From sequence record PQ657772.1: a DNA stretch of 64,000 nucleotides, one strand, 5' to 3'. The notes below the pieces were generated by a model. That model ran no database searches and had not been told where the DNA came from. It saw nothing but the letters and a program-made list of their open reading frames with translations. Position numbers and translations under genes: made by a program. Of the stretch, positions 1 through 64,000 are shown piece by piece (the stretch's first letter is position 1; every line of letters begins with the position of its first letter).

Positions 1-420
1 GAATTTATCATCACGTTTATGTTTGATGTAACGTCCAAGCTCTTCAATTTCTTGAAGTGTGTATTTCTCAAGAATTTCTGGATCATAGATTTTTGTATCT
101 ACCATTTCTTGTAGATGTGCAGTGTACTTGATAGGGTCATAGTCACCATACACTTGCTTACGGATACTATAATTTAGTAAGCGACCAGCAACGTATTGGT
201 AGTTTGGTGTATCTTCAGAAATAAGTTCTGCTGCTGATTTAATCAGAATATCATGAATAGTATTTGTTTCAATACCTTCAAAGAATTGAAGTTGTGCACG
301 AATTTCAATTTCGGAAACAGATACACCACTCAGCCCTTCGGCAGCAAAAAATAAAATTTGATGGATCTTATCCAAAGATAACGGTTCTTTTTTTCCATTA
401 CGCTTGGTTACGTTAATCAT
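1..420 (-). CDS. nrdA: Ribonucleotide reductase class Ia alpha subunit, N-terminal part (runs off window start)
   Basis: Manual translation MINVTKRNGKKEPLSLDKIHQIL...IKSAAELISEDTPNYQYVAGRLL is a typical NrdA ATP-cone; SD-like AAGGA upstream. Confidence 0.93.
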   Translation of the reverse strand, partial: MINVTKRNGKKEPLSLDKIHQILFFAAEGLSGVSVSEIEIRAQLQFFEGIETNTIHDILIKSAAELISEDTPNYQYVAGRLLNYSIRKQVYGDYDPIKYTAHLQEMVDTKIYDPEILEKYTLQEIEELGRYIKHKRDDKF

Positions 421-468
421 GTGTCATCCTTGTTATATTGTTTATACAGTTCTTAAATTTTGTGGAAG

Positions 469-490
469 AAAAAGGCGGGACGCCTTTTAA
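469..490 (-). terminator. Intrinsic terminator-like hairpin
   Basis: aaaaggcg-gga-cgcctttt inverted repeat with A/T tracts at the end of the 487..1068 gene. Confidence 0.7.
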
Positions 491-1068
491 GGTTTGTCCC
501 ACCCACGATATACAAATTCTATGTGGTATCCTGAATTTAAATAATCCGCATTAACTATGTCAAATTGCATATTTCCAGTACTTGAATCATAAACTGGATT
601 ACTAAACAGAATAGATAAAATTGCATCAGTACGGCTTGTGTTATTTGACTGTGCAATCATAGTTGAAGAACCAGCAGCAACAATTTGCACTGTGCCTGAT
701 TCTAAAATAGTCTCATTGCTATTATACGCGATGTAGTCGATGAATACACGACTTTCACTTTCAATAATAACTTCAACACTCTCTTGGTTTTGTGGAATGT
801 CTACTTCAAATGGACGGTTGATGATTTTGGATACCGTTCTCCACGGTGAGAATTCGGTAATTATTTCCACGTTCTCTTTACCAGAGTTTGGATCAGTTTC
901 CCATGTACGCCCAGCAACTAAGCTTGCTGGGTCTGATGAGGAAGGTAGGCCGATGAATACACGACCCACATCAGTACTGAATCCTATCTGGCCTTTTTCC
1001 AACGCGTCTGGTAAGTCACGTTGCTTACCAGTTCTTACTTGCTGTAACGCAATTTGTTGTTGTGCCAT
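487..1068 (-). CDS. Putative virion structural protein with tail-fibre-like N-terminal motif
   Basis: N-terminus QQVRTGKQRDLPDALEKGQIGFSTDVGRVFIG resembles the IQxRRG...LxxGExG...xxLxIG fibre attachment motif; late-type CTAAATA box upstream. Confidence 0.5.
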   Translation of the reverse strand: MAQQQIALQQVRTGKQRDLPDALEKGQIGFSTDVGRVFIGLPSSSDPASLVAGRTWETDPNSGKENVEIITEFSPWRTVSKIINRPFEVDIPQNQESVEVIIESESRVFIDYIAYNSNETILESGTVQIVAAGSSTMIAQSNNTSRTDAILSILFSNPVYDSSTGNMQFDIVNADYLNSGYHIEFVYRGWDKP

Positions 1069-1096
1069 AAAAACTATCTCCTATAGTATTATAGGA

Positions 1097-1654
1097 TTAT
1101 TTAGCGTTTTCTTTAACTTCAGCAATACGCTCATTGATTAGTTGAGATACAACAGAGCTATCAACGGAAGAAAGAATTGATTCAGGAACTAGGGATTTCA
1201 AGTGTTTTACATAGTTTGCAACACTTTTTAGTTCTTTGGTTTTTAGTGCTTCTTTGATAATATCCAAATCTTCTTTTGAAGCTTCAACACGTTCAATAAC
1301 AACAACGTCTTCTTCTTCAACAACAGGTGCTAGTTCTTCAGCGATTACTTGTACTTCTTCAGATACTTTAATTTGTTCTTCAGTATCTACTACATATGAT
1401 TCGATTACTTCTGGTGCAACATTACGAGATACTTCGTCAACACTAATATCTTCAGCAATTTTCTCTTTGATTACTTCTACTGGTTTTGCACCGCGAGATT
1501 TATAATCTTTAATATTAACTAGAAGTTTATTTGAAAGTTGTAGTTTGTCAATTTCTTCATCACTTAGTTTGATTACTTCATCTAAGGAGTAGCCTTTACT
1601 TTCTAGTGCACGAATTGTATATAGGTCTTGTTTCATTTGTTTATGCTGTTCCAT
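1097..1654 (-). CDS. Hypothetical protein with acidic V/E-rich linker
   Basis: ORF track 1097..1741; start moved to ATG at 1654 behind a GGAG SD to limit overlap with the nuclease gene. Confidence 0.6.
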   Translation of the reverse strand: MEQHKQMKQDLYTIRALESKGYSLDEVIKLSDEEIDKLQLSNKLLVNIKDYKSRGAKPVEVIKEKIAEDISVDEVSRNVAPEVIESYVVDTEEQIKVSEEVQVIAEELAPVVEEEDVVVIERVEASKEDLDIIKEALKTKELKSVANYVKHLKSLVPESILSSVDSSVVSQLINERIAEVKENAK

Positions 1655-2360
1655 TTGATTCAATTTCTCCACGTAAAATATAGTATTGTTCAACTCTACC
1701 AATCCACATATCAACCGCATCCTTGAAGTCTTGTCCTTCAATAACGAATTCTTGATATTGTAAATTGTTAGGATCTTTTCTTACACAGATGAAAATTACA
1801 CCACGCTCAATATTTGTTCCAAACATTTGATTATGCGATAGTGCATATGCAGCGATTTGCATACGGTAATTTTCGATATGTTCCCATGTCTTTAATTTAC
1901 GGGAATTCTTATAGTCCATGATAGAAGGAATACCATCATGAACTCCAACTAAGTCAGTTGTTCCAGCCCATAATCCTTCATAGAATAATGGAACTTCCTG
2001 ACCCCACACTTCATTGATTCTAGGCCATGCTTCTTCTTGAATTTTGTCAGCCATTCTACGGGCCAGAACTCGTATCGGCATACCACCTTGGTGGTCTGGC
2101 TTTCCATCCAGACGATATTCTAAGTTCTCGTGCATAAAAGTACCAACAGTACATGCTTCTAATGTAATCTCATTAGCTTTCTCTTCACCAACAAATTCTC
2201 TCCATTTTTTCAACCCCTCATTGTCAGAGGTGGCACTAAGAATTGTTGTTACTGACGGCAGATTCCCTGTTGGAGTTGAATAAAGGCGACCTTCGGGGCC
2301 GCCTTCAATTCTTTTGTAATCAACGTATGTATATCTGCTAACAATTGGTGGTGTGTACAT
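1641..2360 (-). CDS. PD-(D/E)XK (Cas4/RecB-like) exonuclease
   Basis: LPSVTTIL, GTFMHENLE, GTTDLV...IMDYKNS, YRMQIAAYA motifs typical of T4-like phage exonucleases. Confidence 0.85.
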   Translation of the reverse strand: MYTPPIVSRYTYVDYKRIEGGPEGRLYSTPTGNLPSVTTILSATSDNEGLKKWREFVGEEKANEITLEACTVGTFMHENLEYRLDGKPDHQGGMPIRVLARRMADKIQEEAWPRINEVWGQEVPLFYEGLWAGTTDLVGVHDGIPSIMDYKNSRKLKTWEHIENYRMQIAAYALSHNQMFGTNIERGVIFICVRKDPNNLQYQEFVIEGQDFKDAVDMWIGRVEQYYILRGEIESNGTA

Positions 2361-2373
2361 CCGTGTACTCCTA

Positions 2374-2403
2374 ATTATAGCATCGTATTTTTGTTTGTCT
2401 CAG
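2374..2403 (-). promoter_or_regulatory. Pre-replicative promoter, TGRGAC-N17-TATAAT class
   Basis: CTGAGA-caaacaaaaatacgatgc-TATAAT just upstream of the nuclease. Confidence 0.75.
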
Positions 2404-2406
2404 TTT

Positions 2407-2736
2407 TTATTGCTTATTTGCTGCAACAGCAGCTTTTGTTGCCCAATCTTCAACTTGGTCTTCAGAGTTCTGTTCAACTTCACCAGTACTTTCTGAATCA
2501 TTACCAGTAAATGTTACAACATCCGAATTCGCATCTTGCACAAATGGCAAAGAGTTTAGAATATCCATCATAACATTATAAGGAACATCAATGTTGGTTC
2601 GCTTTTTGATTTCAGCGATTAAAGATTGTAGGTTCACTTCTTCGCGACCCGATGATACTAAAGACAACGCAATAGTAGTAATCATATTGCGTATGTCTTT
2701 ACCAGGAGCCTCTTCTGTAAGATCTTGAAATCTCAT
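2407..2736 (-). CDS. Hypothetical protein (putative head-associated)
   Basis: 109-aa ORF with SD; N-terminal L-T-E motif. Confidence 0.7.
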   Translation of the reverse strand: MRFQDLTEEAPGKDIRNMITTIALSLVSSGREEVNLQSLIAEIKKRTNIDVPYNVMMDILNSLPFVQDANSDVVTFTGNDSESTGEVEQNSEDQVEDWATKAAVAANKQ

Positions 2737-2752
2737 TTAGATTCATCCTTAA

Positions 2753-3409
2753 TTATTTTTTAACGTATCCTAGTACACGTTTAACTTTCTTCTCGTTCTC
2801 AGATAGCCAAGTTTTCATTTCTTCTTTGTTTTTGAAGAATTTAGTACCTACAGTACCGCGAACACTTTCCATCTTAATACCAATTTGAGTTGGTTTTACA
2901 GATTCTTTCATTTCACGCTCAGTTGGTACTGGCTCAGAAATAATATCTTCTTCGAAATCAGCATCAGCACCCATGTCGAACGTTGGGGTGTCAGCAGCAA
3001 TGTCGATATCAACATCTTCACTACCAATATCAGAAACTGCTGGGCCATCAGTGATATCACCAGTTAGTTTTAAAGTTTCAGTACTGATTTTATCTTTAAC
3101 ATCCATTAGAGTAGTAACTGCATGTTGAAGTAGGTGACGAACGCTATCACTAAAGTTCTGTGCAGCATCAAGACCTTGTTCCGCTTTGATACGGTCAAGT
3201 AGTGGGCCTAGAACGTCAACGCCCATGTTGTTGATTACTTCAGACTGACGTTGTAGTTTGTCAACGATTTCACCTTTAACAGAGAGAACGATTTCAGCTT
3301 TCTCGATGTTAGATTCGTTCAATTTGATGAACTTCATTGCTTCAACACGTGAAGCAGATTCCATTAGTTTTTTGTAGTTAGACATTTGAATTTCCTTATA
3401 AAATATCAC
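2753..3409 (-). CDS. Hypothetical protein (putative head/internal protein)
   Basis: 218-aa ORF (likely start MSNYKK at 3385); several L/M-x-E-S motifs; high-expression codon usage. Confidence 0.7.
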   Translation of the reverse strand: MIFYKEIQMSNYKKLMESASRVEAMKFIKLNESNIEKAEIVLSVKGEIVDKLQRQSEVINNMGVDVLGPLLDRIKAEQGLDAAQNFSDSVRHLLQHAVTTLMDVKDKISTETLKLTGDITDGPAVSDIGSEDVDIDIAADTPTFDMGADADFEEDIISEPVPTEREMKESVKPTQIGIKMESVRGTVGTKFFKNKEEMKTWLSENEKKVKRVLGYVKK

Positions 3410-3418
3410 TAAATTTAT

Positions 3419-4096
3419 TTACTTTATATAACCTTCACTCTTTAGAAAGTTCAGTACACGCTCTTTGAGTTTGTATGCTTCAGCTTTCTTTTCAGCGATG
3501 ATGATATCTAAATCTTTTGCCTCATCGTACTTCGACTCATTCAGAACACGTTGACGTTTCTGTGCAGCCTTCAATGCTTCGGTAATTACATTGGTGTATT
3601 GTAAACCGGAACTGATGATACCAAGAACTTTTGCATCTGTCAACATTCTTCCTTCGTTGAGAAGGTTTACTAGTGTTAGTGCAGCTTCATACATCATAAT
3701 ATTATTCATGATAACTTGAGAACTATGATTACATTTAACACTGTATACTTTTGTTGATTTAGTACCTTGAATTTTTTCTTCTACTAAACTCCAGTTAGTT
3801 TTAGGTTTAGCAGGTGCACGTTGTACAACAGGTTGTGCTGGTTGGTGACCAAGCATGTGTTCATTGTATGGGGCGTAGAATGGAACAACATGTGGATGTG
3901 TCTGTTCTGGATCAACACCATAATTCATACCAGCTTCATTTAATGATGTCAAAATGTCGGTCATTGCACCGATATCACCACCTGACTTGTAAGGAACACC
4001 AGACGCATTATGGGTTGCACCAGCTTCAATGTCATTCAAACCGCTTAACAAATCAGCCATCTGATTAACTGATTGTTGATCGTACTCGTAATTCAT
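3419..4096 (-). CDS. Hypothetical protein (putative head/internal protein)
   Basis: 225-aa ORF coupled to neighbours; LNEA, LNEG and LNES motifs. Confidence 0.7.
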   Translation of the reverse strand: MNYEYDQQSVNQMADLLSGLNDIEAGATHNASGVPYKSGGDIGAMTDILTSLNEAGMNYGVDPEQTHPHVVPFYAPYNEHMLGHQPAQPVVQRAPAKPKTNWSLVEEKIQGTKSTKVYSVKCNHSSQVIMNNIMMYEAALTLVNLLNEGRMLTDAKVLGIISSGLQYTNVITEALKAAQKRQRVLNESKYDEAKDLDIIIAEKKAEAYKLKERVLNFLKSEGYIK

Positions 4097-4311
4097 TTAT
4101 TACTCCTAACAGTTGAATACTCTTCAGTACCGTCATCTTTCTCAACAATATTTAGGACTCCACGAGATACCATTTTATCCGCTAGTTCCTGATAGTATTC
4201 GTTTACTTTTTCAACTGGCACGGAACCTCGTGCCTTAATTTTCTGTAATAGTCTGTATTCTTCGTTGGAAACCATAGTGTTGTGACCATGAACATTAGGT
4301 ACAGTTCTCAT
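4093..4311 (-). CDS. Small hypothetical protein
   Basis: 72-aa ORF with overlapping stop/start junctions on both sides. Confidence 0.7.
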   Translation of the reverse strand: MRTVPNVHGHNTMVSNEEYRLLQKIKARGSVPVEKVNEYYQELADKMVSRGVLNIVEKDDGTEEYSTVRSNK

Positions 4312-5273
4312 TATCGGCCTCGCATACGGTGACAGAAATCAATGATTTGATCTACCATCTCATCATTCTCTTGTTGTGCAGAGTTTGCCATTACACTTTC
4401 ATCACCATAGATATCATCTTCTTTTTCGATATCAGCGATTGCATGAATCATTTCACCCATACCTGGTGCGTGTTGTGTTAGTGGAGATGGTGAATTTGGA
4501 TTACCGTCTGGTTCCATACCAGGCTCACCCATCACTTCACTATTAATTTCTTGTGGTGATTTCTCTTCACGAATTGTAGTACTTTGATTTTGATTGTCAA
4601 CTGGAGTCACATCATCCAAAGGGAAAACATTCAATTCGTTTGGCTTAGTGCCACTTTTGGTTACTACTAATGATTGTTGTGGATTTTGTCCAGCATCAAT
4701 ACCAACAACTGGTTCAATTGAATCAGTACCGCTTTGACTACCAGGAACACTAACTTTAATGTTATTAGCATTACGTTGTAGTTCTGCTTGTTTAAGTTTT
4801 GCTTGGGTTTGTGGATTAACTTGCTGTTGTTGCTGTGACACATTCATTTTAGCAATCTGTGTAGATTTTAATTGATTTTCTGGATTTTCCAAATTAGAGG
4901 ATAAATCTTCAAACACAATAGTTTTTAATTCTTGAATACTCAACTTAGAAACATCAGAGTATGTGAAGTTACTTTTGTATGCTTCAACTAAGTCTTTCAT
5001 TGTCATAGAATCAACTGTCTTATGCCAATCAGAACTTTCAACAATATGTTTAGTTACATTATCAGTACTGAAGTATGAGAAACTTTCACTCATTTGTGCT
5101 TTGTACTTTTGTAGAATTTGAAAAATTTCACGGTTATCTGAATTATCCATAGCGGCATTTAGTGTGATGAAATCACCCGCATCCATATTATCCAGTACAA
5201 CAGAAACATCAACATTCAAATTATGTGCGTCAGCAAACTTCTGTAGCTCCGCTGCTGTTTGGTTTATATCCAT
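4311..5273 (-). CDS. Hypothetical protein (putative virion protein)
   Basis: 320-aa ORF with GGAG SD and GATAAATA late box at 5319..5326. Confidence 0.7.
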   Translation of the reverse strand: MDINQTAAELQKFADAHNLNVDVSVVLDNMDAGDFITLNAAMDNSDNREIFQILQKYKAQMSESFSYFSTDNVTKHIVESSDWHKTVDSMTMKDLVEAYKSNFTYSDVSKLSIQELKTIVFEDLSSNLENPENQLKSTQIAKMNVSQQQQQVNPQTQAKLKQAELQRNANNIKVSVPGSQSGTDSIEPVVGIDAGQNPQQSLVVTKSGTKPNELNVFPLDDVTPVDNQNQSTTIREEKSPQEINSEVMGEPGMEPDGNPNSPSPLTQHAPGMGEMIHAIADIEKEDDIYGDESVMANSAQQENDEMVDQIIDFCHRMRGR

Positions 5274-5330
5274 AATTACTCCATATAAAATAAAAAAGAC
5301 CTCTGTCTTGCTTTATGATATTTATCACAA

Positions 5331-5723
5331 TTAAGAAAAGGTCTGTTTGCTGATGCTAATATTTGTATCATTACCTGTTGTGATAAATTTTGTAATTCTT
5401 TTACCATTTAATTCTGTAGGTAAAACTAATGGTATTCCATTCAAACGCAAATCAACATCCATTGGTATTGCGAATTTGAAAGTACTAAGAGTACATTTAC
5501 CCCATGAAACTGGAAGATTATAGAAAGATGCGTTGTTATCTTTATATAGATCTACTTCAGTTTTTACTACACTTACCATCATGGGATAATCATGTGCCAT
5601 AATAGCCTCCAACAATCTCGACAAATTCATAGCACCAGTGAACTTAGAATCGATGATTGTTGGAGTTGTACCATCTCCTATATCTACAACAGTATTAATT
5701 GTGTAGAAAGTATATGGTTTCAT
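5331..5723 (-). CDS. Hypothetical protein
   Basis: 130-aa ORF overlapping the upstream stop. Confidence 0.65.
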   Translation of the reverse strand: MKPYTFYTINTVVDIGDGTTPTIIDSKFTGAMNLSRLLEAIMAHDYPMMVSVVKTEVDLYKDNNASFYNLPVSWGKCTLSTFKFAIPMDVDLRLNGIPLVLPTELNGKRITKFITTGNDTNISISKQTFS

Positions 5724-5887
5724 TCCTTATCCTTATTTTTAGTCTCAACAACTTTATATCCAAAGAAATTTGTAGGAGGCATTCTTCGAAGTAATGGGTA
5801 ATTTAATCCAGTACTGACTGATGCTACTGCACCTGCTGATGTTGCACCAGCAGAAGCATTTTCTTTTAGTTTAGTTTTCTTCTTCAT
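5720..5887 (-). CDS. Small protein with an MCP-like N-terminal motif
   Basis: MKKKTKLKENASAGATSAGAVASV; start placed at 5887 behind AAGGGA. Confidence 0.6.
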   Translation of the reverse strand: MKKKTKLKENASAGATSAGAVASVSTGLNYPLLRRMPPTNFFGYKVVETKNKDKE

Positions 5888-5888
5888 A

Positions 5889-6161
5889 TCAATTCCCTTT
5901 ATTACGTTTTTCATCAAGTGCTATGTTCTCCAAGCCCTTCTGAAACTTTTTATAATCTCGGTTCTTAATACTAAGAAATAAACGTTTCTTCAAATCTTCA
6001 GCATCAGTTTGGTTAAATTCATCTTCGATACTCTCCAATAAATGAATAACAGAGTTGATTGCATGATCTGCACGATTACCAAAACTCTGTAATGTATCTT
6101 TCTCTGGTGTATAGTCAACTATACTATCAAGTAGATTCTTTTTATTGGATTTACTAGACAT
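5889..6161 (-). CDS. Hypothetical protein
   Basis: 90-aa ORF directly downstream of the helicase. Confidence 0.65.
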   Translation of the reverse strand: MSSKSNKKNLLDSIVDYTPEKDTLQSFGNRADHAINSVIHLLESIEDEFNQTDAEDLKKRLFLSIKNRDYKKFQKGLENIALDEKRNKGN

Positions 6162-6164
6162 TCA

Positions 6165-7685
6165 TTATTTCCTTTGATTTAACCATTGCTTCATTGCATT
6201 TACACGATCAGTACCAATGTGAGGCTGTTGAGGCTGGGATTCAGTTTGTGTAGAAGTGATTGGATCACTATCTGTATTTAGTGTTACGCTTTCAACACTC
6301 GGTGTAGTGCTTGGTTTAGGAGCACCAGAAAGCGTATGACGCAGTGTTTGCATTGTACTTGGTGGCATTGCCATGTTACCACCGCCGACCTTAGAGATGC
6401 CACTGTGACGGAATCCTGACCCATCAGTTTCGAATTGTTGGATTGTGGTTGCGTGGTCTAGTACACGAAGTGAATCGATATCATATGACATACGCAAACG
6501 TGAACCAACTGCACTACTGTTACGTGTTTTCTGGAAGTCAAACCAAAGTTCGCCAGTTTCTTTACGTGCTTCAATGTAGATAACGTTATCCGCAGTATAG
6601 ATTTTAGAAATACCACCAGCAATCTGACTTTGACTTTTCTTATCTTCATCCATACCACTACGGTTAAACTGTGACGCAGTGAAGACGGTCAAATCCATTT
6701 TGGTTGCTAGTGCACGCAATTCTTCAGATACAAATTTATCTTTTGTAAATGTATTAGATTTATCATTAGGACCAAGACGATTTGATGTTAATAGGTCAAG
6801 GTAGTCCACACAAACATAATCTAATTTGACTTCCATTTTAATTTGCAATTCACGAAGATAACTTTCAATATCATCAGTGGTTGTTACGGATTCTGGTAAA
6901 CGTTTAATACGCAATATACCACTATCCTTGCCTTCCATTTGAACTCGTAGACCAATCTTTTCAGCTTCGTTCTTAACGTTACTTAGCTTAGATTCAGTCA
7001 TCATACCATAGATACGAACGGCTACCAACTCTTCTGCTAGTTCTAGTGAAATGTATGCACCATTCATACCAGCCTTAGCAAAGTTAACTGCTAAGTTCTG
7101 TAGTACTACTGATTTACCACCACCAGACGCTGCTGCAAAGATTTCAAGTTCACGGCGACCAAAACCACCGAATAGTTTATAGTCAAGGGTTTCCCATCCA
7201 CTCTTGAATGAACCTTGCATAGTGCTCAATGAACGAATGGTATCTTCTGGATTTTCAAAGATATCAAGACCCAACTCATTCTGTACAGATACTAACATAG
7301 CTTCACGAATGAGTTCTTCGATGCCACCATATTTTTTCTGATGTACTAATTCCATACCTTTCTCTACTGCTAGAGCTAGAGCTTTGTGACGGCAAAACTC
7401 ACTACAGGTATCCAGTACTGCCTGTTTATGAAGTTCTTGTACTTCATATTGATCATACTGATAACCACCTTTCACTTCAATATCTTTCAGTGTAGGGGAT
7501 GAACTATATTTTGCTGCATAATCATGAACGTACTGAATACTTTCATGAAATGTTTTATCAAAATATTCTGGCTTTAGAATATTTTTACAACGTACAAATA
7601 AATCTGGATTACTGAAAACTTGGGATAGTAAGTATTGTTGTGCATTAATCCCATACTGTTTGACGTCCACTGTGCTTTGAATCAT
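6165..7685 (-). CDS. Replicative DnaB-family helicase (T4 gp41-like)
   Basis: Walker A AASGGGKS, YISLELAEE, VDYLDLL, TASQFNR and KTRNS motifs. Confidence 0.93.
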   Translation of the reverse strand: MIQSTVDVKQYGINAQQYLLSQVFSNPDLFVRCKNILKPEYFDKTFHESIQYVHDYAAKYSSSPTLKDIEVKGGYQYDQYEVQELHKQAVLDTCSEFCRHKALALAVEKGMELVHQKKYGGIEELIREAMLVSVQNELGLDIFENPEDTIRSLSTMQGSFKSGWETLDYKLFGGFGRRELEIFAAASGGGKSVVLQNLAVNFAKAGMNGAYISLELAEELVAVRIYGMMTESKLSNVKNEAEKIGLRVQMEGKDSGILRIKRLPESVTTTDDIESYLRELQIKMEVKLDYVCVDYLDLLTSNRLGPNDKSNTFTKDKFVSEELRALATKMDLTVFTASQFNRSGMDEDKKSQSQIAGGISKIYTADNVIYIEARKETGELWFDFQKTRNSSAVGSRLRMSYDIDSLRVLDHATTIQQFETDGSGFRHSGISKVGGGNMAMPPSTMQTLRHTLSGAPKPSTTPSVESVTLNTDSDPITSTQTESQPQQPHIGTDRVNAMKQWLNQRK

Positions 7686-7711
7686 TTATGTTCCCTCATT
7701 TATATCCTGTG

Positions 7712-8767
7712 TTACATCCACTTATCCGTTTGTGCTTTAATATAGAAAGGCTCGTCAACTATACTATCATGTATCAGTTGTAAACAAAATAATCTTCCAA
7801 ATCTAGCACATGCTTCGTCAAAATCTTTAATGTGACGTATAGTACTTCCAACACGTACTGCCCCAAAATCTGGGAAAGAAACACTAAATCCATATTCTAG
7901 TGCTTGTTCGATTGTTTGTAATCCATCCTTATCACGGTCTGGTACGATAACAATCTTTTTACCTTTTTCTTGTGCAGCTTTAAGTACATCTATTTGTACT
8001 GCTGACAATTTAAAGTTATTTGCAGAAACACCACCCATTAGTGCTGCATCCATTGGACCTTCACAAACTAATATAGTTTTAATTCGTTCATCTTGTAACA
8101 GATCATAATTATATAGAATATTAGTACTGACCTGATTAATAAAACGATAGGTACTTCCTGGGTCTTTAAGTTTGTGTCTAGCAGTATATCCGATAATTTT
8201 ACCGTTCATAACGTATGGTATGATAAATCGGTCATACATTTTATGTTCTTTAGCTGGACTCCAATACAATTCTAAATCTAATAGATATGGATTTCGCTCA
8301 TTCACATGATTCAGAACACTAATAAATTCTTGTGGTATTTGCTCTTCTGGTAACGATGCCCATTCCCAGAATGTTTTTGAGTTCGGTGGTAATTCACGAA
8401 CAGTTACACGTTGATATAGTTTAGATGCAGTAGTTTCTTGTTCTGCAAAGTCTCCACTATCAACCATTTCTTTAATGTAAAATTTAGCTAGTTCTATTTC
8501 CTTATCCTGTGCACCAAAAGAAATGAGCAAAGACTCCATATCTTTGCTCATATATTTTCCAGGTTGCCACCCAGTTTTTAGACTACAGTTAAAACAGTTA
8601 TAAGAAACAGAACCATCTGCGTTAAACATATGATTGCCGCGATTTTTAGTATCGGGGCGTGAATGACCACGGAACACACAAGCAGGACAATTGTGATGTG
8701 TCCACATACCAATTCCTGGTACTGGGTCATTCATGATTTGTGCCATGATGTTTTGTACAGCGTTCAT
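7712..8767 (-). CDS. DNA primase (T4 gp61-like)
   Basis: Zn-binding CPAC...YNCFNC; TOPRIM motifs VCEGPMDA and PDRDKDG. Confidence 0.9.
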   Translation of the reverse strand: MNAVQNIMAQIMNDPVPGIGMWTHHNCPACVFRGHSRPDTKNRGNHMFNADGSVSYNCFNCSLKTGWQPGKYMSKDMESLLISFGAQDKEIELAKFYIKEMVDSGDFAEQETTASKLYQRVTVRELPPNSKTFWEWASLPEEQIPQEFISVLNHVNERNPYLLDLELYWSPAKEHKMYDRFIIPYVMNGKIIGYTARHKLKDPGSTYRFINQVSTNILYNYDLLQDERIKTILVCEGPMDAALMGGVSANNFKLSAVQIDVLKAAQEKGKKIVIVPDRDKDGLQTIEQALEYGFSVSFPDFGAVRVGSTIRHIKDFDEACARFGRLFCLQLIHDSIVDEPFYIKAQTDKWM

Positions 8768-8796
8768 AATTTAATCCTTGTTATTTCTCACAAATG

Positions 8797-8826
8797 ATTA
8801 TAGCACAAACACTTGTTTTGTCTCAC
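8797..8826 (-). promoter_or_regulatory. Pre-replicative promoter, TGRGAC class
   Basis: GTGAGA-caaaacaagtgtttgtgc-TATAAT upstream of primase. Confidence 0.75.
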
Positions 8827-9800
8827 CTGCGAATCAAAATTTTAGGAACTGACAGTAGTGGGTCATAGACTTTTCTTACTGCCGCATAGTCATAAGGAAC
8901 TGGAACGATCTTAGGATGAATACAAACAACCAATCGCAACCACATGTAATTACCTTTAAAATTAAATGCTTGAATCCCATCTAACGCTTTAGGGAATCCA
9001 TTTTCATCAATATCATTTTCGATATATTCTTTACCATCCAATTTAACAATAAACCATTTATAGTTCTCGTTATCAGTTGGTACGTTATTACACAAACATC
9101 CTTGTAATTGAATTCTACCAATGAATTTATCAAAGTACATTGCAATAGTACTAAGACCATCAACTAATCCGTACTGCATTTGTGCAGGAAGGGGAGATGT
9201 TGCCATTATATCAAATTCACCAATAACGCCACGAGCGATTGGTTCATGATACAAGCGTTTGATGGTAGTCCATGCTGGGTTTTTATTAACAGATACTTCA
9301 ATACTTGGCACAAACACAGGAGCAGCTTGGTCGGAAATGATCAATTCAGCAGAGGCTTCATAATCAAGACCAGTGTATAAGTACTGTGTAGGTTCAATCA
9401 AGGAACCATCCATTGTTACTTTAGTAACACTCCATCTATATTTTGAACCAGGACTAGTATCCTGAATTACACCAGCAGGAACAATACATCCATAATATAC
9501 TTTTTTACTATTGCCTAATGTTTGTCTTGCTTGTCCACTTTCTGATAGCCATGATGGTTTTTGTTTATCCAAAACTACATCGAATAATTTAGTATTGTTT
9601 CTAGCATCAAAAATCATGAATGTTAGATATTCGTTATCTTTTAGTAATGTATATTTTCCATCAGCGTTATGCACTGTGAATGATAAATTGTTATTTGCAC
9701 CTCTGTATATTGTAAGTTTCTCATTGCTATATGGCATATTAAAATTGCCCAATGATACTTCTTGGTTATAAGGGTACATAAACACGCCGTGATGAGCCAT
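8823..9800 (-). CDS. Putative virion protein with BppU-like Ig N-terminal domain
   Basis: Start MAHHG at 9800 behind GGAAGGA; LTIYRGANNNLSFTVHNADGK resembles baseplate upper protein N-termini; CATAAATA late box at 9842..9849. Confidence 0.5.
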   Translation of the reverse strand: MAHHGVFMYPYNQEVSLGNFNMPYSNEKLTIYRGANNNLSFTVHNADGKYTLLKDNEYLTFMIFDARNNTKLFDVVLDKQKPSWLSESGQARQTLGNSKKVYYGCIVPAGVIQDTSPGSKYRWSVTKVTMDGSLIEPTQYLYTGLDYEASAELIISDQAAPVFVPSIEVSVNKNPAWTTIKRLYHEPIARGVIGEFDIMATSPLPAQMQYGLVDGLSTIAMYFDKFIGRIQLQGCLCNNVPTDNENYKWFIVKLDGKEYIENDIDENGFPKALDGIQAFNFKGNYMWLRLVVCIHPKIVPVPYDYAAVRKVYDPLLSVPKILIRR

Positions 9801-9812
9801 AGTTTTTCCTTC

Positions 9813-9849
9813 CATAAATAATAGGTATAAATTTATACTAATATTTATG
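9813..9849. promoter_or_regulatory. Back-to-back divergent late promoters
   Basis: CATAAATA on + at 9813..9820 and on - at 9842..9849; T4 late consensus is TATAAATA. Confidence 0.65.
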
Positions 9850-9857
9850 GAACTCAT

Positions 9858-10211
9858 ATGAATCAATATAATACTATTCCACCATTTATCACGGTAGTTC
9901 AGTGTGATGGTAAAACTTTCATTGGTATTATCAAGATAAAAAGTAAACAGTATACTACTCTTTACTGCTTTGATGATATGGATGAACCAATGCAAGATGA
10001 ATTGTTGGGTATAGCACATGATTGGTGGTGGCAAAGCAACAGGTCAATTCCAGTCTGTCTATTCTTCCAAGAAGAGATGGAGAAATTTGAACCTTACACA
10101 CAGAGATTCGATACCCCTGCGGTGAATTTCGTTTGTGGTCCAGTAGTTTCTTTAAGTGATTTGCCACAAAAACGCATCAAGCGTCGTAATGTGGCTCTTA
10201 AGAAGAAGTAA
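9858..10211 (+). CDS. Hypothetical protein
   Basis: 117-aa ORF with its own late box; basic C-terminus; converges on the mini-dnaE gene. Confidence 0.7.
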   Translation: MNQYNTIPPFITVVQCDGKTFIGIIKIKSKQYTTLYCFDDMDEPMQDELLGIAHDWWWQSNRSIPVCLFFQEEMEKFEPYTQRFDTPAVNFVCGPVVSLSDLPQKRIKRRNVALKKK

Positions 10212-10836
10212 GATGTTCAACTAAAGCGTTAAGTTGAACTACAATCATTAAGCTGTATGCATAAGCATGTGGCTTTTTGAAATATCGTAACTTATTTCCT
10301 GCTTGGTCTGTGCCAATAGTACTGTAATCCCATATAGTGGATTCAACTTCACTCCATGTATTCATACTTTGGCACTGCCTTTTTCCAGGACGAATCATTG
10401 CAATAAACATTGCAAGTTCATCAATGGATTTAGGTTTCCACACATTTAATAATGTAACGTGTTTTTTAATCTGTGAAAGATGTTCAACTATTTCTGGTTC
10501 TAACAGAAGATCCCAATTAGGTTCCTGATTCATTAGTTCTTTTAAATGTGCTCTATCACGAACATACTGGTAAGCCGATTGTGACAGGATATCTACCTTT
10601 TGATATCCCAAGCGTTCGGCTTCTTTATATTGTATGCTGGCTAAACCAGTGATAGGGTCAATTGGTATATTATCAAAATGAACACCACTGTTATGGGGGA
10701 TTAAACCATCCTCCGTAATTTTTTCTGTACTTCGCACACAAGGAAGCTGTGCAATCACTGACTTACTATCTTTAAAGTCAATGTCGATATCTGTTCGTGC
10801 TTTACGGTACGAATTAGAATTTGTCGAATCCTGCAT
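10198..10836 (-). CDS. Miniature DNA polymerase III alpha-like protein (C-family palm core)
   Basis: TDIDIDF, PHNSGV, GYQKVDILS, KPKSIDELAMFIAMIRPG and FKKPHAYAY match DnaE PDFDVDF, HAGGV, GLVKFDFLG, KPDCFEDMIALVALFRPG and FNKSHSAAY. Confidence 0.85.
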   Translation of the reverse strand: MQDSTNSNSYRKARTDIDIDFKDSKSVIAQLPCVRSTEKITEDGLIPHNSGVHFDNIPIDPITGLASIQYKEAERLGYQKVDILSQSAYQYVRDRAHLKELMNQEPNWDLLLEPEIVEHLSQIKKHVTLLNVWKPKSIDELAMFIAMIRPGKRQCQSMNTWSEVESTIWDYSTIGTDQAGNKLRYFKKPHAYAYSLMIVVQLNALVEHLTSS

Positions 10837-11143
10837 TTTTGATTTGCTCCTGCAATTTGTTTACAGTGTTAGATAATTTGGTTACCTGATTTTCTAACAT
10901 TGTACACTTTTGTTTGGTCTTTGACAACTCTTGACTTAGACCAAAGAATCTTTCCTCATGTCTTTCAACCATACTGATAATTTTTTCTACACGAACAGGA
11001 TCGTGCACCTGAAAGGTTTTACCATCAAGTGTAATTTCAGTTATAGAACCCTGTCTAAGCAATGATAAAGATTTAGATTTATCTGCTTTAGGCACAGGTA
11101 CATACCCTTCTGGTATTTTATTATATATACTTTTTCCATTCAT
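10814..11143 (-). CDS. Hypothetical coiled-coil protein
   Basis: 109-aa ORF with C-terminal heptads. Confidence 0.65.
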   Translation of the reverse strand: MNGKSIYNKIPEGYVPVPKADKSKSLSLLRQGSITEITLDGKTFQVHDPVRVEKIISMVERHEERFFGLSQELSKTKQKCTMLENQVTKLSNTVNKLQEQIKNAGFDKF

Positions 11144-11850
11144 AATCCAGCCTCACGTAGCATACTTTTTATTTCATCACATTCCTTTTTGTACTTTATA
11201 GTTTTAACCTCAAAGTAACTAGGATCAATGTATTTAAGTATATACTCGATTTCAGAGTTAGAGAGATTCTTGAAAAACTTATTAGTACTTTCTTTTGGTG
11301 CTAACCAGATAATCCAAGGTGAAATCTTACCACTCTCAATCCATGCAATTGCACGGGCAGAACTCACATTGGAAAAAAACTTATTCCACTCCAAGTTCAG
11401 ATTCTGACCCCATTCCACCATCGCAACAACACTACGGGAAACCGCAGCATTGGGAGATTCTGAACGAATACAATCTAATATCCATTCATCCTTTGCTTTA
11501 TAAGTACTCCATTCCATAATAGGACGGTTTCTTACAATTAGACTTTTTACAAAACCATCAATATCTAAAATATCACGGTTGTTCAAATAATAAATTGCAA
11601 AATCATAAAAATCACTAAAGTACTTTGATTTTATAAAAGCCATTAATGGTTCAACTCCCTTCTTGAAAGGGAAATGGTTTAACTCCATGAATTGCATATA
11701 AATGCGAAAAGCCTCCCTCATGGGGCGGCTATCACGATCTTCGTAGCGGTCACGTTTAACACACTTATGTGTGTTAACTGTGTCTTCGCGTTTAAATTCT
11801 TTATCACAGAACTTACATTTGTATACGGGACTACTTGATTTCTTTGCCAT
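11140..11850 (-). CDS. Hypothetical protein with N-terminal zinc finger
   Basis: YKCKFCDKEFKREDTVNTHKC (C2HC-type finger); lies within the replication cluster. Confidence 0.7.
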   Translation of the reverse strand: MAKKSSSPVYKCKFCDKEFKREDTVNTHKCVKRDRYEDRDSRPMREAFRIYMQFMELNHFPFKKGVEPLMAFIKSKYFSDFYDFAIYYLNNRDILDIDGFVKSLIVRNRPIMEWSTYKAKDEWILDCIRSESPNAAVSRSVVAMVEWGQNLNLEWNKFFSNVSSARAIAWIESGKISPWIIWLAPKESTNKFFKNLSNSEIEYILKYIDPSYFEVKTIKYKKECDEIKSMLREAGL

Positions 11851-12676
11851 ATTTCTTACATTCTTCTTTAAATAATTTCATCATTGATTTCATTTCTTTC
11901 TCTTGTAAACCTATGTCTTCAAGGAAAGACTCGAATGTTTTTTTGTTATATTGCAACAAAACAATTTTATATTCATCTTCGTTCATTTGAGTTGCGATTG
12001 AATCTGGCTGTGTACTTTTAATGAGTTCAAATAATTCATTATTAGCACGCTTAAAACTCTTGGAAAAGTTTAACCAGTTTCGTGGCAATTCCTTACCACC
12101 CAACATATCATGAACAGAACATAGTAGTTGATATACAAGTTCAGGGTGTTCTTTCATATCCCAGAACCCATCATTAACCATATCATTCAACATAATCAAC
12201 TGATAACGTACAACGTCACTGTCAACCAATGAGATGATCTGTCCACCAGCAATACTAAATTCAGTCATTGCTGCAATCAACTTGTTAGCATCATCATTGC
12301 TTTGTACGGCAAACTTGATACGCCAATCATAGTCACTGTGACAGTACTTAGTAACTGATGTTACATTAACACCAGTGCTATTGAGTTCTTTGACAAGTTC
12401 AGTTAGTGCTTCTTTACCACCAGCTTTCCACTTACCAAATACGTTTTCCACTTTACTACTAGGGAAAGTCACTTGAAGTGAGTCATCAAGTGAACTTACC
12501 CAACGAAGTACAGTATAAGGCGTAAATTCCTTACGCTCATCTTCGGTCATGTCATTATAGTATTTGTAATCTGCACGGTCAATATGTTTTAGAAATTCAG
12601 CAATAGAAAATGTATGCTGGGTTGGTTTATCGTTTTCGTCTACTGACTTAGCTTTAATATTACTGAAATCTAACAC
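11831..12676 (-). CDS. Putative clamp loader small subunit (gp62-like) with an internal insertion
   Basis: N-terminal FSIAEFLKHID...EFTPYTVLRWVS and later LIMLNDMVN...HPELVYQLL resemble gp62-type segments, separated by ~100 extra residues. Confidence 0.45.
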   Translation of the reverse strand: MLDFSNIKAKSVDENDKPTQHTFSIAEFLKHIDRADYKYYNDMTEDERKEFTPYTVLRWVSSLDDSLQVTFPSSKVENVFGKWKAGGKEALTELVKELNSTGVNVTSVTKYCHSDYDWRIKFAVQSNDDANKLIAAMTEFSIAGGQIISLVDSDVVRYQLIMLNDMVNDGFWDMKEHPELVYQLLCSVHDMLGGKELPRNWLNFSKSFKRANNELFELIKSTQPDSIATQMNEDEYKIVLLQYNKKTFESFLEDIGLQEKEMKSMMKLFKEECKKYGKEIK

Positions 12677-12678
12677 TA

Positions 12679-13176
12679 TTACACTCCTAGATACAAATCT
12701 TGAATTTTCTCGTTCTCATCTGCAAAGTAAACACAAGGTGGATTATCACCACTGTGCAGAGGAACACATAGTAAGTTCTTCTTAGGCAGCATAGGGATCT
12801 GCCACTTAGTAGTGAGTGCGAATACACGCAGTACTTTTACAGGTTCAAACTTAGGATACATCGAACGGATTGGATTGTAAACAAAAGCTTTAGGTTCTTT
12901 CATATTAAGAATGTTTTCAATGGTACACATCTCAACCATACCCGTCTCTTCATCACCCAACATGATTTGCCAACCCAATGGTACTTGGATAATCTTTTCA
13001 CCAATCTGCAAATCAGCACTGATACTATTAAATGATACAGTGTTCAAAATGTGGCGAAAATAAAAGTCAGAGTCACCGTTTGGACTCAAATCTAAAACAC
13101 AATACATTTCTGATGGAATGTGTTCAGTTACTAAATCCATATCAAATGAATTATTTTCTGGGGTTAATACGTTCAT
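12679..13176 (-). CDS. Hypothetical protein
   Basis: 165-aa ORF in operon; no motif recognised. Confidence 0.7.
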   Translation of the reverse strand: MNVLTPENNSFDMDLVTEHIPSEMYCVLDLSPNGDSDFYFRHILNTVSFNSISADLQIGEKIIQVPLGWQIMLGDEETGMVEMCTIENILNMKEPKAFVYNPIRSMYPKFEPVKVLRVFALTTKWQIPMLPKKNLLCVPLHSGDNPPCVYFADENEKIQDLYLGV

Positions 13177-13185
13177 CTCATCTCC

Positions 13186-13614
13186 TTAGTACTGGGAATC
13201 TTCATCTTCATCGTAGTAATCTTCTTCATCTTCATCGGATGTACCATAGAATTCAAGACCATACGTTTCACACATTTCTTGAATCTTATCAACATCGGTA
13301 TCTAAGTAAGAATCAAAATTACCACTAAGACTAACAACATCAATAAACGTTGTAGTATCAGTACTTGCATAGATGATATCATATTTTAATGATTCAACTT
13401 TCGAGTCAATTCTGGTTTGCAATTCATAGATATTAATCCATGAATTAGTGTCAATATTACATCTCCAAACATTAGTATCGTCAGTTTCTAGTTCAGGTAT
13501 ATAGTCAAGTGAAGATACCATGTCATCCATAATACCATCATCATTCAACAATACATCAATTATATCTAACGTTTCTTGGTCACAGATAAAAGCAATACTA
13601 GATCTTAATTCCAT
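13186..13614 (-). CDS. Acidic hypothetical protein
   Basis: 142-aa ORF, D/E-rich tail, promoter directly upstream. Confidence 0.7.
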   Translation of the reverse strand: MELRSSIAFICDQETLDIIDVLLNDDGIMDDMVSSLDYIPELETDDTNVWRCNIDTNSWINIYELQTRIDSKVESLKYDIIYASTDTTTFIDVVSLSGNFDSYLDTDVDKIQEMCETYGLEFYGTSDEDEEDYYDEDEDSQY

Positions 13615-13649
13615 TTTTATTTTACTTCCTTGTTGTTGTCATACGACAC

Positions 13650-13679
13650 ATTATATCATGTACAGCGGGATTATCCCGC
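13650..13679 (-). promoter_or_regulatory. Pre-replicative promoter (variant -35 GCGGGA) overlapping a hairpin
   Basis: GCGGGA-taatcccgctgtacatga-TATAAT; perfect inverted repeat tacagcggga-tta-tcccgctgta spans the uvsW stop. Confidence 0.6.
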
Positions 13680-15155
13680 TGTATTTTCCCAATCCTTAAC
13701 ATCTATGATACTATGAGGATATTGTGCTTCCTTATAGTATTGTAAACGTTCACGTAAGTGTTTTGCACTATATTTGTTTGTACCACTGATATCAAAGATT
13801 TCCACGTGGTCTTTGTCTTCTGCACGACGCAACCCACGACCAATGGACTGTATTGTACGAACGAAGCTTTTTCCTGGTTCGATTAGAACGACATTATACA
13901 AACGAGAAATACTGATACCAGTACTTGCTACCCCATAGGTTGCAATGAGTATTTTGTTATCAGCCCAGCGAATTTCACCATATGAAGATTCACGGTCTTT
14001 CTTTTTGGTTTCCCCACGAACAAATTCTGACTTAGGAATACCCAAAAATTCACAAAGCAATTCACCAGCTTCAAGTCTATCAACCAGTACTAAAGTGTTT
14101 CCAGATTCTGCTAACGCACCTATCAGTGATGCTACATATGCCATTCTATCACGGTCAGTAACTAAGTACTTCAATTCTTCTGCATATGACGCGAACTTTA
14201 AATTACTTTTAAGTTTAATACAGTTCACATTACATGTGCTTAGTATTTTTTTATCTTGTAATTCTTTAGCTGTGATTTTAAATATCACATCACCAACGTT
14301 ACATTTAATCTTCGCAGCGACAACTTGGTCTTTAGGGATTGTACCAGTTAATCCCCAGCGAAGTGGAACGTTATTCATAACTTTAGAGAGTACTTGAACT
14401 AATGCATCACCACCAGCACCTTGACACTCATCGACAATCACACAAACCACACCATCAATAAAGTCATGAACGTCTTGTTCAGTCAGTTCAATTTCACCTT
14501 TCTTTGTTTTCTTCCACAAAGAGTTGAATGACTGCCAGGTAGTGATTGTGTGTTGGTGACCAAAGTCTTTCTGTGCACCATAGAACACTCCAGTGTCAAG
14601 ACCACACATAACATAGTCATCATATGTTTGCTGCACCAAATCAGTACTAGGTACGATAATCACAGAACGTCCATACTCTTGTACCTTCTTGGATAATGCC
14701 GCTGTGATGAGCGTTTTACCAGCCCCTGTAGCTGCTAATAATAAACCATGTGGGTTTGCAAGACAAGCATTAACTGCGTTCACCTGATGCTCTCTGAGCT
14801 TGATTGACTTACCTTCCATGTGGTGTCCAGCACCAAACACAACATCACTAAAAATATCTTCATCAATTGGTTCAAAATTGAATCCGTAATTGACACGATG
14901 ATCTTCAAGTTCAATATCAATTTTTGCTTCATCTAAGATTGGCAACAACTTATCCAACATGTGGTAGTAAGTACTGCCACCTAAGTTCATAAACTGTACC
15001 TTACCATCCCAACGACCAATACGACCAGCAGGGGTGAACTTAGCGTATGGAAGTACATATTCTGTTGCACGAATCATCTTCTGACGAATTGAGGGATCTA
15101 GTCCCTCAAATTTACAATTAACCTCGTCCAGTAAGGTTAGCTTACAAGTTTTCAT
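13671..15155 (-). CDS. uvsW: SF2 DNA helicase (UvsW-like)
   Basis: LREHQ, ATGAGKT, VDECQ, GLTGT and QSIGRGLR motifs. Confidence 0.92.
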   Translation of the reverse strand: MKTCKLTLLDEVNCKFEGLDPSIRQKMIRATEYVLPYAKFTPAGRIGRWDGKVQFMNLGGSTYYHMLDKLLPILDEAKIDIELEDHRVNYGFNFEPIDEDIFSDVVFGAGHHMEGKSIKLREHQVNAVNACLANPHGLLLAATGAGKTLITAALSKKVQEYGRSVIIVPSTDLVQQTYDDYVMCGLDTGVFYGAQKDFGHQHTITTWQSFNSLWKKTKKGEIELTEQDVHDFIDGVVCVIVDECQGAGGDALVQVLSKVMNNVPLRWGLTGTIPKDQVVAAKIKCNVGDVIFKITAKELQDKKILSTCNVNCIKLKSNLKFASYAEELKYLVTDRDRMAYVASLIGALAESGNTLVLVDRLEAGELLCEFLGIPKSEFVRGETKKKDRESSYGEIRWADNKILIATYGVASTGISISRLYNVVLIEPGKSFVRTIQSIGRGLRRAEDKDHVEIFDISGTNKYSAKHLRERLQYYKEAQYPHSIIDVKDWENTAG

Positions 15156-15170
15156 CCATGAATACCTTTA

Positions 15171-15989
15171 TTAATTAGTTCGAGTATTATATTCGTACTC
15201 AAATGTATATACTAAATCTTTATCACAGTTTGGGTTACTTGCATCAAGAATATCACTGTTAGTAATCATCCATTCAATATAGTTCAATGGAACAGTTTCC
15301 ATTGGTTCGCCTTTGTGTTTACCAAATGGCATGAATTTATAACGCATTGGTGTATTACAGAATGTTACGATTTGTTCACCAATGTCACCATTAGGGTCAA
15401 TATGTCCACGTTCAATCGCAACTTCAATCAATTTGATTAGAACTTGATAACACATAAACACGTCATCTTTTGCTGCGTGTGCATTGACTGCACGATGTAC
15501 ATCACGATAGCAACCAAATTTATACCACAAATAACTTAGAGTTAAGTTTTTAAATTCAGTGTCTTCTGCAAACATCTTCTTAGCTAAACGAAGGGTACAA
15601 ATCCATTTATCTTCATCGAGCAAGTACTGCGAAACTGAGTTACGATATTTATATTCGTTATCTACCATCATTCGGCGGTCAAATTGAACGTTGTGTCCAA
15701 TAAAATAATTACGACACCCCATTAGTGCGTCAATGTTTTCTAAGTCATCTTTATAACCAATGCAGTTTGCTACATCTTCAGTACTGATAAAATGCACAGC
15801 ACTTGCTTCTGGTGGTATATCTTTTAGTGGTTTATAACGCAAAGTGTAGTTATCAATAGTATCAATATTCTCATGTGCATCGTGAGGATATGAAATACTA
15901 AATTCAATAATATCATCTTCACTTTCGACACCAGTTGTTTCGGTGTCTAGTACTGATACGTTTGATAGGAACTCATCTAATTTTGTCAT
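15171..15989 (-). CDS. DEDDh 3'-5' exonuclease (DnaQ/ExoX-like) with C-terminal MPFGKHKG domain
   Basis: LDTETTG, GHNVQFD and HAAKDD motifs; MPFGKHKG...VPLNYIEWM. Confidence 0.9.
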   Translation of the reverse strand: MTKLDEFLSNVSVLDTETTGVESEDDIIEFSISYPHDAHENIDTIDNYTLRYKPLKDIPPEASAVHFISTEDVANCIGYKDDLENIDALMGCRNYFIGHNVQFDRRMMVDNEYKYRNSVSQYLLDEDKWICTLRLAKKMFAEDTEFKNLTLSYLWYKFGCYRDVHRAVNAHAAKDDVFMCYQVLIKLIEVAIERGHIDPNGDIGEQIVTFCNTPMRYKFMPFGKHKGEPMETVPLNYIEWMITNSDILDASNPNCDKDLVYTFEYEYNTRTN

Positions 15990-16004
15990 TTTATTCTCGC
16001 ATAG

Positions 16005-16028
16005 AAAAAGGACGCGTAATGCGTCCTT
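16005..16028 (-). terminator. Intrinsic terminator
   Basis: aaggacgc-gtaat-gcgtcctt hairpin followed by a T-tract on the minus strand. Confidence 0.75.
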
Positions 16029-16036
16029 ATGGATAG

Positions 16037-16498
16037 TTATTCTAAACGTGCATCTTCAATACCAGCAGCACGTAGTCTCACAATATTGTTTAACTGAAAA
16101 GCTTTCATCTCTAAGGATTTAACAATACTGGAAAACGTATTACGGATATATGATACTTCATTTATTAGTTCTGATAATTCACAAACTTCTTTATCACCTT
16201 CAACATACTTTTTACAGTCAGAAGATGATAGTGCTCGACGATATGCTTCAAGGAAATATTTAAACTTTTCAGCTTGTAGTTGACGCATTTCAATTTCTAG
16301 CATTTCAAGTACCGCTTCTAGTTCTTGAAGCTGACTGAGACGAGTCTCATGCCAGCCTGGAATCTCCTGAGCAATCTTTTCAATGATGCCAATCTTTTTA
16401 ACTTCACGACGAGCTTCTTCAGTTTCTTTTTCGAAGTGTTCAATCATGTCGATTATTTTAGATTTATCATCTTTGATGATCCAATGCCAAGGTTTCAT
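16037..16498 (-). CDS. uvsY: Recombination mediator (UvsY-like)
   Basis: Helical 153-aa protein downstream of recA; C-terminal KSLEMKAFQLNNIVRLRAAGIED. Confidence 0.65.
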   Translation of the reverse strand: MKPWHWIIKDDKSKIIDMIEHFEKETEEARREVKKIGIIEKIAQEIPGWHETRLSQLQELEAVLEMLEIEMRQLQAEKFKYFLEAYRRALSSSDCKKYVEGDKEVCELSELINEVSYIRNTFSSIVKSLEMKAFQLNNIVRLRAAGIEDARLE

Positions 16499-17616
16499 TA
16501 TTCCTCACTACTTCCAATATCAGTACCAAATGATTCATCACCTTTTTCTTCTTCTTTGACTTCTTCAATCAAAGGGTGACGTTTGAATTGATTCATAACT
16601 AAATCAAGGCAAGAATCTTCGTTACGCATCCATTCTTTACGATATTTTAGAATCTGTTCACCAGTGTCAATATCAACGTACATTAGACGGTTACCAGATT
16701 TAACGATAAGTTCATATTTCTCGAACATATCTAGTAGACCACTGCGTGGGTCCATACCTTTATCCCAAGGAATTTTAATCTCAACATCTTCAAATGGTTT
16801 GTTGTAACGAGTCTTCATGACTTTACATTTAGAACGAATACCACTTACATCTGAAGTCTTGTTGCCTTCTTCATCTTCTTTAAGTTTTAGTTTACCCATT
16901 GCGATAACCATAGAAGATGCATAAATCAAACCACTACCACCAGATACTTTTGGATCAGGGTTGAACATATCTTGGGATTCATAACTATGGTTTACACAAA
17001 CCATACCAATGTTAAGTGAACCAATCGAGTTTACGCAGTTGGTGATGTAAGCTTTAAGCTGTTTAGGTTTGTGACCCATATCACCTTTCAAGTTCCCAGC
17101 TTTCATCTGGTCATTAGCAACTTCAGTATTCAACATACCAATTGAGTCGATAATGAATAATACTTTTTGACGTTCTTCTTTAGGAGTATTTTCGTATTCT
17201 TTACGATACCCTTCGATGAACTCATAGGTAAATTTAGCAACATCACCAATCATACCCATGTTTACTTTTAGTAGTTTTTCTTCTGAAGTGTCTACACCTA
17301 GTGCTTGTAGCCAATCTGAATCCAATGCGTTCTCGGAATCAATCATAACAACAAAGATACCTTGTTGTTGTGCTTCACGGGCGATGTTTCCAGAAACGAT
17401 AAATGATTTACCAGAACCAGATTCACCAGCAAACATTGTTACTTTACCTAGTGGAATACCACGGTCAAAATAACCACTAATACGATAGTTCAAAGCAAAG
17501 TTACCAGTACTAATCCATGTATCAGGATCATGAAAGCCTACGCTAACACCAGTATTCTTTTTAACGCTACCAGTACTATTTTTTAGAATGTTTGCAAAAC
17601 CACTTGTCATTTTCAT
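16498..17616 (-). CDS. uvsX: RecA/UvsX recombinase
   Basis: AGESGSGKS, IDSENA, IIDSIGML, SGGSGLIYASS and KTRYNKPF motifs. Confidence 0.93.
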   Translation of the reverse strand: MKMTSGFANILKNSTGSVKKNTGVSVGFHDPDTWISTGNFALNYRISGYFDRGIPLGKVTMFAGESGSGKSFIVSGNIAREAQQQGIFVVMIDSENALDSDWLQALGVDTSEEKLLKVNMGMIGDVAKFTYEFIEGYRKEYENTPKEERQKVLFIIDSIGMLNTEVANDQMKAGNLKGDMGHKPKQLKAYITNCVNSIGSLNIGMVCVNHSYESQDMFNPDPKVSGGSGLIYASSMVIAMGKLKLKEDEEGNKTSDVSGIRSKCKVMKTRYNKPFEDVEIKIPWDKGMDPRSGLLDMFEKYELIVKSGNRLMYVDIDTGEQILKYRKEWMRNEDSCLDLVMNQFKRHPLIEEVKEEEKGDESFGTDIGSSEE

Positions 17617-17642
17617 AATTCGCTCCTTGAATTTTATGAAAT

Positions 17643-17668
17643 AAAACGGGGCAAACTCCGTTGCCCCT
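17643..17668 (-). terminator. Intrinsic terminator after ssb
   Basis: ggggcaa-actccg-ttgcccc hairpin with T-tract on the minus strand. Confidence 0.7.
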
Positions 17669-17685
17669 TAACTTTTCAAATACTA

Positions 17686-18735
17686 TTACTTACCTTGTTG
17701 TTTCAAACGAGCAACTAGTGCAGATGCAGAAAGTTGTTCTTTTGGAGCTTCAGCTACTGGTGCTGGTGCAGCAGCTACTGGTTCAGCAGCAGGAGTAGGA
17801 GTAGCTACTGGTGCTTGCGGAGCAGGAGTTTGTGCAGGAGCAGGTTGTTGTACTGGAGCTTGTGGAGCAGGTTTGTTTTCACTAATAGTACCAGTTGTTG
17901 GTTTTTGTACACCTGCTGGACGGTAAGCGAAAGCCCAACGTGCAGGGTCATAAGGTTTACCATCAACAGATGCTTCGAACATTTCTTCGATAGCTTTTAG
18001 TTCTTCTGGAGTTGGTTGTTTTGGCATAAAATCATTTAGATTATATAGACCAAACTTTTCAATCGCTGCCAGTTCTTCTTCATTGAGTGGACGCTCTGAC
18101 ATGGAGAATTGAGACATGTCATAGCTATTGTAACCACCACCATTCTTAGTTTTAACAATACCAAAGTCACGACCGTGAATGTAGTGAGTTGGTAGTTCTT
18201 TGATGCCTGGGTTTAGCAGGATAGATTTAACTTTATCAAAGATATCTTTGTTAGCTAGGATACGACGGATTGGGTTTTCTGGAGCAATATCGTCTTTTAC
18301 TGCTACGCTATCAGGAGCAACGAAACATTGCATTAGATAGGTTTTCTTTTTCCAGTAACGACCAGCCATTGCTTTCAGTTCTTCGTTTCCAGTTTCATTC
18401 GCACTTTGGAACCATTGACGTACTTCTTTAAGAATTGGACATGATTTAGGAACCCACATTTCGTTACATGGTACTTGAACGGTAACTTTATCGGTGTGCA
18501 TACCAACAATACCTTGGAACGTTAGGTTGATCATATCACGTTCACGCCAGAAGAATGGGTTAGACTCATCAGCATCTGGTAGAAAACGTAGGTTTAGTGG
18601 TTCATTGTAAGGGACATTCCAGAAAGCTAGGAAAGAATCGGCTTTACGTTCACCTGTAAATGTACCATTCTTCTGTGCTTCTGCTTTTTCTTGTTCAGCT
18701 TTTAGTTTTGCACGAATTTCAGCTAGAGTTTGCAT
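17686..18735 (-). CDS. Single-stranded DNA-binding protein (gp32-like)
   Basis: LRFLPDAD...PFFW, VPCNEMW...CPIL, YWKKKTY and GRDFGIVKT motifs; Pro/Ala-rich C-terminal linker; start set at MQTL behind AAGGAAG. Confidence 0.88.
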   Translation of the reverse strand: MQTLAEIRAKLKAEQEKAEAQKNGTFTGERKADSFLAFWNVPYNEPLNLRFLPDADESNPFFWRERDMINLTFQGIVGMHTDKVTVQVPCNEMWVPKSCPILKEVRQWFQSANETGNEELKAMAGRYWKKKTYLMQCFVAPDSVAVKDDIAPENPIRRILANKDIFDKVKSILLNPGIKELPTHYIHGRDFGIVKTKNGGGYNSYDMSQFSMSERPLNEEELAAIEKFGLYNLNDFMPKQPTPEELKAIEEMFEASVDGKPYDPARWAFAYRPAGVQKPTTGTISENKPAPQAPVQQPAPAQTPAPQAPVATPTPAAEPVAAAPAPVAEAPKEQLSASALVARLKQQGK

Positions 18736-18822
18736 ATTGGGCTTCCTTGTCATTAGTTTGTTTGTTAAGTTTTAACGGGCTATTAACGTTGATTTGTCTT
18801 CGTTGACTCATCAACAATTTAC

Positions 18823-18852
18823 ATTATATCATGGGATTTTTAACCGTCCCAA
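18823..18852 (-). promoter_or_regulatory. Pre-replicative promoter, TGRGAC class
   Basis: TTGGGA-cggttaaaaatcccatga-TATAAT upstream of ssb. Confidence 0.75.
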
Positions 18853-18908
18853 GGTTTTTTTACTCTGTTTGTCAAGGCTCATTGCCCTGACAAACATCAT
18901 TATATCAC

Positions 18909-24155
<5,247 letters not shown>

Positions 24156-24159
24156 ATTT

Positions 24160-24230
24160 GATAAATAATATCATAGAGATCAGGGAATATTGCCTTAAAT
24201 TTAAATGTGGTTTATATTTTTTGATAAATA
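24160..24230 (+). promoter_or_regulatory. Tandem late promoters
   Basis: GATAAATA at 24160..24167 and 24223..24230. Confidence 0.65.
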
Positions 24231-24276
24231 ATATTAAGCAGGGTGTTCCTGCACAAAATTTGACAAGGAGATTTTT

Positions 24277-24876
24277 ATGAGTCTTAATTCTTTTAACCGT
24301 AACTATGGTATGTCTGCTACTGCTCGTGAATACTGGGGTGGTAACAATGGTTTCGTAACCATCGTTGTTGATCTACCAGCAGATGTTGAAGTTGGTACTA
24401 CCGCTGTTACTTCTGACGGTTCCGAAATTCAAGATGAAGCACTACAAACTGCAATCAGTAATGCTCAATACAACCAATTCATGATTACCCAACTACTACA
24501 ACAACGTGCAGTTCTAGTTACTACTTCCGTACTAGCTCTAGACACCGCTGTTGTTATCCCTGCTGACTTTAAAACCGTTGGTGGTAACGTAATCGCGTTT
24601 GGTACTAGTGGTGCTGATGTTACAGGTGGTGCTGGTTCTGTTGCTCTAACCTTCATCTGTGAACGTCAAGACGTATTTGACAAACAAGAAGTTCGCCCAG
24701 GTGCTGCTTACTCTGTTCCAGTTGATCCAACTGTTGAACTAGCTAAAGCTATTGCACAAGCTAAATTCTTCCGTACCAAATCTTATGTTGCTCTAGGTAC
24801 TGATGGTGTTGGTGATGCTGCTGCCGCTGACGCTGTTGCAATTAAAGTTCGTGCTGCTCTACCAGTACAACTATAA
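24277..24876 (+). CDS. Putative abundant virion protein, paralogue 1
   Basis: 199 aa; late promoters, strong SD, extreme codon bias; shares QQRAV and ERxxVFDK with the next gene. Confidence 0.75.
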   Translation: MSLNSFNRNYGMSATAREYWGGNNGFVTIVVDLPADVEVGTTAVTSDGSEIQDEALQTAISNAQYNQFMITQLLQQRAVLVTTSVLALDTAVVIPADFKTVGGNVIAFGTSGADVTGGAGSVALTFICERQDVFDKQEVRPGAAYSVPVDPTVELAKAIAQAKFFRTKSYVALGTDGVGDAAAADAVAIKVRAALPVQL

Positions 24877-24891
24877 TAGGGGGACTACAAT

Positions 24892-25581
24892 ATGTCTAAT
24901 ACTAATACTTCTTTTGAACGTATCAATGGTTATTCCTTTGATAAAATTCTAGGTTACTTCTGTGGCAAAAACGCCCTAGCATCTATCGCAATTAGTAAAA
25001 TTGGTAATGTTAACGTGCGTGTTACTGGTGCAGTTGGTTCTTTCGCTGGTCTACAACGTTTCCTAAACACTGACGTAGCTGATGAAATCGTTGCATATCT
25101 AAATGAAAAAGGTATCATCCGTATCGATGGTACTCCATTTGAAGCAGCAACTCTAGAAGCTGATTATAACGCTGCTTACGCTGCACAAACTAACGTTAAA
25201 CGTATCGTTGATGTTGTTCAACAACGTGCAGTTATCATCGCTACTTCCGAAATCGCTGGCAACGACGTTGAGCCATTTGCAGTTACTGGTTTTACCAACG
25301 CTGCTGACGGTATCCTAAGTGTTGGGTCTGTTGATATCGCTAGTGCTTCAGTAGTTACTTTCCTCGTTGAACGTGCTAACGTATTTGATAAAGATATTCA
25401 ATCTTTCCAAGGCGTTCCAAGTACTGAGATCGAAGAAGGCCGTCTACTAATTGATGACCTAACCGCAGTTCCACTACTCGCTAAAGATGGTGTTACTGAA
25501 GTTGTTCTACGTTCCCAAGCTGCTGATGCTGCTGGTGACTTCGGTATCAAACTATTCAAATTCATCCCAGCGATGGTTTAA
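24892..25581 (+). CDS. Putative abundant virion protein, paralogue 2
   Basis: 229 aa; VQQRAVIIATS and VTFLVERANVFDK match paralogue 1. Confidence 0.75.
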   Translation: MSNTNTSFERINGYSFDKILGYFCGKNALASIAISKIGNVNVRVTGAVGSFAGLQRFLNTDVADEIVAYLNEKGIIRIDGTPFEAATLEADYNAAYAAQTNVKRIVDVVQQRAVIIATSEIAGNDVEPFAVTGFTNAADGILSVGSVDIASASVVTFLVERANVFDKDIQSFQGVPSTEIEEGRLLIDDLTAVPLLAKDGVTEVVLRSQAADAAGDFGIKLFKFIPAMV

Positions 25582-25594
25582 TAAATTAAAGATA

Positions 25595-25628
25595 AAAGAA
25601 AAGGAGAGCTTTTGCTCTCCTTTTTTTA
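25595..25628. terminator. Bidirectional intrinsic terminator
   Basis: aaaaggagagc-tttt-gctctcctttttt between convergent genes. Confidence 0.85.
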
Positions 25629-26351
25629 TTTGTATGAACGGAACCCTTCAGGTAAACCAGGTAGATTCTCTAACCCTTCGTTCGCATTCACTAGCTTTAC
25701 GTCATAATCATCACTGAAATCATCCGTAGCTAGTTTACGCCCCATGTCTCTAACGAAGTTGTCAATAATTTCTTCTTCGTCATTGCCTGGATGACCTTCC
25801 GCTTTTAACTTTTTCCAAAAGTATTCATTATAATCAAAAACAAATTCAACTTCATTTGTTTCTGGATTAAGTACTACATCCAAATCAATCCAAGGTTCTT
25901 TACGTAAAGTAAAGATTTCCTTTGAATACTCTTGTTGTGTAATCTCTTCATAACGATATGCAAACTCGATAGCTTTAAGACGTTTGTCATCACCATCAGG
26001 CATTAGTTCGATTACTTCCATATCATACTCTTTTTGAGTAATTGCACCAGTACTTAATTTAGCATCAAGTAATTTTACATTATACTCATCACGGGTAATC
26101 TTGGAATACTTCAATTGTACATCTGCCTGTGCTATTAGATAATCAAGAGTTTCTAATACATTGTATTTCTTTTTGATATCCAACTGTGCTACATCAACTT
26201 CATATGGTGTTAGATATGTAAGTTCTGCAACTAACATATCAGCTTCATAATCATCGTTATAGTAGTATGCTTTCGCAATCTCTTTCGCTTTACCAGAAAG
26301 TCCCCAATGAGCGGGGACCATCCAGAAAGGAATAAACCTTTTTTTAGCCAT
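25626..26351 (-). CDS. Hypothetical protein
   Basis: Start MAKKRFIPFW overlaps the groES stop; helical. Confidence 0.7.
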   Translation of the reverse strand: MAKKRFIPFWMVPAHWGLSGKAKEIAKAYYYNDDYEADMLVAELTYLTPYEVDVAQLDIKKKYNVLETLDYLIAQADVQLKYSKITRDEYNVKLLDAKLSTGAITQKEYDMEVIELMPDGDDKRLKAIEFAYRYEEITQQEYSKEIFTLRKEPWIDLDVVLNPETNEVEFVFDYNEYFWKKLKAEGHPGNDEEEIIDNFVRDMGRKLATDDFSDDYDVKLVNANEGLENLPGLPEGFRSYK

Positions 26352-26646
26352 TTGATTTCTTACCAAAAATTTCTTCAATTTTCATCACATAATATGTGTC
26401 TTCACCACCACCAAGATCTTCAGTGATAGGAGTGTTTAGTGATGAACGACCGAATACAACCATATCACCAACACAAATATTATGTTCTGCAATTTGCCCA
26501 TTAGGTAGTACTTTACCTTCACCAACTGAAATCACCATACCAACACATGGTGGTTCCACGTTTCCTAGGATAATACCACCAGTACTTTTATTCTGTGCTT
26601 CAATTTGACGAACCAGTACATAATCGTTAATCATTTTAATTTTCAT
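26344..26646 (-). CDS. groES: Co-chaperonin GroES (T4 gp31 analogue)
   Basis: MKIKMINDYVLVRQIEAQNKSTGGIILG...VISVGEG...VGDMVVF; GGAGG SD. Confidence 0.92.
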   Translation of the reverse strand: MKIKMINDYVLVRQIEAQNKSTGGIILGNVEPPCVGMVISVGEGKVLPNGQIAEHNICVGDMVVFGRSSLNTPITEDLGGGEDTYYVMKIEEIFGKKSNG

Positions 26647-26647
26647 A

Positions 26648-26854
26648 TCAGTAACCTCCAGTGTTTGCAAACCATTTACCACGGAAATAAAGATTAGCAC
26701 CTTTATCACCAGGGGTAAAAACTTCCAACTTCATAGTCTTTTCACCATTACATTGAGGACAATCATGAGGTTCTTCACGATTGGCAATTTTTACAATCTT
26801 TTCTAAACTGTGTTTACATTCTTCTTTTTCACAACGATATGTATATAATGGCAT
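26648..26854 (-). CDS. FmdB-family zinc-ribbon protein
   Basis: MPLYTYRCEKEECKH...CPQCNG...FRGKWFANTG; TATAAATA at 26914..26921. Confidence 0.8.
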   Translation of the reverse strand: MPLYTYRCEKEECKHSLEKIVKIANREEPHDCPQCNGEKTMKLEVFTPGDKGANLYFRGKWFANTGGY

Positions 26855-26921
26855 TTTTTGTCTTCCTTTACTTATTTTTAAATCAAAAATTTGGGGAACT
26901 CCATGTTCCCCATTATTTATA

Positions 26922-27653
26922 TTAGCAACCTGTTACGTAAATCTTGTATACCGCAATACCAGTGTCTAGAGTTACGTTTAGCATACCAGTTTTGGTAATA
27001 CCAAGGGTAACAGATTCTGCGTTAGAAACGCGGGATAGAGCTTGTAGAACACGGTCAATGTTATAACCAAAACCAAGACCTAGTTCACCTTCAGTTTTAG
27101 AGAATGCTAGTGCACCAACGTGGTTACTTTTGTTCTTCTCACCAACGTGGAAGTAAAGAGTATCACCTTCAGTGTATGGAGTTACTAGAGAACTGAAAGA
27201 TTTAAACACACCAGAGAAGCTTTTTAGTTCCTGAACTTTAGCTGCACTAGGTGTAACCTGTACGTCATATGGCTGTTCGTGGAAACGAGGCTGGGCTGGA
27301 ATTAGTTTTTCTGGTTGAACCATGAAAGTAGTACTTGCATCTTCTGCTTTGAATGCTAGGCTCTTAACTGCACCATCTTTCAAGTTAGAAGTGATAGTAG
27401 TTCCTTCAGTACTATAAGTTTTTAGAGACATTAGACCCTGTAGAAGACCTAGGTTACCAAGACCAAAACGACCTTGAACTTCTGGTACGTCTTCTTTAGT
27501 GTGAGCACGCATAACTAGGGTGCGGTCATCGGTGTATGCTTCCATGTAAACACGCTGTCCATCACCACGGTCTTCACTGCTAACTGCGATACAAGAAAAG
27601 TCGATGCCGTTGGTAGTGTTAACTAGGTCACGTAGTACGTTGCGTAGATCCAT
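26922..27653 (-). CDS. Putative DNA sliding clamp (gp45-like)
   Basis: 243 aa, two-domain beta-rich pattern, downstream of polB, high-expression codons. Confidence 0.6.
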   Translation of the reverse strand: MDLRNVLRDLVNTTNGIDFSCIAVSSEDRGDGQRVYMEAYTDDRTLVMRAHTKEDVPEVQGRFGLGNLGLLQGLMSLKTYSTEGTTITSNLKDGAVKSLAFKAEDASTTFMVQPEKLIPAQPRFHEQPYDVQVTPSAAKVQELKSFSGVFKSFSSLVTPYTEGDTLYFHVGEKNKSNHVGALAFSKTEGELGLGFGYNIDRVLQALSRVSNAESVTLGITKTGMLNVTLDTGIAVYKIYVTGC

Positions 27654-27720
27654 TATATAATTCTCCGTTTTATTTGTTAATCAAAAATGTTTTTGTATGC
27701 TTCAGATTACTACAAGCACC

Positions 27721-27750
27721 ATTATATCTCGTGAATGATGCTTGTCTCAA
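27721..27750 (-). promoter_or_regulatory. Pre-replicative promoter, TGRGAC class
   Basis: TTGAGA-caagcatcattcacgaga-TATAAT. Confidence 0.75.
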
Positions 27751-27757
27751 TTTTTTA

Positions 27758-28060
27758 TCAGTATTTTGTGTTCCAACGTTTAAGGTACGGCTTATCAGCG
27801 TTTGCACCTGCACCAATGTTGAATTTGTAACGTAGATGTTCTAAGTCTTTTAACGTGTTAACATCTTCAACAATGACAACTTTGCGTTTCTTTTCAATAG
27901 AATAGACGTCAACAATCTCACCGTCAATTTCAACAGAACCAGTTCTGGTGAAACCAGCAGACATTAGAACAACTTCATCATCATTATTGTATGCAAGTAC
28001 TGAATTTACGATAGTACTATCTTCCAGTACTGCACCAACACGCTTATAGATATTTTCCAT
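27758..28060 (-). CDS. Hypothetical protein
   Basis: Start MENIYK at 28060 behind GGAGAG. Confidence 0.65.
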   Translation of the reverse strand: MENIYKRVGAVLEDSTIVNSVLAYNNDDEVVLMSAGFTRTGSVEIDGEIVDVYSIEKKRKVVIVEDVNTLKDLEHLRYKFNIGAGANADKPYLKRWNTKY

Positions 28061-28061
28061 A

Positions 28062-28202
28062 TTACTCTCCTTGGGATGCACTCCATAAAACGTACTGTTC
28101 CCACGCCTCGTTAACACTGTCCTCAGACAGTGCCAGTGATTCATCAGAGAATACGTCATTTACTTCGTCATATTTTAGTTTAGTTTCGTCTGCAATAATC
28201 AT
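28062..28202 (-). CDS. Small acidic hypothetical protein (46 aa)
   Basis: Start MIIADE behind AAGGA immediately after the polB stop. Confidence 0.55.
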   Translation of the reverse strand: MIIADETKLKYDEVNDVFSDESLALSEDSVNEAWEQYVLWSASQGE

Positions 28203-28212
28203 AATATTTTCC

Positions 28213-31200
28213 TTACCAGGTGAAGAATCCGTTATTAACGGCTGCTGTGCTTTTCTCATGAATACCAATATCCATATCCAGAATACCAAAAATGTTTTCT
28301 AATTTTTTAGTTAGAACTATTTCTTCCATTTTCTCTGTATCAAATGGTAGTTCTAAGAACCATTCAGGTAGATATTCCACACAGTCAATTGGGTAACCTA
28401 CTGCTTTGATACCCATCGGGTTATCTTTTAAGTTACATACAATTACTTTTGTACCGTCAGTTACTTCAGGTACAGTTTTGTCATCATATACTTCACGTAG
28501 ACGGTTCCATTGAATACCTGCTAATACGTGACCAACTTTACATTTACCAGAAACTTCATATTCTGCTTCTAAGTTGGTATAGTTCTTAACAGTTTTCGGT
28601 GAACCCTTTTCGTGTACAGGCATGTCTTTAAATACCTCTTTAAAGTCACGTACACGCTGTTTAAGTTGAGCTTCAGACTCACCCACCAGCAATGCAATTA
28701 GAGTCTCTTCTAGGAAGTTCTGGATGTATTTTGGCGTATCTGAACGTTTAATTTCAAGACCCATCGCTTTAATTTCACCAGGCTTTCCATCAACATCTTT
28801 ACGGAAACCATCTTCCCAGTACTTGAGAATTGCATAACGCTTTTTCTTCAGGAATAGACCACGGGAACCGACCATCTCTAGGTCTGCACCAACAATCTTA
28901 CCTTTCTCAATACCAGTATTGAACATTTCGTTCATGAATGAAGGGAATGATTCACCAACTTCATCACCGATTTTGATATACATGTCAACGATTTCTTCTT
29001 TCGAAAGATTATATGGAATACCTTGTTCTTTCAGGTAATGAGTTACACTGAAGTAAACGGAGTCAGTATCACCGTAAATCACAGAGCCACCTTGGTGATT
29101 ATAAACGCCAGTAGTGATTTCATTGATACGGCTTGCCATATGTTTAGTCATAGAACGACCAGTTAAGGTAACGGACTGACCTAAACGCTTATCAAAGAAG
29201 CGTGAACCTTTGTTCAATAGTGCACCATATAGACTGTTTAGAAGAATCTTACGAATTTGCTGGTTCTGTTTCCAGAATGCACTTTGCTGTTTGAAGTAAT
29301 TCTTATCTTCCGTTGCACAGAAAATACGACCATCTTTCAGTACTAAACCATTTTCCACAATGAGTTTTGCAACTTCTTCCCATTGACCTTTACCAATAGC
29401 AATACGTAATAGATAAACAGGATCATTGTCATGTAAGTTTGTACGGAACATTGTACCACTTGTGTAGTTAGATAGCAAAGGTTCAACCTTCTCAGAACCA
29501 TTGAATTCCCACCCATCACTGTACATGTGTTTGTAGTCGATTACCATTTTTTGTTGTGCTTTACGCTCAGAATACCATTGAGTAAGAATATCTGGAATTA
29601 CACCATACTTAGACTTATCAAAAAGTGTTCCGTTAGCACTTAGTACAATAGTACTGTCTTCAGCAAAGATAATATCATACAATTCTTTACCAGTTGCATT
29701 GAACGAACTACCATCTTCTAAATCAACAATCAAAGTTTTGTCAGATTTTTCATGAACCATTGTAAATTCTACAGCAGCAAATAAACCATGCCATGCAGCG
29801 GTCCAATCAGGTTCAAACGCTTTAGATTTGGATTTAGCTTTTTGCTCTTGTACTTTAGCAGCAAGATATGCATCAGTGTAGTCTTGACGAAGTTGTCCAA
29901 GAATACATTCAGTACTCATGCCAAGTGTACGTAGTACAGTTGGATACAATGAGTTAAAGTCTGTACATCCCAAATCGCTAACAAGGCCAAGAACTGGATC
30001 TTGAACCCATGCACCAGCAGCTTTTGCACTGATTTTCTCATCTTCTTCATCACCTTCTTCACCATAGTACTCCATCTCTGGATCTAACTCAATATCATCT
30101 TTCGGTGCTTTGTTAAAAACAACTTCACCGCGACTGTGAGCAAGGTTGATGATAGCAGTGTCGATTAGTGCAACCGAACCCATTGTAGTACTAATTAGTA
30201 CACATTCTTTATGAGCAAGACGGTTATGCAGGTTGATAAAGTCACATTTAGCATCAATTTTCTTTAGAAGAATACTATCCTGCTTAGAATAACGCAAGAA
30301 TGTAATATAATCTTCACGGTATAGTTTATCCAATGAACCTTCATAGGATACTTTGTTTTCTTTAGTTACTTTTTCAGCAATATAATCTAGTTTGTACGAC
30401 TGTTCAACTTGACCAGCATGTTTCTTATAAAGAGCAAGATAGTCTAAGTGTACACGACCAATAAGATCATATGTTACTACAGTTTTACCAAAGTTATCAG
30501 CTTCACGAGCATTTGGTTTTTTATTCCACAAACACCAACGAGCAGTAGTTGCTTCGTTGAAGATTTTCTTGGTACGGTTGACCATATATGGAATATCAAA
30601 GAATTCACTGTTCCAACCTGAAATTACATCAGAGTCATCGATTAGACTAAAGAACTCCATAAACATTTCTTTCTCATCCGTATAAAGGATGACAGTACTG
30701 TTAGGGTCGTTAGTTTCTTCGTTTAACTGACGAACAATATCTTGTGCTTCGTACATTTCCATATCAGTTGGTGGCAAAGTCAGTACATAATCCTTACCAG
30801 TCCATGATTGATATAGAGAAATTGCAGTTACACGGTTGAATGGATCTGATGGTGGAGCATAACCAAACTTCTTATGGAAGTCGGTTTCGATATCGAAAAA
30901 TGCTACGTTCAAATCCGGCGAACCTTTACCCATGTATTCTCTAGCCAACGTTTTGAAGGTAATGTTGCAATCACTTTCAAAAATACGTAGACCTTCATTT
31001 TTATGTTGCTCAACGCTTTTATTCATCTGTGATTGAGTTTCAAACTCCAAATGCTTTGCGTTAGTTCCATAAATTGTTTTGTGTTCACCAGTAGGAGATT
31101 CAACATAATATTCATATACTGGGTCCAACTGACGTAGAATACGTTTACCGTTTTTACGTTCTGCTACGTGCAAAATATCACCAGTACGTTTACGTTCCAT

Positions 31201-31218
31201 ATAAGCATCGATATACAT
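28213..31218 (-). CDS. Family B DNA polymerase (gp43-like)
   Basis: ExoI FFDIETD, ExoII GWNSEFFDIPY, DFNSLYPT, KILLNSLYG, YGDTDS and KKKRY motifs. Confidence 0.96.
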   Translation of the reverse strand: MYIDAYMERKRTGDILHVAERKNGKRILRQLDPVYEYYVESPTGEHKTIYGTNAKHLEFETQSQMNKSVEQHKNEGLRIFESDCNITFKTLAREYMGKGSPDLNVAFFDIETDFHKKFGYAPPSDPFNRVTAISLYQSWTGKDYVLTLPPTDMEMYEAQDIVRQLNEETNDPNSTVILYTDEKEMFMEFFSLIDDSDVISGWNSEFFDIPYMVNRTKKIFNEATTARWCLWNKKPNAREADNFGKTVVTYDLIGRVHLDYLALYKKHAGQVEQSYKLDYIAEKVTKENKVSYEGSLDKLYREDYITFLRYSKQDSILLKKIDAKCDFINLHNRLAHKECVLISTTMGSVALIDTAIINLAHSRGEVVFNKAPKDDIELDPEMEYYGEEGDEEDEKISAKAAGAWVQDPVLGLVSDLGCTDFNSLYPTVLRTLGMSTECILGQLRQDYTDAYLAAKVQEQKAKSKSKAFEPDWTAAWHGLFAAVEFTMVHEKSDKTLIVDLEDGSSFNATGKELYDIIFAEDSTIVLSANGTLFDKSKYGVIPDILTQWYSERKAQQKMVIDYKHMYSDGWEFNGSEKVEPLLSNYTSGTMFRTNLHDNDPVYLLRIAIGKGQWEEVAKLIVENGLVLKDGRIFCATEDKNYFKQQSAFWKQNQQIRKILLNSLYGALLNKGSRFFDKRLGQSVTLTGRSMTKHMASRINEITTGVYNHQGGSVIYGDTDSVYFSVTHYLKEQGIPYNLSKEEIVDMYIKIGDEVGESFPSFMNEMFNTGIEKGKIVGADLEMVGSRGLFLKKKRYAILKYWEDGFRKDVDGKPGEIKAMGLEIKRSDTPKYIQNFLEETLIALLVGESEAQLKQRVRDFKEVFKDMPVHEKGSPKTVKNYTNLEAEYEVSGKCKVGHVLAGIQWNRLREVYDDKTVPEVTDGTKVIVCNLKDNPMGIKAVGYPIDCVEYLPEWFLELPFDTEKMEEIVLTKKLENIFGILDMDIGIHEKSTAAVNNGFFTW

Positions 31219-31300
31219 CGTTTGTATTCCTTTACGTTTATTAAGTTAAAAATAAAGCCCCCATTCATTGGAGGCTATAAAGTTTAGTTTTTAGTACTTA

Positions 31301-31606
31301 TTAGTAATCGTCATCTGCTTGTGGCAAATTGTTAGTAACACTTAGGATAGTTTCGATATTATCGAGTTTGTTTTGTTTATCAAAGTAATCGCCTTTGTAG
31401 ATACGTTGAGCGGCTTGTTTGATATCGGATGCATCAATACCTAGTTCATCAGAGATGGAACTAATGAAATCTGCATAGGATGCTTTGGTGTCGTCAATAA
31501 AAGTAAGTTGTACTACTGCGTTGTTTAGTGCATCACCTAGACGTTTACGTTGTTCATCATTTAGGTCACGAATTTCAACTTTAACTTCTTTTTTAGCTTT
31601 TGCCAT
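31301..31606 (-). CDS. Putative dsDNA-binding protein (T4 DsbA/GapR-like)
   Basis: 101-aa helical protein, SISDELGIDASDIKQAAQRIYK; own promoter. Confidence 0.5.
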   Translation of the reverse strand: MAKAKKEVKVEIRDLNDEQRKRLGDALNNAVVQLTFIDDTKASYADFISSISDELGIDASDIKQAAQRIYKGDYFDKQNKLDNIETILSVTNNLPQADDDY

Positions 31607-31668
31607 TTGTTTGCTTCTCCATGTGTTTTGAAAAAAATGTCATCTCACAACCTCTGTAAGATGACTAC

Positions 31669-31698
31669 ATTGTATCACTACTTACGATTTTGTTCCAA
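31669..31698 (-). promoter_or_regulatory. Pre-replicative promoter (variant)
   Basis: TTGGAA-caaaatcgtaagtagtga-TACAAT. Confidence 0.6.
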
Positions 31699-31706
31699 AA
31701 AAACTT

Positions 31707-32225
31707 TTAAACAGGTTTAACAGGGAACGAAAACTTCTTCTTACTAAATTCAGATGTTGTTAGAGATGATAGCTCAAGAACATATGCTTTCAACTTAGGA
31801 AACAGTTCTATTTCATAATCAGTTGCTACCTCAAGATCTATCGCCATCTTAATGTTATTCAACTCATTAATTGCTACGGTTCTTAATTCTTGGTGCTCAG
31901 ATGATAGACGTTTGATCTTTTCATCAGTAGATTCAACATAATCAGAAATTTTACTTCCATCATAGATTTTACCAACTACTTCATCTTCATCTCCATCATG
32001 CTCCAACTCAGAAACACTGTATCCATACGGTACTAACAATGTTACATCATATGATGCTTGTGCAATATATCCATCGTCAGAGTACTGAACTTTTAAAGTA
32101 TCTTGTCTGAATTCGTTTTGACAATCATACCAGTCAACACCCTCATCTGACAATAGATAAAGAACATTATCTCCATGTTTCTTTTCTACTGGGATATATT
32201 TTTTGAAATGTGTATATGTTTTCAT
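31707..32225 (-). CDS. Tail fibre assembly chaperone (Tfa-like)
   Basis: LYLLSDEGVDWYDCQ and LDLEVATDYE...LKAYVLEL...FPVKP; follows the fibre gene. Confidence 0.82.
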   Translation of the reverse strand: MKTYTHFKKYIPVEKKHGDNVLYLLSDEGVDWYDCQNEFRQDTLKVQYSDDGYIAQASYDVTLLVPYGYSVSELEHDGDEDEVVGKIYDGSKISDYVESTDEKIKRLSSEHQELRTVAINELNNIKMAIDLEVATDYEIELFPKLKAYVLELSSLTTSEFSKKKFSFPVKPV

Positions 32226-32226
32226 A

Positions 32227-33855
32227 TTAAGACTCCACTACTACGTTAGTCCATACACCATTGACTAATTTTTGTGTATATCTCCAACTATAACCTTCAA
32301 CGTGTGTACCAGAACTCCCATTTACGGAAATAAACAACCCATCAAGCGTAGCACCTTCTGGTGCATAGATCCAAGAAGAATCAGGAACACTTCGCGTAGA
32401 TGTTCTTTTACTTAAACGAACATCTTGTACAGCACCCAGTGTTAAAGTTACGTTGCCGCTTGCATCAGCGTTGTTACCGTTAATAGATCTGACGATGTTT
32501 TTACTAGCAACAGTTGCTGTGTTTCCAGAAATAGACAATGATGCACCAGTTACTGATGGAGCATAAAGTACACCAGAAGAGTTAATTGTAACTTCAGAAC
32601 CACCATTACTTCTCAAACGTAATGTATTTGTTGATGAACTGTGATAAATTGCTGCACGTTCAGTAGTTCCTGCCGCGTTACGGAAGTAAAGTACTAATGA
32701 AGTATCATTCGAACGAATTGTTGCACTGTTTGCGATACTCAATGAACCAGACATTGTATCACCAGTTTTAAGTACATAACGGGTGTTTGCAACTTTTTCA
32801 CTCAATGCAACGTTTGACTCTGCAATGTTATATAAGTATGCCACATTAAAGTGTGGTACGTCAATATTGCTAATTCCGTGGCTGTGTGCTTGACCACTAC
32901 CAACAGTATTCGTAGAACCACTGAAACTATGCACGTGATCAGGTGCTTCGTTAATGTTATTAATTACAGTTGGGATTCCGTTGTCGTTACTGGATGTTAA
33001 CGCATTAAGACCACTTCTGTCCATACCTTTTAGTGCTTGGCTATGACCATGACGACCAGCAGCACCAGTAGTTCCACTGAAACTAAATGAGTGCGGTGGA
33101 AGTTGAGCAATTGATATCGCAGTACCACTAATTGATGCACTACTTGCAATCACACTATCAGTTTTAGTTACGCCTGATGTGGTAATACCTTTCAAGTATG
33201 CTTCTTGGTTAAGATTTGGAACTTGTTTTGTGATTGTACCATTTTCACCATCCCATGTCCACCACATTCCATCAGCAAAACACCAACCGTCAGAAGTTTT
33301 CCACGGAGAACCTTGTGAACCATTACGACCACTTTGACCATTGGTCACACCAGACATCTGTTCACGAATACTAGCAACAGTTTGTCCAGAAGTCAATGAG
33401 TACTGGGTAATTGCACCAGGCTTCATTGAAGTATAAAGACCTGTTGGGCCAGTACCGCTACTTGATGGAATAGGGAATACGATATTTAAATTCGTACCAC
33501 TAATGCTCGCACTTGGAACAGCACTACTACTATATGTTACTGTTTCAACTTTTAAATTCAGTTTACGGTTCACTTCATCGAGTGAAATACGGATTGGTTC
33601 AAGAATTGTATCAGTATCGTATACTGCAATCCAACTTGTCCCGTTGTGGTATTTTAACACCAACTCATTTCTATCAAATACCATAGCACCTTGCTCACCT
33701 GCTGGCAATGCCTGTACTGGTAAAATGACAGAAGATGAATTAAAACGAATAGGTCTTGGATTAGTTGGTGTACCACCAAGCACTATTAGTTCTAAAGATC
33801 CATTAGCACCAGTACTAGTCATAGTATCCAGTGGGTTATTAAAACTTATGCTCAT
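32227..33855 (-). CDS. Tail fibre protein
   Basis: Collar-like PGAI...GWCFADG...PNL, HxH needle motifs (HGHS, HVHS, HSHG), C-terminal AVQDVRL fibre tip; AATAAATA late box at 33888..33895. Confidence 0.88.
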   Translation of the reverse strand: MSISFNNPLDTMTSTGANGSLELIVLGGTPTNPRPIRFNSSSVILPVQALPAGEQGAMVFDRNELVLKYHNGTSWIAVYDTDTILEPIRISLDEVNRKLNLKVETVTYSSSAVPSASISGTNLNIVFPIPSSSGTGPTGLYTSMKPGAITQYSLTSGQTVASIREQMSGVTNGQSGRNGSQGSPWKTSDGWCFADGMWWTWDGENGTITKQVPNLNQEAYLKGITTSGVTKTDSVIASSASISGTAISIAQLPPHSFSFSGTTGAAGRHGHSQALKGMDRSGLNALTSSNDNGIPTVINNINEAPDHVHSFSGSTNTVGSGQAHSHGISNIDVPHFNVAYLYNIAESNVALSEKVANTRYVLKTGDTMSGSLSIANSATIRSNDTSLVLYFRNAAGTTERAAIYHSSSTNTLRLRSNGGSEVTINSSGVLYAPSVTGASLSISGNTATVASKNIVRSINGNNADASGNVTLTLGAVQDVRLSKRTSTRSVPDSSWIYAPEGATLDGLFISVNGSSGTHVEGYSWRYTQKLVNGVWTNVVVES

Positions 33856-33896
33856 GTATAAATCCCTTTAATGATTAATATATACTATATTTATTA

Positions 33897-34205
33897 CTAT
33901 AGCAAGTCGTTTTCCATATCGTCAAGAACAGAATCGACGATGTTCGCTGCTATCTTCTTAGGCATCTTGAACCACTCGGTGTTAGGTTGCCTTACTGCGT
34001 TCATTTGTTTTAGTCTTTTGTGAATTTCTTTCTCTGCTAAACGTGCATCTTCAAAGTGTACTTCATGGTATACCACAAAATCTCTAAAAGGTGTAGCAGT
34101 TTGATATGTCCTTAAACGTTCTGTCATTTCAGATTTACTGGTAAATCCTATCTTAACATAATCAGGCCACGCATCATTTACTATAACATAACATATCTGT
34201 GACAT
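33897..34205 (-). CDS. GIY-YIG/T5orf172-domain protein
   Basis: CYVIVNDAWPDYVKIGFT...ERLRTYQTATP...AEKEIHKRL...EWF. Confidence 0.85.
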   Translation of the reverse strand: MSQICYVIVNDAWPDYVKIGFTSKSEMTERLRTYQTATPFRDFVVYHEVHFEDARLAEKEIHKRLKQMNAVRQPNTEWFKMPKKIAANIVDSVLDDMENDLL

Positions 34206-34244
34206 AGAAAATATCTCCATCAGTAATATGAAGATATTTATTAA

Positions 34245-34604
34245 TCAAGTAATTCGGAAATTTACCCCAGCATCAATTAGGCGTTGGAATGGGTTTTGTG
34301 GCTCGAATTCAGAAGGAGTTTTTGAAATGTTCAGTACTGGAGCATCAGCATGTAACTTTGACATACGTTCTTTGTACTTATCTAAGTATTCTTCATATAA
34401 CATATCTTCAGTGTTACTATCAAGTATGTCTTCAATAAATGAATCAATACTATAGTCCAGTCTATCATCATTATAATACAAAGTTTCACTAGCTTCATCA
34501 TAACCAACTAAAGTCCCGTATGGAACGTTAATCTCAATTTTTGAGTACTGACTCTTTAAGTACTCTTCTTTCTTAAAAATGTATACAGTTAACATCCGTG
34601 TCAA
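34245..34604 (-). CDS. Hypothetical protein
   Basis: 119-aa ORF with GGAG SD. Confidence 0.65.
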   Translation of the reverse strand: MTRMLTVYIFKKEEYLKSQYSKIEINVPYGTLVGYDEASETLYYNDDRLDYSIDSFIEDILDSNTEDMLYEEYLDKYKERMSKLHADAPVLNISKTPSEFEPQNPFQRLIDAGVNFRIT

Positions 34605-34618
34605 CTCCTTATGGTTGT

Positions 34619-35548
34619 TTACTTAAAAGTATTTACGATTTCCAAAACACTTTCAAGATACTTAGCATCAAAAGTTTCAGTAAATCCTGATGGTAACTCT
34701 TCAGTACTTACTACACCACTATCAATGTATTGTTTCAAAAACTTTTCCAGTACTAATGGTTTATGCCCATCTTCAAAGAAACGCTGAACTAGTACAGTGT
34801 GTTCAAAATCAGAATCACGACTTTGTTCATGAATTCGCCTCTTCATATCACCAGTAATTCCGTACTTGTAAACTGTTTTCTTTTTATTTGTCAATTTTTG
34901 AATGTAAAAATATCCAGGTTTTGATGGCTGGTATCCATATTCTCCACAAGATGGACACCCACGACCGTTGACATGTGCCTTTGGAATTTGAGTAAATTTA
35001 CCATGTTCTGGACAAACGATAATAATCTTTGTATCACTATTTTTATATTCAACTAAGTCATAGCAATATTTGTCACCATGTACTGCTATAGCTTTTTTAA
35101 TAAACAATTCAGTGGTTATACCAAAACGATTAGCACATACACCACAATCACAATTTTTATTCAACAATGTTGCTGGGTTAACTTCGATATAATCTTGATG
35201 TTCATTACAGAAAAGAATCACTTTAGTTTTTTGATTTACATAAACGGTTTTTTCATAAGAATATTTGTTACCATATTTTTCTTGACATTTTTTAATAAAT
35301 TCGTCAGTTTGATGTGGGACGTTTTTATGACATATATTACAACCTTTAGCAGTTTTTCTAACAATTTGCATAGGGGTAATTAAAAAATATTGATTACAAT
35401 CAGTACAATAAAGTTCGACTTGCTTATGGGCGTTAACATATACCATCTTTTCAAATGTATATTTCCCCATTCCATATTTTTCGTTAACATCGTTTATAAA
35501 TTTTTGTTCATGCTTGTTCATAATCCTACCTTGTGGGTTAATTTTCAT
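34619..35548 (-). mobile_element. Free-standing homing endonuclease-like gene (three Cys/His repeats plus C-terminal GIY-YIG-like domain)
   Basis: Repeats KY.Y.K..Y.N..TKV...C..H/C...GC..C x3; GYFYIQKL...YKYGIT; extended -10 TGTGGTATAAT upstream. Confidence 0.75.
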
Positions 35549-35570
35549 TGTAGATAATATTATACCACAA

Positions 35571-35608
35571 AAATAAAAAAAAAGAAAAGGGACTCCGAAG
35601 AGTCCCTA
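35571..35608 (-). terminator. Terminator after major capsid gene
   Basis: agggactc-ttcg-gagtccct hairpin followed by a long T-tract on the minus strand. Confidence 0.88.
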
Positions 35609-35629
35609 GTATATTTAAATTCTTTGTTA

Positions 35630-36805
35630 TTACATGAAAGTAACGTTTTTGATAGCGATTTTGCTGTAGTAATCAGCAGCATTACCCAAGCTACTGGTTG
35701 AGTCAGTGAGTTGTACGTAACCATAACGAGTGAGGAAGGTTGTGACCAATTCACCAGTGTTAGGGTCCATTACAGTACCGGATGCCATTAGTGGGATGTA
35801 TGGGCAATAGAACACACCAGCATCAGTTTCAGCGTTACCTTTGTAACCAATTAGGATATCTTCAACATCACTTGCATAGGTATCAACGAAGATACGCATG
35901 GTGCTGTTTAGAGTACCAACAAATTTAACGTTAGTTGGAGCTTCGAAAGTACCTTCAGTAGTACGTGCAAAACTAGAAGTAGTTGCAGACTGTAGAATGG
36001 TTAGAGCGGTTGGAGAAACAACAGCCCAGTTCGCAGCACCACGTTTGGTACGACGAGCAACTTCGTTCGCTTGACGGTTGATTAGGGTAGCTAGAGCAGC
36101 GTGCTCGTCACCAACGAAGGTCGCAACACCAGTAACTTTAGATTGGTCATAAGTTACAGCAGCAGCACCAGGTAGTGCACGTAGACGGCTTAGTAGCTCT
36201 TGGTCGATTTCAACTGTAACTTCTTGAGCGATTGCAGCCATTAGTTCAGCTTCAACGTCGATACCATGTTGGGATTGTGCATCTTGTGCAGATTCAACAG
36301 TCCAACGTGCAGATAGACGACGAGATTTCGCTTCAACAGTTTCACGTAGAATACGGATGTTAACGCGACGACCCATAGTACCTTCTAGTTGGCTAGTAGG
36401 AGCAGCTTGTGGGTTGCTGTTGTCTGCGTTTAGGTCACCAGTATAAGACTTAGCGATTTTGTATGGAGAAAGCATTTCTTCACCAGCGATAACACCAGGA
36501 GCGTTGTCAGCATATTGAACACGTAGGGTGTGGATCTGACCAACTGGGCCAGTCATTGGCTGAACACCGATGATTTCGTTAGCGATTACGGTTGGCATAA
36601 CACGACGCATAATTGGTAGAATCACTTTGTTTAGAGTAGCGATGTTACCAGCGGTGGTTGCACCAGAAGTAGCAGATTCGTTTAGCATTAGTTTACGATG
36701 GTTATCAAGTACGGTTTCCATTACGGACTTACGAGTACCTTGTAGACCTTCAACTAGTTTCTCTTTAACTGCTACCCATTTGGATTCATTTAGTAGTTGT
36801 GACAT
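35630..36805 (-). CDS. Major capsid protein (gp23-like)
   Basis: IIGVQPMTGPVGQIHTLR, AKSRRLSARWT, EIDQEL and FYCPYIPL motifs; TATAAATA at 36850..36857. Confidence 0.96.
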   Translation of the reverse strand: MSQLLNESKWVAVKEKLVEGLQGTRKSVMETVLDNHRKLMLNESATSGATTAGNIATLNKVILPIMRRVMPTVIANEIIGVQPMTGPVGQIHTLRVQYADNAPGVIAGEEMLSPYKIAKSYTGDLNADNSNPQAAPTSQLEGTMGRRVNIRILRETVEAKSRRLSARWTVESAQDAQSQHGIDVEAELMAAIAQEVTVEIDQELLSRLRALPGAAAVTYDQSKVTGVATFVGDEHAALATLINRQANEVARRTKRGAANWAVVSPTALTILQSATTSSFARTTEGTFEAPTNVKFVGTLNSTMRIFVDTYASDVEDILIGYKGNAETDAGVFYCPYIPLMASGTVMDPNTGELVTTFLTRYGYVQLTDSTSSLGNAADYYSKIAIKNVTFM

Positions 36806-36895
36806 TATTATCTCCTTAAAGATGTTATATTCGTTTTTCAGTATGATATTATTTATAGAACTGAAAAATTTGATTATTAAAATGCTTTAAAATGT

Positions 36896-38011
36896 TTATT
36901 TTTTATTGATACCAGAAAGAACATCGAGTTCTTTTAGGAATGCCATATCGTCAGCGGTCATTTCTTCGCTTTCAACAATAGCCTGACGGTTGCCAGTGAT
37001 TACTTTACCTTCTGCAAGAGTTCTCTTAGCGGAAGACTGAACTGCTTGACGAGTGGTAGCAGATTCATTTACTTTAGTACCGTTAAGTACTGACTTATGG
37101 TACTTGCTGAAATCGTCTTTAAGCTTTTCTGTAGGAGAAGTAGCTAGAAGGGATTCCATAATTTGTTTCTGTTGTGTAGTTAGTGGCTTAACTAGTTCAG
37201 ACATAATCGCATTACGAGCTTGTGAATCTTCCATAATACGTAGTTTGGTTTTAGCAGCTTTAACTTCACTTACAGTTTCATTTAGTTCTTGTTTAACTTG
37301 TGCAATTTCGTCTTCTTTAGACTTAATTGATTCAGTTAGGGAACGTAGTAGTGAATTCTCATTAAATTGTTTGACATTAAACTCTTGAGCAAACGCTTCA
37401 AAGATTTTACGACCAAACATATTTTGTTTTGCTTCAACAAGATCTTCTTTCAAAGCGTATAGGTTTTTCTGAGTAGTTTCTGCAATGTATTTAGCAGCAC
37501 TTTCAGAGGTACGTTTGATGAAGTTGTTACGTGCTTCAGCAATTTGACGGGAGCCTTCAGCTAGTAGTTTAACGCGAGTTTCAACTAGTTGACGTTTCTC
37601 GATGTGGAATTCTTTTAGCTCTTCTGCTAGGATACCGTTAGAGAAATTAACGAATTTACCCATGCATTCTTGAAGATGCTTACGTTCTTTACGCATTTGT
37701 TTAACTTCTTCAGCCAAAACAGAGTTAGAAAACGCAGAGAAATTACTTAGGGTTTTACGGAGAGTTACACGATCTTCTACAAGACGTTTTTTCTCTTCAT
37801 ATACTGCACCCATTTCTTCAGCGATAACTTGAGTAACCATAGTATTTAGACCTTCGGTTAGCTCGGACAAATCTTGTTTGTAGCGGCCTTTCATTTCTTC
37901 ACGCATTTCTGCGGCAAGTGTGTTTTTTTCTTCATTCCATGCTTCCTGAATTAGCTGTTTTGCCTCATCAGAAAGAGATGATTCTTTTAGAAGCTTTTCT
38001 AATTTAGACAT
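36896..38011 (-). CDS. Prohead core scaffold protein (gp22-like)
   Basis: Coiled-coil, E/K-rich, between protease and MCP; TATAAATA at 38059..38066. Confidence 0.85.
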   Translation of the reverse strand: MSKLEKLLKESSLSDEAKQLIQEAWNEEKNTLAAEMREEMKGRYKQDLSELTEGLNTMVTQVIAEEMGAVYEEKKRLVEDRVTLRKTLSNFSAFSNSVLAEEVKQMRKERKHLQECMGKFVNFSNGILAEELKEFHIEKRQLVETRVKLLAEGSRQIAEARNNFIKRTSESAAKYIAETTQKNLYALKEDLVEAKQNMFGRKIFEAFAQEFNVKQFNENSLLRSLTESIKSKEDEIAQVKQELNETVSEVKAAKTKLRIMEDSQARNAIMSELVKPLTTQQKQIMESLLATSPTEKLKDDFSKYHKSVLNGTKVNESATTRQAVQSSAKRTLAEGKVITGNRQAIVESEEMTADDMAFLKELDVLSGINKK

Positions 38012-38077
38012 TCGTTCTCTCCTTTAAGTACTGAAATATCTGTACTTCAACATACAAATATTTATATTTTTAAAATG

Positions 38078-38698
38078 TTAACCTTTTAATTTCTTGAAAA
38101 AATCGTAAATTTCAGAATCTACATTATTTACTGTTTTAGATTCTGTGATTTTTTTAGGACTATTACAAGGTGATCCGTACTTACTCATCAGAGATTCAAA
38201 AACCGCAGTAGGGTATGCCTCTGGAGCACTAGGTTGAGCAACAATATCAATTGTGATAATTTCAAAATCAGAAACTATTCCATTGTAATCCACGTTACCG
38301 GAACCACGAGAACTTACACCAAGTTTCACACCAGCTTCTAGCATTTTACGAATATTAGTACCATGAGCAGTATCAAGTAGTTTGATTTCTGCCATGCCGT
38401 TAGCACCTTCCATCCAGACCTTAGTAATCATTGCTGCTACACGGTCAAGGTTAATTGTTAGTGTTTCAGGGTGGTCACATTCAACTAGAATACTTTCACC
38501 TTTAGCCAAACGTTGAGCCATATTATTAACAGCTTTAGTAATTTCGGCTAAAGGGTAAATTCTCTCATTTAAATTTCTTTGATCGGCTTGAATAGCAATA
38601 CCACGAAGATAGCAATCACGCCCACCAAGTCCATTATCACGATGTTCCAAAACAACTTTAGAATCATTGAATGAAGACCATTCACGAATCATACTCAT
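38078..38698 (-). CDS. Prohead protease (gp21-like)
   Basis: NLNERIYP, ECDHPE...LDRVA, GVSSRGSG and TIDIVAQPSAPEA motifs. Confidence 0.93.
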   Translation of the reverse strand: MSMIREWSSFNDSKVVLEHRDNGLGGRDCYLRGIAIQADQRNLNERIYPLAEITKAVNNMAQRLAKGESILVECDHPETLTINLDRVAAMITKVWMEGANGMAEIKLLDTAHGTNIRKMLEAGVKLGVSSRGSGNVDYNGIVSDFEIITIDIVAQPSAPEAYPTAVFESLMSKYGSPCNSPKKITESKTVNNVDSEIYDFFKKLKG

Positions 38699-38729
38699 AA
38701 TGATCTCCTTTCCTTTTCTTTATTTAGTG

Positions 38730-39575
38730 TTAGATTTTTGGTTGTGATTTTGGTAGTGGAGAACGAGATTTAGAAGCGGTATTTTTTGGCTTCGCAACAT
38801 CTTTCATTTCGCCACGAGCATTTTTACCTAGGTCTTCATCAGTGTGAGACATAGCATCTTCGTTTTCAAAATCATAATCTACTTGTTTTTCGGAAGCTTT
38901 AGCGAATTTCACTGGAGCAACACCTTGAACTGGAGATTTAGCTTCTGGAGCAACTGGAGACTTGGTATTAACGCCAGCTTTTTCTTTCTTATCAACCGCA
39001 GCAACTTGCTTAAGTTTGAAAGACTCACCAACTTTCTCATCACCGAATTGTACATCAGCAAATTCGTCTTCAGATTCTTCACCATCAGCACCGAATTCTT
39101 CTTCCGCACCAACTTCAACTTCTTCGTCGTCAGAACCTAGGTCAACTTCATCACCACCGATTTCGTCAAACATTTGTTGTAGGCCACGGAAAGCATCTTG
39201 AATAGATTCCCATTGGTCTTCGGAAGGAACTTCTGCACCAACTTCTGCTTCAGCGTCAACTTCTTCGCCATCAGCATCAGCAGAGAATTCAACTTCTTCT
39301 TCTGCACTTTCATCTTCTTCACCTAGGGTGTATTCGATTTCAGCATTTAGACCAGCGTCTGGTTGAACATCAAAGTCTTCGTCAAGTTTTTCTTCGTCTT
39401 TGACTTCAACTTCACATTCTTCTTCGTCCATGCTTTCTTCTAGTTCTTTATTGATTTCTTGAGCTTGCTCAACAAAGTACTTACGCATTTTTTTATCAGC
39501 AACATCTTGTTCGCCGTTTGCAAACGCTTCAATTGCTTCTTGTAGTAGTTTTAAATTCGCCATTATATCCTCCAT
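38730..39575 (-). CDS. Highly acidic prohead core protein
   Basis: D/E-rich 281 aa at the T4 gp67/68 position. Confidence 0.65.
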   Translation of the reverse strand: MEDIMANLKLLQEAIEAFANGEQDVADKKMRKYFVEQAQEINKELEESMDEEECEVEVKDEEKLDEDFDVQPDAGLNAEIEYTLGEEDESAEEEVEFSADADGEEVDAEAEVGAEVPSEDQWESIQDAFRGLQQMFDEIGGDEVDLGSDDEEVEVGAEEEFGADGEESEDEFADVQFGDEKVGESFKLKQVAAVDKKEKAGVNTKSPVAPEAKSPVQGVAPVKFAKASEKQVDYDFENEDAMSHTDEDLGKNARGEMKDVAKPKNTASKSRSPLPKSQPKI

Positions 39576-39663
39576 AGATATATTACATTCATATAAAGTA
39601 TGATATTATTTAGTACTGAAAAATTTCGCCATTTTTAAAAGCTTTAAAAAGTGCGATTTTTGT

Positions 39664-39891
39664 TTACATTAATCCTGAACCATCACCGGATGGTGCTGCT
39701 GTATAAACAACAGCGACAACATTTTTGCGTCGTTGTTCTTCATTAGCTTTAAATTCACGGTACTTTCTTAAATTATTAAGTACTTGTAATGTTAGTTTTG
39801 GTTTTCTGGAATCAGTAATTTTATATACGTTCTGATCATCTTCAGGGTCGTATAAAGAATCACTGCTAGATTCAAAGATGTCCTTTAACAT
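39664..39891 (-). CDS. Small head-module protein
   Basis: 75 aa between portal and core gene; CATAAATA at 39956..39963. Confidence 0.7.
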   Translation of the reverse strand: MLKDIFESSSDSLYDPEDDQNVYKITDSRKPKLTLQVLNNLRKYREFKANEEQRRKNVVAVVYTAAPSGDGSGLM

Positions 39892-39964
39892 TTCATCTCC
39901 TTTGAATATGCATTATAATGAGGGCAACTAATGTACCCTCATTCTTATACATTGTTATTTATGA

Positions 39965-41701
39965 TTAAAAAGAATCGCCTAAATTATTCGGGTTAAAACC
40001 TGCACTTCCTTGTTGTTCTTGGTATTCAGCATCGGCACTTTCTAAGTTACCGTCACCATCAATACCCAAATCCATACCAGGATCGTTAGGAGCATCTATA
40101 CCAACAGATTGCAACCCAGCAGCATCTTCTTCACCACTTGACGGAGCGGAACCATCTTGTGGATTTTCTTGGAGCCACATTTGCTCATTCTTAACAATAT
40201 CAGCTTTAGAGAAGCCCATTTTTTCAAGAATAGTTTGTTTTGCCATATATGGCAGATCGTTAAGTGGGAGATAGGTGTTAATTAGTTTAGCATCTAGTTC
40301 CGCTTTACGATAAGAAGCCAAGTTAATAGGTGGATTCATAATTACTTCAAAAGATGAAGTACTAATGTTATATCCATTTTTAACCATAAAACGTTTAAAT
40401 TCTGCATCAAATAGTTTTGCAACCAAACGTTGATAACGCATACATTGGTTATTAAAACGTAATTCACTTGCCATTGCTTGTGTTGCACCATCACCAAATA
40501 GTGATACACCACCATCATCTGGACCTTGCGGTAGATATGAAGCTGGAATTTGCAATCCACGAATCAATTTATTGTTGAAGTAACGCAAGTCATCAATCTG
40601 ACCTAAGTTATCACCACCTGGAAGTGTTTGTACATCTGAACCACGACCTTCAGAAGTTTGTGGGAAGAAGTAATCTTCTAGAATACTTAATGGATTATAT
40701 GCTGCATCCATTAGAGAAGTACTGCCACCTTTATTTGAAGGGATACGTCTTTGGTGAATTTCATTTTTGAATCGTTCTACGTATGCCATTGCTTGGTGAG
40801 TTTGCATATCACCAACGTCAATTTTAAATACACGACGCTCTGGAGCACGTTGAACACGATAGATAATAATACTATCTTCAAGTAATTCTTTTTGTTTATA
40901 GACTTTGAAAACATCTTCAAGTATACTAGTACCAAAAGGCCAAACTCCATCTTGTCCTGTATTTAGGGTTAGATGAATTACATGTTCTGCACCAACTGGA
41001 ATAACATCAAGACGACCGTTAGTACTGAATGGGTCAGCAGAGTTTCCTTGGTTAGTAAAGCCAGATGCACCACCTGCTGCTACTGAACCACCGCCACCTA
41101 ATGTGGTAGGGATTGCACCAGGATATGCAGTTTTGTCAAAACCAACTTGCAAGTTACTAAACACTTTATCTTTAAGATTCAAAGATACATCACGGATATA
41201 ATAAATTACAGGGGTTTTTCCGGTTGCTTCGTTAACGAATACTTGTTCAACGTTTTTTGGGCTTACCCAGTACCAGTCAAATGTTTCTGGGTCACGAATG
41301 AAGAATTGGTCACCGTATTTTAATAGGCCACGTACAATTTCATACATTCTGGTTTTAAAATCATTTTGTTCAGTCCATGCATCCAAACGGTCTTCAATAG
41401 TAGTTACTTCTGTATCACCAATATCATCTTTATATTTGATTTTATATGGAAGACCAAAATCTTCAGTACTTTGTGTACAGAAGTCAGCAATGATATTAAG
41501 TGCTGTTCTAATTTCAGGATCTTGGTCCATCTGTTCATACTGACTATAACGTTCAGTACGGTTAGCTAAACCATTGTATACTACTGGAAGATAGGAAGCG
41601 AAATTTGTTTTCGTTCCTGTTGATTTGTTGCTATTACTGGACTGATTAGGGACGACCGATAACTTCGATCTCCCCATTGTCATATGTCGTTTCCAACTCA
41701 T
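39965..41701 (-). CDS. Portal protein (gp20-like)
   Basis: YEQMDQDPEI, LLEDSIIIYRVQRAPERRVFKIDVG, EDYFFP..EGRG..V.TLPGG.NL motifs. Confidence 0.96.
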   Translation of the reverse strand: MSWKRHMTMGRSKLSVVPNQSSNSNKSTGTKTNFASYLPVVYNGLANRTERYSQYEQMDQDPEIRTALNIIADFCTQSTEDFGLPYKIKYKDDIGDTEVTTIEDRLDAWTEQNDFKTRMYEIVRGLLKYGDQFFIRDPETFDWYWVSPKNVEQVFVNEATGKTPVIYYIRDVSLNLKDKVFSNLQVGFDKTAYPGAIPTTLGGGGSVAAGGASGFTNQGNSADPFSTNGRLDVIPVGAEHVIHLTLNTGQDGVWPFGTSILEDVFKVYKQKELLEDSIIIYRVQRAPERRVFKIDVGDMQTHQAMAYVERFKNEIHQRRIPSNKGGSTSLMDAAYNPLSILEDYFFPQTSEGRGSDVQTLPGGDNLGQIDDLRYFNNKLIRGLQIPASYLPQGPDDGGVSLFGDGATQAMASELRFNNQCMRYQRLVAKLFDAEFKRFMVKNGYNISTSSFEVIMNPPINLASYRKAELDAKLINTYLPLNDLPYMAKQTILEKMGFSKADIVKNEQMWLQENPQDGSAPSSGEEDAAGLQSVGIDAPNDPGMDLGIDGDGNLESADAEYQEQQGSAGFNPNNLGDSF

Positions 41702-41713
41702 TATTGTTCGTCC

Positions 41714-43912
41714 TTAACTGTTTCTCTCACCTTGGGTGTTTTCAGAGATAGTTCTTAGATAATTATTTGTCTGTTGTACAGCAGATAGTGATTGTTCATT
41801 AACATCGGCAAGCTTTTTGAGTATTTCTTTCATTTCATCAGAAATCGGTGCTGGTGGTCCAGTTCTCGATGTCACTGCACTACCATTATTTATCATCTTC
41901 TTAATTGCCTCTGTATCGTCAGGTTTTGGCGGTACTGGTGGTTCACCTGGTGCCCATGCAGTTTTATCAAAATCTTTACGAGATACAGTTATCTCTGGAG
42001 CAACGTTATTGGTTTTTTCAATAACAGGACGAATACGTTCTACTCCTGGACGGTTGAATAAACTGTCAGCATAATCAGATGGTAGTGGTTTTGGTTCTTT
42101 GTAGTTACGTGAGGTGTTCCATTTGTTGAACTTATCCCACATCCCTGCAAAATAATCACTAACACTATTTACACCGTTGTCAATGATGTTGTTTACGCTT
42201 TCTGCTGGGGTTTCAGTACTGTTATTGAGTTTTATATCATTATCAGAACCACCACCGAACCAACTTTTAACAGAATTCCATAGGTTACCAGGTAAATCCA
42301 TTAAGTTATTCATAAAGGTATCAAATGCTTCTGACACTTTAGAGTAACCTGAACCGAATATATCTGCACCCAATCCATCCAACCAAGCTGTAAATTCAGC
42401 ACCAATACGATCAAGGTAAGCAATTGCATCTTTAGCAATAGGTACTAACCCAAATCCATCAAGAGCCAATTCCCCAATAAACTCCCATGCACCATCAGTT
42501 CTGTCTGCAATGTCTGAAAGATAATCCACAATTGAATTTTGTGTATTAGCATACATTGTATTAAATGGTTCAGTGAATTCTTTACTAATCCACATATTGA
42601 AGCGGTTAGTAAATTGAGTTAATTTATCAGCGGGATTATTTTTAGGTTCATTTACGGTTGCTTCCATATCCAATAGTTGTTGGTAGAAGGTTGCAGCAGT
42701 TGTGTTTCCTAATTGAATCTGGTTAAGCAAATCTTGCTTAATTAATTCTTTATTCTTTTTAACGAATTCTAATTGTTGGCGACGAATTTCTTGTGAATCA
42801 GTTACACCACTACGCACAAGATTTTCACCTAAATCAGCGAACTGGTTCAGTACTGGAGTGAGTAGGTCATCCGGTACACCACCAATAGACAATCTGTGTG
42901 ATATCAAACGGAGGAAATCTGCACCTGCATCACCCATTGCACCCGCAGCTTCGTTGAACGCCTTAGATGTTGCTACAGCAGCTTTACTGGATAGTCCAGA
43001 GTAGTTCTGCAATGCAATTTGCATAGAACGCGTATCGAGTGATTTATCTAGGTTTTGTGTTTTGTTTAGTAATGCATCAACGGATTCACCCATGCTTTTA
43101 CTGAATTTAGTCATGCTCATGATGAATTGTTCAGTACTTTTAGCTTGGTCCATACTACGAAGAGCTTCACGACCACCATATTGTTTTTGGAACTTAATGT
43201 TTCTTGCAGTTAAATCAGTTAATGTTTTTTGAGAAATACCATAAAGGCCAAGTTCATTTTGAGCTTGTTGAACAGTTCCTAATAATTTACCAAAGGTAGC
43301 AACACCATCACCATATGCCCCATCCAATTGAGCTACCACAGAACTATGTGTTTGTAGAGCTTCACTGAATGCATCCATACTCAACATAGATGCACCTGCA
43401 CCTTTCAGTACTGAACCATAACCTTCAGCCAATGCAACACCAGCACTGTTAATTCTGGTATATACTTCCAATTGTGCATTAAGTGCGTTATATACAGCAA
43501 GACCAGCACCAGTAACGAGTTTAAATGCTGCTGCCGCTGCACCAATTGGACCTGGCATCATTGCTAATGAACCAGCAAATGATGATGCACTAACGCCTAA
43601 TGAGTTTACTACAGTACTTACGTTCGTACTGGAGTTCATCATTGTTTTGCTTACATTGGAAACTTCAGAAGATAGTGATTTGAACAATTTACCAAATGCT
43701 TTCCCATCATCGGCTTGTGCACTTCCACGATTTCCACGATTACTGGAAGAACTGGAACTGGAACCATTCTTTTTACTATTTGAACCTGATTTTTTCTTAT
43801 CATTCTTTATATTTTCAGCTAATAACTCACGGATAGCAGTCAAACTATCATTGTTATCTTTAGTTTGATTAACCAACTGCTGTAGTAGGTAATCACTTGT
43901 ATTGACAGCCAT
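41714..43912 (-). CDS. Putative tape measure protein
   Basis: Long Ala/Gly/Ser-rich helical protein with W/F-periodic segments; start MAVNT at 43912; CATAAATA at 43945..43952. Confidence 0.7.
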   Translation of the reverse strand: MAVNTSDYLLQQLVNQTKDNNDSLTAIRELLAENIKNDKKKSGSNSKKNGSSSSSSSNRGNRGSAQADDGKAFGKLFKSLSSEVSNVSKTMMNSSTNVSTVVNSLGVSASSFAGSLAMMPGPIGAAAAAFKLVTGAGLAVYNALNAQLEVYTRINSAGVALAEGYGSVLKGAGASMLSMDAFSEALQTHSSVVAQLDGAYGDGVATFGKLLGTVQQAQNELGLYGISQKTLTDLTARNIKFQKQYGGREALRSMDQAKSTEQFIMSMTKFSKSMGESVDALLNKTQNLDKSLDTRSMQIALQNYSGLSSKAAVATSKAFNEAAGAMGDAGADFLRLISHRLSIGGVPDDLLTPVLNQFADLGENLVRSGVTDSQEIRRQQLEFVKKNKELIKQDLLNQIQLGNTTAATFYQQLLDMEATVNEPKNNPADKLTQFTNRFNMWISKEFTEPFNTMYANTQNSIVDYLSDIADRTDGAWEFIGELALDGFGLVPIAKDAIAYLDRIGAEFTAWLDGLGADIFGSGYSKVSEAFDTFMNNLMDLPGNLWNSVKSWFGGGSDNDIKLNNSTETPAESVNNIIDNGVNSVSDYFAGMWDKFNKWNTSRNYKEPKPLPSDYADSLFNRPGVERIRPVIEKTNNVAPEITVSRKDFDKTAWAPGEPPVPPKPDDTEAIKKMINNGSAVTSRTGPPAPISDEMKEILKKLADVNEQSLSAVQQTNNYLRTISENTQGERNS

Positions 43913-44057
43913 AACATTCCCTTTTAATAGATGTATTATAGAAATATTTATGAATCTATAACGAATAAAAAAGACCCATCTATAACATTTGTCCAATTTG
44001 TCCCATTTTTTGGTAATAAATACTACAGAGACATTTATTACATGGAGATTTAATAAA

Positions 44058-44894
44058 ATGGCAATGAACCCACTAGCTAAGTATACTAAAATTGAAGAAC
44101 TTGGTACAAAATTGGTCACAAATGGCGTGATTCCTTATAAAGAAGGAGTTCTTGGCTCTAAAGGTATCAAATGTGGCATTTGTGCTCGTAGTGCACGCGA
44201 TGAAATGACACTCAATACACCAGATATGCTTCTAAATGGTGATGCAATTGCTCGTGTTATTGAAAACTGCGTACCTAACGTACTTGATGCAGATGAACTT
44301 TATGTAAATGACGTAGAGCAACTACTTATCGCTATTAAAGTAGCTTCTAAAGAAGAATCATATGATATTAATGTGACATGTCCTGAATGTAACAAAGAAG
44401 GCCGTTTTGAGCGTAGCTTATCATATCTACTAGAAACAGCACAAACTTTCAGTGAAGTTCCTACTGTACAATTGGATAATGGACTAAGTTTAGAGTTTAG
44501 ACCACTTACTTGGAAGGAATATTCTAACTTCGCAGAAAGAATGTTTACAGAACAACAAAAAACTAAATTCCTTGAAACTGCCGAAATGGAGCAGGAAGAA
44601 AAAGTTAAAGTGTTTGGTGAAGTATTTGAAAGTATGGCACAACTCAACTTTGATATGATCGCAGGAGTTATTGCTAAAGTAATTACTCCTGAAGGTGATG
44701 AAGTAACTGAAAACGAATTCATTGCTGAATGGCTAGGTCAGCAGTCCAAAGGAACACTTAAAATAATTCGTGAAAAAATGGATGAAGTACTTGAAATTGG
44801 TGTTTCCCATACTATGGAAGTTGAATGCAGTGACTGTAATCATCAATGGGAAATTAATGGACTGAAATATGACCCAAGTCATTTTTTCGCATAA
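44058..44894 (+). CDS. Baseplate hub / tail assembly chaperone (gp26-like)
   Basis: ARDEMTLNTPDMLLNG, CPEC, FRPLT and CSDC motifs, C-terminal SHFFA; AATAAATA at 44015..44022. Confidence 0.75.
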   Translation: MAMNPLAKYTKIEELGTKLVTNGVIPYKEGVLGSKGIKCGICARSARDEMTLNTPDMLLNGDAIARVIENCVPNVLDADELYVNDVEQLLIAIKVASKEESYDINVTCPECNKEGRFERSLSYLLETAQTFSEVPTVQLDNGLSLEFRPLTWKEYSNFAERMFTEQQKTKFLETAEMEQEEKVKVFGEVFESMAQLNFDMIAGVIAKVITPEGDEVTENEFIAEWLGQQSKGTLKIIREKMDEVLEIGVSHTMEVECSDCNHQWEINGLKYDPSHFFA

Positions 44895-45103
44895 TGCTTC
44901 TCCACTCATCTCCTGAAGAAATACAAGAAGTACTTAAGGAATTTGAGTTGAATAAGTCAGATATTAAAACTGCATTAATGGAGTGTTCTGTTTATATGGA
45001 AAGTGTTGATTACGGAACACTACTTAATATGCCACTAATTGATAGAGACTTATTAGTTAAGTCTTTTAATAAGAAAATTAAAAAACAAAACGAGAAGCAC
45101 TAA
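44894..45103 (+). CDS. Hub assembly chaperone extension (gp51-like), in -1 frame to the upstream gene
   Basis: LLNMPLIDRDLLV motif; TAATG overlap; slippery T TTT TTC at 44882..44888. Confidence 0.6.
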   Translation: MLLHSSPEEIQEVLKEFELNKSDIKTALMECSVYMESVDYGTLLNMPLIDRDLLVKSFNKKIKKQNEKH

Positions 45104-45110
45104 CTCACAA

Positions 45111-45140
45111 GGAGCCAGCACATTGTTGCTGGTTTTTTTT
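45111..45140 (+). terminator. Intrinsic terminator
   Basis: ccagcaca-tt-gttgctgg-type hairpin followed by T8. Confidence 0.75.
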
Positions 45141-45144
45141 GGTT

Positions 45145-45812
45145 TTAAACTACAGAATTGATTGAATTGAATTATGAAAGGAATTAATTATTTTATAGTG
45201 AACTCATCTAACTCATTTCATTCGTTAGCTGAAGAATATTCGTTACTACGTAACTCATATTCATTTCTTATAATTAATTATAAAGAACTTTAAAAGATTT
45301 AATACTTGACGGGATTTGTTGAAGACATTTTCATCCCCCCGCAGGGGAATGAAGACAATAAAAAAGAGACAATTAAGTCTCTTAATTCTTGACGCTGATG
45401 GTTTCAGCATTTATTGTATTGCGAATTTCTTAAAATTCATTAAGAACGAAAGCGGGTTGCTCTGTTTCTCTCTATCGCAGTCATGTGCAACGGTCGTCAG
45501 TCTTAATCATCCTGACACTCACCTGAAAGTCTATACAATCAAACTTCAGGCTGTTTATTAAATCACTTAATAAACTCCCTTAGCAAATCTGGTAAGGTGC
45601 GATCCTTATACATCTATCGAGGAACTCTCTGTATGCTTATCGGAGTTCTTTATTGAGCCGTGTCGCCGTGAGGGGTTCAAACTATGCCCACATCTAACGG
45701 GTTTCTTCTGCTCATCGCACTGTTGAACTGCTCATCTGCCATCTACATTTTCGATAGGATCAGGTTCTAATTTATATGCATTTCTGCATTCAACAGGATT
45801 GTCATCACTACA
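45145..45812 (-). ncRNA. Candidate structured non-coding transcript or replication origin
   Basis: No credible ORF; at least 7 hairpins plus one long-range stem; promoter at 45819..45848 points into it; AT-rich low-complexity tract at its left end. Confidence 0.4.
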
Positions 45813-45818
45813 ATTAAC

Positions 45819-45848
45819 ATTATAGCACCAAATTCAAAAGTGTCTCAC
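45819..45848 (-). promoter_or_regulatory. Pre-replicative promoter, TGRGAC class, with no downstream CDS
   Basis: GTGAGA-cacttttgaatttggtgc-TATAAT. Confidence 0.75.
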
Positions 45849-45940
45849 TATTATGATAAAAAATTTATAAAAAGTACATAATTCTTGAACATTGAAGTAA
45901 CGCATAAATATTTTGATAAGAATTAGTTTAGTGGGGATTT

Positions 45941-46432
45941 ATGAAGAAAAGATTAAAAGATAGTAAAGAAGCTGCAAACTATCGAAATGAATTACTAAAG
46001 AAGCAAAAAGGAATTGATCCTATAATTAAGGAACCAATAACTAAGCCAGTACTTGATCACTATCACTTCGAGAATCAACACTGTCGTGAAGTTCTCCAGA
46101 ACGAAGTGAACGCATGGGAAGGTAAAGTACAGAACAGCTTTAATCGCTATATGAAGCACTTAACCGATAAACCCTTATACGAGGTACTACGAAATCTTGC
46201 GGATTATCTGGAGCGTAATAACAGCATTCCTGAAGATGAGCAAGTTATACATCACACTGCACTAACAATCGATACGAATAAGTTTAAAAGGCTCCCAGCA
46301 GGACAACAGAATGCAATACTGGAAGAGTTAGGTGTTATCCCTGGTGCAAACAATGCTGCTCGTGTTAAGCAAGCCAGAAAGCTTATCAAGGAAGGCAAAT
46401 TAAATATGGTAGATATAAAAAAAGGGAGCTAA
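45941..46432 (+). CDS. Recombination endonuclease VII-like resolvase (gp49-like)
   Basis: LLKKQKGIDPI...PVLDHYH...REVLQNEVNAWEGKV; CATAAATA at 45903..45910. Confidence 0.8.
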   Translation: MKKRLKDSKEAANYRNELLKKQKGIDPIIKEPITKPVLDHYHFENQHCREVLQNEVNAWEGKVQNSFNRYMKHLTDKPLYEVLRNLADYLERNNSIPEDEQVIHHTALTIDTNKFKRLPAGQQNAILEELGVIPGANNAARVKQARKLIKEGKLNMVDIKKGS

Positions 46433-46445
46433 GGCTCCCTTTCCT
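46419..46445. terminator. Bidirectional terminator
   Basis: aaaagggagc-taag-gctccctttcc between convergent genes. Confidence 0.8.
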
Positions 46446-46450
46446 TTTAA

Positions 46451-48598
46451 TTAGAATACATCATCAAGAGTTGTATACTCAACAGTACTGAAACCATCCT
46501 CTTTAACTACTTTTAGGATTTTCTCAGTCTTAGAAAGCAATTCTTCTCTGTGAGAAATGGCATATACATTCTTACCACGCACAGCAGCCATATCTTGGAA
46601 GATAGACCACACGCGAAGAACACCACTTGAATCAAGACCTTGGTCAATCATCTCATCAATGATAAGAATATTGATACTTTGATACAATGACTCATATGTA
46701 TCACGGAAAGCACAAGATAAAGCAATGTTTACCCTTGTACGCTCACCACGACTAAGCTGTTTATAGTCAAAGTACTGACCACTTTTCTCAATTTCTACAC
46801 TCAAATCATTCAAGAACACAACATTATGTTCAGAACCACACATATCAATGTAATATTGAAGACGTGTATTCAGATACGAAATGTTTTGTTCAATAATACG
46901 CTTACGGACATAAGAATCCTTGTTTAACAACAATTTAACCAAGAAATCTTGGTGATTTGCCATCTTATCAAGGTTATTATAGTCACTATAGTCGATTGGT
47001 ACTAATGAATCGGTCGTAAGTGTATTAATTTGTCCAATAAATGTGTTAGTAGTTTTCAATTCACGATCTAATTGCTGCGATAATGAAGTTACTGTCATTT
47101 CTAACTCTTTTACTTCAGATTTATTCAATGTATCTGGTACTTCTTGAAGAACATGTGCGTTCAGTTCTTCATATGATGACATAAGTTCATTAGCATAGAT
47201 GTTAATTTGCTCTTCTTCACTCTTTTTAATAAGTTCTTGAAGCTTATGCTCATGCATTTGTGCTTCAGTTAGTGTAGAATAGAATGTCACAGGCTTAGGT
47301 GGCATATCAAAAATCTCAATACTATCAATTTCCTGAAGTATTGTTTCAATTTCAGAAGTGGAACTATCAATTTTCGATTGAAGTTCATTAATAGTATTTT
47401 GAATTTTATCTTTAATAGACGAAGTATGTTCATTATGTTCTAATTCGGACATACAAAGTGGACATTTACTACTCTCCACTGTTGCTAATTTGTCCACCTC
47501 AGCACGTAACGAACTCTCATGACCATTTAAAGCCACCTTTAATGCGTTAAGTTTTTGTTCTTTGAAACGTTTTTGGTTATTATTCTCTTTTAGAATACCC
47601 TCCAACTGTTTCCATATCTCCAACTCATTGTGATTTTCTAATTCAGTACTGATATCAATAGTTTTTAGCTTATCAATACTTACATTTAATGCTAATTTTG
47701 CTGTTGCTAGTTCACGGTCATATGCATCATACTTCAAAGCTAACTCTTGCACACGTCTTTCTATTTGATCACGAGCAGCATTATGAATAAGAGCTTTCTC
47801 TTTCACTTCTGCCAAATCATAGAGATCGTTGAAGTCTAAAGTTTTGTAGATATTCAATTCTTCAGTCAACTTAGATACTCTATTATTTTTATCAATCTCA
47901 AATTGGTTAGCTTGTTCTTGTAATGATTCAATACTTTTTTGAATACGTTCATTACTTGCAGCCACAGTTTCAATTTTGAACTTTTCTTGTTCAGCTAAAC
48001 GTTTAGAATCTTTATACATATCCTTTAATAGTTCAGCTTTCTCTGTTAATTGTGTGATGCCCAGAAGTTCCTCAATCATATCACGTTGTTTCTGTGATGA
48101 TAATGCAAGAAACGGCTCTACGTTAGCATTAAGTACTACAATATGTTCAAATAGTAGTTGAGAAATCCCAAGAATCTCGTTTAGATCTTCTTGTGTATCT
48201 TTCTTCTCCCCTCTTGACTCATCTTCGACCTTATTATCTTTACCTAATGTAATAAAGTTGAAATACGTGGGACTTCTCCCACGCTCGACGAGATATTGTA
48301 CACCATCTTTCTCGAACTCAACAGATACTTCACAGTTTTTAGCATTAGTTTTATTAACTAAGTTTGGAATTTTGATATCGTTACCAATACTTTTTCCAAA
48401 CAAACCAAAAACTAAACCTTGAATGATGGCACTTTTACCAACACCATTACGGCGACCGGAACTATCACCACCTTCAATAACTGCATCATTGTTTTGACCA
48501 AGAACTAACGATATATCAGCACCAGACAAATCAATTACTTGTGGTGCATTGCCAAATGAAAAGAAGTTCCTCATTGATATACGTGTAATGTTTAGCAC
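46451..48598 (-). CDS. SbcC/Rad50-like recombination ATPase (gp46-like)
   Basis: NFFSFG, NGVGKS, CPLC hook, LSRGE signature and LIIDE; GTG start. Confidence 0.93.
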   Translation of the reverse strand: MLNITRISMRNFFSFGNAPQVIDLSGADISLVLGQNNDAVIEGGDSSGRRNGVGKSAIIQGLVFGLFGKSIGNDIKIPNLVNKTNAKNCEVSVEFEKDGVQYLVERGRSPTYFNFITLGKDNKVEDESRGEKKDTQEDLNEILGISQLLFEHIVVLNANVEPFLALSSQKQRDMIEELLGITQLTEKAELLKDMYKDSKRLAEQEKFKIETVAASNERIQKSIESLQEQANQFEIDKNNRVSKLTEELNIYKTLDFNDLYDLAEVKEKALIHNAARDQIERRVQELALKYDAYDRELATAKLALNVSIDKLKTIDISTELENHNELEIWKQLEGILKENNNQKRFKEQKLNALKVALNGHESSLRAEVDKLATVESSKCPLCMSELEHNEHTSSIKDKIQNTINELQSKIDSSTSEIETILQEIDSIEIFDMPPKPVTFYSTLTEAQMHEHKLQELIKKSEEEQINIYANELMSSYEELNAHVLQEVPDTLNKSEVKELEMTVTSLSQQLDRELKTTNTFIGQINTLTTDSLVPIDYSDYNNLDKMANHQDFLVKLLLNKDSYVRKRIIEQNISYLNTRLQYYIDMCGSEHNVVFLNDLSVEIEKSGQYFDYKQLSRGERTRVNIALSCAFRDTYESLYQSINILIIDEMIDQGLDSSGVLRVWSIFQDMAAVRGKNVYAISHREELLSKTEKILKVVKEDGFSTVEYTTLDDVF

Positions 48599-48610
48599 AA
48601 TAAATTTCCC

Positions 48611-49642
48611 TTATAGTGATCTGTAAATTTGGATTAGAAGATTTTTATCGAACATAGGTGAATCAATTTCCATGATTTGTTGTAACACAATCTCATCAAC
48701 TGACTCAGTACTTTCAAAGCTTTCACCATCTTCAATAAGTTCTTTGATACTTTGCTTGCTAGTAACAACGTTAAACTCACGAATGTTATAAAGTTTAGTA
48801 AAAGTATCACGAATAAAACTAATCTCATCAGTAGTGATAGCAATATCAACTTGAACCTTTGAAATAGTATTGTCTTGAAGATAATAACTTGGATCTGTTA
48901 ATAGTTCTGAAAGTGTAAATGTTCTATATTTTGGTGCTTCTGACCAAGAATGGAAAGTTGGTTCTTTACCATGTTCTAAAATCATCACACCTCTTGCATC
49001 ATCCCATGTATCAGAAAAGTTATGTGGGAAACAGTTACCTGTGTAAATTACACGAGTTCCTTTAGATGTTGTTTTTGCTTGTCTCTTGTGAAAATGTCCA
49101 CTAAAAACATACTCACAACCACCAAAAGAACCTTCAGTCTCTTTACCATGATCTGGCATCTCAACCATTTTATTGAGCAAGTATCCAGGTAACTCTAAGT
49201 GACCAAAAACATACTTACTTTTAAGTTGAGGTAGAACTTTGTATTCATCTTCAATCATAAATGGAATGAAAGTACAATCATCAAATGTTGTGATTTCATT
49301 AATGAACTCGATGTTCTCATAAACTTGTGCCATATTAATACTAGTAATGTCACGTTTATTTTTATGATACATGTCATGGTTCCCAACTAAGAAGTAAACC
49401 TTATCAAAGTTGTCATTTAGTAATTGTAGAATTTGTAAACCATAGTTTAATGTTTGAATGTTAATATTACTGCGGTTATGGAAGTAATCTCCCATAAACA
49501 CGCATACAGTAATACCATTTTTCTTAGCAAGTTCAATCATAAACTTGATGAAGTTCAAACAATCTTCGTTGTGCTGCTTGCTGTTATTCTTTAATCCTAA
49601 ATGAATATCAGTAAATGTAATTGCTTTATCAAATAGAGCCAT
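48611..49642 (-). CDS. SbcD/Mre11-like nuclease (gp47-like)
   Basis: TDIHLG, GDYFH, GNHD, GHLE and SGHFH metallophosphoesterase motifs. Confidence 0.93.
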   Translation of the reverse strand: MALFDKAITFTDIHLGLKNNSKQHNEDCLNFIKFMIELAKKNGITVCVFMGDYFHNRSNINIQTLNYGLQILQLLNDNFDKVYFLVGNHDMYHKNKRDITSINMAQVYENIEFINEITTFDDCTFIPFMIEDEYKVLPQLKSKYVFGHLELPGYLLNKMVEMPDHGKETEGSFGGCEYVFSGHFHKRQAKTTSKGTRVIYTGNCFPHNFSDTWDDARGVMILEHGKEPTFHSWSEAPKYRTFTLSELLTDPSYYLQDNTISKVQVDIAITTDEISFIRDTFTKLYNIREFNVVTSKQSIKELIEDGESFESTESVDEIVLQQIMEIDSPMFDKNLLIQIYRSL

Positions 49643-50468
49643 CTTCGTTTTTCCTTTCAATCATGTTCATTTCAATTTCGATTTGACGAGTGTGTGATGG
49701 TGTAAAACCATGCATCTCAAGTAAATCGTCTCGGATGTTACGAACATTTTTCTCACTATTAAGAATCGAACGGAAACTATTGTTAACGAACGAAGTATAG
49801 TAAGAGAAAGGATTCAACTGTACTGCTGGTTTATCTTTTTTGTAAAGAATACTCTCTTTAAAGAGAAGTGCGTTTTTAACTAATTGTATTCTGGCATCAC
49901 CCATCATTTCATCCAAATATGTATAGTTTCTATAGTTGGATTTGTGTGAGATTTCCTCTGCCAGTTTAATGAACATTTTACCTAGTTCATTAGTGATTTT
50001 ACCATGAACAGTACTGAATTCTCCGTCTTCAAGATCACCTTTCCAGTGAGAACGAACGACTTCGTACAGAATACCTTCTTCATCTACAATGTAATGTTTG
50101 AATGGTTCAAAATTTACTCTTGTATCTGCTGGGATATGTTCATCGGTAATTACACGAATAACCACCTCATCGATAGGTACATCAGTCAGTACTAAATTGT
50201 GCTCATCTGCGTATTCCTTCGCTTTCTTCGCACTCATACCTTCTTTTTCACGAATTGCATCAAGCATTTCATTGTTGAGACGTTTAATACGTGCTGCTTT
50301 AGCTTTATCTAAAAGTTCTGCTGTAATTTCGGATTCATCAAAAACGATATAATCGTACATACTGTAGCACTTATCAAGTAACCAGCAATATGAGATTTTA
50401 CTTTTTTGTATCTCACGAAGTAAATCAGCATTGTTAAGATACTTTTTACGCTTCGGCCTATTTGTCAT
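49629..50468 (-). CDS. Late-transcription sigma factor (gp55-like)
   Basis: YLNNADLL, NYRNYTYLDEMMGDA and NPFSYYTSFVNNSF motifs. Confidence 0.85.
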   Translation of the reverse strand: MTNRPKRKKYLNNADLLREIQKSKISYCWLLDKCYSMYDYIVFDESEITAELLDKAKAARIKRLNNEMLDAIREKEGMSAKKAKEYADEHNLVLTDVPIDEVVIRVITDEHIPADTRVNFEPFKHYIVDEEGILYEVVRSHWKGDLEDGEFSTVHGKITNELGKMFIKLAEEISHKSNYRNYTYLDEMMGDARIQLVKNALLFKESILYKKDKPAVQLNPFSYYTSFVNNSFRSILNSEKNVRNIRDDLLEMHGFTPSHTRQIEIEMNMIERKNEDGSI

Positions 50469-50525
50469 TATTTCAACTCTCCATGTTTTAAATCCAATAG
50501 GTACATTCCTTGTACCATCAATGTT

Positions 50526-50564
50526 ATTATAGCACCAAAAACGTCTTTGTCCCACGTATAAATA
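50526..50564. promoter_or_regulatory. Divergent promoter pair
   Basis: GTGGGA-caaagacgtttttggtgc-TATAAT on - (50526..50555) toward the sigma gene; TATAAATA on + (50557..50564) toward the baseplate operon. Confidence 0.78.
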
Positions 50565-50599
50565 CATCAAATGTTCCCTTCTTATGGAGAATCAAAAAG

Positions 50600-51331
50600 A
50601 TGATTGATCGTAGAATCCGATTAAGACCTAAAACCGCAGGTGCTAACTATGTGTATGGTGATTTTGGCAACAGTTCAGAACCAACATTGCTATCGTTTCT
50701 GCGTCCAACAAATGGTTTGGTTTGGACTGTAACCCCAACTGTAACTGAACAAAGGTCGGTTCAATATGAAACACAGTCCCCTATACATACTAACAGTAAC
50801 TACAACAACTACAAGAATACAACAAACACTGTTTTCACTATTCAAGGTGAGTTTTATGCTAACACTGCTGCTGAAGCAATGTATGCATTGGCTTGTGTTC
50901 ATTTTATTCGTTCCGTGTCCTTAATGGACTTTGGTCGTCAAGCAGCATCTGCTAATAATCCCGAACTAGCAATTGCAGGTGCACCACCGCCAATTTTACT
51001 ATTAAGTGGGTATGGTCGTTATACATATAATGATATTCCTGTTATTTTGAAAGCATATAATTTTACATATCCAAATGATGTTTCTTACATTCAGGTTCCA
51101 TTGAATAGTAGTGATAGTACTTTTAATTTATCTGATATGGATAGTCGTAAATTCTTCGAACAGCTTAGAAGTACTGGATATATGAATCCACAAGATGAGG
51201 TATGGGTTCCACAGAAAATATCGGTAACGCTTCAACTTGAAGAACAACCAACATCTGATTACATGACTAAAAAGTTCAACCTAAATGCATTTAAGCGTGG
51301 TGAACTATTACGTAATGGAGGATTTATCTAA
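50600..51331 (+). CDS. Baseplate tail-tube initiator/cap (gp48/gp54-like)
   Basis: PPPILLLSGYG..YNDIPVILKAYNFTYP; first gene of the baseplate operon. Confidence 0.7.
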   Translation: MIDRRIRLRPKTAGANYVYGDFGNSSEPTLLSFLRPTNGLVWTVTPTVTEQRSVQYETQSPIHTNSNYNNYKNTTNTVFTIQGEFYANTAAEAMYALACVHFIRSVSLMDFGRQAASANNPELAIAGAPPPILLLSGYGRYTYNDIPVILKAYNFTYPNDVSYIQVPLNSSDSTFNLSDMDSRKFFEQLRSTGYMNPQDEVWVPQKISVTLQLEEQPTSDYMTKKFNLNAFKRGELLRNGGFI

Positions 51332-51645
51332 TGTCCAATTATAGTCAATACTCTCCTTATGCAAAGGTTAAACAAACGTGGTATCTTGGTTACAATTTAC
51401 CACGTGATATGGTTCCTGCTGATACTGACGACTTCTATGTAATTCCATTGAAGTATGAGCATCAACCTTGGCGTTTAGCATACGAAATGTATGGTAATGA
51501 ACGTCTGTATTATGTATTTGCCCTATTGAATCCTGATATATTAGGAGAAGACCCAATATACAATTTTAATAGTGGTATCACAATTCGTGTTCCCTCAAAT
51601 CAACGAGTGCAAAACTATTTGAACGGTACTCGTAACATAGGTTAA
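51331..51645 (+). CDS. Baseplate wedge protein (gp53/LysM-like)
   Basis: PWRLAYEMYGNERLYYVFALLN...IRVP. Confidence 0.8.
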   Translation: MSNYSQYSPYAKVKQTWYLGYNLPRDMVPADTDDFYVIPLKYEHQPWRLAYEMYGNERLYYVFALLNPDILGEDPIYNFNSGITIRVPSNQRVQNYLNGTRNIG

Positions 51646-51656
51646 TGGAGTAAAGT

Positions 51657-53912
51657 ATGGCAGATTTACAAAGTTCTGTTGATAATTTTAAAAATGATAT
51701 TTCAAACATCACAAGTTCTGCAAAGGCAGCAAAAGAAACTGCAACAAGTACTATTGAAAGCTTAAAAGCCACTGCTAATACTTTGCAAAATGATCTTGAA
51801 AAAGTAAAAAACAATTTTAAAGCTAAGGTTAGTAACGTACAGTCTTTACCAAAGCAAAGTGCAAGCGTTGACCAAGTGTATGAAGACTTGGATCTAAGTG
51901 AGTTTGTTATTCCTTATGACAATAAATTGTTAAAGTATGACAATCCAACTTGGCACTTTTCCCTTTTCGCATTAGACAAGGATGATTTCAAAAACTTCTG
52001 GCTTTACCCAGATGCTGAAGTTCAACGTCATGTCATCTCTGAAAGTGGTGTAACTGGAAAGTATAATATCACAAGTGTTCAGATGACGCAAGCTGGTCCT
52101 TCAACTCCAGGGATGACAACCAACTATTGCTTCAACACAGCAGTACTGAACCTTTCAGAAAACAATAGTATGAGTTTATATGATGAACTAATTTCTTTAA
52201 GTAATAAACTAAGGTATCATAAGTTCATGGACTTACCTTTGATATTAGAATTGAAATTTATTGGATTCAATACTAATGGTGTACCTGAAACTATACCAGA
52301 AACAACTCGTAGATGGTCCGTGAAGATTAACAGTGTTACCGCTAGTGCATCACAAAGTGGTAGTACTATGCTGTATTCTATGAGTCTTGTTCATAACCGT
52401 GCGGCTCTAGTGGATAATGTGGAATGGACTCTTAAAGAACCATTTACCTGCACAGCAGAAAACTTTGGTGATTTTTGTTTTGATTTGGAAGATAAATTGA
52501 ATCAAATGGCAGACCAGCAATATGGTTATTTGCGTTATAAATTTGGTGAGTTAGCAGAAGGGAAGTTCTTTGAATTCAAAGTTGCACCAGATTTACAGGA
52601 TTTGTTTATAAACTATGATTCTAAACAGATGGCAGAAGCTGGAGCTACAAAAAGTGGTGCACAGGGTTCTAAAAACTTTTCATGGAATCCAAGTACTCCA
52701 ATTTCTCGAATTATCGATGACGTAATAGATACCTGTACTGTACAGGCTGATGATAGTACTAGTGTTCGTCAATTTGTTAATATAATCCCACTTAAACAGT
52801 ATGTTGGATTTGATAATTACCGAAACACGTCAGTTTATAAAGTTGTTTTCTATATAGTTCGTTTTAAAATTGGTGATATTGTTCATGAATCCGATTTACA
52901 GCCAGAAAACTTTACATTTGAGTATTTCTTTGAAAATGCCGAGAAATATGTAGACCCAAATGACCAAAAACCAAAGATTAACATGAAAACTTACAATTAT
53001 CAGTTTAGTGGACTCAATAGTGAGATTCTAGACCTTGATTTGAAGTTTGATCAGCAATTCTTTGTAGCTACAACTCGTAACCCTGGTCCAATACAGGACG
53101 TTGCGAACCATGCTGGTACACACACATCACAAGAATTGAATATCCAAGGTGTTCAGTACAACAGTATACCAGATGCGTGGGCAAAAACAAGTGATTTACG
53201 CGTCACACGTGATCTTGGTGGTATATTAACACAGGCACAAGAGCAACTTTTAAATCGAGTAGAAACTTTAGCAAGAGAACAAATGCAGGTTGGTAATGCT
53301 GAAGAACAGGATCGTTATAATAACTATCAAGTAAACGTTCTACCACAGTATATTGAAGATTATGTAACCACATATGAAGAAAATGACGGTGGAACCGATG
53401 GAATTGGTCATCGATATGGTGAAGTATTCACAATGCCAACTGAAGCAACCAATAATGAAACAACATTATCTGCATCATTGAACGATAACAGTAGTACATA
53501 TGAAATGGACCGCCGTAAAATTCGTGACAACTATTACAATCGTCCATTCTTGTGTAAATTGGATATGCGTGTAGTTGGTGACCCATATTGGTTAGGTTGG
53601 AGTGATTATTCATATATCCAATATCTTGAACAGGTAATTAATGGAGAAGATATGGAAATTAATCCAGAAGATTACCATGTAGCAAACTACATTACATCTG
53701 AAGCATATCTTTTATTGAAATTACAACCTGTAGTTTCTATAAATGATAACACTGGTGTTCTTGATATTAATACCCCAACTACATTTAACCAAACTGTTTA
53801 TCGTGTAAACAAAATTGTTCATGATTTTGGTGCAGGTGGATCATTTACACAACAAATTCAGGCTGCAATTGTAATTCGTGCACTCAAACGTCACGATAGT
53901 ATAATTGAATAA
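51657..53912 (+). CDS. Putative baseplate hub protein (gp27-like position)
   Basis: 751 aa between gp53-like and gp5-like genes; VVGDPYW and YRVNKIVHDF..G.FTQ motifs. Confidence 0.55.
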   Translation: MADLQSSVDNFKNDISNITSSAKAAKETATSTIESLKATANTLQNDLEKVKNNFKAKVSNVQSLPKQSASVDQVYEDLDLSEFVIPYDNKLLKYDNPTWHFSLFALDKDDFKNFWLYPDAEVQRHVISESGVTGKYNITSVQMTQAGPSTPGMTTNYCFNTAVLNLSENNSMSLYDELISLSNKLRYHKFMDLPLILELKFIGFNTNGVPETIPETTRRWSVKINSVTASASQSGSTMLYSMSLVHNRAALVDNVEWTLKEPFTCTAENFGDFCFDLEDKLNQMADQQYGYLRYKFGELAEGKFFEFKVAPDLQDLFINYDSKQMAEAGATKSGAQGSKNFSWNPSTPISRIIDDVIDTCTVQADDSTSVRQFVNIIPLKQYVGFDNYRNTSVYKVVFYIVRFKIGDIVHESDLQPENFTFEYFFENAEKYVDPNDQKPKINMKTYNYQFSGLNSEILDLDLKFDQQFFVATTRNPGPIQDVANHAGTHTSQELNIQGVQYNSIPDAWAKTSDLRVTRDLGGILTQAQEQLLNRVETLAREQMQVGNAEEQDRYNNYQVNVLPQYIEDYVTTYEENDGGTDGIGHRYGEVFTMPTEATNNETTLSASLNDNSSTYEMDRRKIRDNYYNRPFLCKLDMRVVGDPYWLGWSDYSYIQYLEQVINGEDMEINPEDYHVANYITSEAYLLLKLQPVVSINDNTGVLDINTPTTFNQTVYRVNKIVHDFGAGGSFTQQIQAAIVIRALKRHDSIIE

Positions 53913-53925
53913 GGAATAATTTAAG

Positions 53926-56589
53926 ATGGCAGATACAAGTAAGAAATATGCCCAACAACAGTTGGGTCGTTTTGACCCTTCGTACCCACAACTAGCAACC
54001 GTGATGGATAACCGTGACCCAACTAAATCCGGTAAGCTAAAAGTGTGGATTCAAGGTTCACAAAGTGATAAAAATTCAAAAGAGTCATGGATTGAAGCAT
54101 CATACATGTCTCCATTCGCTGGCAAAACTCCAGGGATACCAAGTGCTGATGCTTATGGTCAATATCCAAAGGGATATGGTTTTTGGGCGGTTCCACCTGA
54201 TGTCGGATGTACTGTTGTTGTTATATTTGCACAAGCAAGAACATTCCAAGCGTATTGGATTGGTTGTGTTTATGACCAACGTATGAATACGATGGTTCCT
54301 GGGATGGCTACTGAAATAAGCAACTATGCTGGTACTGATATGCCATTACCCGTAACTGATTATGACCGTAATACAATTTCTACCAGTACTCAAGACAAAT
54401 ATGCAAACGTTCCAATTATTGCAGGTCTGAAAAAACAAAACTTACTTTATGATGAGGAAGCGGGTGTTGCTAACCGTAGCAGTACTCGCCAGACCACCAG
54501 TACTGTTTATGGTCTTTCCTCACCTCGTGGTAACAGTTTTATTATTGATGATGGTTACACAGAAGAAGAATTAACAGCACCTACATGGGATCAAGATCCA
54601 GATGGTTATCAGGATACCCAATTCAATAACCCAGTGAACGATACTCGTGTTGGTTCTCGTAAAAATGAAGGCGTTGTAATTAAAACACGTAGTGGTGCAC
54701 AGTTGTTGTTATCTGAAGCCTCTGGTGATGTTCTTTTAATTAACCGTGATGGTACTGCACGTATTAAATTCACTGGTGAAGGTGATATTGAAATGCACTG
54801 TGATAAGAATATTAACATTCGTGCAGGTCAAGATATTAACATGGTTGCTGGACGCTCATATAATATTGAAAGTGGAGCAGACTTCAATGCTCGTGTTGGT
54901 GCAAACACTAAACTAGATTTGGTTGGTGCATTGGATGCTAAAGTTGGTGGTCAGGTTGTTATTAACGCTGGAGCAGATTTACGTTTAGTAACAGCAGCTT
55001 CATTACGTATGCAAAGTGGTAGCAGTACTGATATAACTGCTGGTTCTAATGCGTCAATCTCTGCTGCTACCAGTGCTAATCTTATTGGTTCTTCATCAGC
55101 TATTATTAGTGGTGGTGGTCAAACTCTTACTGTTAACAGTGGTGGTAATAGTGGTACTGCTGAATTTAATGCACCAAACTTCCGCACCCCATCTGCTGGC
55201 TTGAATGATCATATACATGATATATCGGCTTGGGTTGATGCTGAGAATCACGGCAGTACGGTTGAACCTCCACGTCAAGGTGGTGGTAGTGGGAATAGTG
55301 AATCCCCAGTTCAACCTGAACCTGCTAATGATGTAGCTCCAACTTTAGCTCCAGTACAGGACACTGAAGCAATTCAATATGTAAATTATACAACAGAAAC
55401 AGAACAAGTTCAAACACAAGATTTAATGACTTCTGATCCTGGTATGACTGGTTATAGCATTACTTATGAAGGTCTTCATATGTTCATGCCGTGTAGTGGA
55501 ACCATTCGCCAATACGGTTATTGGGGGAAAGGTGTCCCGACTAGTGGTGGTGGTAAAGCTGATAGAAGTGGCTGGGAAATACAGTGCAAGGGTGATGTTG
55601 TAGCTCCAGATGGCGGTGTAGTTGTTATCACTAATGGTGCTTTATTGGTTCAACATAAGTCTGGATATAAATCTGTATTTTATAATATTCAATCAGATTT
55701 GCTCAATAAAGACGTTGTTCAAAAAGGTCAAGTTATCGGTAAAGCTAATGGTGTTATTCAATTTGAAATAAGAGTTACCTCTGCCAACGTACTAGGATTT
55801 AGTGGTTCAGTTGACCCTGGATTATTCTATGCATCCCAGACTGGTACAGGTTCTGAAGCGGGAAATAAAACATTAATTGCAGGACAAGCAACGAACCAAG
55901 CAGCACCGAAAGCTGTTGTTCAACCTTCTGTTGATAGTGATGAATTAGTTGTAACAACTAAAATTAAAACTATCGGTACTGGGTATTCTCAACGTGGTTC
56001 TCGTCATGTTCCTCGTCGTAGAAGAACACAACGTTCAGGTGGTACTCCAGCACCTACTGCACAAGAATCATACAATGTGGGTAATGTTGATAAGACTGCA
56101 ATTGATTGGAAAGTTGTTCCAGGTGATTCACAATTTATTTCTGAATTGAAAGAATATGAAGGAACAATGGCGTATCAACAAGCTAAAGGATATTACCGCA
56201 ATGGTAAATTCTGGAGATATTTGGACAGTCGTGGGTTCCCAACTATTGGTTACGGTCACTTGATTGTTAGTGGTGAAAACTTCTCTGGTGGGATTACCGA
56301 ACAGGAAGCCAATGATATGTTGGTGCGTGATAGTAGTAAGGCTATATATGACGCAAAATCCATTTACGCTTCTTATAAGATGAAAACACCTTACATGGCA
56401 CAACAAGTTCTATGTCAAATGGTATTCCAGATGGGTAAAGGTGGTGTAATGAAATTTAAGTCAATGCTATCTGAAATGGCAAAAGGTAACTACAAGCAAG
56501 CTGCTGCTCAAATTCGAAATTCAGCTTGGTATCGTCAAACTACACGCCGTGCTGAATTAATGGCACGTAGATTAGAGGCATGTCAATAA
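53926..56589 (+). CDS. Baseplate hub / cell-puncturing protein (gp5-like) with C-terminal lysozyme
   Basis: OB-fold DPTKSGKLKV...PPDVG, beta-helix repeats, degenerate M23-like segment, T4-lysozyme motifs EYEG...DSRGFPTIGYGH. Confidence 0.9.
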   Translation: MADTSKKYAQQQLGRFDPSYPQLATVMDNRDPTKSGKLKVWIQGSQSDKNSKESWIEASYMSPFAGKTPGIPSADAYGQYPKGYGFWAVPPDVGCTVVVIFAQARTFQAYWIGCVYDQRMNTMVPGMATEISNYAGTDMPLPVTDYDRNTISTSTQDKYANVPIIAGLKKQNLLYDEEAGVANRSSTRQTTSTVYGLSSPRGNSFIIDDGYTEEELTAPTWDQDPDGYQDTQFNNPVNDTRVGSRKNEGVVIKTRSGAQLLLSEASGDVLLINRDGTARIKFTGEGDIEMHCDKNINIRAGQDINMVAGRSYNIESGADFNARVGANTKLDLVGALDAKVGGQVVINAGADLRLVTAASLRMQSGSSTDITAGSNASISAATSANLIGSSSAIISGGGQTLTVNSGGNSGTAEFNAPNFRTPSAGLNDHIHDISAWVDAENHGSTVEPPRQGGGSGNSESPVQPEPANDVAPTLAPVQDTEAIQYVNYTTETEQVQTQDLMTSDPGMTGYSITYEGLHMFMPCSGTIRQYGYWGKGVPTSGGGKADRSGWEIQCKGDVVAPDGGVVVITNGALLVQHKSGYKSVFYNIQSDLLNKDVVQKGQVIGKANGVIQFEIRVTSANVLGFSGSVDPGLFYASQTGTGSEAGNKTLIAGQATNQAAPKAVVQPSVDSDELVVTTKIKTIGTGYSQRGSRHVPRRRRTQRSGGTPAPTAQESYNVGNVDKTAIDWKVVPGDSQFISELKEYEGTMAYQQAKGYYRNGKFWRYLDSRGFPTIGYGHLIVSGENFSGGITEQEANDMLVRDSSKAIYDAKSIYASYKMKTPYMAQQVLCQMVFQMGKGGVMKFKSMLSEMAKGNYKQAAAQIRNSAWYRQTTRRAELMARRLEACQ

Positions 56590-56626
56590 ATATTTCAGTA
56601 CTATAAATAATAATGAGGAAATCTTT

Positions 56627-57115
56627 ATGAGTAAATGGGAAATCAAAAATACCGACGAACAATTTTTTAAAGAAATTAAAGAATTTGAAGGTACTATTGC
56701 GTATCAGAAAAAACTTGGTTATTTTAAAAATGATAAGTTTTGGGTATATAAAGACAGTCTAGGTCTTGATACCATTGGTTACGGTCACCTTGTACTTAAG
56801 GGTGAAAGTTTCAAAAATGGACTCACTGAAGCAGAAGCTGATGCTCTCCTTATAAAAGATGCTCAGACCGCTTACAATGACGCAAAATCAATCTATGATC
56901 AATTTGGAATGACTGCTCCAGTACAGGTTCAGCGTGTATTGTGGTTTATGGTGTTCCAAATGGGTAAATCAAAAGTTTTAAATTTCAAAAAAGCGATGGC
57001 TGCTCTCGGTCGTGGTGATTATAAAACTGCTGGTAAAGAAATGCGTGATAGTTCGTGGTACAAACAAACCACATCCAGAGCGGAGAAGATGGCTCGCATC
57101 GTCGAATCCGTATAA
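56627..57115 (+). CDS. T4-type lysozyme (GH24)
   Basis: EFEG...DSLGLDTIGYGHL...MVFQMG..KVLNFKK...DSSWYKQT; TATAAATA at 56602..56609. Confidence 0.93.
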   Translation: MSKWEIKNTDEQFFKEIKEFEGTIAYQKKLGYFKNDKFWVYKDSLGLDTIGYGHLVLKGESFKNGLTEAEADALLIKDAQTAYNDAKSIYDQFGMTAPVQVQRVLWFMVFQMGKSKVLNFKKAMAALGRGDYKTAGKEMRDSSWYKQTTSRAEKMARIVESV

Positions 57116-57130
57116 TAAAGGAAACACATA

Positions 57131-57526
57131 ATGGCAATTGTTTTTAAAGGTTTTTCAACTCCAGTAGTTGGAAGAACTGAAACATTGTATGACAGTGAAT
57201 TGGTTCGTCAGGATTTAATGAATCATTTCAATACAAAAAAAGGTGAACGTGCATTTGATGCTGATTATGGGTTCATTGCGTGGGATTTGCTATTTGAATT
57301 GGATGGTTATAATACAATCAACCTTTTGGAAGCAGATGCCCGTAGAATTATTAGCTTGGACCCACGTTTAAGCTTAAAGAAACTTCAAATATCAAGAATT
57401 GAGTACGGTTATCAGATGGATATAGTACTTGAATATGTTGTTCTCAATACTCTTGAAGAATTAACTATAGTTTTTGATGCAAGAAGTAACAACAGAATGG
57501 CTACCTATTCTGTATCATCTTTGTAA
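57131..57526 (+). CDS. Baseplate wedge subunit (gp25-like)
   Basis: LVRQDLMNHFNTKKGER...YG...DPR. Confidence 0.88.
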   Translation: MAIVFKGFSTPVVGRTETLYDSELVRQDLMNHFNTKKGERAFDADYGFIAWDLLFELDGYNTINLLEADARRIISLDPRLSLKKLQISRIEYGYQMDIVLEYVVLNTLEELTIVFDARSNNRMATYSVSSL

Positions 57527-57531
57527 ATTAT

Positions 57532-57570
57532 AAAAGCACTCTTCGGGGTGCTTTTCTTTTTGGATAAATA
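57532..57570 (+). terminator. Terminator followed by late promoter
   Basis: aaaagcactc-ttcg-gggtgctttt then GATAAATA at 57563..57570. Confidence 0.78.
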
Positions 57571-57628
57571 TTTCTATATATAATTCCCAGTACTGAACTA
57601 GTACTTTACTGATTTAAAGGAATAAATT

Positions 57629-60600
57629 ATGTCACAACAAAAAAGGCAATCAAATTTATACGCTGGTGAAGATTGGACTCAAGTATATGAAAGCTTTTAT
57701 AAGATCAATCTAACAGCTTATGACTTTGATACAATCCGTCAAAGTATGATTGACTATCTACGTGCTACGTACCCAGATTCGTTCAACGACTGGATCGAAA
57801 ACGACCAGTTCATCTTTATTCTAGATACCATTTCTATGCTAGGACAGAACTTAGCATTCCGTATGGATTTAAACACTCGTGAGAACTTCCTAGATACTGC
57901 TACTCGTCGTGCATCAGTACTGAAACTCGCAAAAATGATTTCTTACTCTCCACGCCGTTCATATCCAGGTCGTGCAGTTGCTAAATTAACAGAAATAAAA
58001 ACCAACCAAGACGTTCGTAATAGTTTTAACGAATCACTTAAGGATAAAATCATTCGTTGGAATGACCCAATGGACACAAACTGGTATGAGAACTTCATTC
58101 TAGTTATGAACAGTTCATTTGTCAGTACTAACCAGTTTGGTAATCCGGTTAAACGTATCGATATCAATGGTGTTTCTCGTCAGCTATATCGTATGAATAC
58201 AATTCCAATGTCAGCACCAAGTCTTCCATTCACAGCTACAGTTAATGGTGAATCGATGACATTTGAAGTTGTCAACCCTGATATTACAGCAGTTGGTGTT
58301 GAAGAGCGTCACCCTGAACCACAAGAGCAAAAATATATCGTTTATCAGAATGATGGTAACGGATTTAGTTCACCAAATACTGGTTTCTTCGTTTATTTTG
58401 TTCAAGGGACATTGACATACCAAGATTACCAATATAATATTCGTGAAGAAAACCGTATCCAAGACATCAACGTAGATAATATCAACGAAACTGATGTTTG
58501 GGTTCAGGAAATCAACGAAGATGGTATTGTACGTACTAAATGGACCAAAGTTCCATCTATGGAAAGTATCGCATACAATACTGTTAACCGTCAACTAAAA
58601 ACAATCTTTGCTGTCACAACTCGTGATAAAGACCAGATTACTATTAAGTATCCTGATTCTCGTAGTGGTGTTGTTCCTCGTGGGACGTATCGTGTATGGT
58701 ATCGTGTTAGTAATGGTGAAACATACAACATTAAAACGTCTGAAATCCAGAACAAAAGTGTAAAATACACCTATAGAACCAAAACACAATCAAGCTATGA
58801 ATCCAGTACTTTGGATATTCGTTTCACATTGCAATATGAATCAGATCGTGCACAAAGTGCAGAAACAATTGAACAAATTAAGGCTCGTGCTCCACAAATG
58901 TATTACACTCAAAACCGTTTTGTTAACGGCGAAGACTATAACATTGCTCCGTTGAGTTTGGGTAACACAGTTCTTAAATCTAAAGCAATTAACCGTTTAT
59001 ATAGTGGACAGTCACGATTCATTGATATTAATGATCCAACTGGTAAGTATCAAAACACTGATGTGTTTAGTGATGATGGTTCAATGTATCAAGAAAACAC
59101 ACAATTTAATAAATCTTTACAATTACCAACTACCAAAACAAATGCTAGTATTGTAATTGATAATATTCAGCCATTGATTGGTGAGAATGCTGTAATCCAA
59201 CGTTATCAAGCATATCCACCGAATACAATTGGTATTGAAATTCAACAAAAATGGACACCTGAATACAATTCTAATTACGCAACTAATACGTATGGTCGTA
59301 TTATGGGGGCAACAGGTAACGTATTCGGAAATTATCAAGTTGGTACGTTGATTAAGTTTTCAAATGCCGGAACTACTGTGTGGGCTAGTATTGTTAGTGT
59401 TCTTGATAATGGATATTACGTTCTAAGTACTTCAGTTTCATCAAATATGCAAGCACAAGAGTACATTTTACAATACAGAACACGTTTTAATAGTGTCGAA
59501 GTGCAAGCAATCGCTGCAATGCTTGATAAAAAGACAGATTTTGTTATTATTCATGATAAAGAAACAACTTCTTGGATTCCATTAGAAATCAGTACTGATG
59601 AAGATACTATTTCTTATAATGGAAATGAAGTTCTTGTTATGATTAACATCAAATATACTGCTGAAACATGGGAATTTGATGCGAATGGCGTTGAATATGT
59701 GTTCGTTGGTGGTGATAAAGTTCGTTTTTACTTCGTTTCTTCTAAAAAGATAACTGATATTAGTACTGGTAGTGTTCAAAGTGACAAAATTGAAATTTTA
59801 TCATCAAATACCACAAGCAATAGTAATGCTGGGTTAACAAGTAACATTGATTTCCAAATTTATGATACAATTCAACAAGAAAACGGGTATCTTGATGGTT
59901 CTCGTGTGGTTATCACCTCTGAAAACGTTGATAGTAATGGAATCCCACTAGAACCTAATCAATTCAGAGAAATTGTACCAAATTGGACTGGTGAAGATTC
60001 AGTTAAATATGGTGGTATATTGGTTTTCCAAGAAAACGATGATTTCACTATATCAGTACTGTCATTACCGAGCGATACTTTCACTATTCTTGATTCTTCA
60101 TGGGCTTATACAATGGATCAGGCACTTGCAGAAACTAATGCGTATAAGAGAAGTGAATTTGTTCGCAACAATGCTATTCGCTCAACAACATTGAGTGGTA
60201 TCTATAGTAAAGGTTCAGGCTTTATGGTTGGCTTTAAATACGATGGTAAATATTACTTCATAGAACAAACTGTTGGTAATAATAATGACCGTTTGAACCA
60301 ATTAATTGAGAACTTGACCTATTCTGATGATACAACTGCTGCAACTCCTGAACTTGCGTTTTATCGTGCTATTGTTAATATCGGTACTAATGCTGATGTT
60401 AACCAGAAGTTAGATTATTATGGTTATAAAGATGTAACTTCACAATATACCGTAAAAACGAATGCAAGAACTGGTATTGACTTCCACTGGAAACATTATG
60501 CACCAGATGATAATCGCATTGACCCAAGTAGAACAAATTTGATTGACATGTATGTATTAACCAATTCATACAAAACTGAAGTTGATGTATGGTTGAAGAA

Positions 60601-61090
60601 TGGAACACAAGGTAATATTCCTAAACCGCCAACATCTGTTGAATTGAAAGACATTTTTAAAGAAGTTGAACAAAAAATAGTCATCAGTGACAGTATTATT
60701 TGGCATAGTGCAGAATATCTACCATTATTTGGTGCGAGTGCTGCTGAAGATTATAAAGCAGATTTCAAAGTTGTAAAATTGCCTAACAGTACAATGAGTG
60801 ATGATGAAATTCGTCAAAATGTAGTAGCACTAACTAACGAGTATTTTAATGTTGATAACTGGGACTTTGGTGAAAGTTTCTATTACACAGACTTGTGTAC
60901 ATACATTCACTCCCAATTAGGACGACATATTAGTACTATTGTTATCGTAGCTCAAAACCCTAACTCTAAATTTGGCTCACTATTTGAAATCCCTTCACGT
61001 TCTGACCAGATTTTCTTAAGTACTGCATCAGTTGATAACGTACAGATAGTCAATTCCTTGGCTAAGAGTAACATTAACATTGGTTCATAA
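57629..61090 (+). CDS. Baseplate wedge protein (gp6-like)
   Basis: DFDTIRQSMIDYL, ENFLDTATRRASVLKLAKMISY and TQNRFVNGEDY motifs. Confidence 0.9.
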   Translation: MSQQKRQSNLYAGEDWTQVYESFYKINLTAYDFDTIRQSMIDYLRATYPDSFNDWIENDQFIFILDTISMLGQNLAFRMDLNTRENFLDTATRRASVLKLAKMISYSPRRSYPGRAVAKLTEIKTNQDVRNSFNESLKDKIIRWNDPMDTNWYENFILVMNSSFVSTNQFGNPVKRIDINGVSRQLYRMNTIPMSAPSLPFTATVNGESMTFEVVNPDITAVGVEERHPEPQEQKYIVYQNDGNGFSSPNTGFFVYFVQGTLTYQDYQYNIREENRIQDINVDNINETDVWVQEINEDGIVRTKWTKVPSMESIAYNTVNRQLKTIFAVTTRDKDQITIKYPDSRSGVVPRGTYRVWYRVSNGETYNIKTSEIQNKSVKYTYRTKTQSSYESSTLDIRFTLQYESDRAQSAETIEQIKARAPQMYYTQNRFVNGEDYNIAPLSLGNTVLKSKAINRLYSGQSRFIDINDPTGKYQNTDVFSDDGSMYQENTQFNKSLQLPTTKTNASIVIDNIQPLIGENAVIQRYQAYPPNTIGIEIQQKWTPEYNSNYATNTYGRIMGATGNVFGNYQVGTLIKFSNAGTTVWASIVSVLDNGYYVLSTSVSSNMQAQEYILQYRTRFNSVEVQAIAAMLDKKTDFVIIHDKETTSWIPLEISTDEDTISYNGNEVLVMINIKYTAETWEFDANGVEYVFVGGDKVRFYFVSSKKITDISTGSVQSDKIEILSSNTTSNSNAGLTSNIDFQIYDTIQQENGYLDGSRVVITSENVDSNGIPLEPNQFREIVPNWTGEDSVKYGGILVFQENDDFTISVLSLPSDTFTILDSSWAYTMDQALAETNAYKRSEFVRNNAIRSTTLSGIYSKGSGFMVGFKYDGKYYFIEQTVGNNNDRLNQLIENLTYSDDTTAATPELAFYRAIVNIGTNADVNQKLDYYGYKDVTSQYTVKTNARTGIDFHWKHYAPDDNRIDPSRTNLIDMYVLTNSYKTEVDVWLKNGTQGNIPKPPTSVELKDIFKEVEQKIVISDSIIWHSAEYLPLFGASAAEDYKADFKVVKLPNSTMSDDEIRQNVVALTNEYFNVDNWDFGESFYYTDLCTYIHSQLGRHISTIVIVAQNPNSKFGSLFEIPSRSDQIFLSTASVDNVQIVNSLAKSNINIGS

Positions 61091-61096
61091 CACATT

Positions 61097-61134
61097 AAGG
61101 CGTTCTTCGGAACGTCTTTTTTATATCATAAATA
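61097..61134 (+). terminator. Terminator followed by late promoter
   Basis: aaggcgttc-ttcg-gaacgtctttt then CATAAATA at 61127..61134. Confidence 0.78.
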
Positions 61135-61170
61135 AATCAAATGAATGAACGAATTATATGGAGTCCAAAA

Positions 61171-64000
61171 ATGACTAATAATTTTAAGTTTCAACCTACA
61201 CAGATGGCTGAAGCAGTACAGAAGAAGCTTTTCATAAAAAGATTGCCTGAGTGGATGCAAGGCTTAGAAGATATTCAGAAAGTCAGTGATGATGTTATCC
61301 AACAATGGTTTAATCCGGCTGAAAACGAATTAGTTGACGGCTACATTGGTGACATGGGTTCTCCGGCAGCAGCAGGGAACATCTTCTTACACGAGTCAAC
61401 AGTCGCACGTCAACTATATCAGTTGTCCTCTGCGTATGTCTCAAGAAATGATGACTCCAGCATTCGTTCAATTCAATTTTATGATGATCTAGTTGGTTAT
61501 ATGAATCATTACGGTGCACTAACCGAAAATGAAAGCCGTTTGTTTAATGGTAAGTTCTATTCATGGACCCCACCAATTAACCCAAATAAAATGAACAACT
61601 ACAGTTCATACCTATGGGATTCCAAGAATAGCTATAATATCACAACTCCAGATTATATTGTAATGGAACGTGGTGCAGAAAATGGTAACACTTGGTCACT
61701 ACAAAACTTCTGGTACACATTAGGTGAAACTTTAGAAGATGGTACAATCCTAACTGAAGAACTAATGCAAGATTCCCGTTTTGTTCGTGCTCGTGCTCCA
61801 ATTATCGAATACAATAAAAATATCGAACTAATGAACTACGGTACTAAATTCCGTGGGACAGTTGATTTGTTCTCTGATATTATTAAACCAGAAGATATCG
61901 TACAAAAAGATATTAACAGCGGTATACGTATTGATGGTATTATTCCACAAGATGGTATGCGTATTCTTTTCACCAGTATTGGTAACAATGGTGAAAACAA
62001 CCGAATTTATAAAGTATATGTTAAACGTATGCAAGATGGAACACGTGTGTATGGTCTAGCATTAGATCCAGACGAAGAATCTGAAAGCCGTCCGAGTGGT
62101 GAACCACAAGATGGTGACGTAGTTCTTATTATCAAAGGTAATGAATTTGGTAACAGTTCCATGTATTGGGACGGTTCTCATTGGATTCAAGCACAGTCTA
62201 AAACTTCTGTGAACGTATTTCCACAATTCCAATTGTATGACCGTAATGGTGTTAAACTAAACAACACTACTACCTATCCATCAAGTACTTTTACTGGTTC
62301 TTCACTATTTGGTTTTAAAATTAACTATAATTATGCAACTGATAGCGTTTATGGTTATAACATTGAACTAGGTGATTACAATTATTACACATATGAGAAT
62401 TTCCTACAATCAACTCGTTATACTTACGAGCATTTGGGTGTGGAAGTTGAAATTGATGGACTATATTACTATAACGTAATTGGTGAAGGTAATACAATGA
62501 ACCTAGAAACTGATTGGGTTCGTAGTACTGAATACTCCAAACAATATGTTAAACAAACTCCACAGGTTGAACGTACAGTAATGTTCCGCGTGTTCAGTAC
62601 TGTTTATGACATGGAAAGTTTCAAAGATCCAGTTGAAGGAATGTATGCTTATGTAATTGAAGTTGATAGAACATATCAATATTACAAAGCAGAACGTGAA
62701 ACATATCTTGATTGGCATGTTATCGTTGGTGATGGGGTACAAAGCGTTAAGTACAATCATACATTTGAATTGGCACAAAAAGTACTAGATAATTCTGAGG
62801 ATATTATCGAACTAGTTGTTGATGGTGTGGAAATAAAAGAATACACCAAAACTGTAGTTAATAATCAAGTACAAAGTATTACAATTGATAGCTCTGTTGA
62901 TTTGGATGAAGATTCTGTTGTACAAATCAGAACTTATAGTAGCACTATCACTCCTAATAAAGAGTTGGGTGCATATGAAGTTCCAATTAACCTACAAAAT
63001 AACCCATATAATTCAAACATTGAATACATCAACCAAGGTGATTACACCCTGCACTTCCAAGATATTATTCAAAAGAATATTACATCTGGTTCTGCTGATG
63101 ACTTTAACAATTACGAAGAACGTTTGGCTGCTGGTTTGGTTAATAATGGTGTAGGTACTAAAATTATTCAAAACGAAGCGTCTATGCTACCACTAATGGC
63201 ACATACCGCTAATGAAGATATTGATTTGTTTGAATCAATCATGTTTATGCAAGCAGAATACTTCCGCTTCATCAACAAGTTCAACACTCAAATGCTTCGT
63301 TTGTATGAAGAAGATCCAAGTGCATTTCTTGGTAATAGTGCATCAAACATCGTAGATGCGATTCTAACAGCTATTAATATGGGACGTGATAGTACATTCC
63401 CATTCTACTATGACAACGTTGCAAGCACTGCTGGGTTTATTCGTGCATTTGTCCCACCAACTCCACAGTTTTTGGGTATTTTGCAAGCTTATACACCACA
63501 AAAAGCAACATTCTTAACTGCTGGTAGTAAATCTAGCTGGTATAATATCAGTCATACTGGTATTATTTCAAAAGCATACCGTGTTATCAATGGTGTTGAT
63601 AAAATGGATGACGTTGTTTTCGAATTGGAGAATCGTATCTTTAATAGTATTGACCTTACTTTCAAGGATATTGATTATAAACCAGTACTAAACAGTGAAG
63701 ACCTATTCCCAACTCCATATTTCACTGGTACTGATTATAGTGCAGAAGAAAAGAAAACTCTATTGCTACGTGGTTACATTAACTTCACAGCAACCAATGG
63801 TATTAGTAACAGTACTCATGATTATGATGCAAATAACTGGAGAACTTGGAACTATACTGGTAGTTATTATGTTGTTGATGGTCAACGTACTGAAATTCCT
63901 GCTCGTGGTTCATGGCGTGCAATCTATACTGACCAATACGGCACATATCGTCCAGCAACCCATCCGTGGGAAATGATGGGCTTCTCTCAACGTCCTACTT
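61171..64000 (+). CDS. Very large baseplate/structural protein (runs off window end)
   Basis: Frame starting MTNNFKFQPTQ behind GGAG appears open to the window end; follows gp6-like gene; absent from the ORF track, probably because it has no stop inside the window. Confidence 0.72.
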   Translation, partial: MTNNFKFQPTQMAEAVQKKLFIKRLPEWMQGLEDIQKVSDDVIQQWFNPAENELVDGYIGDMGSPAAAGNIFLHESTVARQLYQLSSAYVSRNDDSSIRSIQFYDDLVGYMNHYGALTENESRLFNGKFYSWTPPINPNKMNNYSSYLWDSKNSYNITTPDYIVMERGAENGNTWSLQNFWYTLGETLEDGTILTEELMQDSRFVRARAPIIEYNKNIELMNYGTKFRGTVDLFSDIIKPEDIVQKDINSGIRIDGIIPQDGMRILFTSIGNNGENNRIYKVYVKRMQDGTRVYGLALDPDEESESRPSGEPQDGDVVLIIKGNEFGNSSMYWDGSHWIQAQSKTSVNVFPQFQLYDRNGVKLNNTTTYPSSTFTGSSLFGFKINYNYATDSVYGYNIELGDYNYYTYENFLQSTRYTYEHLGVEVEIDGLYYYNVIGEGNTMNLETDWVRSTEYSKQYVKQTPQVERTVMFRVFSTVYDMESFKDPVEGMYAYVIEVDRTYQYYKAERETYLDWHVIVGDGVQSVKYNHTFELAQKVLDNSEDIIELVVDGVEIKEYTKTVVNNQVQSITIDSSVDLDEDSVVQIRTYSSTITPNKELGAYEVPINLQNNPYNSNIEYINQGDYTLHFQDIIQKNITSGSADDFNNYEERLAAGLVNNGVGTKIIQNEASMLPLMAHTANEDIDLFESIMFMQAEYFRFINKFNTQMLRLYEEDPSAFLGNSASNIVDAILTAINMGRDSTFPFYYDNVASTAGFIRAFVPPTPQFLGILQAYTPQKATFLTAGSKSSWYNISHTGIISKAYRVINGVDKMDDVVFELENRIFNSIDLTFKDIDYKPVLNSEDLFPTPYFTGTDYSAEEKKTLLLRGYINFTATNGISNSTHDYDANNWRTWNYTGSYYVVDGQRTEIPARGSWRAIYTDQYGTYRPATHPWEMMGFSQRPT

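Follow-up and report, generated by a model that had tools for sequence, protein, structure and literature searches.

The window analysed here, a stretch of 64,000 nucleotides from sequence record PQ657772.1, is 100% identical to Escherichia phage EC.P1, which has a genome of 356 kb, and 89-93% identical to the phages 121Q, PBECO4 and G17 (Asteriusvirus, Rak2-like jumbo phages). The gap between 45104 and 45940 is flanked on one side by a 69-aa open reading frame (ORF) behind a baseplate-hub gene and on the other by an EndoVII gene, all of them on the plus strand. A first-pass annotation of this DNA had singled out the region as the largest non-coding gap in the window, and this holds for 45104-45940: the longer ORF-free run that begins at 61091 is a giant gene continuing past the end of the window, and hence no rival gap. 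The GC content is 0.45-0.49 within the gap and 0.21-0.29 at its edges. Judged from comparative sequence analysis, the gap contains a gene on the minus strand whose predicted product is a large, compactly folded non-coding RNA of about 500-650 nt, and the anatomy initially proposed for the region is mostly right.

In the records of related phages, the locus is either blank or filled with small ORFs that lack conservation. The view that such ORFs are genuine small protein-coding genes, for example g340 and g341 of fEgEco12, could draw on the automatic annotation of ORFs of 39-70 aa in some relatives and on the window's own 81-aa ORF with a TTG start at 45316-45561. However, the position, strand and length of the ORFs are not conserved, the 81-aa ORF shrinks to 45 aa in 121Q/G17 (93% identical), and the substitutions keep base pairs instead of reading frames, so that the probability of a coding function is negligible.

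Architecture of the transcription unit

Read from 5' to 3', the unit comprises a promoter, a core that ends with P14 and repeat 1, an optional terminator with a U-rich linker, a G-rich hairpin, CAAAU with repeat 2, and an extension (Table 1). Counted with the hinge and the 3' extension, it would measure about 600-650 nt. Its left boundary is the plus-strand terminator of the convergent genes.

Table 1. Features of the RNA unit and its surroundings (window coordinates, except for the three further copies, which are given as positions in the record)
Feature	Position	Strand	Basis or remarks
Terminator of the convergent genes (baseplate hub and 69-aa ORF)	45109..45138	+	Terminator scan; annotated terminator in relatives
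RNA copy in the window	45272-45828	-	
Further copies in the record	~254.4 kb; ~306.7 kb; ~56.8 kb	-	
Conserved 3' extension (putative part of the same RNA)	45208..45265	-	
Repeat 2 CCCGUCAAG, with conserved CAAAU before it	45305..45313	-	
Invariant G-rich hairpin UUCAUUCCCC-UGCG-GGGGAUGAA, holding the G6 tract	45330..45353	-	G strand invariant
Intrinsic terminator hairpin and U run (optional element)	45360..45382 (scan: 45383-45364)	-	Terminator scan; stem covaries
RNA core, helices P1-P14	45388..45812	-	RNAalifold, covariation
Hairpin P14, ending in repeat 1 CAGCGUCAAG (45397-45388)	45388..45408	-	
3' domain P10-P13	45420..45517	-	RNAalifold, covariation
P13	45445-45428	-	
P12	45472-45448	-	
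P11	45479-45475/45424-45420	-	
P10	45517-45495	-	
Pseudoknot PK4, GUUGC with GCAAC (P12 loop)	45491-45487 with 45460-45456	-	Mutual information, duplex test
Hairpin P9	45521..45552	-	Loop GAUUGUAU (45540-45533) forms PK3 with AUACAAUA (45419-45412)
Junction CUCGAUAGAnnUAUAAGG, hairpin P7 (UAAGG/CCUUA, 45608-45593) and junction CUAAGGGAG	45576..45621	-	Near-invariant columns
Hairpin P6	45622..45648	-	Covariation among the family's strongest; pair 274-296 with four pair types
P4/P5 domain, UGAGC...GCUCA around CCGU...ACGG and a variable hairpin	45654..45714	-	Columns 182-186/261-265, 196-199/250-253
Hairpin P2, conserved loop GAAAAUGUA	45736..45763	-	Columns 129-139/149-158; many double changes at several pairs
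Pseudoknot PK1, 5' strand CUGUUGAAU	45788..45796	-	Pairs with P3 loop GUUCAACAG (45728-45720)
Promoter, -35-like GAGACA (45846-45841) and extended -10 TGcTATAAT (45827-45819)	45819..45846	-	Consensus scan

The leftward promoter of the TGRGAC class with no ORF behind it, reported by the first-pass annotation, is indeed found; it is kept in paralogues and orthologues, and no conserved ORF lies downstream. By its elements it is of the host sigma-70 type with an extended -10, and the transcription start, estimated from the promoter position, would lie near 45812. TGTGnTATAAT and TGGGACA/TGAAAC elements are kept 5' of most copies of the RNA gene, in phages as well as in chromosomal islands. Within EC.P1, three of the four paralogues have an extended -10 TGnTAYAAT and three a GGGACA/GAGACA -35-like element; paralogue C carries ATGATATAAT and lacks the latter. 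The genome has about 20 promoters of this class, of which 19 lie on the minus strand. Further, contigs of four RNA-type libraries, which are strandless, do not define ends and possibly include DNA carry-over, cover 45443-45722 ~2-5 times as deeply as the late genes on either side. From one small metatranscriptome, this stretch is all that is present of the 3 kb around the locus, and words of the island-type RNA are detected in very small RNA libraries. The coverage in RNA libraries is suggestive of expression.

The structure was modelled with RNAalifold on 45 distinct copies, and pseudoknots were added through mutual information and per-sequence duplex tests. The RNAalifold model holds 73 pairs, with compensatory changes in 48 of them. 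Once the pseudoknot pairs are included, 97.2% of the 3,791 cells over 85 pairs are canonical, against ~40% paired in controls with slid partners, and double changes occur in 57 pairs, against 15-25 in the controls. The covariation across relatives, put forward by the first-pass annotation as a check, is thus extensive. Moreover, 14 island and metagenome copies that lay outside model building satisfy 66-85 of 80-85 pairs. Both strands fold into structures more stable than shuffled sequence (z = -3.3 and -3.7), and thermodynamic stability can therefore not tell the strands apart. The pattern of substitutions does so: G-U cells (319) far outnumber A-C cells (25) over the 85 pairs, which identifies the RNA as the minus strand.

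The core, of ~425 nt, contains some 14 helices, at least three pseudoknots and invariant junctions, with CGAUAGA, CUAAGGGAG, CGACCGUUGC and GAGAGAAACAGAGCAACCCGCUUUCG as junction motifs. The pseudoknot duplexes are longer within a sequence than when the strands are crossed between copies, with means of 7.4 bp versus 4.9 bp for PK1, which joins the 5' leader to the P3 loop and of which there are 20 distinct compensated versions, and 7.6 bp versus 5.3 bp for PK3, of which there are 16. PK3 is further marked by the mutual-information pairs 457-620, 459-618, 460-617 and 461-616, and the partner of the P9 loop contains AUACAAU. PK4 occurs in seven compensated versions, such as GUUAC/GUAAC and GUCAU/AUGAC, and one covarying tertiary pair joins J5/4 and J6/7 (mutual information 258-321). 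P14 has the alternatives GAUGC/GCGUC and GACGA/UCGUC, read by eye from the alignment.

Six of the seven stems named in the first-pass annotation (45330-45353, 45364-45383, 45427-45446, 45522-45550, 45554-45574 and 45622-45648) match helices backed by covariation or by one-sided G-U changes. The seventh, 45578-45597, does not stand, since CCUUA covaries with an upstream UAAGG to form P7 (at pair 327-338, 30 copies have AU and 14 have GC) and not with the invariant CUAAGGGAG. The long-range pairing suggested between 45751-45761 and 45601-45620 (GATCCTATCGA) has likewise to be given up: the 5' element is variable and pairs locally as P2, and TCGATAGA is invariant.

The terminator behind the core is present in copies A and B and in many orthologues, and absent from C, D and many others; its stem takes the forms AGAGAC, AGAUCC and AGUAC among the copies. 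Where present, it lies ~10-30 nt upstream of the hairpin with the G6 tract, a tract that the first-pass annotation had pointed out and that proves to be the invariant 3' strand of this hairpin. In 332 kb of genome, GGGGGGA[TA]G is found only at the four RNA copies, once in each. Variation on the C strand of the hairpin is limited to C-to-U changes, which yield G-U pairs with the invariant G strand and show that the hairpin forms in the minus-strand RNA.

The earlier observation of a duplicated GATGAGCAG describes a real duplication, one specific to the lineage of this phage. Repeats 1 and 2 shift in parallel among lineages through three states, CGUCAAG, CGUCAG and CUUCAAG (the last in RaK2), and this joint change points to a common recognition. 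A search for a partner complementary to both repeats returned no conserved site, and a closing helix between GAUGAG and repeat 2 was rejected, its nucleotides being invariant and the RaK2 change uncompensated. Behind repeat 2, the phage and island copies share the homologous motifs GAAUUGAG, AACGAAGUGA and AACGAAAAUUCUU and a covarying hairpin. In the window, the extension consists of AAUGAAUAUGAG, the hairpin GUUAC-GUA-GUAAC, AACGAAUAUUCUU and the hairpin CUAAC...GUUAG. The extension is retained with or without a gene downstream; it was also considered as a sigma-70 promoter (TTGACA), whose -10 is not conserved.

As far as the libraries reach, these sequences are a previously undescribed family of predicted large pseudoknotted RNA genes. 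Rfam 15, searched with the whole window at the gathering score, gave no match, the models for ROOL, GOLLD, OLE, HEARO, RNase P, tmRNA, 6S, group I/II introns, hammerhead and RNAI included; at E up to 10, positions 45000-46000 gave only weak chance matches to terminator-like sRNAs. Five island loci matched Rfam only at ffs, the island RNA had no match at E up to 1, and a literature search found no description of this RNA family. Two resemblances were also dismissed: the hammerhead-like CAGAUGAG...CGAA has A as its U4 and varies at positions 13/14 (by eye), with no Rfam match, and a likeness of ACAGAGCAACCCGC and AGAAACCCGUUAG to RNase P comes with differing helices and no model match. An unclassified large non-coding RNA, the alternative held in reserve by the first-pass annotation, is borne out by the covariation with its pseudoknots, the strand-specific excess of G-U, the promoter and terminator of its own, the homologues across genera, the RNA-library contigs and the lack of an Rfam match.

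Distribution in jumbo phages and chromosomal islands

EC.P1, of which 332 of 356 kb were examined, has four copies of the RNA gene, scattered over the genome at about 57, 169, 254 and 307 kb. They share the minus-strand orientation, and each occupies a separate gap of ~650 bp. Relatives hold 2-5 copies per genome. The core at 45288-45782 has ~70% DNA identity to Mimasvirus GAP32/CBB, Eneladusvirus BF/Yen9-04, Munch, Hallingskeid and XbC2/XaC1, with a weaker match in RaK2/K64-1, all of them distant genera. Scanning IMG/VR for motifs and filtering the matches with nhmmer yields at least 44 further copies, mostly on contigs of ~350-380 kb and otherwise on shorter ones, and metagenome contigs add more; given the broad motif scans of genomes and metagenomes, all phage and island copy numbers are to be read as at least the values stated. 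Within the phage records and the viral or metagenome contigs, the family is confined to jumbo phages, and the temperate phages in the collection have no copy.

The four paralogues are ~65-70% alike and, judged by this divergence, anciently diverged. Their pseudoknot sequences have stayed distinct from one another, which would be expected of specialised RNAs that fold separately. Multiple copies in differing contexts, direct repeats around the hinge and the occurrence in mobile islands (described below) could be read as the mark of a selfish element, whether a relic or an RNA part such as an intron, an IS200/605 guide RNA or a MITE. However, the level of likeness and the cross-genus orthologues of each paralogue argue for old genes kept by selection and not for active copies. 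Moreover, annotations and Pfam scans of the genes beside the copies examined show no transposase, reverse transcriptase or TnpB/IscB, and the Rfam intron and HEARO models do not match, which makes this origin of the family scarcely credible.

Copy A is conserved across more phage genera than any other copy and, in at least six lineages, is not followed by a gene in its own direction. Paralogues B, C and D stand at the head of long arrays of minus-strand genes. Where a copy and the next gene are co-directional, that gene starts ~100-150 nt past the unit, and its ribosome-binding site lies within tens of bases. The genes beside the copies are unrelated to one another, encoding DUF7325, a sigma factor, EndoVII, an ADP-ribosylglycohydrolase and hypothetical proteins. 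In Asteriusvirus and RaK2, one paralogue lies directly behind a phage sigma-70-like gene, from which it is 4 kb distant in BF; to take this gene order as a pointer to RNA polymerase would be only a guess. No tRNA or tmRNA was found in the window with ARAGORN, and the phage tRNA cluster comes nearest to copy D, at 13 kb. GTAC/AGTAC is not significantly enriched near the copies.

Such arrangements raise the question of whether the RNA is a giant cis-acting leader that alters RNA polymerase or the transcript and would set the expression of whatever follows it, be it a put-type antitermination element, a riboswitch on its own terminator or a source of antisense interference with the convergent gene. 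The placement of B, C and D ahead of gene arrays, a terminator inside the conserved unit with conserved sequence beyond it, an extension that abuts the ribosome-binding site of the next gene and the convergence of the island unit on a CI-like repressor gene would all fit. Against these stand copy A with no gene to control in its own direction, downstream genes that differ from copy to copy, and a length of 500 nt, several times that of known antitermination RNAs. A cis-acting leader is accordingly rather improbable as the general explanation.

Beyond phages, full-length homologues with promoters of their own occur in integrative chromosomal islands of E. coli, Enterobacter/Klebsiella, Atlantibacter, Buttiauxella and another Enterobacteriaceae genome. 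Among 5,426 complete E. coli genomes, two have the RNA (nhmmer 450 bits), in an integrase-bearing island that adjoins ffs and holds the candidate defence system PDC-M45. The other islands were reached from a Buttiauxella contig via a membrane protein of the backbone. Their usual order is a large serine recombinase, cargo, the RNA, a CI-like repressor, a Cro-like protein, the membrane protein, LprI, a resolvase and defence cargo, for instance Kiwa; the ffs island of E. coli deviates in having a tyrosine integrase and no CI-like repressor. A palindrome 5' of the island promoters was considered as a CI operator and set aside, since the CI-Cro intergenic region has no second copy of it. All islands examined contain the RNA, in one copy each. 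At the DNA level, the RNA is the sole stretch shared by islands and phages, and the island proteins tested have no phage homologue save a single DUF4326 protein in the cargo of the E. coli island.

The copy in the E. coli island and a copy of Serratia phage BF are 80.6% identical, and phage XaC1 holds an island-type copy, which together point to exchange between phages and islands. Given that the islands bear defence cargo (Kiwa, the PDC-M45 candidate, PLD-like and SMC-like genes), this exchange could be taken to reflect a conflict, in which the island copy would act as a decoy or sensor against the phage RNAs, or the phage copies as mimics that neutralise an island function. However, the RNA sits in the conserved island backbone and not in the variable cargo, the islands are common (a single variant of the backbone membrane protein is listed in 108 index blocks) and the phages in question rare, and no island protein is tied to the RNA in both contexts. 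A role in conflict as the main function is thus very improbable.

Possible modes of action

The preference of the first-pass annotation had been for an R-loop origin primer. On such a reading, the RNA, made by host RNA polymerase, would prime replication in the manner of ColE1 RNA II or T4 oriF/oriG, its G-rich 3' part staying hybridised to the template and the persistent hybrid being processed into a primer. The RNA II of ColE1/pMB1 is a structured RNA of ~550 nt made from a sigma-70 promoter, with a G-rich element near its 3' part, and requires host factors only. A sigma-70 promoter, a predicted RNA of ~0.5 kb and an invariant G6 hairpin followed by AT-rich DNA are found here too, as is a dispersed multi-copy layout in a 356-kb genome. 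The islands, moreover, have no recognisable replication gene and share only the RNA with the phages, so that host factors alone would suffice. In a more detailed and similarly doubtful version, the downstream conserved structures, which are sense-strand hairpins, would serve as single-strand initiation sites, with 4-5 origins per jumbo phage and one per island.

Several observations weaken the origin reading. Many copies have an intrinsic terminator ahead of the G tract, and at least three covarying pseudoknots and invariant junctions far exceed the needs of a primer. No match to the RNA was found among 72,556 plasmids (PLSDB) with phage and island queries, an absence that serves as a proxy for replication ability, where only host factors would be needed. 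In co-directional copies, the ribosome-binding site of the next gene is too near the unit to sit easily with an origin; the GC skew, which follows gene orientation only, has no inflection at any copy; and the four copies all point one way. ColE1 differs in further respects, for there is here neither a conserved antisense promoter like that of RNA I nor an Rfam match to RNAI. The likeness to T4 oriF/oriG lies in a promoter followed by AT-rich DNA and in several dispersed sites per genome, and the phage itself is T4-related, with gp46/47, EndoVII and a T4-type baseplate hub nearby. The transcripts of T4 origins are not known to be conserved structured RNAs, nor the T4 origins to be mutually paralogous, whereas the conserved object here is the RNA fold. 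On balance, an RNA-primed origin is unlikely, though it deserves more weight than the cis-acting, conflict, selfish-element and coding explanations, which rank lower than both it and the ornate-RNA reading considered next.

Closer parallels may be sought among the ornate large RNAs of bacteria and phages. ROOL, GOLLD and OLE form RNA-only homo-oligomers (PMC12286853). Like the RNAs predicted for the present family, they measure 500-800 nt and combine many helices and pseudoknots with highly conserved junctions, are transcribed independently, are frequently carried by phages or prophages and fold without a dedicated protein. However, they have no sequence or covariance-model similarity to this family, which, unlike them, resides in Enterobacteriaceae jumbo phages and integrative islands, has diverged into several paralogues within a phage and does not lie beside tRNA genes. 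An abundant RNA of comparable size, ncRNA002 of 451 nt, accounts for up to about 5% of phage reads in PA5oct, a jumbo phage related by its authors to the 121Q/RaK2 group (PMC7318152). Homology to it was rejected, since nhmmer at full sensitivity gave no match and the invariant motifs of the family are all absent. The HK022 put/antitermination RNAs and 6S RNA are likewise folded products of the host polymerase, and need no dedicated protein to act on it; they are much smaller (about 70-190 nt) and differ in architecture, and no model matches.

The RNA gene being the only thing common to phages and islands, it would constitute a portable module without a dedicated protein that acts alone or with host machinery. 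Since copy A, the most widely conserved among the phage genera, has no downstream gene, action in trans is favoured. The analysis accordingly leans towards a trans-acting RNA of the ornate type, whether an RNA-only assembly, a ribozyme or a binder of a host machine, and the RNA is probably a self-contained RNA machine. Such an RNA would act through its three-dimensional fold, in the manner of ROOL, GOLLD and OLE; along one branch it would form an RNA-only assembly or a ribozyme, and along the other it would bind a conserved host machine. The CGUCA(A)G repeats, which co-vary and flank the hinge, are probably sites of 3'-end processing or recognition. Some copies could also act in cis, given that many have no terminator and lead directly into the gene behind them.

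A bolder and more tentative proposal, which we consider possible rather than probable, is that these RNAs represent a new ornate-RNA class: a protein-independent, horizontally exchanged module, amplified to 4-5 specialised paralogues in jumbo phages and kept as part of the island backbone, which might be a ribozyme or self-assembler engaging core host machinery, be it for transcription, translation, RNA decay or replication, or might mediate phage-island conflict. Should the origin reading turn out to be true instead, the RNA loci would be the replication origins of Rak2-like phages, for which the literature search found no reported origin.

Large, highly structured RNAs of bacteria and phages are rare, and most have proved to be ribozymes, scaffolds of ribonucleoproteins or, recently, RNA-only cages. 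It is of interest that the present family comes with a system compatible with E. coli K-12, as the close relative phage Sharanji grows on MG1655; together with dozens of diverse, cleanly covarying sequences, natural sets of paralogues and two unrelated kinds of mobile element with nothing else in common, this makes it unusually good for finding a function. Finally, recognition of the family corrects the annotation of dozens of jumbo-phage genomes, in which the locus is blank or occupied by spurious small ORFs, and draws attention to a conserved element, as yet unannotated, in the backbone of defence islands that are common among enterobacteria.

Promoters and gene context of the RNA paralogues

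The promoter class [TG]G[GA][GA]AC-N16-20-TA[TC]AAT occurs about 20 times in the EC.P1 genome (searched in the window and in stretches L015-L020), 19 times on the minus strand, and is used by three of the four EC.P1 paralogues of the large structured non-coding RNA. T4-type late-promoter motifs (TATAAATA) are also found in the window, where ORFs of the gene block that includes the virion genes begin 25-55 nt downstream of them. Paralogue D lies directly downstream of a gene for a phage-encoded sigma-70-family protein of 322 aa containing regions 2 and 3; this adjacency recurs in 121Q and RaK2, and a distance of ~4 kb separates the pair in Serratia phage BF. At the window end, a very large gene runs past the boundary, which accounts for the apparently ORF-free stretch in mechanical ORF lists.

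Variation among the RNA copies

One hairpin module of the RNA family, whose loop GUACAAUAUAGAUCCGUC is conserved, is optional and enters at either of two alternative points; some copies carry it at both, and the window copy is without it. Some paralogues, those of type C, have a terminator-like hairpin and U run 5' of the conserved 5' leader, separating the leader from the upstream gene or from the -10 box; expression control is therefore not uniform among the paralogues. In Eneladusvirus/Mimasvirus-type genomes, an ADP-ribosylglycohydrolase gene lies just downstream of one extra paralogue, whose 3' extension (in phages BF and XbC2) stops a few bases short of that gene's ribosome-binding site.

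Coordinates of the features discussed (L-numbers, fetched sequence stretches in their own coordinates; A3, alignment of the RNA copies)
Feature	Location	Strand	Remarks
GUACAAUAUAGAUCCGUC-loop hairpin, insertion points	A3 columns ~385-430 and ~570-600		e.g. L010, L008, L017
Terminator-like hairpin before type C RNA	L018 ~19270-19310		also L066, L023, L073 and others
Extra RNA paralogue	L008 1-484; L012 1-264		Serratia phage BF; Xanthomonas phage XbC2
Promoter class, examples	window ~45847 and 2402
T4-type late-promoter motifs	window 36857, 38066; 56602	minus; plus
Very large gene	window 61171 to beyond 64000 (record 185171-195142)	plus	~3,300 aa
Sigma-70-family protein gene	L020 7339-8307 (EC.P1 record 57339-58307)	minus
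Island with RNA homologue	L371 7958-18302		E. coli LR-29-1, NZ_AP027515.1; between ffs and ybaA
Island palindrome	L372 4817-4843; L376 1929-1955; L377 4663-4689; L182 2707-2733
PA5oct ncRNA002	L130 452-902

Chromosomal islands and a second large RNA

A perfect palindrome, CTATAAATATC-GGTA-GATATTTATAG, is present once per island in four of the five integrative islands examined, where the RNA promoter follows 40-110 nt downstream; the E. coli ffs island lacks it. A second occurrence, sought in the CI-Cro intergenic region, was not found. The palindrome could be a site for a recombinase or a regulator. The E. coli LR-29-1 island, whose integrase gene is interrupted by IS3, carries the RNA homologue, a resolvase and an mSLOG/DUF4326, DUF488 and DuOB trio that constitutes the candidate defence system PDC-M45 (PADLOC).

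Pseudomonas phage PA5oct, a related jumbo phage, produces an abundant RNA of 451 nt, ncRNA002 (PMC7318152), for which no homology to the window RNA family was found. Thus, the wider jumbo-phage group holds at least two unrelated large RNAs that are as yet unexplained.
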